Virus record (IMG/VR): IMGVR_UViG_2526164596_000006
DNA: 4,469 nucleotides
Source of the DNA: a virus
Lineage: Duplodnaviria > Heunggongvirae > Uroviricota > Caudoviricetes
Reading direction: 5' to 3' (one strand)
Shown here: positions 1-4,469 of the stretch, piece after piece
Layout of the letters: the number at the start of each line of letters is the position of its first letter
Numbering within the stretch: the first letter of the stretch is position 1
Made by a program: the position numbers and the translations under genes
The notes under the pieces: model-generated
The model's database searches: none
The model's input: only the letters and a program-made list of their open reading frames with translations
Told to the model about the DNA's origin: nothing

Positions 1-1571
1 ACGGTCTTCGCTGGTATGGCATCCGCACGGTGGAGCCTCACCATGACGGCACCGTGCACTGGCATATGATGGTCTTTGCTCATCCGGAAGAAATCGACAG
101 CATCGTGGCCATCACCCGCGATATTGCCATTCAGGAAGACCGCCACGAGCTGGGCAATGATATTACTCCGCGCTTTAAGGCGGAGTATGTCGACGGCTCA
201 AAAGGCACACCAACCAGCTATATCGCGACCTACATCGGAAAAAACCTGGACAGCCGGGCCGTGGATGGCATCGACCCGAAAACAGGCAAACCACGCGTTG
301 ACCACGAAACCGGAAAATCAATGGCCGAGAGCGTGGAACGCGCCATCGGCTGGGCGCGCCTTCACCGGGTCCGCCAGTTCCAGTTCTTTGGCATTCCCTC
401 CCGTCAGGTGTGGCGTGAACTCCGCCGCCTTGCCAGCCAGATGGCACGCAGCCCGGAAGGCCCGCAACGGCTGAAGGATGACGCAATGGATGCGGTTCTT
501 GCTGCCGCTGATGCCGGGTGTTTTGCCACCTACATTGAAAAACAGGGTGGCGTACTTGTTCCGCGCAAGGACTACCTGATTCGCACCGCCTACGACCTCG
601 CAGATGAGCTGAACGATTACGGCGAACAGAGCGTACAGATTTACGGGATCTGGTCACCACTCATCGGGGAATCCTCCCGTGTGTGCACGCATCCGGATAA
701 CTGGAAGCTGGTAAGACGTAAACCGGAAGCGGAAGACAGCGCCCGCGAAAATGGTTTTGACCTTCAGGGCGGCCCTGCCGCCCCTTGGACTCGTGGCAAT
801 AACTGTCCCCGTGTACAGGAAACGAACAACAACGGGGCAGAACAGCCGGAAGAACGGCCAGCACCGTGGCCGCAGCTCCCTGATGGCGTTGAAGTGAACG
901 AATGGATGCGCTCACTGAAACGGCACGAACGCCGGGCGCTGATGCGTTCGCTTCATGATAAACAGGCAAAAAACAGCAGTGATGAAATGCAGAGCTGGAC
1001 ACAGAGCCGCAAACAGCAGCGGCCTTTGCCTGATAACCACGAATTACTCGCTAAAGAATGGCGGGAGTCTGCCGAATCTCTCGGCCTGCATATCGGTGAA
1101 CAGCAGATGCAGCACCTGTTACGGGGCGGCAGCCTGTACGTTGACGGCAGCATCATTGCACCGCAGGGATTTGAAATTGTACGCAAACCGGATACCCGAC
1201 CGGACAGCCGGATCACGCAGCTCTGGCAGCGCCTGAGCCGTAACCACGGCGTAAGCAGCACGGAGATCCGCCATAACCCGGTCGCCGGCTATCTGGCACA
1301 GCTGGGGGCATCAGACCACGAAGCCGCCGCACGCCTGGCATCCACACTTCAGCAGGACCAGAACACCATGAAAACCCCCGTTACCGTGCTTTCTGACATG
1401 CTGCGCGCCATCCGTGACGCAGAGCACGCACAGAGAATCAGTGAAACCACTGAACGCGCCCGCCGCAAAGCAGACCTGCTGCGGGGTAGCCTGACCAGTG
1501 GAAACAAAAAACAGACAGAAACGGGATTCACAAAACCCGTAAATGAGCAAAAAACGCGCCGCGATATATGA
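1..1571 (+). CDS. A: Replication initiation endonuclease, P2 gpA family (HUH rolling-circle nickase); 5' end lies outside the window, about 522 C-terminal codons present
   Basis: The frame beginning at nt 3 is open to the window edge; the ORF track's start at 30 is a GTG, so the true start is upstream. Stop is TGA at 1569-1571. The translation has HWH (nt 57-65) followed about 50 residues later by SYIATYIGK, with Tyr codons at 219-221 and 231-233 (Y-x3-Y), the catalytic arrangement of P2/186 A-type nickases. A long hydrophilic C-terminal region follows. Confidence 0.8.
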   Translation, partial: GLRWYGIRTVEPHHDGTVHWHMMVFAHPEEIDSIVAITRDIAIQEDRHELGNDITPRFKAEYVDGSKGTPTSYIATYIGKNLDSRAVDGIDPKTGKPRVDHETGKSMAESVERAIGWARLHRVRQFQFFGIPSRQVWRELRRLASQMARSPEGPQRLKDDAMDAVLAAADAGCFATYIEKQGGVLVPRKDYLIRTAYDLADELNDYGEQSVQIYGIWSPLIGESSRVCTHPDNWKLVRRKPEAEDSARENGFDLQGGPAAPWTRGNNCPRVQETNNNGAEQPEERPAPWPQLPDGVEVNEWMRSLKRHERRALMRSLHDKQAKNSSDEMQSWTQSRKQQRPLPDNHELLAKEWRESAESLGLHIGEQQMQHLLRGGSLYVDGSIIAPQGFEIVRKPDTRPDSRITQLWQRLSRNHGVSSTEIRHNPVAGYLAQLGASDHEAAARLASTLQQDQNTMKTPVTVLSDMLRAIRDAEHAQRISETTERARRKADLLRGSLTSGNKKQTETGFTKPVNEQKTRRDI

Positions 1572-1620
1572 AGCGCGCATAAAACAGGCAAAAACGGGAT
1601 TTAAAAACCCCGTAAACGAT
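1507..1620. repeat. Two ~36-bp imperfect direct repeats, each with an internal inverted repeat (ACGGG-N9/10-CCCGT), with A-tracts spaced about every 10-12 bp; candidate parC-like centromere/operator for the downstream parMR
   Basis: Copy 1 at 1507-1543 (aaaacagacagaaacgggattcacaaaacccgtaaa) and copy 2 at 1581-1616 (aaaacaggcaaaaacgggatttaaaaaccccgtaaa). Copy 1 overlaps the last codons of gene A; copy 2 is intergenic, about 30 bp upstream of the parM start. Position matches where parC sits in type II partition loci. Confidence 0.4.
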
Positions 1621-1647
1621 TAATTAATCAACATAAGGAAAATCGAC

Positions 1648-2607
1648 ATGAAAATTTGTATCGACGACGGCTCCACCAACATCAAGCTGGCATGGACTGA
1701 GAACGGCGAACGCCGCAACGCCATCAGCCCGAACAGCTTCAAATCGGAATGGTCTGCGCCGTTCGGTGGCATGCAGCCCGCAAACTACATGCTTGATGGC
1801 GTGCGCTATGGTTTTGATCCGGTCAGCGATCGATTTGTCCAGACGACCGACACGCAATACCAGTACAGCGATGTGAATGTAATTGCCATTCATCACGCGC
1901 TGGTCAAATCAGGCATCACGCCACAGGAGGTGGATGTGGTTGTCACCCTGCCACTGAGCGAGTATTTCGACACAAACGCACAGCCGGACATGGCCAACAT
2001 CAACCGCAAAAAAGCGAACGTTATGCGCCCGGTGGAGTACCAGAACGGCGAAGCATTCACTATCCGTAACGTGCGGGTTATGCCTGAATCCATTCCGGCT
2101 GGCTTTAAGGCACTGGCTGACATGAGTCCGTTTGAATCCCTGCTGATTGTGGATTTGGGCGGAACCACGCTGGATGTGGCAAAGGTTCAGGGGCAACTGG
2201 CAGGTATCAGCCAGGTGTTTTGCGATCCACACGTAGGCGTTTCTCTGATGGCCGATGCCGTACTGTCGGTGATGGCCACTAACGGTATGCGCACCAGTCA
2301 CCACATCGCCAATACCATTATCGAACATCGCCATGATGAAGCCTGGCTGCGCCAGCACATCCACAATGACGCGCATTACGACAGCCTGATGGCGGTTATT
2401 CGTGAAAAGGAAGAAACACTGAAACAACGAGTGATCCGCGCGCTGGCGGGTTTTTCGGGTTACGGGCGGGTGATGGTTGTCGGTGGCGGGGCGGAGATTG
2501 TGGCACCCGCTATCCGCGAAGCCTGCGGAGTTAATGCGACTTTCATCGCGGACGGGGTGCCACAGTTTGCTCTGGTTAATGGGCTGTACGCAATGGACAA
2601 GGAGTAA
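1648..2607 (+). CDS. parM: ParM/StbA-family actin-like plasmid segregation ATPase (319 aa)
   Basis: ATG at 1648 preceded by AAGGA at 1635-1639. The N-terminus MKICIDDGSTNIKLAW...ISPNSFK...YQYSDVNVIAIHHAL closely parallels R1 ParM as I recall it. All three actin-fold nucleotide-binding motifs are present: IDDGSTNIK (phosphate 1), IVDLGGTTLDV (phosphate 2), MVVGGGAEIV (adenosine). Length matches ParM (~320 aa). Confidence 0.9.
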   Translation: MKICIDDGSTNIKLAWTENGERRNAISPNSFKSEWSAPFGGMQPANYMLDGVRYGFDPVSDRFVQTTDTQYQYSDVNVIAIHHALVKSGITPQEVDVVVTLPLSEYFDTNAQPDMANINRKKANVMRPVEYQNGEAFTIRNVRVMPESIPAGFKALADMSPFESLLIVDLGGTTLDVAKVQGQLAGISQVFCDPHVGVSLMADAVLSVMATNGMRTSHHIANTIIEHRHDEAWLRQHIHNDAHYDSLMAVIREKEETLKQRVIRALAGFSGYGRVMVVGGGAEIVAPAIREACGVNATFIADGVPQFALVNGLYAMDKE

Positions 2608-2611
2608 ACCA

Positions 2612-2923
2612 ATGACGACACCAACCAGACGGATAAGTTTCTATCTGAAGCCCGCCGCCGTCAAGAACGAAGGCGAAGCATGCACCTGGCTGGACAGCCT
2701 TACACCAGAAGCCCGCAAAAGCGGCCAACGTGTGGCTTTTCTGGCCGGGCTGGCACTTCTGAAAATGAATCCGGCAGAGGCTTACCGACTGGCTGCATGG
2801 GCTGACGATGAGGCGTTATCAGTGACACAAACCAGGACAGAACGCCCCGCGTCACAGCCAGTACCAACCTCACAGATAACCAGTCGGATGGCCGGAAATA
2901 TCAGGGCGTTATTTCCCGAATAA
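2612..2923 (+). CDS. parR: ParR/StbB-family centromere-binding adaptor (103 aa)
   Basis: ATG at 2612 sits 4 nt after the parM stop, with AAGGAG at 2599-2604. The ORF track's longer version starting at 2477 overlaps parM and is rejected. RRISFYLKPAAVKNEGEACTWLDSLTPEARKSGQRVAFLAGLALLKMNP parallels R1 ParR (RRTIAFKLNP...LDSIPQGERSRLNRAALTAGLALY, from memory), and the C-terminal IRALFPE matches ParR's LRSLFPKE. Gene order parM then parR is canonical. Confidence 0.8.
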   Translation: MTTPTRRISFYLKPAAVKNEGEACTWLDSLTPEARKSGQRVAFLAGLALLKMNPAEAYRLAAWADDEALSVTQTRTERPASQPVPTSQITSRMAGNIRALFPE

Positions 2924-2928
2924 CACAA

Positions 2929-2952
2929 CATCAGGGCGCATCCGCCCTGATG
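2929..2952 (+). promoter_or_regulatory. Perfect 10-bp-stem hairpin (4-nt loop) between parR and the downstream gene pair; possible attenuator, processing site or operator
   Basis: catcagggcg (2929-2938), loop catc (2939-2942), cgccctgatg (2943-2952). A third copy of the arm, atcagggcg, lies at 2900-2908 inside the last codons of parR, allowing an alternative pairing. The downstream tract is only weakly T-rich (actttaat), so this is not a textbook intrinsic terminator. Confidence 0.4.
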
Positions 2953-2986
2953 ACTTTAATCCGGGAACATAAACAAGGGGGACACA

Positions 2987-3319
2987 ATGCAACACATTGA
3001 CAGAGAAAAAGCGCAGCGACTGATTGAGCGGATGGAAGCGCTGGCGAAAGAAGAAAATGTCAACATCCAAAAAATAGCTGAATGTGGCCAGATAGTTCTT
3101 CGTCGTGAAAAAGACCTCAAACAACTGATGTCTGGCGAAACCAGCAAAACATGGACTTCAGGCGAGGAGACGATTTATTGCAGCTTCTGCAATAAATCTC
3201 AGTACGAAGTCACAAAGGTGATTGCCGGACCGTCTGTTTGCATCTGCAATGAGTGCGTGGATTTGTGCAATGAAATTATCAGGAGAGAAGTGACAGACAA
3301 AAAGGGAAAAAACGCATGA
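2987..3319 (+). CDS. Small protein with a C-terminal ClpX-type C4 zinc-binding domain (110 aa); N-terminal ~60 aa of unknown function
   Basis: ATG at 2987 with a strong SD (AAGGGGG at 2975-2981). Residues [40 protein letters not shown] align almost residue-for-residue with E. coli ClpX N-domain [40 protein letters not shown] (from memory), conserving all four Zn-ligand Cys (CSFC ... CNEC). No AAA+ module follows; the protein ends 15 residues later. Confidence 0.8.
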
Positions 3320-3654
3320 ACAGAAAACAAAAACAAGAGTTGAAATACTTTTTACGTAAAGAAATTGCCAGGCTTGAAGATGCAGAATCACAATCATCAG
3401 AAATTCCGTTCGGAATGGATATCAACGACGCCCGTATGCTCCAGGCATACCGCATAGCTCAGGCTGCACTACAGGCAAAACCGTCAGATGGACTGGTTAG
3501 AGCAGTACGATTCTATGAACTGGTAAAGCGTGAGAATCCGCCAGCCGAAACCGGAGCATGGAAAGACGCTGTTGACTGGGTACTCAAAGAGGCTTGTCAG
3601 GTTGTAAACACTGGCATCAAAGGAGACCTAGCCCAGCCTGCATCAAAGCTATAG
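3316..3654 (+). CDS. Hypothetical protein (112 aa), translationally coupled to the ClpX-zinc-finger gene
   Basis: Its ATG (3316-3318) overlaps the upstream TGA (3317-3319) as ATGA; SD-like AGGGAA at 3304-3309. Predicted to be largely helical and charged ([24 protein letters not shown]...). I recognise no domain. Stop is TAG at 3652-3654, followed directly by a terminator. Confidence 0.6.
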
Positions 3655-3664
3655 AAATGAGCCA

Positions 3665-3692
3665 AAACGCCCTCTTCCAGGGCGTTTATTTC
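3665..3692 (+). terminator. Rho-independent terminator closing the parM-parR-zf-hyp cassette
   Basis: aaacgccct (3665-3673), loop cttcc, agggcgttt (3679-3687), then a T-rich tail (atttc). It starts 10 nt after the gene-4 stop. On the minus strand the hairpin is followed by TTTTGG, so it may act in both directions. Confidence 0.7.
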
Positions 3693-3694
3693 AA

Positions 3695-3721
3695 TGCACA
3701 ATAGTGCACAAATTTGCACAA
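3695..3721. repeat. Three direct TGCACAA heptamers at exact 10-bp phasing (a fourth copy at 3787-3793)
   Basis: TGCACAA at 3695-3701, 3705-3711 and 3715-3721, followed by a T7 tract. Helical phasing suggests a binding site for a multimeric DNA-binding protein, for example in packaging/cos recognition or regulation. Confidence 0.5.
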
Positions 3722-3785
3722 TTTTTTTGAACGACTTTTTGCCCTTCCGGCCCGCGTGGCGGCTGGATCCGTCAGGGATCCGTGC

Positions 3786-3818
3786 GTGCACAAAAAAACG
3801 CGTTTTTTCTGCGCGCAG
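3786..3818. repeat. Cluster of perfect palindromes in the cos-proximal intergenic region
   Basis: gtgcac (3786-3791), a 16-bp perfect palindrome aaaaaacgcgtttttt (3793-3808), and an abutting 10-bp perfect palindrome ctgcgcgcag (3809-3818). Preceded by ggatccgtcagggatcc (3765-3781) and a GC-rich stretch containing gcgtggcgg (3754-3762), which partly resembles the 5' part of the 186/P2 cohesive-end sequence as I recall it. Confidence 0.5.
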
Positions 3819-4092
3819 GTGACGGGGGAACAGCCCGCGTTTCAGGGGGTAAATAGCATTCCCTGAACGATGTCGCAGAGATACAACAGAATGGCTGTAT
3901 TTCTCACGCTGAGCGTGAAAAAGACGTGAGGGCTTTTGATTTGATGGGGTGAAAGGTAAGGCCGTCAAAATCGCACTGAGACGGCGAGAACATGCAGTCA
4001 ACGCGGTGGGATTGCGTAAGAGTCTGACTGTCGATGATGGCAATCAGCAGGAAAGCGTCGTGAAATTATCTGATTGATACAGGAGCTGGAGA

Positions 4093-4121
4093 GCCGGGGC
4101 ATAAATTTTTTATGCCCCGGC
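4093..4121 (-). terminator. GC-rich hairpin about 25 nt downstream of the portal-like gene stop; candidate terminator or packaging-region structure
   Basis: gccggggcat (4093-4102), A/T loop aaatttttt, atgccccggc (4112-4121); the stem can extend to 13 bp. The flanking sequence is not strongly U-rich on either strand, so terminator function is uncertain. Confidence 0.4.
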
Positions 4122-4145
4122 GAAGCAGCAGACAAGCGAAGCGCG

Positions 4146-4469
4146 TCAGGATGTGGGCTGGGTGTCTAACAGTGCGTAAGGGTTAAAGCGGATCACCTTT
4201 TCGCCAAGCCAGTCATTGATGTGCTTCATGGCCTCCATGACGGGCATCAGTTCGTTAATTGCGTAAACCCGCGCGGCCTTCTCCACATCACCAAACGCAC
4301 TTTTTTCGCCCGGCATCGCCCCCATCAGTTGCGGCGGAACGCGGTGCGCAGCCAGCACATCATCACGGGATGCCGCCTTAACATTCATGAACTCATCCTT
4401 TGCGGTGATCTGCTGGAACGGCAAAATTTGCACCCCCTCTTTGCCCCCGTTGGGCGCATGGATGAGCAC
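4146..4469 (-). CDS. Phage portal protein, P2 gpQ-like, C-terminal fragment (N-terminus beyond the window end)
   Basis: The minus-strand frame is open to the window edge (first in-window codon GTG); stop is TGA (plus-strand tca at 4146-4148). AHRVPPQLMG resembles the (F/G)VPPxLLG motif I recall from Phage_portal-family proteins. Convergent orientation and position after the A-distal non-coding region match P2 gene Q. Confidence 0.55.
   Translation of the reverse strand: MLIHAPNGGKEGVQILPFQQITAKDEFMNVKAASRDDVLAAHRVPPQLMGAMPGEKSAFGDVEKAARVYAINELMPVMEAMKHINDWLGEKVIRFNPYALLDTQPTS

Follow-up and report, generated by a model that had tools for sequence, protein, structure and literature searches.

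A parMR cassette behind gene A

The window (the whole stretch of DNA that we analysed, 4,469 nucleotides) is from a P88-like prophage of the P2 family and contains gene A, parM, and parR, in that order. The 3' part of the replication gene A occupies positions 30-1571 on the plus strand (Pfam Phage_GPA). parM (1648-2607, plus strand) encodes an actin-like segregation ATPase, with matches to StbA_N (PF06406, 2.7e-82) and to the ParM C-terminal domain (PF21523, 1e-68). It is preceded by a ribosome-binding site, AAGGAA, that we read from the sequence (1635-1640, plus strand); ATAAGGA is also found in an R1-type locus (L012). parR (2612-2923, plus strand) encodes a putative centromere-binding adaptor of the ParR/StbB family (PF10784, 4.4e-24). 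A GC-rich hairpin at 2929-2952 forms the right edge of the cassette, and on this side the homology breakpoints in relatives lie between 2923 and 2978. With the left edge that is described below, the cassette extends from about 1506 to 2952. A P88-like temperate phage of the P2 family carries it as cargo, located between gene A and the portal gene.

Both proteins are homologous to those of R1. ParM matches the R1 ParM structure 1MWK at 1.2e-92 (1MWK and 4A62 are both at ~1e-92), and the N-terminal 56 amino acids of ParR (residues 6-61) share 34% identity with R1 ParR. parM is under strong purifying selection: its variable sites number 7, 4, and 50 by codon position. Among ParR alleles, residues 1-50 and the C-terminal NIRALFPE are nearly invariant, the linker is hypervariable, and overall identity is as low as 52%; the motif N-I-x-x-x-F-P at the C terminus is kept across alleles. 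The ParR proteins of R1 and pB171 are ribbon-helix-helix proteins. A PDB sequence search with our ParR gave no match, and the AlphaFold model of the monomer, which is of low confidence (pLDDT 56), has helices at 20-29 and 32-52 after a basic N-terminal segment and no strands, so a ribbon-helix-helix fold for this ParR rests on Pfam and on the similarity to R1. A PADLOC scan of ParM, ParR, and two downstream ORFs did not match any defence system.

Two repeat units upstream of parM

Between the end of gene A and parM lie two copies of a 42-nt direct repeat, at 1505-1546 (unit 1, inside the gene A reading frame here) and 1578-1619 (unit 2, intergenic). They match at 35 of 42 positions (83% identity) and are 73 nt apart, start to start. 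When we shuffled 1400-1720 with dinucleotide composition preserved, the best pairs averaged 23.5 matches with a maximum of 28, and none of 1,000 shuffles reached 35. Each unit contains a palindrome of the form ACGGG-N10-CCCGT, namely ACGGGATTCACAAAACCCGT at 1521-1540 (palindrome 1) and ACGGGATTTAAAAACCCCGT at 1594-1613 (palindrome 2). GGG-N10-CCC occurs in the full window only at 1523 and 1596 (1.15 expected), and CGGG-N10-CCCG is expected there only 0.08 times; the GGG-N10-CCC motif is absent from the rest of the 18.8 kb of P88. In general each unit is centred on CGGGATT-N4-AATCCCG in A-rich DNA. Both palindromes are weakened in the allele in the window, which has AAACCC and AACCCC where AATCCC is otherwise found. 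The gene A stop codon (1569-1571) falls within the 31-bp spacer between the units (1547-1577), as do a GC-rich dyad and a weak promoter candidate. A box downstream of palindrome 2 and ahead of the ribosome-binding site, ATTAATCAA (1623-1631, plus strand), is conserved in relatives and could be a -10 region. We also considered this box as an IHF site, and by inspection the consensus does not fit.

The region is also A-rich on its top strand (A 47%, T 11%, as compared to A 49%, T 15% in R1 parC). The periodicity of AA dinucleotides peaks at 10.5 bp, at a level reached by none of 2,000 mononucleotide shuffles, and the 123-nt stretch that begins at 1501 ranks highest within the window for this periodicity. 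About 1 in 2,000 shuffles reached the signal when we ran the same test on R1 parC, for which strong curvature has been reported (PMC2241845). The 73-bp spacing of the repeats (7 x 10.4) itself supplies part of the phasing signal in the window. Phasing was not significant in two of the diverged loci discussed below (L006 and L008).

An earlier note on this DNA had described direct repeats of ~36 bp, each with its own inverted repeat, together with A-tracts phased near the helical repeat, immediately upstream of parM and with one copy inside the coding sequence of A. These observations hold up, with the repeats slightly longer than described: the upstream ORF stops at 1571, parM starts at 1648, and the palindromes are at -125 and -52 from its ATG.

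Conservation of the palindromes

Our blastn searches for distant relatives with 1470-1700 gave close relatives only, so we reached diverged loci by protein searches with ParM and ParR. (Scans of IMG/VR with the Hafnia and Plesiomonas ParM added one locus at 53% identity and no more of that clade.) A GGG-N10-CCC pair, 72-73 bp apart, is also present upstream of parM in diverged prophages of Hafnia and Plesiomonas. Relative to the parM ATG, most E. coli loci have the palindromes at -125/-52, a Hafnia MAG (L136) at -124/-51, another Hafnia locus (L006) at -128/-55, and the Plesiomonas locus (L008) at -131/-59. For the last two, identity in ParM is only 62-63%, and the DNA that flanks the palindromes cannot be aligned. 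Palindrome 1 is GGGATTCACAAATCCC in the majority allele among relatives, and its orthologs are GGGATTCATGAATCCC (L136), GGGATTGAGGAAACCC (L006), and GGGACAACAAAAACCC (L008); for palindrome 2, the majority alleles are GGGATTTAAAAATCCC or GGGATTTCAGAATCCC. The box ATTAATCAA is kept in all three diverged loci, although their flanks cannot be aligned. So, as to whether the repeats are conserved upstream of homologous parM genes, which the earlier note had proposed to check, two palindromes of 16-20 bp at a spacing of 72-73 bp are conserved, and the full repeats of 36-42 bp are not.

The GGGAT...ATCC arms hardly vary among 89 close relatives and the central 4-6 nt are polymorphic, which is the usual pattern for a palindrome that is bound by a dimer and may have that meaning here. 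Palindrome 2 has T in the place of its outermost C in about a quarter of the close relatives, and in a few there is no perfect GGG. The 31-bp spacer is polymorphic as well, and the region of the repeats is more polymorphic than parM.

The upstream motif appears to co-vary with the type of ParR N terminus. Loci with the GGG-N10-CCC pair have a ParR that begins with TRR(I/V)SFYL. Where ParR begins with NRKISFYL (in Serratia and Enterobacter), inverted ATAGAAAAAT repeats are found instead; these resemble the IncL/M iteron TATTTTTCT, and the ParR of IncL/M begins with NRKCSFY.

The overlap with gene A is incidental

In two relatives (L093 and L101), homology to the window starts at 1506/1507 despite other genes upstream. 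These mosaic breakpoints mark where the cassette begins on its left, which assigns both repeats to the parMR cassette and not to gene A; the last ~21 codons of gene A (from ~1506) are encoded by the cassette. In L101, an unrelated ORF of 155 amino acids has the tail of gene A as its own end. In L093, a different ORF stops before the module, and only a doubtful frame of 73 codons enters it. In L006, parM is preceded by an ORF of 167 amino acids that is not gene A. The repeats are found after unrelated ORFs, with the end of gene A 460-560 bp away. Natural variants in the length of A-runs are frameshifts, so that the tail of gene A is read in other frames. Also, the variable sites in this tail show no preference for the third codon position (8/6/9, as compared to 7/4/50 in parM).

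The idea that this DNA must satisfy both protein-coding and protein-binding constraints, which the earlier note had put forward, therefore fails on three counts: the unrelated ORFs, the frameshift variants, and the lack of codon-position bias. Nor are the repeats simply a feature of the 3' end of gene A, since they travel with parM and not with gene A. The overlap is incidental, and any upstream ORF runs into the cassette up to the TGA at 1569. This is a caution for annotation: in these phages, about 21 C-terminal residues of the "replication endonuclease" arise by reading through into a regulatory element.

Promoter candidates

A promoter scan of 1400-1650 found no consensus sigma-70 promoter and no site that matches at 9 of 12 consensus positions. 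We picked two weak candidates by hand: TGAGCA-15-TATATG in the central spacer and TTTAAA-17-ATTAAT over palindrome 2. These are not consistently conserved: the central candidate has a counterpart in L136 (TGAACA-16-TATAAG), and its -10 is lost in a Salmonella locus (L015). parMR may be transcribed solely by read-through from gene A. Because there is no consensus sigma-70 promoter, autoregulation by ParR is a conjecture.

Comparison to known partition systems

R1 parC comprises 159 bp, with a 39-bp promoter core between two sets of five direct iterons of 11 bp each (Dam & Gerdes 1994, as summarised in PMC2241845). ParR of R1 binds these repeats upstream of parM and autoregulates (PMC2241845). 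Our site resembles R1 parC in that it is directly upstream of parM-parR, is bipartite, with two repeat blocks around a short core (31 bp here), has an A-rich top strand with A-tracts phased at ~10.5 bp, and is associated with homologous proteins. Unlike R1 parC, it has two 42-bp units in ~115 bp, its conserved elements are two inverted-repeat palindromes with four half-sites, no clear promoter is seen, and its carrier is an integrating phage, in which it is joined to the end of the upstream ORF. The earlier note's view that the architecture is a variant of the R1 type fits this comparison (two long units versus ten 11-bp iterons). With a weight matrix for the R1 iteron, the sites at 1502, 1528, and 1599-1601 score no higher than unrelated A-rich sites such as 3325, so the matrix is unspecific and we do not claim that our sites are homologous in sequence to R1 iterons.

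The parMR loci of enterobacterial plasmids (IncL/M, IncF, IncI/K, and others) and of the plasmid-prophage D6 (L001-L005 and L018-L045) have a ParM that is 47-52% identical, the same parM-parR order, and repeats upstream. However, these repeats are 4-8 direct iterons of 10-11 bp (such as TAGTTCTCAAA or TATTTTTCT) that flank a good sigma-70 promoter, whereas the prophage clade has two palindromes without a strong promoter. Arc and Mnt, which are ribbon-helix-helix repressors, have palindromic operators with two half-sites at a distance of about one helical turn, and one dimer binds to each half-site. By analogy, each palindrome in the prophages could be bound with this geometry, although the operators of Arc and Mnt are single ones, used solely for repression and unconnected to any filament motor.

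Two systems on integrated elements are also similar. srpMRC of the SXT/R391 ICEs is a type II-like partition system on a normally integrated element, and it works on the excised, replicating circular form (PMC4489591). Its srpC site has four ~13-bp repeats, direct and inverted, upstream of the actin-like gene, and the adaptor binds pairs of them (PMC4489591). It differs in that SrpR has no recognisable similarity to ParR, while our ParR belongs to PF10784, and in that the host element is an ICE and not a phage. Binding at srpC and plasmid stabilisation were shown experimentally (PMC4489591), whereas our parC is proposed from sequence comparison. In the Corynebacterium prophage CGP3, AlpAC comprises an actin-like protein and an adaptor whose binding sites are repeats upstream of the operon; its expression begins early after induction, and normal levels of circular phage DNA depend on it (PMC4446434, PMC5539076). 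Like our system, AlpAC is encoded by an integrated prophage and has its repeats upstream of the operon, so it is a precedent for a possible task of ParMRC in a P2-like phage. The differences are that alpS has 24 short TTAAnnG repeats, that ParM and ParR are only remote relatives of the AlpAC proteins, and that the gene order differs.

A proposed centromere and its alternatives

We propose that 1505-1619 is the cis site (parC) of a type II, R1-like ParMRC partition cassette, with a probability of roughly 0.7. Linkage to parM and conservation in diverged orthologous loci favour the parC-like centromere and operator that the earlier note had suggested, as does the family context, with parM and parR directly following the repeats. 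Counting against it, the four half-sites are far below the ten iterons of R1. An integrated prophage also has no obvious use for a partition system.

In the mechanism that we envision, ParR would bind the half-sites of each palindrome, one helical turn apart, probably with one dimer per half-site. Both loaded palindromes would lie on one face of the double helix and, together with the phased A-tracts, could form a compact partition complex. Through its conserved tail, NIRALFPE, ParR would attach this complex to ParM filaments at their ends. The same binding might repress a weak parMR promoter, which could lie in the central spacer or overlap palindrome 2.

The palindromes might instead be only an operator, at which ParR or another regulator from the phage or the host controls transcription and no segregation complex forms. 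The target would then be the transcription of parMR or the read-through from gene A, and ParMR would have another role or none. A count of only two palindromes would be typical of operators; 1505 of the 1507 places in which the prophage sits are on chromosomes, which do not call for partition; and chromosomal ParMR systems with roles other than segregation have been described (PMC12270681; bioRxiv 10.1101/2025.06.27.661541). We consider this explanation unlikely, given the strong purifying selection on ParM, the conserved ParM-binding tail of ParR, the exact 7-turn spacing that is kept in three lineages, and the use of ParMRC-like systems by integrating elements on their circular form (PMC4489591, PMC4446434). 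It is less probable still that the repeats are a functionless relic of plasmid ancestry or of recombination at a module junction. The polymorphism of the region, the degraded palindromes in the window, and the relatives without a perfect motif would fit a relic, but the motif and its 72-73-bp spacing have outlasted a divergence that wiped out all similarity in the flanks, and it is the centres that vary, with the arms conserved.

We think it very unlikely that the repeats act in RNA, whether to terminate or attenuate transcription between A and parM, to stabilise mRNA, or to terminate antisense transcription. Each copy can form a 5-bp stem, and the RNA of 1501-1647 has a folding z-score of -2.6. 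However, the coding-strand stems are weak (-6.6 kcal/mol, with 10-nt loops and no U-tract, being followed by AAAU or AAAC), so we rejected RNA as the primary explanation. A terminator scan flagged the minus strand of copy 2, where an 8-bp stem is followed by UUUUUG; it found no intrinsic terminator on the plus strand, and there is no minus-strand gene here that would need one. L006 and L008 keep only 3-4 pairs, and GGG-N10-CCC with its fixed spacing is preserved rather than the strength of pairing. No Rfam family matched, as the sole hit at a permissive threshold is a chance match (E = 0.93).

Finally, an origin or an accessory site for the A protein is scarcely credible and already largely refuted. 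The origin of P2 lies within gene A, as in other origins of this family, and copy 1 is inside the A reading frame. However, the nick site of P2 (P2 position 29892) aligns to ~775-815, which is ~720 bp upstream of the repeats, the DNA from 1470 onwards (1470-1700 was searched) turned up exclusively in phages with parM, and the repeats occur behind unrelated ORFs. The P2-type origin island in gene A is at 765-838 (plus strand), with the homologue of the nick site at ~787; about 70 bp around it are conserved in about 70 P2-like phages. We rejected the repeats as a P2-family origin because of this location. A search of the window for the 19-mer of P2 cos found nothing within 3 mismatches.

What the cassette may do

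The cassette is present in 1350 of 5426 complete E. coli genomes (~1/4); O55:H7 CB9615 is one of the carriers. This prevalence, together with the purifying selection on parM, points to a very common and apparently active actin-like segregation system in integrating prophages that should not need one. Databases carry annotations for the parMR genes of P88-like prophages, and our search of the full-text literature found neither a description of the cis site nor a functional study, nor data on binding, segregation, or expression for this system.

By analogy to srpMRC and AlpAC, the cassette would most plausibly act on the phage genome in its circular form, excised or replicating, to stabilise it or to position it. 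More tentatively, and we would consider this possible rather than probable, a minimal palindromic type II centromere lets an integrating, rolling-circle phage of the P2 family use a ParM motor on its circular genome, in the interval from infection to integration, or upon excision, or during lytic replication. If the site is as we propose, then R1-family ParR may be able to work with a palindromic site that is far simpler than the textbook ten-iteron parC, and a defined centromere gives a handle for testing the function of parMR. If the positioning role is true, then about a quarter of E. coli genomes carry a system for positioning phage DNA and not for plasmid maintenance.

Palindromic repeats upstream of parM

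In the window, the 3' part of gene A (a P2-type replication gene, 30-1571) is followed by parM (1648-2607; Pfam StbA_N, 2.7e-82, and ParM C-terminal domain, 1e-68) and parR (2612-2923; PF10784, 4.4e-24). The ORF and Pfam analysis also places the portal gene on the minus strand, from 4146. The earlier note had described direct repeats upstream of parM, each containing an inverted repeat, and phased A-tracts, and all three are present. The direct repeats (1505-1546 and 1578-1619) are 42 nt long, lie 73 nt apart, and are identical at 35 of 42 positions, as compared to a maximum of 28/42 across 1000 dinucleotide shuffles. The inverted repeats, ACGGGATTCACAAAACCCGT (1521-1540) and ACGGGATTTAAAAACCCCGT (1594-1613), are the only occurrences of GGG-N10-CCC in the window. 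AA dinucleotides in the repeat region have a period of 10.5 bp; none of 2000 shuffles reached this periodicity, and no other stretch of the window shows it as strongly.

Two smaller features lie nearby. The spacer between the palindromes contains a GC-rich pair (ACGCGCC ... GCGCGCA, 1555-1578), and both copies are CGTGCAA in a Hafnia MAG (L136); this parallel change hints at a second paired element. Just 5' of the parM ribosome-binding site, the box ATTAATCAA (1623-1631) is kept in the loci from E. coli, Hafnia, and Plesiomonas, whose neighbouring DNA cannot be aligned. The box departs from the IHF consensus and makes a weak -10 element.

The repeats are assigned to parMR, not to gene A

Four lines of sequence evidence lead us to assign the repeats to parMR. 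In P2, the annotated origin is a nick within gene A (position 29892). The P2 nick sequence aligns to about 775-815, with the nick homologue near 787, so the origin maps 720 bp upstream of the repeats, and we excluded the repeats as a replication origin. Among about 70 other P2-like phages, an island of about 70 bp (765-838) is the only part of 700-1660 that is conserved at the DNA level (84-92% identity in otherwise diverged phages, including Fels-2, SEN8, and Klebsiella and Yersinia phages), and it matches the P2 nick-site pattern GCGGC..GCCGC.CCT.GGA.TC.TG.CAATAACTGT. From 1470 on, the DNA is matched in parM-bearing phages only. On the left, similarity to two IMG/VR relatives (L093 and L101) starts at 1506/1507; gene A of these relatives stops 460-560 bp before that point, with unrelated ORFs in between, and the ORF in L101 has only its last 22-29 or so residues, which the repeats encode, in common with A. 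At the right-hand edge, several relatives lose similarity within 2923-2978, adjoining a hairpin (2929-2952). Together, these observations place the mobile unit at about 1506-2952, comprising both repeats, parM, and parR.

The suggestion that the tail of gene A is under both coding and binding constraint did not hold up. The A-run at the cassette's left edge (1505-1510; A6 in the window) is A5 or A7 in relatives, which shifts the frame of the tail, as does another indel; the shifted proteins end in NKKTDRNGTHESRK or NKNRQKRDSQIP, or run on into the second repeat. Across 64 distinct relatives, variable sites at the three codon positions number 7/4/50 in parM versus 8/6/9 in the A tail. The tail thus evolves as non-coding DNA does, and any ORF that precedes the cassette merely continues until it meets the TGA at 1569-1571. 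What is annotated in these phages as the C-terminus of gene A is read-through into the putative parC.

Conservation of the palindromes

In 89 close relatives, the prevailing palindromes are GGGATTCACAAATCCC and then GGGATTTAAAAATCCC or GGGATTTCAGAATCCC. The GGGAT/ATCC arms are near-invariant; polymorphism at intermediate frequency is seen in the central 4-6 nt. The window's allele is rare (AAACCC and AACCCC where relatives have AATCCC), and the outermost C of palindrome 2 is T in about a quarter of loci.

We reached diverged orthologues by searching with the ParM and ParR proteins and then looking up the contigs. In P2-like prophages of other genera, parMR likewise lies between gene A and the portal gene. 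The sites are GGGATTCATGAATCCC and GGGATTTGAAAATCCC in the Hafnia MAG (ParR 74% identical); GGGATTGAGGAAACCC and GGGTTCATTAAATCCC in another Hafnia locus, L006 (ParM 62%), where both are within a 167-aa ORF other than gene A; and GGGACAACAAAAACCC and GGGACAACACTAACCC in Plesiomonas (L008; ParM 63%). For L006 and L008, a blastn comparison with the window shows similarity only from 1619-1623 on. Every lineage keeps a distance of 72-73 bp between its two sites, which are located at -124 to -131 and -51 to -59 relative to the parM ATG. Arms that are conserved, centres that are free to vary, and a constant helical phasing are the pattern expected of a protein-bound operator pair.

ParR as the candidate reader

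ParR alleles from Escherichia and Hafnia are as little as 52% identical overall, and only the linker varies (it is hypervariable at about aa 65-95 in E. coli prophages): residues 1-50 (MTTPTRRISFYLKPAAVK...AFLAGLAL) and the C-terminal NIRALFPE are near-invariant. The ParM proteins beside divergent ParR alleles are 98-99% identical, which suggests recombination or diversifying selection restricted to the ParR linker.

GGG-N10-CCC is absent from Serratia and Enterobacter prophage loci whose ParR starts with NRKISFYL; these have inverted GAAATAGAAAAAT/ATTTTTCTATTTC repeats instead. Three P2-like prophages from these genera (L009, L010, and L017) form a second prophage parMR clade, with another putative centromere: a long inverted repeat, GGGAAC.A.ATAGAAAAAT / ATTTTTCT.TTTC, with arms 26-28 nt apart. 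The Serratia/Enterobacter repeats are similar to a direct iteron, TATTTTTCT, found in plasmids of IncL/M and IncF, in which ParR begins with NRKCSFY; the core of the long inverted repeat is likewise close to the IncL/M iteron, and ParR has an NRK N-terminus in both. In a plasmid clade, RRKITFYL goes with the iteron TAGTTCTCAAA, and in R1, KRRTIAFKL goes with AAAACCC-type 11-mers. This co-variation, although qualitative, suggests that the repeats are read by ParR.

A putative parC and its alternatives

The parC of plasmid R1 has 159 bp, with two sets of five direct 11-bp iterons and a 39-bp core that contains the promoter; about one ParR dimer binds per iteron, and the strongly curved site is centromere and operator at once (PMC2241845). 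We saw this layout in an R1-type locus (L012), and many plasmids have it too, with different iterons. The prophage repeats are similar in position, bipartite layout (42 + 31 + 42 bp), A-richness, and A-tract phasing, but have two palindromes instead of ten direct iterons. Unlike in R1, no consensus promoter was detectable for the prophage parMR, and a scan with an R1-iteron matrix did not discriminate the repeat region.

Ribbon-helix-helix dimers bind palindromic operators with two half-sites one helical turn apart, and each palindrome would have this type of geometry. Because the palindromes are seven turns apart, they would be on the same face of the A-tract-phased DNA, and bound ParR could make one compact complex whose conserved C-terminal tails would capture the ends of ParM filaments. 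There are weak promoter candidates between the repeats (TGAGCA-15-TATATG; TGAACA-16-TATAAG in the Hafnia MAG) and over palindrome 2 (TTTAAA-17-ATTAAT), and ParR binding would plausibly repress either one. Alternatively, transcription of parMR might come only by way of gene A, starting at the early promoter. Such read-through is possible because a terminator scan and RNA folding found no plus-strand terminator between gene A and parMR.

The best-supported reading is that the repeats are a centromere/operator, the putative parC of the parMR cassette (probability about 0.7). That the palindromes serve as an operator only is unlikely, and we consider a decaying relic to be more improbable still. 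A role at the RNA level is also unlikely, given that the coding strand forms only weak stems, that these are not maintained in orthologues, and that Rfam gave no matches.

The cassette in P88-like prophages

Escherichia phage P88 (Peduoviridae, Xuanwuvirus) is 97% identical to the entire window. Between parR and a conserved block that begins at 3695 is a variable cargo slot (2953-3694), which in relatives holds unrelated genes (including DUF4760, DUF3800, SSB, KAP NTPase, and HicAB). In the window, it holds a 110-aa protein (2987-3319) whose sole domain is a ClpX-type C4 zinc finger (PF06689, 2.9e-16) and a 112-aa ORF (3316-3654) with no function assigned; the cargo-slot genes had no matches in PADLOC. 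Hypothetical genes from unrelated phages (such as vB_EcoP_PAS61, mEp460, and Wanchaivirus) are 88-93% identical to a piece of about 140 bp from the 112-aa ORF (3485-3626), which indicates a small module swapped between phage families. The block at 3695-4145 is conserved among relatives despite the lack of an assignable cos site: GGTGACGGGGGAACAGCCC (3826-3847) matches the P2 cos 19-mer GGCGAGGCGGGGAAAGCAC at just 13/19 positions.

One database entry for an E. coli isolate, a circular "plasmid" of 34,461 bp (NZ_CP148288.1), is a complete P88-like genome that carries the integrase, parMR, and the full set of structural genes. The assembly may have captured the phage while it was excised or replicating, or the genome may be truly episomal. 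In prophage CGP3, AlpAC/alpS is an actin-like system that the integrated prophage applies to circular DNA after induction (PMC4446434).

Of 5426 complete E. coli genomes, 1350 contain the segment 1400-2700, nearly always in the chromosome. As a putative parC, the element gives a known type of site a new architecture, and the prophage cassette that carries it is very common yet unstudied.

Follow-up and report, generated by a model that had tools for sequence, protein, structure and literature searches.

Genetic organization of the A-to-Q interval

The window, which is the complete 4,469 bp stretch analysed here, is 97.4% identical to phage P88 (Xuanwuvirus, Peduoviridae) at the nucleotide level over its whole length, and is closer still (99.9% identity) to a prophage in an Escherichia coli O111:H21 chromosome. 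The gene order is that of P88 genes gp16 to gp23, with point differences only, and the zinc-finger and 112 aa genes are 100% identical in the two. The upstream part of the P88 genome is annotated as carrying the integrase, C repressor, cox and A genes. Judged by its sequence, the interval belongs to a common P88-type (Xuanwuvirus, P2-like) E. coli prophage, of which it forms the A-to-Q region. The following features were located in the window.

30..1571, + strand: 3′ part (513 codons) of the replication endonuclease gene A, left conserved flank (Pfam Phage_GPA, E 2e-29; phrog_91/6857)
1505..1546, no strand: candidate centromere/operator repeat 1, with a palindrome at 1521-1540; inside the 3′ end of gene A
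1578..1619, no strand: candidate centromere/operator repeat 2, with a palindrome at 1594-1613; offset by 73 bp from repeat 1, and 35 bp before the start of parM
1648..2607, + strand: parM, actin-like segregation ATPase, 319 aa (Pfam StbA_N and ParM_N, E 3e-82 and 1e-68)
2612..2923, + strand: parR, stbB-type adaptor, 103 aa (PF10784, Plasmid_stab_B, E 4e-24; phrog_2515)
2929..2952, + strand: stable hairpin after parR, left edge of the slot (-18.4 kcal/mol, z -5.2, weak U tract)
2987..3319, + strand: gene for a 110 aa ClpX-type C4 zinc-finger protein (PF06689, E 3e-16, residues 64-99)
3316..3654, + strand: gene for a 112 aa minimal ead/Ea22-like mosaic protein (phrog_26213/660; almost invariant 50 aa C-terminal domain)
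3667..3692, + strand: intrinsic-terminator-like hairpin and U-rich tail (stem 3667-3685, -14.8 kcal/mol, z -3.3), ending the run A-parM-parR-zinc finger-112 aa gene
3695..4145, no strand: conserved non-coding backbone block, expected to hold the cos site; conservation of 93-100% in almost every locus, irrespective of the cargo
4093..4121, no strand: 13 bp perfect hairpin (-31.6 kcal/mol, z -7.4), 24 nt beyond the Q stop
4146..4469, - strand: 3′ part of the portal gene Q, right conserved flank (phrog_68, E 4e-43)

An earlier reading made from the sequence alone (the sequence-only reading) had taken the flanks to be homologues of P2 A and Q, and comparison with P2 bears this out. The gpA fragment encoded at 30-1571 shares 35% identity with residues 390-661 of P2 gpA (E 2e-40), and its homologue in P88 is annotated as a replication endonuclease; the gpQ fragment shares 45% identity with residues 240-339 of P2 gpQ (E 1e-34). 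The interval was also correctly equated with the tin/old position, as orf91, tin and old fill the equivalent interval in the P2 record. Between the flanks, parM, parR, the zinc-finger gene and the 112 aa gene form a same-strand run (1648-3654), and all four open reading frames are present where that reading had placed them. The cassette is not novel, as the phage, the hotspot and the exact gene arrangement have all been published: Rousset et al. 2022 list the arrangement and report a partition system in approximately one quarter of P2-like phages, and Pfeifer et al. 2021 flagged P88 itself and discussed its partition genes. As an observation, the locus adds little to the literature.

The partition module

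ParM matches R1 ParM (1MWM) over its full length (E 1e-92) and keeps the nucleotide-binding motifs DDGSTN, MPESIPAG and DLGGTT. The parR gene starts 4 nt past the parM stop, and its alleles predict a conserved N-terminal part and a conserved C-terminal NI(R/Q)xxFP tail, with a hypervariable linker. No relatives of ParR were detected among the solved structures in the PDB. With an intact actin-fold ATPase and a ParR-family adaptor encoded directly downstream, the module is predicted to be a type II ParMRC system. It resembles ParMRC of R1/NR1 in the order repeats-parM-parR, in the full-length ParM match and in the assignment of ParR to Plasmid_stab_B, but here the element is an integrating phage and ParR has diverged so far that tblastn detected no relatives on true plasmids. 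ParR was matched in just 7 of 72,556 plasmid records, and the ParR-positive records examined carry the same prophage-type genes; the cassette is thus phage-borne, not the plasmid-only arrangement that would have told against the sequence-only reading. In a set of 50,697 records, the plasmid-prophage D6 was the one further phage to encode a homologue of ParM (48% identity).

The repeats described earlier as parC-like are real, and comprise two 42 nt direct repeats (83% alike) at 1505-1546 and 1578-1619. Each contains the palindrome ACGGGATT-N4-AATCCCGT, the arms of which are conserved across 82 loci, with variation in the 4 nt spacer. Two palindromes were observed in the window versus 0.01 expected, and exactly two copies, both upstream of parM, are present in the whole of a 34.5 kb relative. 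As RNA, the repeat 1 palindrome forms a weak hairpin (-6.6 kcal/mol). The parC of R1 consists of ten 11 bp iterons, and the two palindromic sites in the window are far fewer. Repeat 1 lies upstream of position 1572, where the sequence-only reading had set the beginning of the locus.

In all of the 80+ related loci, parC-parM-parR is contiguous with gene A and 94-99% conserved, and variation is confined to the segment after parR. The proposal that the four genes form one swappable cassette is contradicted by this arrangement. Since parMR itself is fixed and the defence systems next to it vary, it belongs to the backbone and is not cargo. An intact ParM is encoded in 85 of the 86 loci, and a pN/pS of 0.06 indicates strong purifying selection. 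A frequent in-frame deletion (P0075, 143 contigs), through which parM, parR and the zinc-finger gene are largely lost, indicates that the module is dispensable for persistence of the prophage.

The parMR genes were found in 1303 of 5426 complete E. coli genomes (∼24%), at 1449 chromosomal places versus 2 on plasmids. The partition module supplies one of the plasmid partition and/or replication functions by which phage-plasmids are recognised, and P88 was scored positive on partition functions by Pfeifer et al. 2021; judged by these closed genomes, the element is not an extrachromosomal replicon in lysogens. One complete 34.5 kb P88-type genome has been deposited as a circular plasmid, which is compatible with an episomal state or, alternatively, with excised or replicating phage DNA. 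The puzzle is that a chromosomally integrating phage in about a quarter of sequenced E. coli has a partition machine under such selection.

The parMR genes lie on the A strand, directly downstream of A. A consensus scan of 1400-3364, which may miss weak or non-sigma-70 promoters, revealed no promoter-like sites, and no plus-strand terminator was found between A and parM. The arrangement differs from that of P2, where tin and old are transcribed on the opposite strand from a promoter of their own, whereas here the slot genes as well as parMR are on the A strand. Because the genes share a strand, no promoter or terminator was found, and the module is chromosomal in essentially all closed genomes, ParMRC is probably co-expressed with A and would act on extrachromosomal circles.

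The variable slot and its genes

The gpA-cos-gpQ position of P2-like phages is a documented hotspot for anti-phage cargo (Rousset 2022). The window has the same flanking genes, the same cos-proximal position and a content that changes from relative to relative and includes known defence systems, but in the P88 lineage A is separated from the variable slot by the fixed parC-parM-parR. The true hotspot extends from the parR stop to the conserved block that is expected to contain cos (∼2924-3695), with its right edge at 3655-3696. Its length ranges from 506 to 3708+ bp across the loci, and at least 31 alternative contents occur in 72 loci, with AbiLi/AbiLii, IetA/IetS, RmrA, PDC-M04A and PDC-M11A found in the slots of sibling phages. 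The two cargo genes in the window have a GC content of 44-46% (44% in the zinc-finger gene), compared with 55-58% in the flanks. The claim of variable cargo, made for the whole of 1572-4145, therefore stands for 2924-3695 and falls for the remainder, as the segment from 1572 to 2923 is invariant and ∼450 bp (3695-4145) are conserved phage backbone. In hotspot surveys the A-to-Q interval of the P88 lineage should be split into the fixed ParMRC block and the much shorter true slot, as partition genes will otherwise be counted as cargo.

The hairpin at 2929-2952 is confined to loci with the zinc-finger gene. In line with the terminator that had been read as bounding the cassette, terminator-like hairpins are present, the one at 3667-3685 with a U-rich tail and the one at 4093-4121, which is placed similarly to tQ of P2, with no U tract on either strand. 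In the conserved block, TGCACAA is present three times at 10 bp phasing (3695, 3705 and 3715) and a fourth time at 3787. The linear P88-type record P88_4B11 has its termini at a point corresponding to 3739/3740, ∼45 bp beyond the edge of the slot. The P2 cos 19-mer gave only chance-level matches in the window.

An AF2 model of the 110 aa protein (pLDDT 78) predicts an N-terminal helical hairpin, a flexible or disordered linker and a C-terminal copy of the ClpX N-domain. No fold match was obtained for the hairpin. The zinc-finger domain is identical to that of K-12 ClpX at 30 of 42 residues (71%), and, as synonymous sites are saturated, this similarity is maintained at the protein level. All four Cys ligands are retained, together with the residues at the positions of F16 and I46 in ClpX. 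The modelled C-terminal domain fits the ClpX zinc-binding domain (ZBD) structures 2DS5 and 2DS8, as well as the ZBD-XB complex, to 0.6-0.8 Å, and its ligands and modelled fold identify it as a ClpX-type C4 zinc-binding domain. The protein differs from the ClpX N-domain (PDB 1OVX, 2DS5-2DS8) in that the domain is C-terminal, behind the helical hairpin and disordered linker, and in that the window allele has Cys for Tyr in SVYIC, where most relatives, like ClpX, have Tyr. The protein was also considered as a ClpX unfoldase and rejected, as it is without the AAA+ module and PF06689 is its sole Pfam match.

The zinc-finger family is confined to Escherichia and Salmonella, with the gene present in 112 of 5426 complete E. 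coli genomes. Its pN/pS is 0.49, a value drawn from few differences. The downstream partners vary, and under their RefSeq names include a Doc-like protein together with a putative antitoxin, a member of the XF1762 family and variant forms of the 112 aa gene.

The 112 aa protein has no Pfam match, PF13935 included. Among its 591 homologues the N-terminal and middle modules are swapped, and some contain PF13935; the Ea22-like assignment was made because the C-terminal domain is common to the PF13935-bearing homologues. The leader motif at the N-terminus and the invariant 50 aa C-terminal domain are shared with ead/Ea22-like proteins of lambdoid and other coliphages, but the protein in the window is the shortest form and is without a middle module. 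At the DNA level, 3479-3626 is ∼90% identical to genes of T7-like and lambdoid phages. Together, the 110 aa and 112 aa genes would constitute a two-gene 'moron' in the slot.

Proposed roles of the two layers

The balance of the evidence leans slightly towards an interval made up of two unrelated layers, a fixed ParMRC-like segregation module (∼1505-2923) and a swappable slot next to the expected cos site (∼2924-3695), with the roles proposed here. The gene identities, the fixed state of the first layer, the variability of the second and the motif conservation are observed; binding of the repeats by ParR, the stage of ParMRC action and the decoy mechanism are inferred. More tentatively, both of the following may apply: the integrating P2-like lineage would use ParMRC on its own replicating circles during productive growth or while in a transient carrier state, and the 110 aa protein would be a free ClpX N-domain that titrates adaptors and ZBD-dependent substrates. 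The two palindromic repeats immediately ahead of parM would be the binding sites of ParR, which would be expected to capture ParM filaments through its conserved C-terminal tail; circular phage genomes bearing the repeats would then be driven apart by these filaments. The circles concerned would probably be those formed after infection or induction, and in our view the system would not serve the upkeep of a plasmid prophage. As a precedent, the actin-like AlpAC of the Corynebacterium prophage CGP3 supports viral DNA transport and replication (PMC5539076). AlpAC/alpS, likened here by description only, similarly pairs an actin-like ATPase and a DNA-binding adaptor in an integrated prophage, and its reported role is in viral DNA transport/replication and not in plasmid inheritance (PMC5539076); a corresponding role in P88 is putative. 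If correct, this would give ParMRC a role beyond plasmid inheritance.

A facultative plasmid prophage, in which P88-type lysogeny would take the form of low-copy circular plasmids and ParMRC would secure their inheritance, was raised by both Rousset 2022 and Pfeifer 2021. It would give ParMRC its canonical job and is in keeping with the plasmid-prophage state of D6 and with the circular plasmid record. We nevertheless regard it as doubtful, since parMR is almost always chromosomal in closed E. coli genomes, the lineage retains integrase, cox and the C repressor, and no separate plasmid replicon was seen in the P88 annotation; the circular record may be just excised or replicating phage DNA. 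In addition, P2 replication needs gpA, which is expressed from the early operon, and the C repressor silences this operon in the lysogen. A ParMRC module without function, left over from an earlier recombination with a plasmid, would agree with the common deletion derivative and with the seeming superfluity of partition in an integrated element. However, this is highly improbable given an intact ParM under strong purifying selection, both conserved ends of ParR and the conserved palindrome arms, and the far divergence of ParR and the repeats from plasmid versions points to long residence under selection.

F16 and I46 of ClpX form a hydrophobic patch to which lambda O, SspB, RssB and trigger factor bind, and the substrates that bind the ZBD include MuA and lambda O (PMC7804408). 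The 110 aa protein would most likely act as a decoy for ZBD-docking adaptors and substrates (SspB, RssB, lambda O- and MuA-type) and so shift ClpXP proteolysis. The pN/pS of the gene, from its few differences, and the Cys for Tyr in the window allele go against a decoy. If such a role applies, a free ClpX N-domain would be a means by which the phage modulates host ClpXP, and might also serve in defence or counter-defence.

A direct role in defence was weighed both for the whole cassette and for the slot genes. None of the four proteins matched a PADLOC model below E 0.01, an outcome that the sequence-only reading had anticipated for a defence predictor. That all four genes form one new anti-phage defence or exclusion system replacing tin/old is improbable: parMR is fixed while the adjacent defence systems vary, the zinc-finger gene pairs with different partners, and no separate promoter was detected for the genes, which share the strand of the early operon, to which the lack of a PADLOC match may be added. 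In its favour are the location in a documented defence hotspot and the known defence systems a few hundred bases away in sibling phages, and the cassette is outside the systems evaluated by Rousset 2022, Table S2 of which contains no ClpX or StbA term. It is somewhat easier to envisage, though still unlikely, that the slot genes alone (the ClpX-ZBD protein, by itself or together with the Ea22-like protein) are a defence or counter-defence factor, which may, for example, block ClpX-needing phages of the Mu type or keep ClpXP from setting off toxin-antitoxin or abortive-infection systems. They occupy a truly variable slot in which siblings carry AbiL, IetAS, RmrA and others, their GC content marks them as foreign relative to the backbone, and the ZBD docking residues are retained in a domain that in ClpX is bound by MuA and lambda O (PMC7804408). 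Against this, the family is narrow and rare, purifying selection on the zinc-finger gene is weak, and the slot also houses genes with no known defence role, such as those for Ea22-like proteins.

Gene content and flanks of the interval

Over its entire length the window is 97.4% identical to positions 7209-11677 of Escherichia phage P88 (Xuanwuvirus, Peduoviridae), and a prophage of E. coli O111:H21 strain 15A matches it at 99.9% identity. The P88 genome runs from integrase, C repressor and cox genes through a long early run ending in A to the same four genes, and then to Q. Six coding features are present in the window, and searches of Pfam and PHROGs confirmed the assignments that had been made from the sequence alone.

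Coding features of the window, with the databases confirming each assignment
30-1571, + strand: replication-endonuclease gene A, last 513 codons (Pfam, PHROGs)
1648-2607, + strand: ParM, 319 aa (Pfam, PHROGs)
2612-2923, + strand: ParR/StbB-type protein, 103 aa (Pfam, PHROGs)
2987-3319, + strand: ClpX-type C4 zinc-finger protein, 110 aa (Pfam, PHROGs)
3316-3654, + strand: 112-aa protein (PHROGs)
4146-4469, - strand: portal gene Q, last 107 codons (PHROGs)

The A fragment aligns with residues 390-661 of P2 gpA (35% identity, E = 2e-40) and the Q fragment with residues 240-339 of P2 gpQ (45% identity, E = 1e-34). Judged by these alignments both flanks are genuine homologues of the P2 proteins, as had been proposed. 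The equivalent interval in the P2 record contains orf91, tin and old; unlike the genes found here, tin and old lie on the opposite strand and each has a mapped transcript start of its own. In the P88 lineage gpA is 940 aa, compared with 761 aa in P2, and the C-terminal ∼220 residues (window 900-1571; fragment residues ∼292-513) have no P2 counterpart. The DNA coding for these residues overlaps the first candidate parC repeat. No Rfam family was matched anywhere in the window at E values up to 1.

Fixed block and variable slot

The comparison set was composed of 80 IMG/VR loci encoding ParM together with phage and genome records, and ten segments of the window were mapped onto all of them. A ParM scan of genome contigs gave 3 loci, and IMG/VR supplied the 80 loci used. 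One contig, L006 (NZ_JBQPOM010000071.1), is labelled Vagococcus sp. and carries this E. coli-type prophage region with a ParM of 97% identity; the label is probably due to assembly contamination or mislabelling.

In every locus having the flank, segment mapping showed an unbroken block of 94-99% identity, made up of the end of A, the repeat region, parM and parR. The only stretch that varies between phages extends from the parR stop to window positions 3655-3696, and conservation resumes past 3695, up to and into Q. At least 31 distinct contents were found in this slot among 72 loci, the shortest being 506 bp and the longest more than 3700 bp. None of the four window proteins was matched by PADLOC, as had been anticipated, and PADLOC-matching proteins in the alternative contents include AbiLi/AbiLii, IetA/IetS, RmrA, PDC-M04A and PDC-M11A. 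Because only this stretch varies and its contents include such proteins, the true hotspot slot is ∼2924-3695, and it is a genuine slot for defence genes. The two slot genes have a GC content of 44-46%, compared with 55-58% in the backbone, parM and parR included. ParMRC is lineage backbone, and the hotspot cargo is the last two genes only. The sequence-only reading, which had placed a variable cargo locus between A and cos, identified the right locus and the right kind of place, but the variability is narrower than it proposed, and its grouping of all four genes into one cargo cassette does not hold, as parM and parR are fixed beside A.

The arrangement is not new, as the finding has been published previously. 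Of the 18,150 gpA-gpQ loci that Rousset et al. (2022) examined in P2-like prophages of E. coli, approximately one quarter have a putative plasmid partition system, perhaps permitting plasmid maintenance. Neither ClpX nor StbA appears as a term in the table of systems that these authors evaluated for defence, and a 2026 follow-up on P2/P4 hotspots makes no mention of a partition system or ClpX, its published version being also without StbA. The additions made here are the separation of a fixed block from the true slot, a candidate centromere, figures for selection and chromosomal state, and the possible role of the ClpX-type domain as a decoy.

To the right of the slot, 3695-4145 is conserved regardless of cargo. 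The best match to the P2 cos 19-mer anywhere in the window is 13/19, which is the level expected by chance, and the sole hint of the cos position comes from one linear record, P88_4B11, the termini of which map to 3739/3740. Three copies of TGCACAA at exact 10-bp phasing (3695, 3705 and 3715) and a fourth at 3787 flank this point and may represent a terminase- or cos-binding array. The first copy coincides with the right edge of the slot. A 13-bp perfect hairpin (4093-4121) is located just past the Q stop, the same position as the tQ terminator in P2. Two very small putative ORFs, gp21 and gp22, are annotated in P88 in the cos-adjacent conserved block (window 3949-4077). A second, smaller indel site lies between ∼4145 and the last 25 nt of Q (for example, 5901-6539 in the related locus L002), where 9 of ∼60 loci carry ∼640 bp with a 174-aa ORF ('FIG00643476'), accompanied by a different Q 3′-end.

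The partition module and its probable stage of action

The 319-aa ParM reading frame is intact in 85 of 86 loci, with protein identities of 97.5-99.7% and a pN/pS of 0.06 over 69 alleles. Window ParM aligns with R1 ParM over the full length (E = 1e-92) and retains the phosphate-binding and catalytic motifs. ParR is also intact in nearly all loci, and its alleles agree in their N-terminal part and in an NI(R/Q)xxFP tail at the C-terminus, the linker between the two being hypervariable; a PDB sequence search with ParR gave no meaningful match. In a tblastn search, ParR matched 7 of 72,556 plasmid records, and those examined carry the same prophage-type parM-parR. On sequence comparison, the phage ParR is far diverged from plasmid ParR proteins. 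ParM homologues among 50,697 phage records were confined to P88-type phages and the plasmid-prophage D6 (48% identity).

Two 42-nt direct repeats are located upstream of parM, at 1505-1546 (inside the end of gene A) and 1578-1619, and each includes the palindrome ACGGGATT-N4-AATCCCGT. Comparison of 82 loci showed conserved arms and variable 4-nt spacers. The window has two occurrences of the motif, against 0.01 expected, and a complete 34.5-kb relative has exactly two, each of them upstream of parM. The palindromes look like sites for a dimeric DNA-binding protein and are the sole candidate centromere. R1 parC has ten iterons, far more than the two putative sites here. As RNA the palindromes are weak (-6.6 kcal/mol), and the plus strand lacks a U tract after them, which makes them unlikely terminators of a parM-sense transcript; they resemble weak minus-strand terminators.

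A partition system in a prophage suggests that the element might be maintained as a facultative plasmid, as proposed by Rousset et al. (2022) and Pfeifer et al. (2021), and one plasmid deposit of 34.5 kb consists of a complete P88-type genome including the integrase. However, this explanation fits poorly with the distribution of parM-parR, which was found in 1303 of 5426 complete E. coli genomes (24%) at 1449 chromosomal places and only 2 on plasmids. The ParR search of plasmid records indicates that the cassette is phage-borne; a cassette restricted to plasmids was an outcome that the sequence-only reading had allowed for. A frequent in-frame deletion product, P0075 (191 aa, 143 contigs), joins residues 1-123 of ParM to residue 38 onwards of the 112-aa protein, so that the remainder of parM is lost together with parR and the zinc-finger gene. 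As this type of deletion is frequent, the ParMRC module is dispensable for persistence of the prophage.

A consensus promoter scan detected no promoter-like site within 1400-3364, and therefore no separate promoter can be assigned to parM or the zinc-finger gene. There is no plus-strand terminator between A and parM, and downstream of the 112-aa gene lies a hairpin (3667-3692) that resembles a terminator and has a U-rich tail. In the simplest reading, the A transcription unit would extend through parM and parR to the end of the two slot genes, all four being expressed along with A, upon infection or induction, with ParMRC acting on the circular phage DNA produced at that stage. A precedent for such a role is the actin-like AlpAC system of prophage CGP3, which is reported to function in the transport and replication of viral DNA (PMC5539076). 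A function for ParMRC in the productive cycle is a residual, and unproven, novel possibility.

The two slot genes

The 112-aa protein belongs to a large mosaic family, of which it is the shortest member and in which an Ea22-like N-terminal leader and variable middle modules precede an almost invariant 50-aa C-terminal domain. DNA encoding this domain (3479-3626) is 88-93% identical to genes of T7-like, lambdoid and rV5-like coliphages, which points to a highly mobile gene module common to unrelated phages; the similarity extends to contigs of plasmid-prophage size (∼90 kb). A PDB sequence search gave no meaningful match, and a BFVD fold search with the low-confidence AF2 model (pLDDT 67) returned nothing below E = 0.1.

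Of the 5426 complete E. coli genomes, 112 have the zinc-finger gene, the family of which is narrow, being limited to Escherichia and Salmonella. This gene is invariably the first one after parR, and the downstream partners differ. The AF2 model (pLDDT 78) predicts a helical hairpin (6-48), a disordered linker (52-59) and a C-terminal domain. A structural search with the hairpin gave no match, and the modelled C-terminal domain superposes on the zinc-binding domain (ZBD) of E. coli ClpX at 0.6-0.8 Å, including that in the ZBD-XB peptide complex 2DS8. The zinc-finger protein and K-12 ClpX are identical at 30 of 42 positions but the DNA is just 63% identical and synonymous sites are saturated, and hence the likeness has been maintained at the protein level. 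Recent capture of the domain from host clpX is ruled out by this nucleotide identity, with third positions matching in 12 of the 30 conserved codons.

The four cysteines are retained, as are the residues aligning with ClpX F16 and I46, which together make up the hydrophobic docking patch for lambda O, SspB, RssB and trigger factor (PMC7804408). A free copy of the ZBD would most plausibly compete with ClpX for adaptors and ZBD-dependent substrates, and a viral decoy for ClpX adaptors is a further possibility that is novel and still unproven. No paper addressing the function of the zinc-finger protein was found in the literature. In the allele carried by the window and P88, codon 3237-3239 specifies Cys (SVCIC) in place of the Tyr (SVYIC) seen in ClpX and most relatives, which creates a fifth cysteine adjoining a zinc ligand.

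Follow-up and report, generated by a model that had tools for sequence, protein, structure and literature searches.

The ParMRC system of R1/IncF plasmids is arranged in the order parC, parM, and parR, and its centromere consists of two sets of five direct ~11-bp iterons flanking the par promoter. In R1, the C-terminal tail of ParR is the element that binds ParM. Among elements that are normally integrated, the SXT/R391 ICEs carry a type II partition locus, srpMRC, which is strictly conserved in the family, is expressed only with the excision and replication functions, and stabilizes the excised form of the element as it replicates by rolling circle (Carraro et al. 2015, PMC4489591). Prophage CGP3 of Corynebacterium glutamicum encodes AlpAC/alpS, in which an actin-like ATPase is co-transcribed with an adaptor that binds sites 5′ of the operon; AlpAC is induced early after excision, ties the circular phage DNA to filaments, and is required for efficient CGP3 phage DNA replication (Donovan et al. 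2015, PMC4446434). Burkholderia phage KS14 is a P2-like plasmid prophage that was isolated from its lysogens in the form of plasmid DNA (Lynch et al. 2010, PMC3091744).

Phage P88 was flagged as possibly both episomal and integrative by Pfeifer 2021, in which a screen returned "plasmid-like replication genes" that were left unnamed, and Rousset 2022 noted a putative partition system in roughly one in four P2-like phages of E. coli. With both parM and parR also annotated in RefSeq, the P88-like cassette is already known. To this we add genome-wide placement counts, indications that the cassette did not come recently from a plasmid, purifying selection on parM, and a two-palindrome layout of the candidate centromere.

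The window lies in a P88-like prophage

The window, meaning the whole 4,469-nt stretch of DNA analyzed here, shares 97.4% nucleotide identity with phage P88 across its full length, and by its sequence the host element is a P88-like P2-family prophage of E. coli (Xuanwuvirus, Peduoviridae). The best match (99.9%) is chromosomal and sits inside a prophage with integrase, C, cox, and structural genes, the integrase of the full prophage adjoining yecA in that genome. Genes for gpA, portal, terminase, GPO scaffold, P2-family capsid, integrase, C, and cox are all present in P2 order. The initial annotation had proposed an integrative P2-like phage as the host, which these genes bear out, and the chromosomal match rules out the alternative that the contig is a plasmid carrying a phage-like rep gene. 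P88 itself is inducible by mitomycin from its lysogen.

On its left, the window opens within gpA, the P2-type replication endonuclease, of which the C-terminal part is included (1..1571, plus strand; Pfam Phage_GPA, 1.7e-29; "replication endonuclease" in the RefSeq annotation of the 99.9% match); the gene starts before position 1, and its stop codon occupies 1569-1571. On its right, the C-terminal part of the portal gene gpQ (4146..4469, minus strand) bounds the gpA-gpQ hotspot on its far side. This assignment is drawn from the RefSeq annotation of the parent locus and from a match to Pfam Phage_portal (5.2e-08), which for this 107-aa fragment scores 32.9 bits, under the gathering cut-off of 39.1 bits. 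A P2 cos probe gave zero matches in the window, and an Rfam search returned no RNA family match.

ParM and ParR are full-length members of their families

The cassette occupies 1648-2923, coordinates that coincide exactly with the start codon of parM and the stop codon of parR. The first gene, parM (1648..2607, plus strand), has the Shine-Dalgarno sequence AAGGA 5′ of its ATG and encodes a predicted actin-fold segregation ATPase of 319 aa. Both halves of the protein are matched end to end, by Pfam StbA_N (2.7e-82) and by the ParM C-terminal domain (1e-68), and the alignment with crystallized R1 ParM (1mwk) is likewise full length (E = 1.2e-92, residues 2-316). The phosphate-1, connect-1, phosphate-2, and adenosine motifs that characterize a type II ATPase are all present; DDGSTNIK (6-13), MPESIPAG (145-152), DLGGTTLD (169-176), and GGGAE (279-283) are the same in R1 ParM, and D169 of P88-type ParM aligns with R1 D170. 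Five pairwise comparisons gave parM dN/dS values of 0.04-0.14, ratios that show purifying selection on the gene. A large protein database includes some truncated ParM clusters, so some parM copies may be decaying, and parM is fragmented in at least one phage record (H88/H89).

The second gene, parR (2612..2923, plus strand), begins 4 nt past the parM stop with its own Shine-Dalgarno sequence, AAGGAG, and by family membership encodes a small centromere-binding adaptor of 103 aa. Its match to Pfam Plasmid_stab_B (4.4e-24) scores 84.6 bits where the cut-off is 25 bits, and the "partition protein" family phrog_2515 is matched at 6e-58. A TTG at 2477, given as the start in a mechanical ORF list, was rejected; the gene in fact begins with the ATG at 2612. 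When ParR was aligned with its R1-type and prophage counterparts, there emerged a conserved N-terminal block, the putative DNA-binding part, and, toward the C terminus, a motif N-[AI]-x-x-[LM]-[FI] that is kept in every one of the eight aligned sequences and corresponds in position to KKNAMKLIN in the tail of R1 ParR. The dN/dS of ParR was 0.39-0.59, calculated over few sites. The P88 cassette resembles R1/IncF ParMRC in its gene order, in a full-length ParM homologue with identical nucleotide-binding motifs, and in a ParR of the same Pfam family with the same tail motif; the P88 ParR, however, is shorter than that of R1 and only 28% identical to it, and the P88 cassette is carried by an integrative phage, whereas that of R1 is carried by a plasmid.

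Two palindromic sites precede parM

Two 42-nt direct repeats on the plus strand (direct repeat family D1), 83% identical to each other, precede parM. Repeat 1 (1505..1546) lies within the last codons of gpA, and repeat 2 (1578..1619) lies in the intergenic gap between gpA and parM. Within each copy is a 20-bp palindrome-like site: site 1, ACGGGATTCACAAAACCCGT, at 1521-1540 and site 2, ACGGGATTTAAAAACCCCGT, at 1594-1613. Site 1, a GGG-N10-CCC element, is at -127 from the parM ATG and is separated from site 2 by 73 bp. These were the only two matches to the palindrome at two or fewer mismatches in the 44.5-kb parent prophage locus (0.15 expected), and only two matches at one or no mismatch were found in the 35.8-kb P88 genome.

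The arrangement is retained in relatives. The P88, Plesiomonas, and Hafnia lineages have a spacing of 72-73 bp, and the offsets from parM seen among them are -127/-54, -133/-61, and -130/-57; across these three lineages the palindrome sequence has drifted while position and spacing have been kept. In relatives where extra ORFs part parM from gpA, the palindromes remain beside parM. Relatives in Serratia and Enterobacter instead have one large inverted repeat, and the centromere model is therefore not uniform across the clade.

Repeated candidate ParR sites directly 5′ of parM would be in keeping with a type II system, and, as in R1, the cis sites form two groups around a central stretch of ~50 bp. 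The P88 sites differ from those of R1 in that they are two palindromes 73 bp apart rather than 2 × 5 direct 11-bp iterons, in that one of them falls within the upstream gene, and in that no clear promoter lies between them. Iteron arrays were seen in plasmid and ICE relatives (L013, L014, and L015), and the R1-type iteron arrangement is a mark of the R1 subtype, not of type II systems generally. The candidate P88 centromere would then be reduced to two 20-bp palindromes against the ten iterons of R1, though two isolated palindromes might serve as an operator only. The palindrome halves include the R1 iteron core AAACCC, a resemblance that we dropped as coincidence: the consensus arm among relatives is AATCCCGT, from which AAACCC and ACCCC in the window are single substitutions. 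Nor do we claim an intrinsic bend through A-tract phasing, as A-tract spacing across 1495-1625 is irregular (5.5 to 31 nt).

A promoter scan found no consensus sigma-70 promoter in the gpA-parM gap and none between the two sites, and a terminator scan found no plus-strand terminator between gpA and parM. Read by eye, a weak possible promoter (TTTAAA-N17-ATTAAT) overlaps site 2; if it is real, parMR could be expressed in the lysogen. The reading in the initial annotation, of a complete ParM/ParR cassette with upstream repeats that looks functional, stands well with the full-length Pfam and PDB matches, the full set of ParM motifs, and the two palindromic repeats.

The conserved unit ends at a hairpin, followed by variable cargo

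Downstream of parR is a perfect hairpin with a 10-bp stem (2929..2952, no strand assigned), detected in a terminator-like scan and with a DNA fold of -12.7 kcal/mol (z = -7.4). It is likely to be a terminator, although its T-run on the plus strand is weak. Homology among P88-like phages stops at about 2949, making the hairpin the end of the conserved parMR unit. Beyond it, and outside the partition system, is variable hotspot cargo (2987..3654, plus strand), a stretch that is swapped for other genes in other P88-like phages. Of its two ORFs, the first (2987-3319) encodes an orphan ClpX-type C4 zinc finger (Pfam zf-C4_ClpX, 2.9e-16) and is overlapped by the second (3316-3654); both fall in function-unassigned PHROGs families. 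We considered the cassette as an anti-phage defense system and rejected this, as neither ParM nor ParR had a PADLOC match and the cassette does not vary among members of the P88 group.

The closest relatives of the cassette are in other P2-like prophages

Outside the P88 group, the nearest ParMs (54-63% identity) belong to P2-like prophages of Plesiomonas, Hafnia, Serratia, and Enterobacter, and the order gpA-parM-parR-cargo-portal is common to P88 and the prophages of those four genera. Plasmid ParMs are only about 46-52% identical to P88-type ParM, with an IncF ParM at 46.5%. In the phage collection there was just one further ParM homologue, that of the P1-like phage-plasmid D6 (48% identity). 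A scan of species-representative genomes returned three near-identical loci only, and the divergent relatives were found by protein search and contig look-ups. P88, Plesiomonas, and Hafnia form a clade with 100/100 bootstrap support; for a wider prophage ParM clade of 16 members we do not claim monophyly, the bootstrap support being 50/100.

Plasmid-derived cargo had been suggested initially, together with a comparison of nearest relatives as the means of checking it. That comparison led to P2-like prophages and not to plasmids. Because the nearest ParMs share the same phage slot at 54-63% identity, and plasmid ParMs reach only ~52%, the data do not support recent acquisition as plasmid cargo.

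The cassette is widespread and almost always chromosomal

Among 5,426 complete E. coli genomes, 1,303 (24%) carried parMR, UTI89 and O55:H7 CB9615 among them, and at least 80% of the locus was held by 1,276 of the 1,304 E. coli records carrying it. A cassette this frequent, annotated in RefSeq and already raised by Pfeifer 2021 and Rousset 2022, is less unexpected in such a phage than the initial annotation had it. Placement was strongly skewed, with 1,449 chromosomal places in the complete E. coli genomes and 2 on plasmids.

Of the 72,556 plasmids in PLSDB, one, NZ_CP148288.1 of strain Z1323PEC0009, was a genuine phage-sized circular record, a complete P88-like genome of 34,461 bp. In another strain of the same study this phage is integrated, with 100% identity across the 12.5 kb compared, which means that the circle may represent an induced or excised form. 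NZ_CP049283.1 was rejected as a second episome, being a linear, IS1-interrupted assembly fragment without the parM start. In the RefSeq annotation of P88, which was consulted in place of a profile scan of every ORF, there is no plasmid-type (RepA/RepB-type) initiator, only the rolling-circle endonuclease gpA. P88-like genomes do include a gene for a Hok/Gef-family toxin.

The element is normally integrated. An extrachromosomal replicon in the lysogen, the hallmark of a phage-plasmid, was not what these counts revealed, and persistence as a phage-plasmid, which the initial annotation had offered as one meaning of the cassette, is not supported as the normal lifestyle.

A proposed role on the free phage circle

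P2-type replication yields plasmid-like monomeric double-stranded circles. Cell division does not take place during a lytic cycle, which for P2 lasts about 30-40 min, and this counts against a partition role in that phase, where segregation of the classical kind has no obvious use. We think it somewhat probable that parMR is a working type II (ParMRC) machine belonging to the replication module of P88-like Peduoviridae and acting only on the free circular phage genome. By analogy with srpMRC and AlpAC, the cassette most likely positions or partitions the circular phage DNA that exists transiently once infection or induction has occurred. Of the meanings first suggested for it, stabilization of the replicating or excised genome is the one that the evidence favors, by inference and from these analogies.

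Under this proposal, ParR dimers would bind the two 20-bp palindromes just 5′ of parM, the ParR C-terminal tail would capture the ends of ATP-ParM filaments, and the growing filaments would push paired phage circles apart. This would matter at two times: in the interval between infection and integration, and again once SOS has triggered excision and gpA has driven replication. The timing of parMR expression would probably be set by read-through of the early gpA operon. The payoff could be better-placed, more efficient replication and packaging, or it could be that an excised or not-yet-integrated genome is not lost at cell division.

The best functional analogy is srpMRC, with two differences: its carrier is an ICE where that of parMR is a phage, and SrpM is distant from R1 ParM, with SrpR lacking a recognizable ParR domain, whereas both P88 proteins belong clearly to the ParM and ParR families. 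Like P88, CGP3 is an integrated prophage encoding an actin-like ATPase and an adaptor. It differs in having a Gram-positive host, in being an unrelated phage, and in the different Alp family of AlpC; moreover, the function of AlpAC was shown by experiment, whereas the P88 case is known from sequence.

Alternative explanations

An alternative that we regard as unlikely is that P88-like elements are facultative phage-plasmids, with stable low-copy plasmid lysogeny where, for example, attB is missing or occupied, ParMRC providing stability and gpA leaky replication. Pfeifer 2021 and Rousset 2022 raised such a reading, a complete P88-like genome is listed among plasmids as the 34,461-bp circle, the Hok/Gef-family toxin gene represents the other classical R1 stability module, and a P2-like plasmid prophage is known in KS14. 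KS14 does join P2-like virion genes to a partition function, but it has a type I ParA, RepB, and a serine recombinase, whereas P88-like phages have a type II ParM, gpA as their only annotated initiator, and a tyrosine integrase, and are found integrated. The placement counts also speak against this reading, as do the presence of integrase, C, and cox, the solitary genuine circle in PLSDB (the other small match being linear and IS1-riddled), and the integrated copy of that circle's phage elsewhere. The related and still more doubtful idea of a dual lifestyle holds that, when integration does not occur, low-copy circles persist for many generations through gpA rolling-circle replication, a two-operator ParMRC, and the Hok/Gef killer. 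Were it true, a quarter of E. coli P2-like prophages would be cryptic phage-plasmids, missed by genome surveys because the integrated state dominates.

It is improbable, in our estimation, that parMR is a competition device of the lysogen, in which ParR and parC of the prophage disturb elements with related centromeres, such as P88-like circles and ParMRC plasmids, either by partition incompatibility or by repressing a rival's par operon. The cassette does sit at the gpA-gpQ hotspot, home of old, tin, and many defense systems, the weak possible promoter read by eye over site 2 would permit expression, and palindrome drift together with the divergence of ParR would fit diversification of specificity. 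However, the cassette matches no PADLOC model and is fixed beside gpA, with the variable cargo only past the hairpin at ~2950, and so is core-genome-like and not hotspot cargo. ParR and parC would moreover suffice for such a device, yet ParM is the most strongly conserved part, and plasmids, the supposed targets, have ParMs only ~46-52% identical and centromeres that look different. Finally, that parMR is an inert hitch-hiker, captured once from a plasmid and carried without function for the phage, is very improbable, for although truncated ParM clusters and the fragmented H88/H89 parM would suit it, parM is under strong purifying selection, synteny has been kept over five genera despite 38-46% ParM divergence, the cis sites are conserved, and phage genomes are constrained by packaging size.

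Implications

If the cassette does position or partition a transient circle, P2-like phages would join the SXT/R391 ICEs and CGP3 in the set of integrative elements whose excised form needs segregation of the plasmid kind, and would offer a tractable system in E. coli for studying a cytoskeleton encoded by a phage. With its two palindromes, the centromere would be a minimal natural parC in which to ask how small a number of ParR sites is enough. For annotation pipelines and plasmid-detection tools, "ParM/ParR" on a contig should not count as evidence of a plasmid.

Location of the cassette in a P88-like prophage

The window comes from a P2-like prophage, where it covers the right-hand end of the early region. 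In order, it holds the C-terminal part of the gpA replication endonuclease (1–1571, plus strand; Pfam Phage_GPA, 1.7e-29), ParM (1648–2607, plus; both Pfam ParM halves), ParR (2612–2923, plus; Pfam Plasmid_stab_B), two small cargo ORFs (2987–3319 and 3316–3654, plus), a non-coding stretch (3655–4145), and the end of the portal gene (4146–4469, minus). The chromosome of E. coli O111:H21 strain 15A matches the window at 99.9% identity, and phage P88 (Xuanwuvirus, Peduoviridae) at 97.4%. Around the match, strain 15A carries a chromosomal prophage with an integrase adjoining yecA, a repressor region, and a full P2-type structural module, in agreement with the integrative host phage proposed by the initial annotation. 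The P88 reference record has the same gene order and is annotated with a “plasmid segregation protein ParM” and a “partition protein.”

Three places in the best-matching genome, NZ_CP077477.1, match the window, and tail and baseplate genes at 35481–44469 of its parent locus (L001) are duplicated in inverted orientation, which points to a rearrangement or to the presence of two or three P88-like prophages. The assembly of “Vagococcus sp. WN89Y,” a Gram-positive, includes an E. coli-type P88-like locus on one contig (NZ_JBQPOM010000071.1; ParM 97% identical), almost certainly as contamination. Within the window, the Phage_GPA match stops at residue 76 of the 513-aa ORF, with ~440 residues remaining past it, and the Hafnia prophage has an additional ORF of 167 aa (L008, 7453–7956) between gpA and parM. 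These gpA-extension or intervening coding sequences contain the first parC site.

ParM and ParR proteins

By sequence, the cassette clearly belongs to the ParM/ParR (type II) family, and the coordinates first assigned to it, 1648–2923, proved exact. ParM has full-length matches to the two Pfam ParM halves (2.7e-82 and 1e-68), and crystallised R1 ParM aligns with it over residues 2–316 (E = 1.2e-92). The nucleotide-binding motifs claimed for it are present, with DDGSTNIK, MPESIPAG, DLGGTTLD, and GGGAE identical to R1, and D169 corresponds by alignment to R1 D170. ParR scores 84.6 bits to Plasmid_stab_B (cut-off 25 bits). Alignment with seven other ParRs showed that an N-terminal block, R-R/K-I-x-F-x-L-x-P ... 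R-x-A-x-x-A-G-x-A-L, is kept, as is a C-terminal N-[AI]-x-x-[LM]-[FI] motif (NIRALF in the window), which aligns with the R1 tail KKNAMKLIN across the eight proteins. For parM, dN/dS was 0.04–0.14 in five close comparisons; for parR it was higher, at 0.39–0.59, a figure with very few substitutions behind it. The cassette has intact genes, is conserved, and retains its cis-site architecture.

A two-site centromere-like region

The upstream repeats reported alongside ParR were also found, as two 42-nt direct repeats (1505–1546 and 1578–1619), each containing a 20-bp palindrome-like site (1521–1540 and 1594–1613). The sites form almost perfect palindromes in most relatives, where the consensus is ACGGGATTT-AA-AAATCCCGT. 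Each of the window's two palindromes differs from it by one substitution, both at the same right-arm position (AATCCCGT to AAACCCGT and to AACCCCGT), a parallel change that might reflect co-variation with ParR. The P88 genome held no further copies at ≤1 mismatch, and the 44.5-kb parent locus held two matches with ≤2 mismatches, against 0.15 expected. Exactly two GGG-N10-CCC elements lie upstream of parM in each of three diverged lineages, at −127/−54, −133/−61, and −130/−57 from the ATG (73, 72, and 73 bp apart); the background frequency of such elements is 0.2–0.5 per 300 bp. The palindromes remain beside parM where other ORFs intervene between parM and gpA; Serratia and Enterobacter loci have one large inverted repeat in their place.

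Plasmid, ICE, and R1-type relatives instead carry classical arrays of ~11-bp direct iterons, so with only two palindromes the phage parC appears much reduced. A promoter scan found no consensus promoter between or near the palindromes, and a terminator scan found no plus-strand terminator between gpA and parM; together these suggest, though do not prove, that parMR is co-transcribed with the early replication operon.

A phage-borne ParM lineage and adjoining cargo

The initial annotation had offered plasmid-derived cargo as one origin. Setting aside six records that hold a P88-like locus itself (≥95% identity), no plasmid ParM exceeds ~52% identity to the window ParM. The phage collection yielded homologues only in the P88 group (≥95%) and the P1-like phage-plasmid D6 (48%). 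In a large protein database, the closest ParMs outside the P88 group came from Plesiomonas (62.6%), Hafnia (61.9%), Serratia (58.3%), and Enterobacter (53.6%), all four encoded at an equivalent position in P2-like prophages, where gpA is followed by up to two small ORFs, then parM, parR, variable cargo, in some cases ogr, and finally the portal gene. The nearest relatives are therefore phage-borne, which argues against recent acquisition from a plasmid. Two relatives at 49–50% lie on chromosome-sized contigs, one in an ICE (TraG/TraU adjoining) and one in an integrated plasmid (Rep3 and ParAB adjoining). In a neighbour-joining tree, P88, Plesiomonas, and Hafnia grouped with 100/100 bootstrap support, and the wider group with Serratia and Enterobacter with only 50/100. 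Because homology among P88-like phages runs through parR and stops at ~2949, just past a strong hairpin (2929–2952), the cassette behaves, in its pattern of homology, as core genome tied to the replication gene, with hotspot cargo starting beyond it.

That cargo (2987–3654, directly after parR) comprises a 110-aa orphan protein with a ClpX-type C4 zinc finger (Pfam, 2.9e-16) and, overlapping it, a 112-aa ORF of no assigned function; speculatively, such a stand-alone zinc-finger domain could disturb the recognition of substrates or adaptors by ClpX. Other P88-like phages have different genes at this place, such as XF1762-family, DUF4760, Ea22-like, or S8 peptidase and AAA ATPase genes. Unrelated phages (T7-like podophages, lambdoid, and ~78-kb phages) and many plasmids of ~42–146 kb, several near 92 kb, share a ~140-bp segment (3484–3627) of the ORF at 3316–3654 at 88–93% identity; it has the look of a mobile protein domain that is widely shared (phrog_660, phrog_26213; no assigned function). 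The non-coding region 3655–4145 contains TGCACAAT twice with overlapping palindromes (3695–3722), GGATCCGT twice (3765–3783), and strong hairpins at 3665–3687 and 4093–4121. A probe with the P2 cos sequence had no match in the window, and the packaging site was not located.

Integration is the rule for P88-like phages

Of 5,426 complete E. coli genomes, 1,303 carry the parMR segment (1500–2955), at 1,449 chromosomal places versus 2 on plasmids. Among 72,556 plasmid records there were seven matches at 95–99% identity; of the matches listed, the majority are very large records with an inserted or mis-assigned prophage, and one is a linear, IS1-broken fragment. The only stand-alone complete phage genome is NZ_CP148288.1 (34,461 bp, circular). 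A comparison over 12.5 kb showed 100% identity between it and a chromosomally integrated copy in another isolate from the same study, and the circle may be an excised or induced form. The P88 annotation lists no initiator besides gpA. KS14, the sole documented P2-like plasmid prophage (PMC3091744), differs in carrying RepB and ParA and in having been obtained as plasmid DNA, whereas P88-like phages have gpA only and are found integrated. These observations indicate that integration is normal and that stable maintenance as a plasmid, which the initial annotation had entertained, is at best rare.

Facultative plasmid lysogeny, a reading already in print, is accordingly unlikely: the single circular record and a Hok/Gef gene in P88-like genomes speak for it, but the 1,449:2 ratio and the lack of an annotated plasmid replicon in P88 weigh against it. 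The Hok/Gef-family toxin is encoded at 34928–35068 in P88 (L002) and at 1291–1431 in L003, so that the two classical R1 stability modules, parA (ParMRC) and parB (hok/sok), both have homologues in P88-like genomes. Such a toxin could penalise loss of the excised element.

Proposed function

P2-type replication yields monomeric double-stranded circles. We lean towards a role for ParMRC on phage DNA in its free circular form, once the phage has infected a cell or been excised by SOS induction; P88 can be induced with mitomycin (P88 paper). ParR would bind the two palindromes and, through its conserved tail, catch the ends of ParM filaments, whose growth by polymerisation would push sister circles apart; expression timing and phenotype are likewise predictions. 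One benefit might be efficient replication and packaging, by analogy with AlpAC of prophage CGP3, which serves efficient phage replication (PMC4446434). Alternatively, an excised or not-yet-integrated genome might be guarded from loss at division, by analogy with srpMRC of SXT/R391 ICEs, which prevents loss of the excised element and is expressed only with excision functions (PMC4489591).

Interference by the cassette against related elements during lysogeny would fit the hotspot location, but it leaves unexplained why ParM is the best-conserved part, and with no match in a PADLOC search we regard it as quite improbable. Purifying selection and deep synteny contradict the idea that the cassette is an inert passenger, and we find it scarcely credible.

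The presence of the cassette is already known: RefSeq names both parM and parR, Pfeifer et al. (2021) singled out P88 as perhaps both episomal and integrative, and Rousset et al. (2022) attributed a putative partition system to about a quarter of E. coli P2-like phages, with tables giving StbA and Plasmid_stab_B arrangements at the gpA–gpQ hotspot. The original P88 paper does not mention the parMR genes, and a limited literature search found no experimental follow-up. What is unusual about the cassette is its phage-borne lineage and minimal two-site centromere.

Follow-up and report, generated by a model that had tools for sequence, protein, structure and literature searches.

The locus and its phage setting

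The DNA considered here, a window of 4,469 nt analysed over its whole length, is the gpA–gpQ cargo hotspot of a P88-like prophage (Xuanwuvirus, P2-like). It holds a candidate centromere (parC), the partition genes parM and parR, a hairpin directly after parR, and a cassette with a ClpX-type zinc-finger gene (gene 3) and orf112 (Table 1). ParR is a protein of 103 aa that ends in …GNIRALFPE, and the N-I-x-x-L-F-P-E pattern at its C-terminus is preserved even in an allele with just 52% identity. PADLOC and Pfam searches of the cargo recovered no known defence family, and the ClpX zinc finger is the only domain found.

A putative partition system has been reported at this hotspot in about one-quarter of P2-like phages (Rousset et al. 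2022; PMC9122126). The literature searched on the P2-like hotspot makes no mention of a boundary hairpin, a terminator, or parM, and a literature search on Xuanwuvirus or P88 returned nothing useful. The P2 reference has no comparable hairpin after orf91, and its hotspot genes old and tin run leftward, towards gene A.

Table 1. Features of the parM–parR–cassette region, in window coordinates
Feature	Position	Strand	Details
Candidate parC	1505–1619		42-nt repeat pair upstream of parM; ACGGGATT…AACCCGT repeats
parM	1648–2607		Upstream of parR; PF06406/PF21523
parR	2612–2923	+	StbB/ParR-like partition adaptor; Pfam PF10784 Plasmid_stab_B, E = 4e-24
First copy of the arm	2900–2908	+	ATCAGGGCG; parR codons Ile-Arg(AGG)-Ala, 13 nt before TAA
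Predicted outer helix	2913–2967	+	UUCCCG (2913–2918)/CGGGAA (2962–2967); MFE structure, weak evidence
parR stop codon	2921–2923		TAA
Spacer, stop to stem	2924–2928	+	CACAA, 5 nt; pi = 0.013
5′ arm	2929–2938	+	CATCAGGGCG; contains the second copy (2930–2938); pi = 0.034
Tetraloop	2939–2942	+	CATC; pi = 0.40, six variants in relatives
3′ arm	2943–2952	+	CGCCCTGATG; core 2943–2949, pi = 0.054
Swappable cassette	2953–3694	+	Homology to other-cargo relatives broken
Ribosome-binding site	2975–2982	+	AAGGGGGA, within the 34-nt cassette leader
Gene 3 (ClpX-type zinc finger)	2987–3319	+	PF06689 zf-C4_ClpX
orf112	3316–3654	+	
Two-way terminator of the cassette	3665–3687		
Start of right-hand backbone flank	3695–3730	+	TGCACAA ×3 at exact 10-bp spacing (3695, 3705, 3715)
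Weak hairpin with T7 run	3704–3719 (hairpin)		Right backbone flank; terminator-like, 3704–3728

A perfect hairpin directly after parR

The original prediction placed the 9-mer ATCAGGGCG at 2900–2908 and again at 2930–2938, with its complement CGCCCTGAT at 2943–2951. These coordinates are exact, and the stem that they imply is present but is one pair longer than described, namely, a perfect 10-bp stem (2929–2952) with seven GC pairs and a 4-nt loop that starts 5 nt past the parR stop codon. The local stem has an energy of about −17 to −18.4 kcal/mol and dominates the fold ensemble with pair probabilities of 0.9–1.0.

The hairpin is non-random, far beyond chance. The window contains three distinct perfect hairpins of at least 10 bp versus 0.023 per dinucleotide shuffle, and the fold z-score at the hairpin is −2.8 on the plus strand and −3.8 on the minus strand. 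A search with the covariance models of Rfam 15 over the entire window, at E-values up to 1, gave no match. The predicted outer helix encloses both the parR stop codon and the hairpin and is specific to this cassette type; a CGGGAG variant of its 3′ side retains a U.G pair. Other intergenic hairpins without a U-tract follow genes in the same phage genome, e.g., after the major capsid gene.

Conservation among relatives

A 93-nt query (the 3′ end of parR plus the hairpin) matched 240 E. coli records at 251 places, and a 30-nt query with the hairpin gave the same totals, with a median of one per genome. Identity across the 93-nt segment is 100% in E. coli O55:H7 CB9615, UTI89 has a related copy, and the P88 genome has a single copy of the hairpin. 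P88-like prophages as a whole are represented by about 1,700 E. coli records and also occur in other genera. A REP/BIME or other dispersed repeat was considered and rejected, as the element occurs once per prophage and nowhere else; the remaining IMG/VR pattern matches are chance occurrences inside GC-rich coding sequence. A search for distant relatives with ParM in genome contigs recovered only three near-identical loci, tblastn with ParR against phages and plasmids recovered only P88-like prophages, and a ParR search of viral contigs recovered only relatives with at least 93% identity. With only close relatives recovered by ParM and ParR, deep covariation could not be derived.

Within this set, the arms vary less than the 4-fold synonymous sites of parR (pi of 0.094), while the loop and the downstream flank (pi of 0.49) are far more diverse than the arms. 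The 3′ arm thus appears as a conserved island complementary to the 5′ arm. Nearly all of the diversity of the 5′ arm comes from one A/G site that retains a G.U pair, and the arms persist with six loops (CATC, TATC, AGTT, GGTT, AACT, and TATT) and at least six different downstream sequences. The few relatives without the hairpin have either a 7-nt deletion in the 5′ arm or a replacement directly past the stop codon. Palindromes may in general stay perfect via replication template-switching, without selection on RNA.

Three one-sided changes preserve pairing: A-to-G at 2930, C-to-T in the 3′ arm, and C-to-T at 2929. All are G.U or U.G pairs on the plus strand and would be A.C mismatches on the minus strand. 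Two related prophages have different hairpins at the same site, CCAGGGCGG-AAA-CCGCCCTGG and CGGGGCG-CACTGT-CGCCCCG, whose changes look compensatory. In the main hairpin type, no pair is altered on both sides and covariation measures are not above shuffles; the support for an RNA structure is therefore conservation together with the three wobble changes (p ~0.125), not covariation.

The same variation bears on whether the palindrome is a protein-binding site on double-stranded DNA, such as a second ParR centromere or operator or the site of another regulator, with the copy in parR as a third half-site. An inverted repeat that is perfect over 10 bp on both sides of a 4-bp spacer, and direct copies exactly 30 bp apart (three helical turns), would suit such a site. 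However, the arms range from 7 to 10 bp in length, and variants of the compensatory type alter the sequence while keeping the pairing, which is typical of a structure rather than of a sequence-specific operator. In addition, the third half-site is not conserved, and the palindrome does not resemble the repeats of the candidate parC upstream of parM, making this reading highly improbable. Nor does the hairpin look like a type II centromere, the palindromes of the candidate parC being unrelated to CAGGGCG.

The edge of a swappable cassette

Homology with relatives that have other cargo stops at 2922–2924, 2939, or 2949–2952 (the last in several cassette types) and resumes at 3695. On the right, the boundary is exact: in each of more than 15 cassette types, the cassette runs up to the first TGCACAA and no further. 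By these alignments, the hairpin is the last backbone element before the swappable cassette.

Neither a scan nor inspection by eye found a promoter-like site in the 3′ end of parR or in the stretch from the hairpin to gene 3; with no promoter between them, the downstream genes appear to be co-transcribed with parR. Where the first cassette gene is co-oriented with parR, its start lies at a constant distance past the parR stop codon (+61 to +64 nt), behind a shared leader. All five co-oriented classes have a GC-rich hairpin without a U-tract directly after parR, four of them this hairpin and one a variant. Among classes with a convergent first cargo gene, the hairpin is intact in only one of four.

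The concentration of breakpoints in and just past the hairpin (2939 and 2949–2952) raises the question of whether it acts solely as DNA, i.e., as a palindrome that is a preferred break, insertion, or recombination point, kept perfect by template-switching, with no role in RNA. Several traits fit this reading: (i) loops have been exchanged between cargo types (L030 has the CATC loop with MSEIN cargo), (ii) the AGTT and AACT loops are exact inversions of each other, (iii) a near-empty variant derives from a deletion from AGGGCG of the 5′ arm, (iv) MSEIN-type cassettes end with a second CAGGGCG…CGCCCTG hairpin 2 nt from the right boundary, and (v) CAGGGCG occurs five times in the window versus 0.83 expected. 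Breakpoints, however, are expected just past any last conserved element, and further ones lie at the parR stop codon (2922–2924) and inside the leader (2978). There is also only a single such hairpin per genome, and no associated recombinase: none lies within the interval, and those annotated in P88 are only the phage integrase and a DNA invertase. Moreover, the hairpin tracks cargo orientation, which is unexpected for a pure DNA break site. A purely DNA-level role is distinctly unlikely.

Terminator properties by strand

The hairpin falls within the range of terminator stems (GC-rich, at least 5 bp long, and closed by a loop of 3–8 nt), and the two strands differ in what follows it. On the plus strand, there is no U-tract past the stem (tail ACTTTAATCC) and no terminator is called. 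On the minus strand, the hairpin is called terminator-like, with 10 pairs, seven GC pairs, and the tail TTGTGTTATT, and is the top match of the scan. In a d'Aubenton-Carafa-type score, which is not calibrated for modern energy parameters and serves here solely to compare strands, the plus strand has −29.8 and the minus strand +9.9, the sole positive value in the window; the clear terminator at 3665–3687 was given a negative value, its A/T arms having been taken as part of the stem.

An efficient plus-strand terminator that closes the early/parMR operon and leaves the cassette to independent expression would agree with a strong GC-rich stem directly past the last backbone gene and with a tail, ACUUUAAU, that has four U in eight. 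It is nevertheless very unlikely, given the lack of a U-tract and the score; the tails of variants (CTCTCCACC and CCACCAATC) have still fewer T, the cargo genes begin 34 nt on without a promoter-like site, and the backbone has a terminator-like hairpin with a T7 run past the cassette.

The reverse complement, on the other hand, appears to have the anatomy of a true intrinsic terminator. The CACAA spacer and the AATAA of the stop region together make up the U-rich tail UUGUGUUAUU of the reverse-strand form. In three relatives with a convergent cargo gene (L115, L154, and L014), a leftward gene of 198 aa ends 16–38 nt away from the hairpin, the intervening DNA has no other strong hairpin, and the reverse form appears to be used as a terminator there.

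The element could on this basis be a minus-strand terminator or insulator in general, which stops leftward transcription from the hotspot (or across cos, from the late P–Q operon) before it becomes antisense to parR, parM, and gpA. The high conservation of the spacer that forms the U-tract and the leftward transcription of old and tin in P2 are further points in its favor. The cassette of the window, however, has no leftward gene and no leftward promoter-like site and closes with its own two-way terminator. Nor does the distribution over cargo classes fit, with the hairpin present in all co-oriented classes and in only a quarter of the convergent ones. The wobble changes suit the plus-strand RNA and not the minus strand, and neither side of the variant hairpins in L008 and L131 has a T-rich tail. 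As the main function, minus-strand termination is unlikely.

The copy of the arm inside parR

The original prediction gave most weight to a translation-sensed switch, in which either copy of the repeat pairs with 2943–2951 and a ribosome terminating on parR masks the first copy, thereby coupling the downstream pair of genes to parR translation. The two mutually exclusive stems are formally possible but not comparable. Taken alone, the local stem has −18.4 kcal/mol and the alternative −13.6 kcal/mol; the constrained MFE values are −32.9 and −26.8 kcal/mol (about 6 worse for the alternative), and the pair probabilities are ~1.0 and ~1.1e-4. Kinetics favor the local hairpin as well: the second copy is already made when the 3′ arm is transcribed, and the loop that it closes has 4 nt rather than 34 nt.

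The copy in parR is not conserved. It reads ATCCGGGCG, with Arg encoded by CGG rather than AGG, in 95 of 110 relatives, which are closely related and recombining, so that counts of loci are not counts of independent events. The resulting C.U mismatch (86% of relatives) lowers the alternative stem to −8.9 kcal/mol. The AGG allele is confined to the other 15 relatives, spread over at least two to three parR backgrounds, a distribution that, along with the exact match of the three 9-mers, is among the points that speak for a switch.

Statistically, the evidence for the third copy is much weaker than that for the hairpin. The window contains four exact 9-mers repeated within 60 nt versus 1.35 expected. 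For an exact third copy no more than 60 nt from a given arm, p is ~3e-4; for the 8/9 match, which is the ancestral and majority state, p is ~0.013 before correction for two arms and two orientations.

The predicted output of the switch is absent too: in all the states tested, gene 3 has its ribosome-binding site and start open to the same extent, with unpaired values of 0.71 for the wild type, 0.73 for an arm mutant, and 0.73 for the CGG allele. Selective masking also does not hold. Because the stem lies 5 nt past the stop codon, a terminating ribosome is expected from known footprints to touch it, which would suit a switch. However, a ribosome with TAA in its A site presumably spans roughly 2906–2935. 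Such a footprint touches the first copy no more than it does the foot of the second copy and the local hairpin and thus cannot choose between the stems; in folding with a mask around the stop codon, both copies were lost.

With an alternative stem populated at ~1e-4 and an unchanged gene 3 ribosome-binding site, the proposed switch is rejected; it also has no plus-strand U-tract to form a terminator, and it is extremely improbable. The duplicated arm of parR is not conserved and is no genetic switch. The copy is protein-coding sequence (N-I-R-A) with an 8/9 match to the arm and without a function of its own, constrained by the retained ParR C-terminus (NIRALFPE). A single synonymous CGG-to-AGG change turned 8/9 into 9/9 in a minority lineage.

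A different origin of the repeat was also considered, in which the second copy is the ancestral ParR C-terminus displaced by a 30-nt insertion (in frame, it reads N-I-R-A-H-P-P-stop). This was rejected: the LFPE end is kept in the 52%-identical ParR allele, no relative without the 30 nt was found, and the 21 nt following each copy are unrelated.

A proposed intercistronic stem-loop at the end of the partition module

The best explanation, to which about an even chance is given, makes the hairpin part of a polycistronic parM–parR–cassette mRNA, as a stem-loop between cistrons that has no U-tract and stabilizes or attenuates the parMR segment. It has the traits of an intercistronic stabilizer: a stable hairpin 3′ of a cistron, within what appears to be one transcription unit, and no terminator tail. 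The stem-loop belongs to the conserved backbone, as the end of the parM–parR module, and lies at the left edge of the gpA–gpQ cargo hotspot. Since the plus strand has no U-tract, RNA polymerase would pass through the stem into the promoterless cassette.

At the RNA level, the stable stem (about −18 kcal/mol) would then separate the fate of the parMR segment from that of the downstream cargo, most likely as a barrier to 3′-to-5′ exonucleases and/or as a weak pause or attenuator. Should the AU-rich spacer be cleaved, the hairpin may additionally protect the 5′ end of the resulting cassette RNA. Where the first cargo gene is convergent, the reverse complement, with its U-rich tail, appears to be used as an intrinsic terminator. 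The structure, its pattern of conservation, its place at the mosaic boundary, the lack of a plus-strand U-tract and of a promoter ahead of the cargo, and the uncompetitive and unconserved alternative stem are shown; both the read-through and the stabilizing or attenuating role are inferred. The fallback of the original prediction, in which RNA processing or partial termination at the hairpin sets how much the partition genes are expressed relative to the downstream module, would be compatible with this explanation and comes close to it.

A more elaborate proposal holds that the region is a dedicated expression-and-exchange adaptor, in which the backbone-encoded stem-loop and the fixed leader with its ribosome-binding site would feed promoterless defence or cargo genes from a ParR-autoregulated parM promoter, and the palindrome and the 10-bp-spaced TGCACAA repeats of the right edge would form the preferred recombination site for cassette swapping. 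The chance of this is slim. Some cassettes are themselves bounded by CAGGGCG…CGCCCTG hairpins.

The intercistronic stem-loop is an ordinary kind of element and opens no new mechanism. Its use lies in delimiting the variable cassette of P88-like prophages, with a left edge at 2952/2953 and a right edge at 3695, which aids the cataloguing of cargo and defence genes in the gpA–gpQ hotspot. Co-oriented cassettes are implied to lack promoters of their own, their expression probably depending on read-through from parMR. A cassette cloned with only its immediate upstream sequence could stay silent and give false negatives in defence screens. The striking triple repeat, finally, is a worked example of a pattern that reduces to coding constraint plus one synonymous mutation.

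Comparison with known systems

As in the leader-peptide attenuators of trp and pyrBI, there is a stop codon near the stem, and because one arm is repeated, two pairings that formally exclude each other are possible. The differences are that the alternative pairing is ~6 kcal/mol worse, populated at ~1e-4, and not conserved, that there is no terminator U-tract, and that the repeat lies in a real gene for a 103-aa protein rather than in a leader peptide.

Like integron attC sites, the hairpin is a palindrome at a cassette boundary, imperfectly conserved overall but with conserved inverse cores, and MSEIN-type cassettes have the second such hairpin at their 3′ end. Unlike attC, it comes with no integron integrase, extrahelical bases, or R/L boxes, its 10-bp stem is perfect and unbulged, and most cassette 3′ ends are ordinary terminators. 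The likeness is a resemblance only.

The gpA–gpQ (old/tin, “TO”) hotspot of P2-like phages occupies the same locus, from the replication gene A to the portal gene Q beside cos, and its cargo is highly variable as well. In the P88-like phages, parMR differs in acting as backbone, and the variable segment begins only past the hairpin.

Rho-independent terminators have the same anatomy of a 10-bp stem with seven GC pairs and a tetraloop, followed by UUGUGUUAUU on the minus strand, and in L115-type relatives, the hairpin is flanked by convergent genes, with the stop codon of the leftward one 16 nt away, as for a two-way terminator. In the sense of parR, however, there is no U-tract, and both neighbors in the window are co-oriented.

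Intercistronic stem-loops that stabilize and decouple parts of an mRNA were reportedly described by Newbury, Higgins, and colleagues in 1987, e.g., the REP hairpins between malE and malF of E. coli; the puf operon hairpins of Rhodobacter are further cases. The present hairpin differs in that it is not a REP, is not dispersed, occurs in one copy per prophage, and lies at a mosaic boundary with swappable downstream genes. Like them, it is stable and GC-rich, has no U-tract, and directly follows a cistron in a polycistronic unit, and by analogy, polymerase read-through, a block to 3′ exonucleases, and a higher ratio of upstream to downstream RNA would be expected here as well.

Genomic context of the hairpin

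The window is the gpA–gpQ variable hotspot of P2-like phages described by Rousset et al. 2022 (PMC9122126), who remark that a putative partition system is present there in about one quarter of them. Along its entire length the window shares 97% identity with Escherichia phage P88 (Xuanwuvirus, Peduoviridae), and over segment 1600-3700 it matches a chromosomal prophage of E. coli O111:H21 at 100% identity.

Features of the gpA–gpQ window
Feature	Position	Remarks
gpA, P2-type replication endonuclease gene, 3′ part	ends 1571	
42-nt direct repeat	1505-1546, 1578-1619	spans gpA stop
parM	1648-2607	Pfam StbA_N/ParM
parR	2612-2923	Pfam Plasmid_stab_B
9-mer, first copy	2900-2908	in parR codons
CAGGGCGTTATTTCC	2902-2916	parR end
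5′ arm of parR hairpin	2929-2938	second 9-mer copy, 2930-2938
3′ arm of parR hairpin	2943-2952	9-mer complement, 2943-2951
Gene 3, small, ClpX-type C4 zinc finger	2987-3319	
12-bp palindrome	3172-3198	GATTTATTGCAG CTT CTGCAATAAATC
orf112	3316-3654	no family match
Two-way terminator of cassette	3665-3687	
CAGGGCGTTTATTTC	3678-3693	3′ arm and tail of cassette terminator
TGCACAA repeats	3695, 3705, 3715	region 3695-3721; also 3787-3793
13-bp hairpin	4093-4121	GCCGGGGCATAAA TTT TTTATGCCCCGGC
gpQ portal gene, 3′ end	4146-4469	minus strand

The two 42-nt repeats (83% identity, 73 nt apart) lie directly upstream of parM, each with the palindrome ACGGGATT...AACCCGT, and are a good candidate for the parC centromere and the ParR-regulated promoter. 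Both copies are terminator-like on the − strand. The E. coli PLSDB record NZ_CP148288.1, entered as a non-mobilizable plasmid, is as long as a P88-like phage genome (34,461 bp) and is 98% identical to the parMR region of the window over 76% of the query. This record is consistent with parMR letting P88-like phages persist as plasmids, and it could alternatively be an assembly of excised phage DNA. A contig labelled as the Gram-positive Vagococcus sp. (NZ_JBQPOM010000071.1) also contains this enterobacterial prophage (ParM identity 97%), which probably reflects contamination or a mislabelled assembly.

Structure of the hairpin and the duplicated arm

The three 9-mers of the original prediction, two copies of one arm and a single complement, are exact at the positions claimed. 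The second copy and the complement form a 10-bp local stem, CATCAGGGCG with CGCCCTGATG, that begins 5 nt after the parR TAA and encloses the loop CATC. The window contains three perfect hairpins with stems of 10 bp or more and 3-8-nt loops, versus 0.023 per dinucleotide shuffle, and the hairpin region folds better than its shuffles on each strand (z = −2.8 on the + strand and −3.8 on the − strand). Four exact 9-mer repeats spaced no more than 60 nt apart were counted versus 1.35 expected. For one particular arm, the probability that a third copy falls by chance within 60 nt is ~3e-4 if exact and ~0.013 with one mismatch permitted. The third copy is far less remarkable than the hairpin. Rfam returned no match. 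Elsewhere in the window, the 12-bp palindrome lies within the zinc-finger gene and spans the first CxxC of the ClpX-type finger, and the 13-bp hairpin, immediately past the end of the portal gene, has a clear U-tail on neither strand; both are perfect.

The original prediction proposed that the two copies give mutually exclusive stems and that a ribosome terminating parR, by masking the first, could couple expression of the downstream pair to parR translation. This switch fails on both thermodynamics and output. The local stem is favored over the alternative in stem energy alone (−18.4 versus −13.6 kcal/mol), in minimum free energy with each stem forced (−32.9 versus −26.8 kcal/mol), and in ensemble pair probability (0.9-1.0 versus 1.1e-4). 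In folds with masked segments, the alternative stem prevails solely where masking falls on the second copy. A ribosome whose A site is on the stop codon would be expected to span approximately 2906-2935, and such a footprint touches the 3′ end of the first copy and the 5′ end of the second alike. Unpaired fractions of the gene 3 RBS and start codon are equivalent in the wild type (0.71), a 3′-arm mutant (0.73), and the CGG allele described below (0.73), and no U-tract follows the stem on the + strand. The switch model is rejected.

A set of 110 related loci was assembled from IMG/VR and from GenBank phage and plasmid-borne prophage records, each including the 3′ end of parR and 150 nt or more downstream. 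In 95 of them the Arg codon of the first copy is CGG, and in 15 it is AGG. The first copy thus usually reads ATCCGGGCG, an 8/9 match that introduces a C·U mismatch into the putative alternative stem, whose energy in this majority allele is only −8.9 kcal/mol. CGG occurs in all more divergent parR alleles; AGG is carried by the clade of the window and by a minimum of one or two further parR backgrounds, a recurrence that could result from recombination or templated “quasi-palindrome correction”. The first copy codes for N-I-R-A of the ParR C-terminus and is set by the protein, because the motif N-I-x-x-L-F-P-E-stop is retained even in a ParR allele of only 52% identity. Given this coding constraint and the CGG majority, the triple repeat in its exact form is a derived state, synonymous and in the minority.

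Conservation of the hairpin

Across 63 distinct haplotypes, selected only by the 5-nt spacer after the parR stop, pi is 0.094 at 4-fold synonymous sites of parR, 0.013 in that spacer, 0.034 in the 5′ arm, 0.40 in the loop, 0.054 in the core of the 3′ arm, and 0.49 in the next 11 nt. The 3′ arm, whose sequence is complementary to the 5′ arm, therefore stands as a conserved stretch between a highly variable loop and a highly variable flank. The same arms occur with six loops (CATC, TATC, AGTT, GGTT, AACT, and TATT) and at least six unrelated downstream sequences, and 92% of cells are paired across 20 distinct variants. Among these variants, which all come from close and recombining relatives, no two-sided pair change was found and covariation measures do not exceed shuffles; the case for the hairpin is therefore one of conservation, not covariation. 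One-sided changes that retain pairing are of three kinds, all G·U/U·G on the + strand and A·C on the − strand, a weak hint of + strand RNA (p ~0.125). Two related prophages have different hairpins at the same position with apparently compensatory changes, CCAGGGCGG-AAA-CCGCCCTGG (U-A to C-G) and CGGGGCG-CACTGT-CGCCCCG (A-U to G-C), which are putative homologues of the parR hairpin.

A dispersed repeat is rejected: a 30-nt hairpin query finds 251 places in 240 E. coli records, totals identical to those of a parR-linked 93-nt query, and P88 has a single copy. The remaining IMG/VR pattern matches are chance occurrences within GC-rich coding sequence.

Cassette boundaries and cargo

Similarity to relatives with other cargo stops at 2922-2924, 2939 or, most commonly, 2949-2952 and starts again at 3695 in more than 15 cassette types; the swappable cassette of the window is therefore 2953-3694. 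The hairpin sits at this mosaic boundary. The clustering of breakpoints at its palindrome is compatible with both a recombination or insertion site, which is improbable, and a more ambitious “adaptor” reading, which is slightly more improbable still. On the same side stand (i) the loop AACT, an exact inversion of AGTT, (ii) a near-empty variant produced by deletion from the 5′ arm, (iii) a second CAGGGCG...CGCCCTG hairpin that closes cassettes of the MSEIN cargo type 2 nt from the right boundary, and (iv) the over-representation of CAGGGCG in the window (5 versus 0.83 expected). However, breakpoints are expected just past any last conserved element, and a dedicated recombinase is absent.

The MSEIN-type hairpin, CAGGGCGAT-AATCGCGC-ATCGCCCTG, lies within the last 30 nt before the TGCACAA boundary (e.g., in loci L198, L127, and L203), shares the 7-nt core of the parR hairpin, and lacks a U-tract. 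The first TGCACAA is the sharp right-hand boundary common to the more than 15 cassette types; three copies at exact 10-bp spacing are followed by a run of seven T and could constitute a protein-binding array, e.g., for terminase/cos or ParR. Relatives of the L115 type also have TGCACAA immediately after the parR hairpin, and the sequences suggest an original empty site composed of hairpin and TGCACAA repeats. CAGGGCGTTATTTCC and CAGGGCGTTTATTTC match at 15/16 positions with one indel and form a direct repeat flanking the hairpin plus cassette; possible origins are coincidence, a composition typical of terminators, and a relic of cassette acquisition.

The C-terminal part of orf112 (3479-3626) moves widely: genes annotated as ‘hypothetical’ match it at ~88-93% nucleotide identity, both in many E. 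coli plasmids and in unrelated phages (T7-like podoviruses, lambdoid phages, and 78-134-kb phages). In locus L008 (IMGVR_UViG_2721755643_000003, 1964-3120), parR is interrupted by two ORFs resembling IS3-family transposase genes, and what is left on the right-hand side comprises just the final ~120 nt of parR, the variant hairpin, and a 381-aa cargo gene.

Predicted transcription across the hairpin

The + strand tail, ACUUUAAUCC, is poor as a U-tract, and those of other variants are worse. A scan found no promoter-like site before gene 3, and for co-oriented first cargo genes of different families the distance from the parR stop to the gene start is fixed at +61 to +64 nt, with a common leader, GAACATAAACAAGG(G/A)G, in front. 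Together, these features argue for read-through of the stem by RNA polymerase and for cargo that would be co-transcribed with parMR. A GC-rich hairpin without a U-tract directly follows parR in all five classes of co-oriented first cargo gene; of the four classes whose first gene is convergent, just one has the hairpin intact.

Read on the − strand, the hairpin is followed by a proper tail, UUGUGUUAUU. In this orientation it ranks first among the terminator-like sites of the scan, and no other hairpin in the window scores above zero as a terminator. Relatives of the L115, L154, and L014 types have a leftward 198-aa gene whose stop lies 16-38 nt from the hairpin, the intervening stretch containing no second strong hairpin, and there the hairpin very probably acts as a terminator; the P2 hotspot genes old and tin are likewise transcribed leftward. 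The window's cassette, in contrast, has no leftward gene and ends with its own two-way terminator, so − strand termination is ranked as a secondary or ancestral property and is unlikely as the primary function.

Taken in combination, the wobble changes, the variant hairpins, the read-through evidence, the association with cargo orientation, and similar hairpins in P88 (which has further intergenic hairpins without a U-tract after genes, e.g., after the major capsid gene) favor an intercistronic RNA element. Such an element would decouple parMR from the cargo, either by blocking exonucleases or by weak attenuation, or by both. This reading is near the fallback of the original prediction, a boundary, processing, or attenuation element, which is plausible. 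The hairpin is of an ordinary kind, a new example among stem-loops of the intercistronic or terminator-like type, and its interest lies in its place at the edge of a cargo hotspot.

Follow-up and report, generated by a model that had tools for sequence, protein, structure and literature searches.

The window analyzed here, a stretch of 4,469 nucleotides, comes from a P88-like (P2-like) Escherichia coli phage and is 97.4% identical to phage P88. It extends from a P2-type replication gene A to the portal gene Q, whose counterparts in P88 are annotated as "replication endonuclease" and portal protein, respectively. Gene A forms the left border of a cargo hotspot. Between the two borders lie the partition genes parM and parR and two small genes, referred to here as gene 3 and gene 4 (Table 1). 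The ParM protein is 97 to 100% identical across P88-like loci. The stretch from parR to the portal gene varies among the P88-like relatives of the window, in agreement with its earlier description as a variable cargo locus. This gpA-gpQ locus is a recognized defense and diversity hotspot of P2-like phages (PMC9122126).

Table 1. Features of the 4,469-nucleotide window
Feature	Position	Strand	Evidence or remark
P2-type replication gene A, 3' part	30..1571	+	Pfam Phage_GPA E=1.7e-29; phrog_91 E=2e-144
parM, actin-like plasmid segregation ATPase	1648..2607	+	Pfam StbA_N E=2.7e-82; ParM C-terminal domain E=1e-68
parR-type partition adaptor (Plasmid_stab_B)	2612..2923	+	Pfam PF10784 E=4.5e-24; phrog_2515 E=6.5e-58
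Hairpin in the parR-gene 3 gap, perfect 10-bp stem, 4-nt loop	2929..2952	.	No T-run on the + strand
Gene 3, whole ORF, 110 aa	2987..3319	+	phrog_6797 E=1.1e-57
Gene 3 residues 1-60, family-specific helical N-terminal region and linker	2987..3166	+	
Gene 3 residues 64-99, ClpX-type C4 zinc-binding domain (ZBD)	3176..3283	+	PF06689 E=2.9e-16
Gene 4, whole ORF, 112 aa	3316..3654	+	
Gene 4 residues 1-56, N-terminal helical module	3316..3483	+	Alignment of gene 4 relatives
Gene 4 residues 57-104, conserved 48-aa C-terminal domain	3484..3626	+	phrog_660, phrog_250
Gene-boundary linker ATCAAAGGAGA, then deletion junction (3626/3628) and 9-codon tail	3616..3654	+	
Hairpin with 9-bp stem, then TTTATTT	3665..3687	+	Repeat search and sequence
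Portal gene Q, 3' end, right hotspot border	4146..4469	-	phrog_68 E=4.1e-43

The GC contents of gene 3 (0.441) and gene 4 (0.463) are lower than those of gpA (0.578), parM (0.550), and parR (0.554), bearing out the initial annotation, which had called the pair more A/T-rich than its flanks. Gene 3 is preceded by a strong ribosome-binding site (AAGGGGGA, 7 nt 5' of the ATG), and its TGA stop codon (3317-3319) overlaps the ATG of gene 4 (3316-3318) in an ATGA (context, CGCATGAAC). A promoter scan of the gap between parR and gene 3 found no sigma-70-like promoter, searching the window with Rfam (E≤0.1) and for tRNAs gave no matches, and a repeat search 5' of parM detected no iterons. Judging by its sequence, the hairpin downstream of gene 4, together with its TTTATTT, is likely the terminator of the gene train.

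Gene 3 had been described as an orphan ClpX ZBD without an AAA+ unfoldase, and profile and structure comparisons upheld this identification. The Pfam model zf-C4_ClpX (PF06689) matched residues 64-99, within the region of about residues 60 to 100 in which it was expected (E=2.9e-16; 59.5 bits against a cutoff of 27), and comparison with the E. coli ClpX ZBD structures 1OVX and 2DS5 in the PDB gave E values of about 1e-17 to 4e-18. Gene 3 and ClpX share the same C4 zinc ribbon, with 30 of 39 core residues (77%) identical to those of E. coli ClpX. All four zinc-ligand cysteines (C65, C68, C87, and C90, in a CxxC...CxxC arrangement) are present and are invariant in the family alignment. The hydrophobic patch residues are also kept, with F67 and I97 as the counterparts of ClpX F16 and I46. 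Across the gene 3 family, F67 is invariant and the I97 position is isoleucine or valine, except for a leucine in P0254. The F16/I46 patch of ClpX binds lambda O, SspB, RssB, and trigger factor, and the breakdown of lambda O requires the ClpX ZBD (PMC7804408).

Assignment of gene 3 as a ClpX was rejected. The 110-aa protein has no AAA+ module and hence neither pore loops nor the IGF loop with which ClpX docks on ClpP, and the TIGR00382 clpX model matches only over its positions 6-52, with 48.5 bits against a cutoff of 370.75. Because gene 3 has no linker to an AAA+ ring, its product cannot unfold or deliver proteins by itself. It further differs from ClpX in being phage encoded and A/T-rich and in carrying a 60-aa N-terminal region that is absent from ClpX.

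Most ZBDs of the gene 3 family are 72 to 90% identical to E. coli ClpX over the 39-residue core, although the core of one member, P0262, is only 54% identical. The window allele has a cysteine at position 85, where ClpX and most relatives have tyrosine, phenylalanine, or tryptophan. The family ZBDs are nearer to ClpX than to one another, a pattern that fits mimicry and fits equally well a star phylogeny whose root is a captured ancestor that evolved slowly. Both genes of the pair evolve under purifying selection, with pN/pS values of 0.42 for gene 3 (22 alleles) and 0.28 for gene 4 (0.15 for its N-terminal module).

The initial annotation had also noted a region of about 60 residues fused to the ZBD, and this region proved to be conserved within a small family. 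Residues 1-60 have no match in Pfam or the PDB and are 22 to 60% identical among phrog_6797-type relatives. Gene 3 is a full-length member of PHROG 6797, the NCBI "ClpX C4-type zinc finger protein" family, with residues 1-106 aligned to positions 5-107 of the 107-position phrog_6797 profile (E=1.1e-57). P88 gp19, which is 99% identical to gene 3, and D6 orf93 are other members. Members of the NCBI family are often mislabeled "carboxylate--amine ligase." A low-confidence AlphaFold2 model of gene 3 from the single sequence reached a pLDDT of 52.5 and placed three helices in the N-terminal region at a pLDDT of about 50. A scan of gene 3 against PADLOC-DB v2 gave no defense protein match.

Gene 3 is an autonomous unit and a recurring, real phage gene. 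Homologs with 39 to 55% identity are the sole gene common to gpA-portal loci that otherwise differ, in P2-like prophages with neither parMR nor gene 4, and gene 3 is found at the gpA-gpQ locus in at least five distinct P2-like lineages. Diverged homologs occur in P2-like prophages, those of Salmonella included, and in two phage-plasmids, D6 and PhiR41_1, in which they are part of ea-type gene trains. Homologs are also carried by 94 non-mobilizable plasmids of 85 to 113 kb. The family is small and spans three types of temperate phage or phage-plasmid in E. coli and Salmonella.

The position of gene 3 directly after parMR could be taken to mean that it is an accessory part of the ParMR partition cassette. 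The start of gene 3 lies 66 nt past the end of the parR match in all 42 of the 42 IMG/VR loci with a close homolog, and no separate promoter was detected for it. However, of 5,426 E. coli genomes, 1,273 carry parR, nearly always as a chromosomal gene, whereas 112 carry gene 3. P88-like phages with parMR and without gene 3 exist, and the P2-like homologs described above occur without parMR. Gene 3 was rejected as a fixed ParMR component on the basis of these genome counts and of the homologs without parMR, and we attach almost no probability to an accessory role in partition.

Genes 3 and 4 had initially been presented as a translationally coupled two-gene module. The ATGA overlap is real, but each gene often occurs without the other. 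Co-occurrence was counted in the 5,426 complete E. coli genomes and in the IMG/VR loci extending past gene 3 (n=41). Gene 4 is adjacent to gene 3 in 87 of the 112 E. coli genomes and absent in 25; among the IMG/VR loci, it is adjacent in 27 and absent in 14. The N-terminal module of gene 4, in turn, is found without gene 3 in about 97 of 184 E. coli genomes. A neighborhood survey had been proposed to see whether the pair recurs; at the diverged P2-like loci, it is gene 3 homologs without gene 4 that do so, and none of the diverged homologs examined has a gene 4 relative nearby. Alternative downstream neighbors of gene 3 include Doc/Phd and Ead_Ea22 (E=1e-32), among others, and sister phages have a bona fide Ead_Ea22 protein in place of gene 4. 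Because ATGA-type overlaps of 4 nt also join gene 3 homologs to unrelated downstream genes (in PhiR41_1 and L060), the overlap is generic to these gene trains.

An obligate, translationally coupled system of the two genes, acting as sensor and effector or as decoy and partner, would account for both the overlap and the frequent adjacency. However, all of the linkage lies inside one lineage, at 89 to 100% identity, and may therefore reflect shared descent. The halves of gene 4 recombine independently, the copy in the window is a deletion chimera, and the pair has no PADLOC match. Distribution largely refutes an obligate pair, which we consider very unlikely. A facultative functional interaction may still exist, given a gene 3-gene 4 linkage of 78% in close P88-like relatives.

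Gene 4 stands apart from gene 3 as a member of a large prophage family with shuffled domains and is composed of a helical head and a 48-aa tail domain. The claim that it has no recognizable domain stands for Pfam and NCBIfam, in which it has no match, and for PADLOC-DB v2, in which the only match is not credible (PDC-M28C; E=0.013, 12.3 bits). It does not stand for PHROGs: gene 4 matches phrog_26213, phrog_660, and phrog_250, with phrog E values of 2.6e-28 and 4.4e-28. The 48-aa C-terminal domain is common to over 590 proteins of enterobacterial prophages that have many different N termini, some of which carry PF13935 (Ead_Ea22). Alignment of the family contains 29 nearly invariant columns, with the C-terminal domain following a ...LEAEP-like motif, and lambdoid phages and Uetakevirus have DNA about 90% identical to that of this domain. 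The N-terminal module ends in ...AQAALQAKP and aligns with the ...ALASLEAEP end of other members, namely, relatives without PF13935. This module is joined to either of two C-terminal domains and is found both in loci that have gene 3 and in loci that lack it. Despite these likenesses to Ead/Ea22-like proteins, gene 4 falls below every Pfam threshold, has no PF13935 match, and lacks the middle segment of most members. AlphaFold2 with 38 homologs produced a four-helix model (pLDDT 69.7); in a Foldseek search of the PDB, this model had no match at E≤0.001 and resembled only generic helical bundles.

Mosaicism extends into the window copy of gene 4. Window positions 2900-3626 align with L031 positions 5914-6640, and window positions 3628-4145 align with L031 positions 7648-8165. 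These two collinear blocks imply that about 1 kb containing three genes is missing from the window. The tail of gene 4 after the junction, LAQPASKL followed by a stop, comes from another gene. The gene 4 copy in the window is a deletion chimera whose tail ends in a deletion scar. The junction falls on a boundary linker (ATCAAAGGAGAGTGA) that is also seen where genes end in the trains of P88-like phages, PhiR41_1, D6, and Uetakevirus. The conserved linker is a feature that the window's train shares with lambdoid ea-type accessory gene trains, although the window's train sits in a P2-like rather than a lambdoid phage.

Our best explanation, in which we place somewhat less than even confidence, is that genes 3 and 4 are two adjacent, independent accessory genes in a shuffling cassette train and that gene 3 encodes a ZBD decoy for ligands of the ClpX N domain. 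The train consists of small cassettes that are linked translationally and move by shuffling between temperate enterobacterial phages; in this phage, it lies in the gpA-gpQ hotspot directly after parMR. The gene 3 protein is predicted to bind zinc, to dimerize, and to fold as a ClpX-like zinc-ribbon dimer. This dimer would retain the hydrophobic docking patch and bind the usual ligands of the ClpX N domain. Candidate ligands are SspB- and RssB-type adaptors and the N-domain-dependent substrates lambda O and MuA. ClpXP controls lambda O, MuA, sigma-S, and ssrA-tagged proteins, and several antitoxins are under its control as well. As a competitor or decoy, the gene 3 protein would shift degradation by ClpXP during phage gene expression, with its N-terminal region perhaps adding specificity or oligomerization. 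Analogy makes a ClpXP decoy function plausible: free, purified ClpX ZBD supplied in trans inhibits the RssB-mediated breakdown of sigma-S by ClpXP in vitro (PMC7226468).

The N-terminal region is conserved across the family, which suggests that it has a ligand of its own. This conservation would also suit an adaptor or redirector, in which the ZBD pairs with the ClpX ZBD or docks on ClpX while the N-terminal helices bring a phage or host protein to ClpXP or shield one from it. ZBD dimers in ClpX have been reported as constitutive, and exchange with a free ZBD may therefore be slow. The helix and hairpin residues of the ClpX ZBD are highly conserved, and a precedent for a phage-encoded, adaptor-like Clp modulator exists in SPO1 Gp53, which acts on ClpCP (PMC6873191). 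On balance, we consider an adaptor function unlikely.

Alternatively, gene 3 might serve in prophage defense or superinfection exclusion, such that interference with ClpX would block phages that need ClpX or its N domain, as in Mu transpososome remodeling or lambda O turnover. Recurrence at the gpA-gpQ locus in multiple P2-like lineages is consistent with this role, and the hotspot is enriched in anti-phage systems (PMC9122126; PMC13586616). However, the hotspot also holds non-defense cargo, such as partition genes and toxins (PMC9122126), gene 3 has no PADLOC match, and its phage-plasmid homologs lie among early ea-type genes and not in a defense island. The sole listing of the arrangement "StbA + Plasmid_stab_B + zf-C4_ClpX + hypothetical" is in a supplementary table of a 2022 survey, and ClpX does not occur in the main text of that survey (PMC9122126). 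The cargo of this phage shares its locus and its rapid replacement with the known P2 hotspot cargo (old, tin, and many defense systems) but has no likeness to catalogued defense proteins and resembles early-region morons more than typical defense operons. A defense function seems to us improbable.

The ZBD could instead be a plain zinc-ribbon dimerization or peptide-binding module of a small regulator, for example, of phage development or lysogeny, with no link to ClpXP. ClpX-type zinc ribbons occur in about 11,500 protein clusters at 50% identity, many of them proteins that are short, carry tandem fingers, or are fusions and that have no connection with proteolysis. Thousands of architectures other than ClpX employ the fold, tandem repeats and fusions among them, and it may be a generic dimerization or peptide-binding module. 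Gene 3 also lies among lambdoid ea-type genes of the exo-xis kind, the known effects of which are regulatory, and no ClpP-related or adaptor-related neighbor is conserved. Against this stands the identity of up to 90% to host ClpX over 39 residues; conservation at this level, with the ligand-binding patch included, is more than a generic scaffold needs. We give a ClpXP-independent regulator a correspondingly small chance.

A broader version of the decoy model, which we offer as possible but doubtful, is that the gene 3 family (phrog_6797) is the first described viral mimic of the substrate- and adaptor-docking domain of ClpX. It would be a captured N domain that is expressed by temperate enterobacterial phages (P2-like, P1/D6-like, and other phage-plasmids of about 108 kb), that titrates adaptors or N-domain-dependent substrates, and that reprograms ClpXP in phage development or excludes ClpX-dependent competitors such as Mu and lambda. 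The N-terminal region would give target specificity. The phage proteins T4 PinA and T7 Gp4.5 act on Lon; to our knowledge, neither these two proteins nor SPO1 Gp53 is a copy of the substrate-docking domain captured from the protease itself. As a small phage protein that adjusts a host protease, gene 3 would resemble modulators of host AAA+ proteases, such as SPO1 Gp53 on ClpCP (PMC6873191), if the decoy model is right. Literature searches on phage proteins with ClpX fingers, on PF06689, and on ClpXP inhibitors from phages turned up no functional study.

If the decoy model is correct, a phage-made copy of the ClpX docking domain would give a virus a simple means, not described so far, of retuning host proteolysis, and gene 3 would be usable as a natural, genetically encoded blocker of the N-domain-dependent branch of ClpXP only. 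Since gene 4 is not a partner, experiments can start with gene 3 alone, which saves effort, and the locus does not warrant description as a new two-gene defense system. Gene 3 can be tested cleanly as a single gene and belongs to a small, recurring family.

Other free-standing phage ClpX-type fingers, phrog_12435 and phrog_5259, resemble gene 3 in being stand-alone ZBDs that temperate phages encode in an early or accessory region. They differ from it in consisting of the ZBD only, without the conserved N-terminal region, and in their lower sequence identity. Pseudomonas phage PP9W2 encodes a 65-aa free-standing ClpX-type finger protein in its nin region. When set against the idea that such fingers track the ClpX of their own host, the Pseudomonas phage orphan finger gave much the same score with E. 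coli ClpX as with the other ClpX chains of the PDB.

The window aligned over its full length with Escherichia phage P88 (Xuanwuvirus, Peduoviridae; P2-like) at 97.4% identity, and the interval containing gene 3 (110 aa) and gene 4 (112 aa) was 100% identical to an E. coli O145 chromosome. The two genes lie in the cos-proximal gpA-gpQ locus, between replication gene A and portal gene Q. In P2-like phages, this locus is a hotspot at which genomes diversify and anti-phage systems are found (Rousset et al., PMC9122126; also PMC13586616), in agreement with the variable cargo locus described in the initial annotation, and a putative partition system is present at this position in about one-quarter of these phages (Rousset et al., PMC9122126). 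RNA family and tRNA scans of the region gave no overlap with either gene, and the approximately 490 bp between gene 4 and the end of gene Q contained no convincing gene. The ParM/ParR "plasmid" partition cassette (window 1648-2923) is present inside integrated prophages: 1,410 of 1,412 places with parR DNA in 5,426 complete E. coli genomes were chromosomal. Plasmid maintenance has been suggested as possible for these partition-carrying phages (Rousset et al., PMC9122126).

Positions of features in the window and in the related loci compared with it
Feature	Sequence	Position	Strand
Replication gene A, 3' part	Window	30-1571	
parM	Window	1648-2607	
parR-type gene	Window	2612-2923	
Perfect hairpin	Window	2929-2952	
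Gene 3	Window	2987-3319	
Gene 3 C32	Window	3068-3070	
Gene 3 inverted repeat	Window	3172-3198	
Gene 3 C85	Window	3239-3241	
Gene 4	Window	3316-3654	
Segment containing the last nine codons of gene 4	Window	3616-3654	
Hairpin, then T-rich run	Window	3665-3687	
Portal gene Q, end	Window	4146-4469	minus
Boundary sequence	L031	6630; 7124	
Regions at the deletion ends	L031	6630-6640 and 7648-7680	
Boundary sequence	L002	4116; 4610	
Boundary sequence	L056 (PhiR41_1)	3964	
Boundary sequence	L009	8885; 9090	
Boundary sequence	L005	3130	
165-aa gene	L002	4126-4623	
165-aa gene	L031	6640-7137	
Convergent phd/doc pair	L006	4001-5254	
UmuD homologue	L056 (PhiR41_1)	7820-8209	

Gene 3 encodes, as initially annotated, a ClpX-type zinc-binding domain (ZBD). 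Pfam zf-C4_ClpX matched residues 64 to 99 (E = 2.9e-16; 59.5 bits, cut-off 27), and the E. coli ClpX ZBD structures 1OVX and 2DS5 matched with E values of about 1e-17 to 4e-18. The core is identical to that of E. coli ClpX at 30 of 39 residues, with all four zinc cysteines (C65, C68, C87, and C90) present and the equivalents of ClpX F16 and I46 retained as F67 and I97. Full ClpX models matched only over their first ~50 positions, far below threshold, and the protein therefore lacks an ATPase body, again as had been claimed. Residues 1 to 60 had no match in Pfam or the PDB, consistent with the novel N-terminal region of ~60 aa described earlier, and the A/T-richness remarked on there was reproduced (GC of 0.441 in gene 3 and 0.463 in gene 4 versus 0.55 to 0.58 in gpA, parM, and parR). 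Because pN/pS among close alleles (0.42 for gene 3 and 0.28 for gene 4) indicated purifying selection on both, we regard them as real genes. Two further cysteines may be neutral or could provide an additional site for metal or redox chemistry: C85 of the window allele, which is Tyr, Phe, or Trp in ClpX and most relatives, and C32, semiconserved in the N-terminal region (family alignment A2). At the first CxxC codons, gene 3 contains an inverted repeat (GATTTATTGCAG/CTGCAATAAATC; perfect over 12 bp, 3-nt spacer) that may be due to chance.

Gene 3 is a member of a small, recurring, autonomous family already present in databases. It was matched end to end by phrog_6797 (E = 1.1e-57), and in NCBI it bears the name "ClpX C4-type zinc finger protein" and, frequently, the erroneous label "carboxylate--amine ligase." The arrangement "StbA + Plasmid_stab_B + zf-C4_ClpX + hypothetical" was tabulated in the supplement of Rousset et al. 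2022 (PMC9122126), a paper whose main text does not mention ClpX. When 1.84 billion cluster representatives were searched exhaustively with HMMER, ClpX-type fingers were identified in ~11,500 clusters, and only a handful (P0187, P0197, P0254, P0262, and P0263) also covered the N-terminal region of gene 3. Alignment A2 showed little or no variation at the zinc ligands, at F67, and over most of the ZBD, and the helical pattern of the N-terminal region was still recognizable at 22 to 60% identity. The ZBD cores were 72 to 90% identical to that of E. coli ClpX (one outlier was at 54%) and were generally nearer to ClpX than to one another.

The contexts of these relatives are diverse. P0187 (55% identical to gene 3), P0254 (43%), and Salmonella P0018 (43%) are each the final plus-strand gene between gpA and the portal gene in different P2-like prophages, and no parMR or gene 4 relative was found near them; gpA of the relatives' prophages was 34 to 70% identical to that of the window, as measured at the P0018 loci. 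Homologues with 47 to 52% identity are embedded among trains of small eae/Ea22/EaA-type early genes in the P1-like phage-plasmid D6 and in PhiR41_1/CMS-2020a, full-length homologues occur on 94 non-mobilizable plasmids of 85 to 113 kb (Escherichia, Salmonella, and Shigella), and ZBD-only orphans are found in unrelated temperate phages, one example being the 65-aa protein that Pseudomonas phage PP9W2 encodes in its nin region. These results show that gene 3 encodes a host-like ClpX docking domain without the motor, is under selection, and forms a single-gene cassette in several temperate phage types.

The proposal that gene 3 and gene 4 constitute a two-gene module did not hold up. Among the 5,426 E. 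coli genomes, the gene 3 core was present in 112, adjoining the gene 4 N-terminal module in 87 and accompanied by a complete gene 4 in 72; the gene 4 N-terminal module was present in 182 to 184. Gene 4 was missing from 25 of the 112 gene 3 carriers, and gene 3 was missing from ~97 of 184 gene 4 carriers. At 42 IMG/VR loci with a close homologue, gene 3 always began 66 nt beyond the end of the parR match. At the 41 that extend past it, the downstream sequence was a complete gene 4 (23 loci), the N-terminal module with a different C-terminal domain (4 loci), or unrelated genes (14 loci), among them a Doc/Phd pair in convergent orientation, genes for a 174-aa protein and a true Ead_Ea22 protein (PF13935, E = 1e-32), or genes for 118-aa and 87-aa proteins. 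Loci with gene 4 but no gene 3 include a P2-like prophage lacking parMR (L007) and one (L008) in which deletion of gene 3 (window 3012-3290 missing) has left gene 4 directly after parR. All observed linkage is confined to one lineage with 89 to 100% identity and is therefore explicable by descent. The ATGA shared by the gene 3 stop and gene 4 start is present as reported and is not specific to the pair, since 4-nt overlaps join gene 3 homologues to unrelated downstream genes in PhiR41_1 and L060. We therefore reject an obligate module; gene 3 likely acts alone, with gene 4 as an unrelated neighbor. A frequent deletion variant, P0075 (191 aa; 143 contigs; E. coli PO06021 hits H134 and H146), fuses the ParM N terminus to gene 4, with loss of the parM 3' end, parR, gene 3, and about the first third of gene 4.

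Nor is gene 3 a component of parMR. Because parR DNA was found in 1,273 E. coli genomes versus 112 for gene 3, and parMR is directly followed by other cargo in sister phages, we consider gene 3 to be cargo beside parMR; the pair is not fixed in parMR loci, as the initial annotation had allowed that it might be. A perfect hairpin lies between parR and gene 3. Since no promoter was predicted in this interval and a hairpin with a T-rich run follows gene 4, transcripts of gene 3 probably arise by read-through from parMR or the early operon.

Gene 4 has more than 590 homologues. In alignment A1, the proteins consist of three parts, namely, a variable N-terminal helix whose final residues are ...ALASLEAEP (...AQAALQAKP in the window), a variable middle that is absent in the window copy, and a C-terminal domain of 48 aa that hardly varies. 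This last domain is carried on many different heads, some with an Ead_Ea22 domain, and lambdoid phages and Uetakevirus have it with ~90% DNA identity. AlphaFold2 with the alignment predicted four helices (pLDDT 69.7), and a Foldseek search of the model against the PDB returned nothing significant. The usual protein has 104 aa and ends in ...GIKGE, versus 112 aa in the window. Window 2900-3626 aligned with 5914-6640 of the relative L031 and window 3628-4145 with 7648-8165; therefore, ~1 kb has been deleted from the window. Lost with this segment were genes for proteins of 165 aa (weakly Mom-like) and 87 aa and most of a third, 86-aa gene, which supplied the last nine codons of gene 4 (LAQPASKL and the stop). 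Gene 4 in the window and P88 is a deletion chimera joined at the boundary linker ATCAAAGGAGA. In longer trains, the 165-aa gene follows gene 4; its weak, sub-threshold match to Mom family PF25680 (E = 1.1e-4; 22.4 bits, cut-off 27.1) raises the possibility that the hotspot encodes an acyltransferase of the DNA-modification type.

The deletion junction falls on a conserved boundary sequence, ATCAAAGGAGAGTGA, of the form (G)CATCAAAGGAGAGTGA(n)ATG, which encodes ...IKGE-stop and also provides the Shine-Dalgarno site used by the following gene. Gene ends in P88-like trains, PhiR41_1, D6, and Uetakevirus carry this sequence as well, and in PhiR41_1 it is immediately upstream of the gene 3 homologue. 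Such linkers probably serve as recombination joints and would explain the cassette-like shuffling.

SspB and RssB dock on the ClpX ZBD (PMC7226468, PMC7804408). Lambda O degradation requires this domain, and the common binding site is its hydrophobic region near F16 and I46 (PMC7804408). Purified ZBD inhibits RssB-dependent sigma-S degradation in trans (PMC7226468). The gene 3 protein may bind ClpX N-domain ligands, which would then be diverted from ClpXP. Alternatively, it could act as an adaptor or redirector via its N-terminal region, provide an exclusion function against ClpX-dependent phages, or be a zinc-ribbon regulator unrelated to ClpXP, given that the ClpX-type fold is very widely used in other architectures. 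We chose the competitor or decoy model because the F16 and I46 equivalents are kept and the family cores are so close to ClpX, generally closer than to each other; we infer its functional content throughout and hold it tentatively, as a possibility short of an expectation. Literature searches found no functional paper on any phage ClpX-finger protein. The decoy hypothesis is clean and cheap to test, and gene 3 is a candidate for a new version of a familiar theme, the retuning of host AAA+ proteases by phage proteins.

A convergent phd/doc toxin-antitoxin pair is a common arrangement after gene 3 (L006, L037 to L039, and L041). Phd of P1 is a ClpXP substrate, and if this applies here, the pairing would be of interest to the decoy idea. 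UmuD and UmuD' use the ClpX N-domain, and a UmuD homologue lies ~3.5 kb downstream of the gene 3 homologue in the same PhiR41_1 train; this proximity may be coincidence. Many uncharacterized proteins (such as P0183, P0184, P0195, P0222, and P0191) contain two to four tandem ClpX-type fingers. In actinobacterial orphans, the finger is fused to a C-terminal region that appears helix-turn-helix-like by eye, and one 639-aa protein joins two near-perfect ClpX ZBD copies to a long N-terminal region with, also judged by eye, Hsp70/actin-like ATPase motifs and Sel1-like repeats.

Follow-up and report, generated by a model that had tools for sequence, protein, structure and literature searches.

A likely cos packaging site marked by four TGCACAA boxes in a P88-like prophage of the P2 family

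Short repeats mark the packaging sites of several well-known phages. The lambda cosB region comprises the sites R3-I1-R2-R1, where the small terminase gpNu1 binds and IHF bends the DNA. Repeated boxes at the SPP1 pacL and pacR sites, and at the PaP3 cos, are bound by ring-shaped small terminases.

The closest described system is the cos of the P2 family, which lies between the accessory genes on the gpA side and the portal gene Q (Rousset 2022, PMC9122126). The locus beside cos is known as a hotspot for gene exchange, and satellite P4 shares solely the cos region with P2 (PMC9122126). A 55-bp core of the P2/P4 cos is attributed to Ziermann and Calendar (1990), as cited in PMC5694545, PMC9594776, and PMC9122126. 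Longer cos flanks increase P2/P4 cosmid transduction more than 1000-fold (PMC9594776).

Here we consider the equivalent locus in a stretch of 4,469 nucleotides (the window), which is from a P88-like (Xuanwuvirus, P2 family) prophage of E. coli. The window as a whole has matches in 595 of 5,426 complete E. coli genomes at a coverage of at least 80%, and its non-coding stretch is a 96% match to phage P88. P88-like prophages as a group are found in about one fifth to one third of complete E. coli genomes. The same gene order is seen in P88 and E. coli prophages:

30-1571, + strand: replication protein gpA, C-terminal part
1648-2607, + strand: ParM (cargo)
2633-2923, + strand: ParR-like Plasmid_stab_B protein (cargo)
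2987-3319, + strand: ClpX-type zinc-finger protein (cargo)
3316-3654, + strand: open reading frame without a family (cargo)
3655-4145, strand not applicable: non-coding stretch, 490 nt
3665-3687, + strand: stem-loop with arms AAACGCCCT and AGGGCGTTT and a 5-nt loop, followed by TATTTCAA
4146-4469, - strand: portal gene Q, 3' part (Phage_portal match; 93-100% identity to P88-like portal genes)

The cargo (1648-3654) lies downstream of gpA and is followed by the 3' end of Q, which among the head genes is the one nearest to cos on its right side. This arrangement is that of a P2-family cos locus.

The ParM/ParR-like cargo is a plasmid-type partition system within an integrated P2-like prophage. 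Just upstream of parM (1648) is a 42-nt direct repeat (1505-1546 and 1578-1619; 83% identical), each copy of which includes a short palindrome, ACGGGATT-N-AAAA-N-CCCGT. This pair likely is a parC-like centromere or a promoter for the ParM/ParR-like cargo. A 4-nt overlap joins the last two cargo genes: one (2987-3319) encodes 110 residues with a C-terminal ClpX-type C4 zinc finger (PF06689) and no ATPase; the other (3316-3654) encodes 112 residues that match no Pfam family.

The initial annotation, made from the letters of the window, had placed a cassette terminator beside a set of repeats, and there is indeed a hairpin with a 9-bp stem (3665-3687) directly upstream of them. Its 9-nt arms are 100% complementary (RNA fold -14.3 kcal/mol; z -4.66). 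The sequence of this region differs in P88-like phages with other cargo; the stem-loop is the terminator of the cargo operon, and as a part of the cargo it lies outside the conserved cos block. The functional unit of that block, on the best reading of the sequence, spans approximately 3695-3854:

3695-3701, + strand: distal box 1, TGCACAA, at -123 from the candidate cohesive end
3705-3711, + strand: distal box 2, TGCACAA, at -113
3715-3721, + strand: distal box 3, TGCACAA, at -103
3722-3730, + strand: T-run plus GA, TTTTTTTGA, directly after box 3
3731-3786, + strand: spacer of fixed length and variable sequence
3787-3796, + strand: proximal box, TGCACAAAAA, at -31; includes the fourth exact TGCACAA (3787-3793)
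3797-3817, + strand: link between the proximal box and the cohesive end; its final GCGCGCA is conserved
3818-3836, strand not applicable: candidate 19-nt cohesive end (cosN), GGTGACGGGGGAACAGCCC
3837-3854, strand not applicable: right flank of cosN, GCGTTTCAGGGGGTAAAT

Three exact heptamers at 10-bp spacing, plus a fourth about 70 bp downstream, is how the repeats were first described. Both statements are accurate: the first three copies are 10 bp apart from start to start, and the fourth lies 72 bp past the third. A fifth copy, on the - strand within the ClpX-zinc-finger reading frame (3263-3269), probably reflects chance. Five copies in the window compare with an expectation of 1.35, and five were reached in 2 of 200 shuffles. 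An exact 7-mer present three times with equal spacing of 9-12 bp occurred in 2 of 20,000 windows simulated with a first-order Markov model. The whole P88 genome is not enriched for the word (9 found, 9.5 expected), and four of those nine copies fall inside 100 bp at the cos-proximal locus. Therefore, the signal is local clustering rather than word bias. The repeat is real, local, and non-random.

What do the boxes do? The reading that best accommodates the evidence below, with a probability of about 0.7, is that they are recognition elements within cos, the DNA packaging site, of a P88-like phage of the P2 family. The initial annotation had suggested a multimeric site for terminase or packaging recognition near cos, an idea favored by the fixed distance of the boxes from cosN and by their equivalents in P2, 186, and P4. 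It had placed the repeats between the last cargo gene and a separate cos region. The array does adjoin the cargo; rather than standing apart from cos, however, the boxes form the left edge of the cos block, with distal box 1 at the junction with the variable cargo.

Several features of this block deserve description. The T-run TTTTTTTGA has a conservation of 0.89 in diverged elements, and is kept also in Enterobacter phage phiT5282H and in a satellite-like island (see below). The spacer contains GC-rich inverted repeats, with GGATCC-N5-GGATCC at 3765-3781; in P4, 186, and other lineages, this place is taken by another GC-rich inverted repeat. A 15-nt inverted repeat, 3783-3797 and 3803-3817 (TGCGTGCACAAAAAA and TTTTTTCTGCGCGCA; 87% complementary), runs across the proximal box and reaches exactly to the candidate cut site. 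The fold of this region has an energy of -16.9 kcal/mol (z -2.2). P2, 186, and P4 have a different inverted repeat there (CCGCCCC...GCGGGCGG), so symmetry beside cosN may be a further part of the conserved architecture.

We place the candidate cosN, and the exact cut positions within it, by location and by identity to P2: GGTGACGGGGGAACAGCCC has 13 of 19 identities to the P2 end, GGCGAGGCGGGGAAAGCAC, and occupies the homologous place relative to the proximal box. Its sequence is conserved in phiT5282H, where the flanks diverge, and intermediate forms of the cohesive end (GGCGAGGCGGGGGAGCAAG and GGCGCCGGGGGGACAGCGC) occur in related prophages. A search for phage records or contigs that end at the candidate cosN found none; among 210 occurrences of the cosN sequence in the fetched loci, none is at a true phage end and one adjoins an IS1 insertion. 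This last is in the IMG/VR element IMGVR_UViG_2681813261_000011, in which the insert end (reverse strand, first 50 nt) is what we take to be IS1. There, 2 nt separate the IS1 end from the candidate cohesive end to its right, and the whole box region is gone; owing to the lost boxes, this prophage should be unpackageable.

The distance from the candidate cosN to the Q stop is 328 nt here and 186 nt in P2. The extra DNA (3855-4145) is conserved in P88-like phages, and ends with a long inverted repeat at about 4094-4121 (CCGGGGCATAAA...TTTATGCCCCGG), in the position of the P2 terminator tQ. The small open reading frames annotated in P88 between cosN and Q probably are spurious.

Boxes 2 and 3, together with the T-run, can also be drawn as a back-up intrinsic terminator (GTGCA-N6-TGCAC, then T7), and this was the only terminator-like site in the consensus scan. 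Its stem is only 5 bp, and its fold (-6.1 kcal/mol; z -0.6) was equaled by 51 of 200 shuffles. Moreover, the bases before the boxes, on which the pairing relies, differ from one relative to another; a hairpin with T-run of this kind is absent from P2, 186, and P4; and boxes 1 and 4 are left unexplained. As an account of the array it is hardly tenable.

Recognition elements of a cos site should have counterparts in related phages whose cohesive ends are annotated. The right ends of P2, 186, and P4 were read up to their annotated 19-nt cohesive ends. In each, TGCAT occurs three times, near -123, -111 to -113, and -101 to -103, and is followed by a GC-rich inverted repeat, by TGCATTAAAA at -29, and finally by the 19-nt end. 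By the distal-box criterion, itself drawn from the present sequence comparison, the window (-123/-113/-103) aligns with P2, 186, P4, and 73 P4-like satellites (approximately -123/-111/-101). The proximal box has the form TGCAnnnAAAA throughout: TGCACAAAAA at -31 in the window, TGCATTAAAA at -29 in P2, 186, and P4. The box word is TGCAT in P2, 186, and P4, and TGCACAA in the clade of P88 and phiT5282H. Phage phiT5282H (Novemvirus) can be aligned with the window solely in the cos block, where it keeps the boxes, the proximal box, and the candidate end, with a P4-like spacer ('GGCGCGGTCTGA'). The layout, and its homology to the cos of P2, 186, and P4, are established. Every sequence-level defining feature of a P2-family cos site that was tested is present, and by this comparison the element in the window probably is such a site: an ordinary feature, but poorly documented.

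Where does the known core end? P2/P4 homology starts at the TGCATTAAAA proximal box, and the 55-bp core, counted here as 29 + 19 + 7 nt, would start with that same box. On this count, the three distal boxes fall outside it. The effect of longer flanks on cosmid transduction fits a need for elements beyond the core.

As the initial annotation had proposed, arrays were sought in other P2-like genomes, and TGCACAA or TGCAT boxes do recur at cos-proximal positions. A gpM profile scan of one genome per species gave 80 loci, in 34 of which a box followed by a cos-like sequence lies upstream of Q, where expected. The three-plus-one layout, with constant distances, is found in prophages of Trabulsiella, Symbiopectobacterium, Serratia, Enterobacter, Pantoea, Erwinia, Brenneria, Klebsiella, Yokenella, Photorhabdus, and Pectobacterium, among others. 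Pseudomonas, Xanthomonas, Halomonas, Burkholderia, and similar hosts mostly gave no match to the cos pattern; one Burkholderia locus (L170) has TGCATAAAAA boxes. The initial annotation had regarded genome-wide chance frequency, and absence from the same position in related phages, as signs against the motif. The first is seen in P88; the second is not seen.

Conservation within the block is selective. An ungapped, cosN-anchored alignment was made of 14 elements with gpM 55-98% identical to that of P88, and scored by the mean majority fraction. There were no indels within 140 nt. Scores in these 14 elements are:

distal boxes 1, 2, and 3: 0.95, 0.94, and 0.99
3-nt gaps between boxes: 0.79
spacer: 0.76
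proximal box: 0.99
proximal box to cosN: 0.73
cosN: 0.94
cargo side: 0.47

This selective conservation is established as well, and the boxes are the best-conserved part of the region. These scores bear on the possibility that the boxes act mainly through DNA shape, with phased TGCA steps and A/T runs bending the cos region and no readout of bases. The exact 10-bp spacing, followed by the T7 and T5 runs, would suit such a role, and a spacer of invariant length and drifting sequence suggests that geometry matters. Curvature, however, does not call for heptamers conserved at 94-99% beside 3-nt gaps at 0.79, nor for the same word at -31, outside the phased array. Moreover, two clades keep different words (TGCAT and TGCACAA) at the same positions. 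Together with the heptamer conservation, this looks like recognition specificity rather than generic curvature, and action through shape is unlikely.

One element from Klebsiella michiganensis (NZ_PRDB01000011.1), with its cos upstream of gpQ, keeps a cosN-like sequence beside degenerate boxes: TGCAAAA, TGAACAT, and TGCACGA, and a proximal TGCGCAAGAA. It may be a decaying prophage, or may indicate tolerance of box variation.

A second sample comprised 75 IMG/VR relatives chosen solely by their portal gene, gpQ. Box 1 is exact in 55 of the 75, with variants TGCACGA and CGCACAA; box 2 is present in 73, and box 3 in at least 74. Boxes 2, 3, and 4 are essentially invariant. About 20 unrelated classes of cargo flank adjoin box 1 exactly. 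Invariant boxes with unrelated flanks at box 1 indicate that the array is the left limit of DNA preserved by selection beside the cargo hotspot.

That same boundary could be read differently, with the boxes as crossover or recognition sites for the swapping of cargo cassettes. Homology breaks exactly at box 1 and sometimes within it (CGCACAA, GCGCACAA), in a locus known for exchange (PMC9122126). But no second TGCACAA array is present near gpA, at the other end of the cargo, and boxes 2, 3, and 4, all internal to the conserved block, surpass even box 1 in conservation. Swapping would explain neither the fixed distance to cosN nor the sharing with satellites, whereas purifying selection on an essential cos block would also produce a boundary at box 1. 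A role in cassette exchange is very unlikely.

Satellites provide a further line of evidence for packaging recognition. Searches via Psu found 73 P4-like elements (62-100% identity). These elements retain all four TGCAT boxes, along with the inverted repeat and the end, and show drift in the spacers. Their mutual homology stops approximately 7 nt past the cohesive end, so nearly all of the signal is left of the cut.

In IMG/VR, 115 arrays match the exact pattern of the TGCACAA-type block, 103 of them beside a portal gene. Eight are too near the end of a locus to judge, and four have no detectable gpQ within 1.8 kb downstream. One of these four (L364) is a P88-type block, and one (L357) is from another lineage with a different cos sequence. 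The remaining two (L354 and L368) come from an element of another kind, an island located at tRNA-Arg/yfdC and present as a full copy in 55 of 5,426 complete E. coli genomes. A further example, in addition to those in L368 and L354, is:

NZ_CP033635.1 1323661-1345561 (L372), positions ~1100-13400, reverse complement: yfdC island, roughly 12 kb

The genes of the island include an integrase, a helix-turn-helix regulator, an Icd-like gene, a Toprim primase, a second integrase, an ogr/Delta-like zinc finger, a 236-residue open reading frame without a family, and MazEF, along with the TGCACAA-type cos block. It also encodes a homologue of the P2-family capsid protein, 35% identical to P88 gpN and with an N-terminal extension. 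No portal or terminase gene was found in the island, and annotated sid and psu also are absent. Similarity to the window extends solely from box 1 to +36 (36 nt past the start of cosN). Within this block, the island matches the window exactly in its boxes and cosN, with divergence in the spacer. The right flank of cosN (3837-3854) is the last stretch in common with this island, and hence marks the right edge of the shared cos block.

The island has the appearance of a P4-like satellite that would use P88-type helpers and supply a capsid gene itself. The sharing of the block with satellites is established, and two unrelated satellite families each retain precisely this block of one phage clade, as expected for a packaging signal. 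The boxes are shared by satellites that have nothing else in common with the phages, and this too speaks for the terminase idea of the initial annotation.

Comparison across so many neighborhoods also bears on whether the boxes are operators, through which a phage or host transcription factor would control the cos-proximal cargo or head genes independently of packaging. The initial annotation had offered regulation by such a factor as its alternative. Helically phased direct repeats are typical of some regulators, for example P2 Cox. Moreover, the P2 old-tin transcript starts approximately 27 nt from box 1, so that a promoter can adjoin the boxes. In the window, though, no sigma-70 promoter-like site occurs in 3560-4200. 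The initial annotation had found no resemblance to IHF, LexA, Cox, or Ogr sites, and the consensus scan agrees: there were no matches for IHF, LexA, Ogr/Delta, the Cox box, sigma-54, NtrC, Fis, or CRP. (A sigma-54 reading of GTGCAC-N4-TTGCA has the wrong spacing and lacks GG.) No Rfam family matched 3500-4300 at E <= 1. The cargo is transcribed toward the boxes and ends at its own terminator. Furthermore, the boxes persist beside about 20 cargos, and in satellites with other neighboring genes; the spacing between boxes and cosN is constant, and that between boxes and any given gene is not. An operator function is quite unlikely, and the regulatory alternative found no support.

Neither are the boxes the parC centromere of the ParMR cargo. 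They occur without ParMR in phiT5282H (where no ParM or ParR gene lies between the putative gpA and cos, and the boxes are kept), in P2-type phages, and in satellites; parC is more likely to be the pair of 42-nt repeats upstream of parM.

If the boxes are recognition elements for packaging, their type might follow the terminase. TGCAC-type boxes are found in elements with gpM at least 41% identical to that of P88, and TGCAT-type boxes in elements with gpM at least 48% identical to that of P2. The distal and proximal boxes of one element mostly are of the same type; Pectobacterium prophages are a partial exception, with TGCACAA distal boxes and a proximal TGCATAAAAA beside an extra TGCACAA. This pattern is compatible with recognition by terminase, although it may represent only one or two evolutionary events and could reflect plain shared ancestry. 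Eight elements (L112, L116, L118, L119, L122, L126, L128, and L129), from Brenneria, Pantoea, Klebsiella, Yokenella, and Photorhabdus, combine TGCAC-type boxes with a P2-like end, GGCGAGGCGGGGG..., which indicates that the box word and the cut-site sequence evolved partly independently.

Which subunit reads the boxes? The identities of gpM, gpP, and gpQ co-vary across elements, and the reader consequently is not assignable to one subunit from this comparison; no natural recombinant separating gpM from gpP was found in 38 elements. The sole Pfam match for the gpM proteins of P88 and P2 is PF05944 (Phage_term_smal). Sequence and profile searches found no solved structural relative of gpM and no demonstrated DNA-binding domain.

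These observations suggest a model for terminase recognition at the P88-like cos. The phage terminase would bind the four boxes, which share one orientation; by analogy with other phages, we infer that the oligomeric small subunit, gpM, most likely is the reader. The three distal boxes, in 10-bp phase, would present themselves on one face of the helix. DNA of the fixed-length spacer would bend or wrap, holding the distal and proximal sites together. The large subunit, gpP, would then be positioned on cosN (3818-3836), where it would make the staggered cut, with 19-nt 5' overhangs, and start packaging. The recognition elements lie on what will be the right end of the virion DNA, and terminase is accordingly predicted by the model to remain with this right end.

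An extension of this model seems possible rather than probable. The box word and the cohesive-end variant together may set packaging specificity, dividing the P2-family phages of E. coli into at least two mutually exclusive groups, each with its own satellites. One of these satellites would be the uncharacterized P4-like element at tRNA-Arg/yfdC, with its TGCACAA-type signal and its own P2-family capsid gene.

Published descriptions of P88 and of C. rodentium prophages make no mention of cos, and the repeats are not discussed in the paper on P2-like diversity or in the P4 papers. The box word and candidate end of the P88 clade, the distal boxes as a family-wide feature, and the island with the TGCACAA-type signal appear to be undocumented, although part of this may be known, as the literature covered does not include the 1990 cos mapping.

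Together, these results delimit the likely packaging signal of the widespread P88-like prophages, and propose a functional P2-family cos that extends approximately 95 nt beyond the often-quoted 55-bp core. A longer cos, if true, would explain the poor performance of P2/P4 cosmids made from short cos fragments. It also would provide a design rule for phage-based DNA delivery: include all four boxes, and leave their spacing unchanged. Moreover, box type could serve as a sequence marker for predicting which satellite uses which helper.

How does this locus compare with the packaging sites described in other phages? Like lambda cosB, it has short repeats within approximately 120 bp of the nick site, together with a spacer to be bent, and the repeats presumably assemble the small terminase so that the large subunit can cut cosN. 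The resemblance is functional, and membership in the lambda type can be dismissed. There is no homology of sequence or protein: gpM belongs to PF05944 (Phage_term_smal), not to the Nu1 family. No IHF consensus, even relaxed, was found in 3640-3870. All four boxes here are direct repeats, and they lie on the side of the right virion end.

The SPP1 pac and PaP3 cos sites likewise offer phased short repeats that could be contacted at once by the domains of an oligomeric small terminase. They involve unrelated phage families and other repeats, and binding there is experimental, whereas for the P88-like cos we infer it.

P4 and its P2 helper provide the closest parallel for the satellites. The P4-like elements and the yfdC island each carry the full box-spacer-box-cosN block of one clade, and little else of it. 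The island differs in having a P2-family capsid homologue and a TGCACAA-type signal, with no annotated sid or psu; its helpers are presumed.

Finally, the cos sites of P2, 186, and P4 share with the window the same genomic position, to the right of the accessory genes on the gpA side and to the left of Q, and the same order and spacing of boxes, inverted repeat, and G-rich 19-nt end. They differ in the box word (TGCAT instead of TGCACAA) and in box spacing (12/10 instead of 10/10), and the P2 end differs from the candidate end GGTGACGGGGGAACAGCCC at 6 of 19 positions. Sequences of the phiT5282H type are intermediate between the two forms, joining P88-type boxes and cosN to a P4-like spacer.
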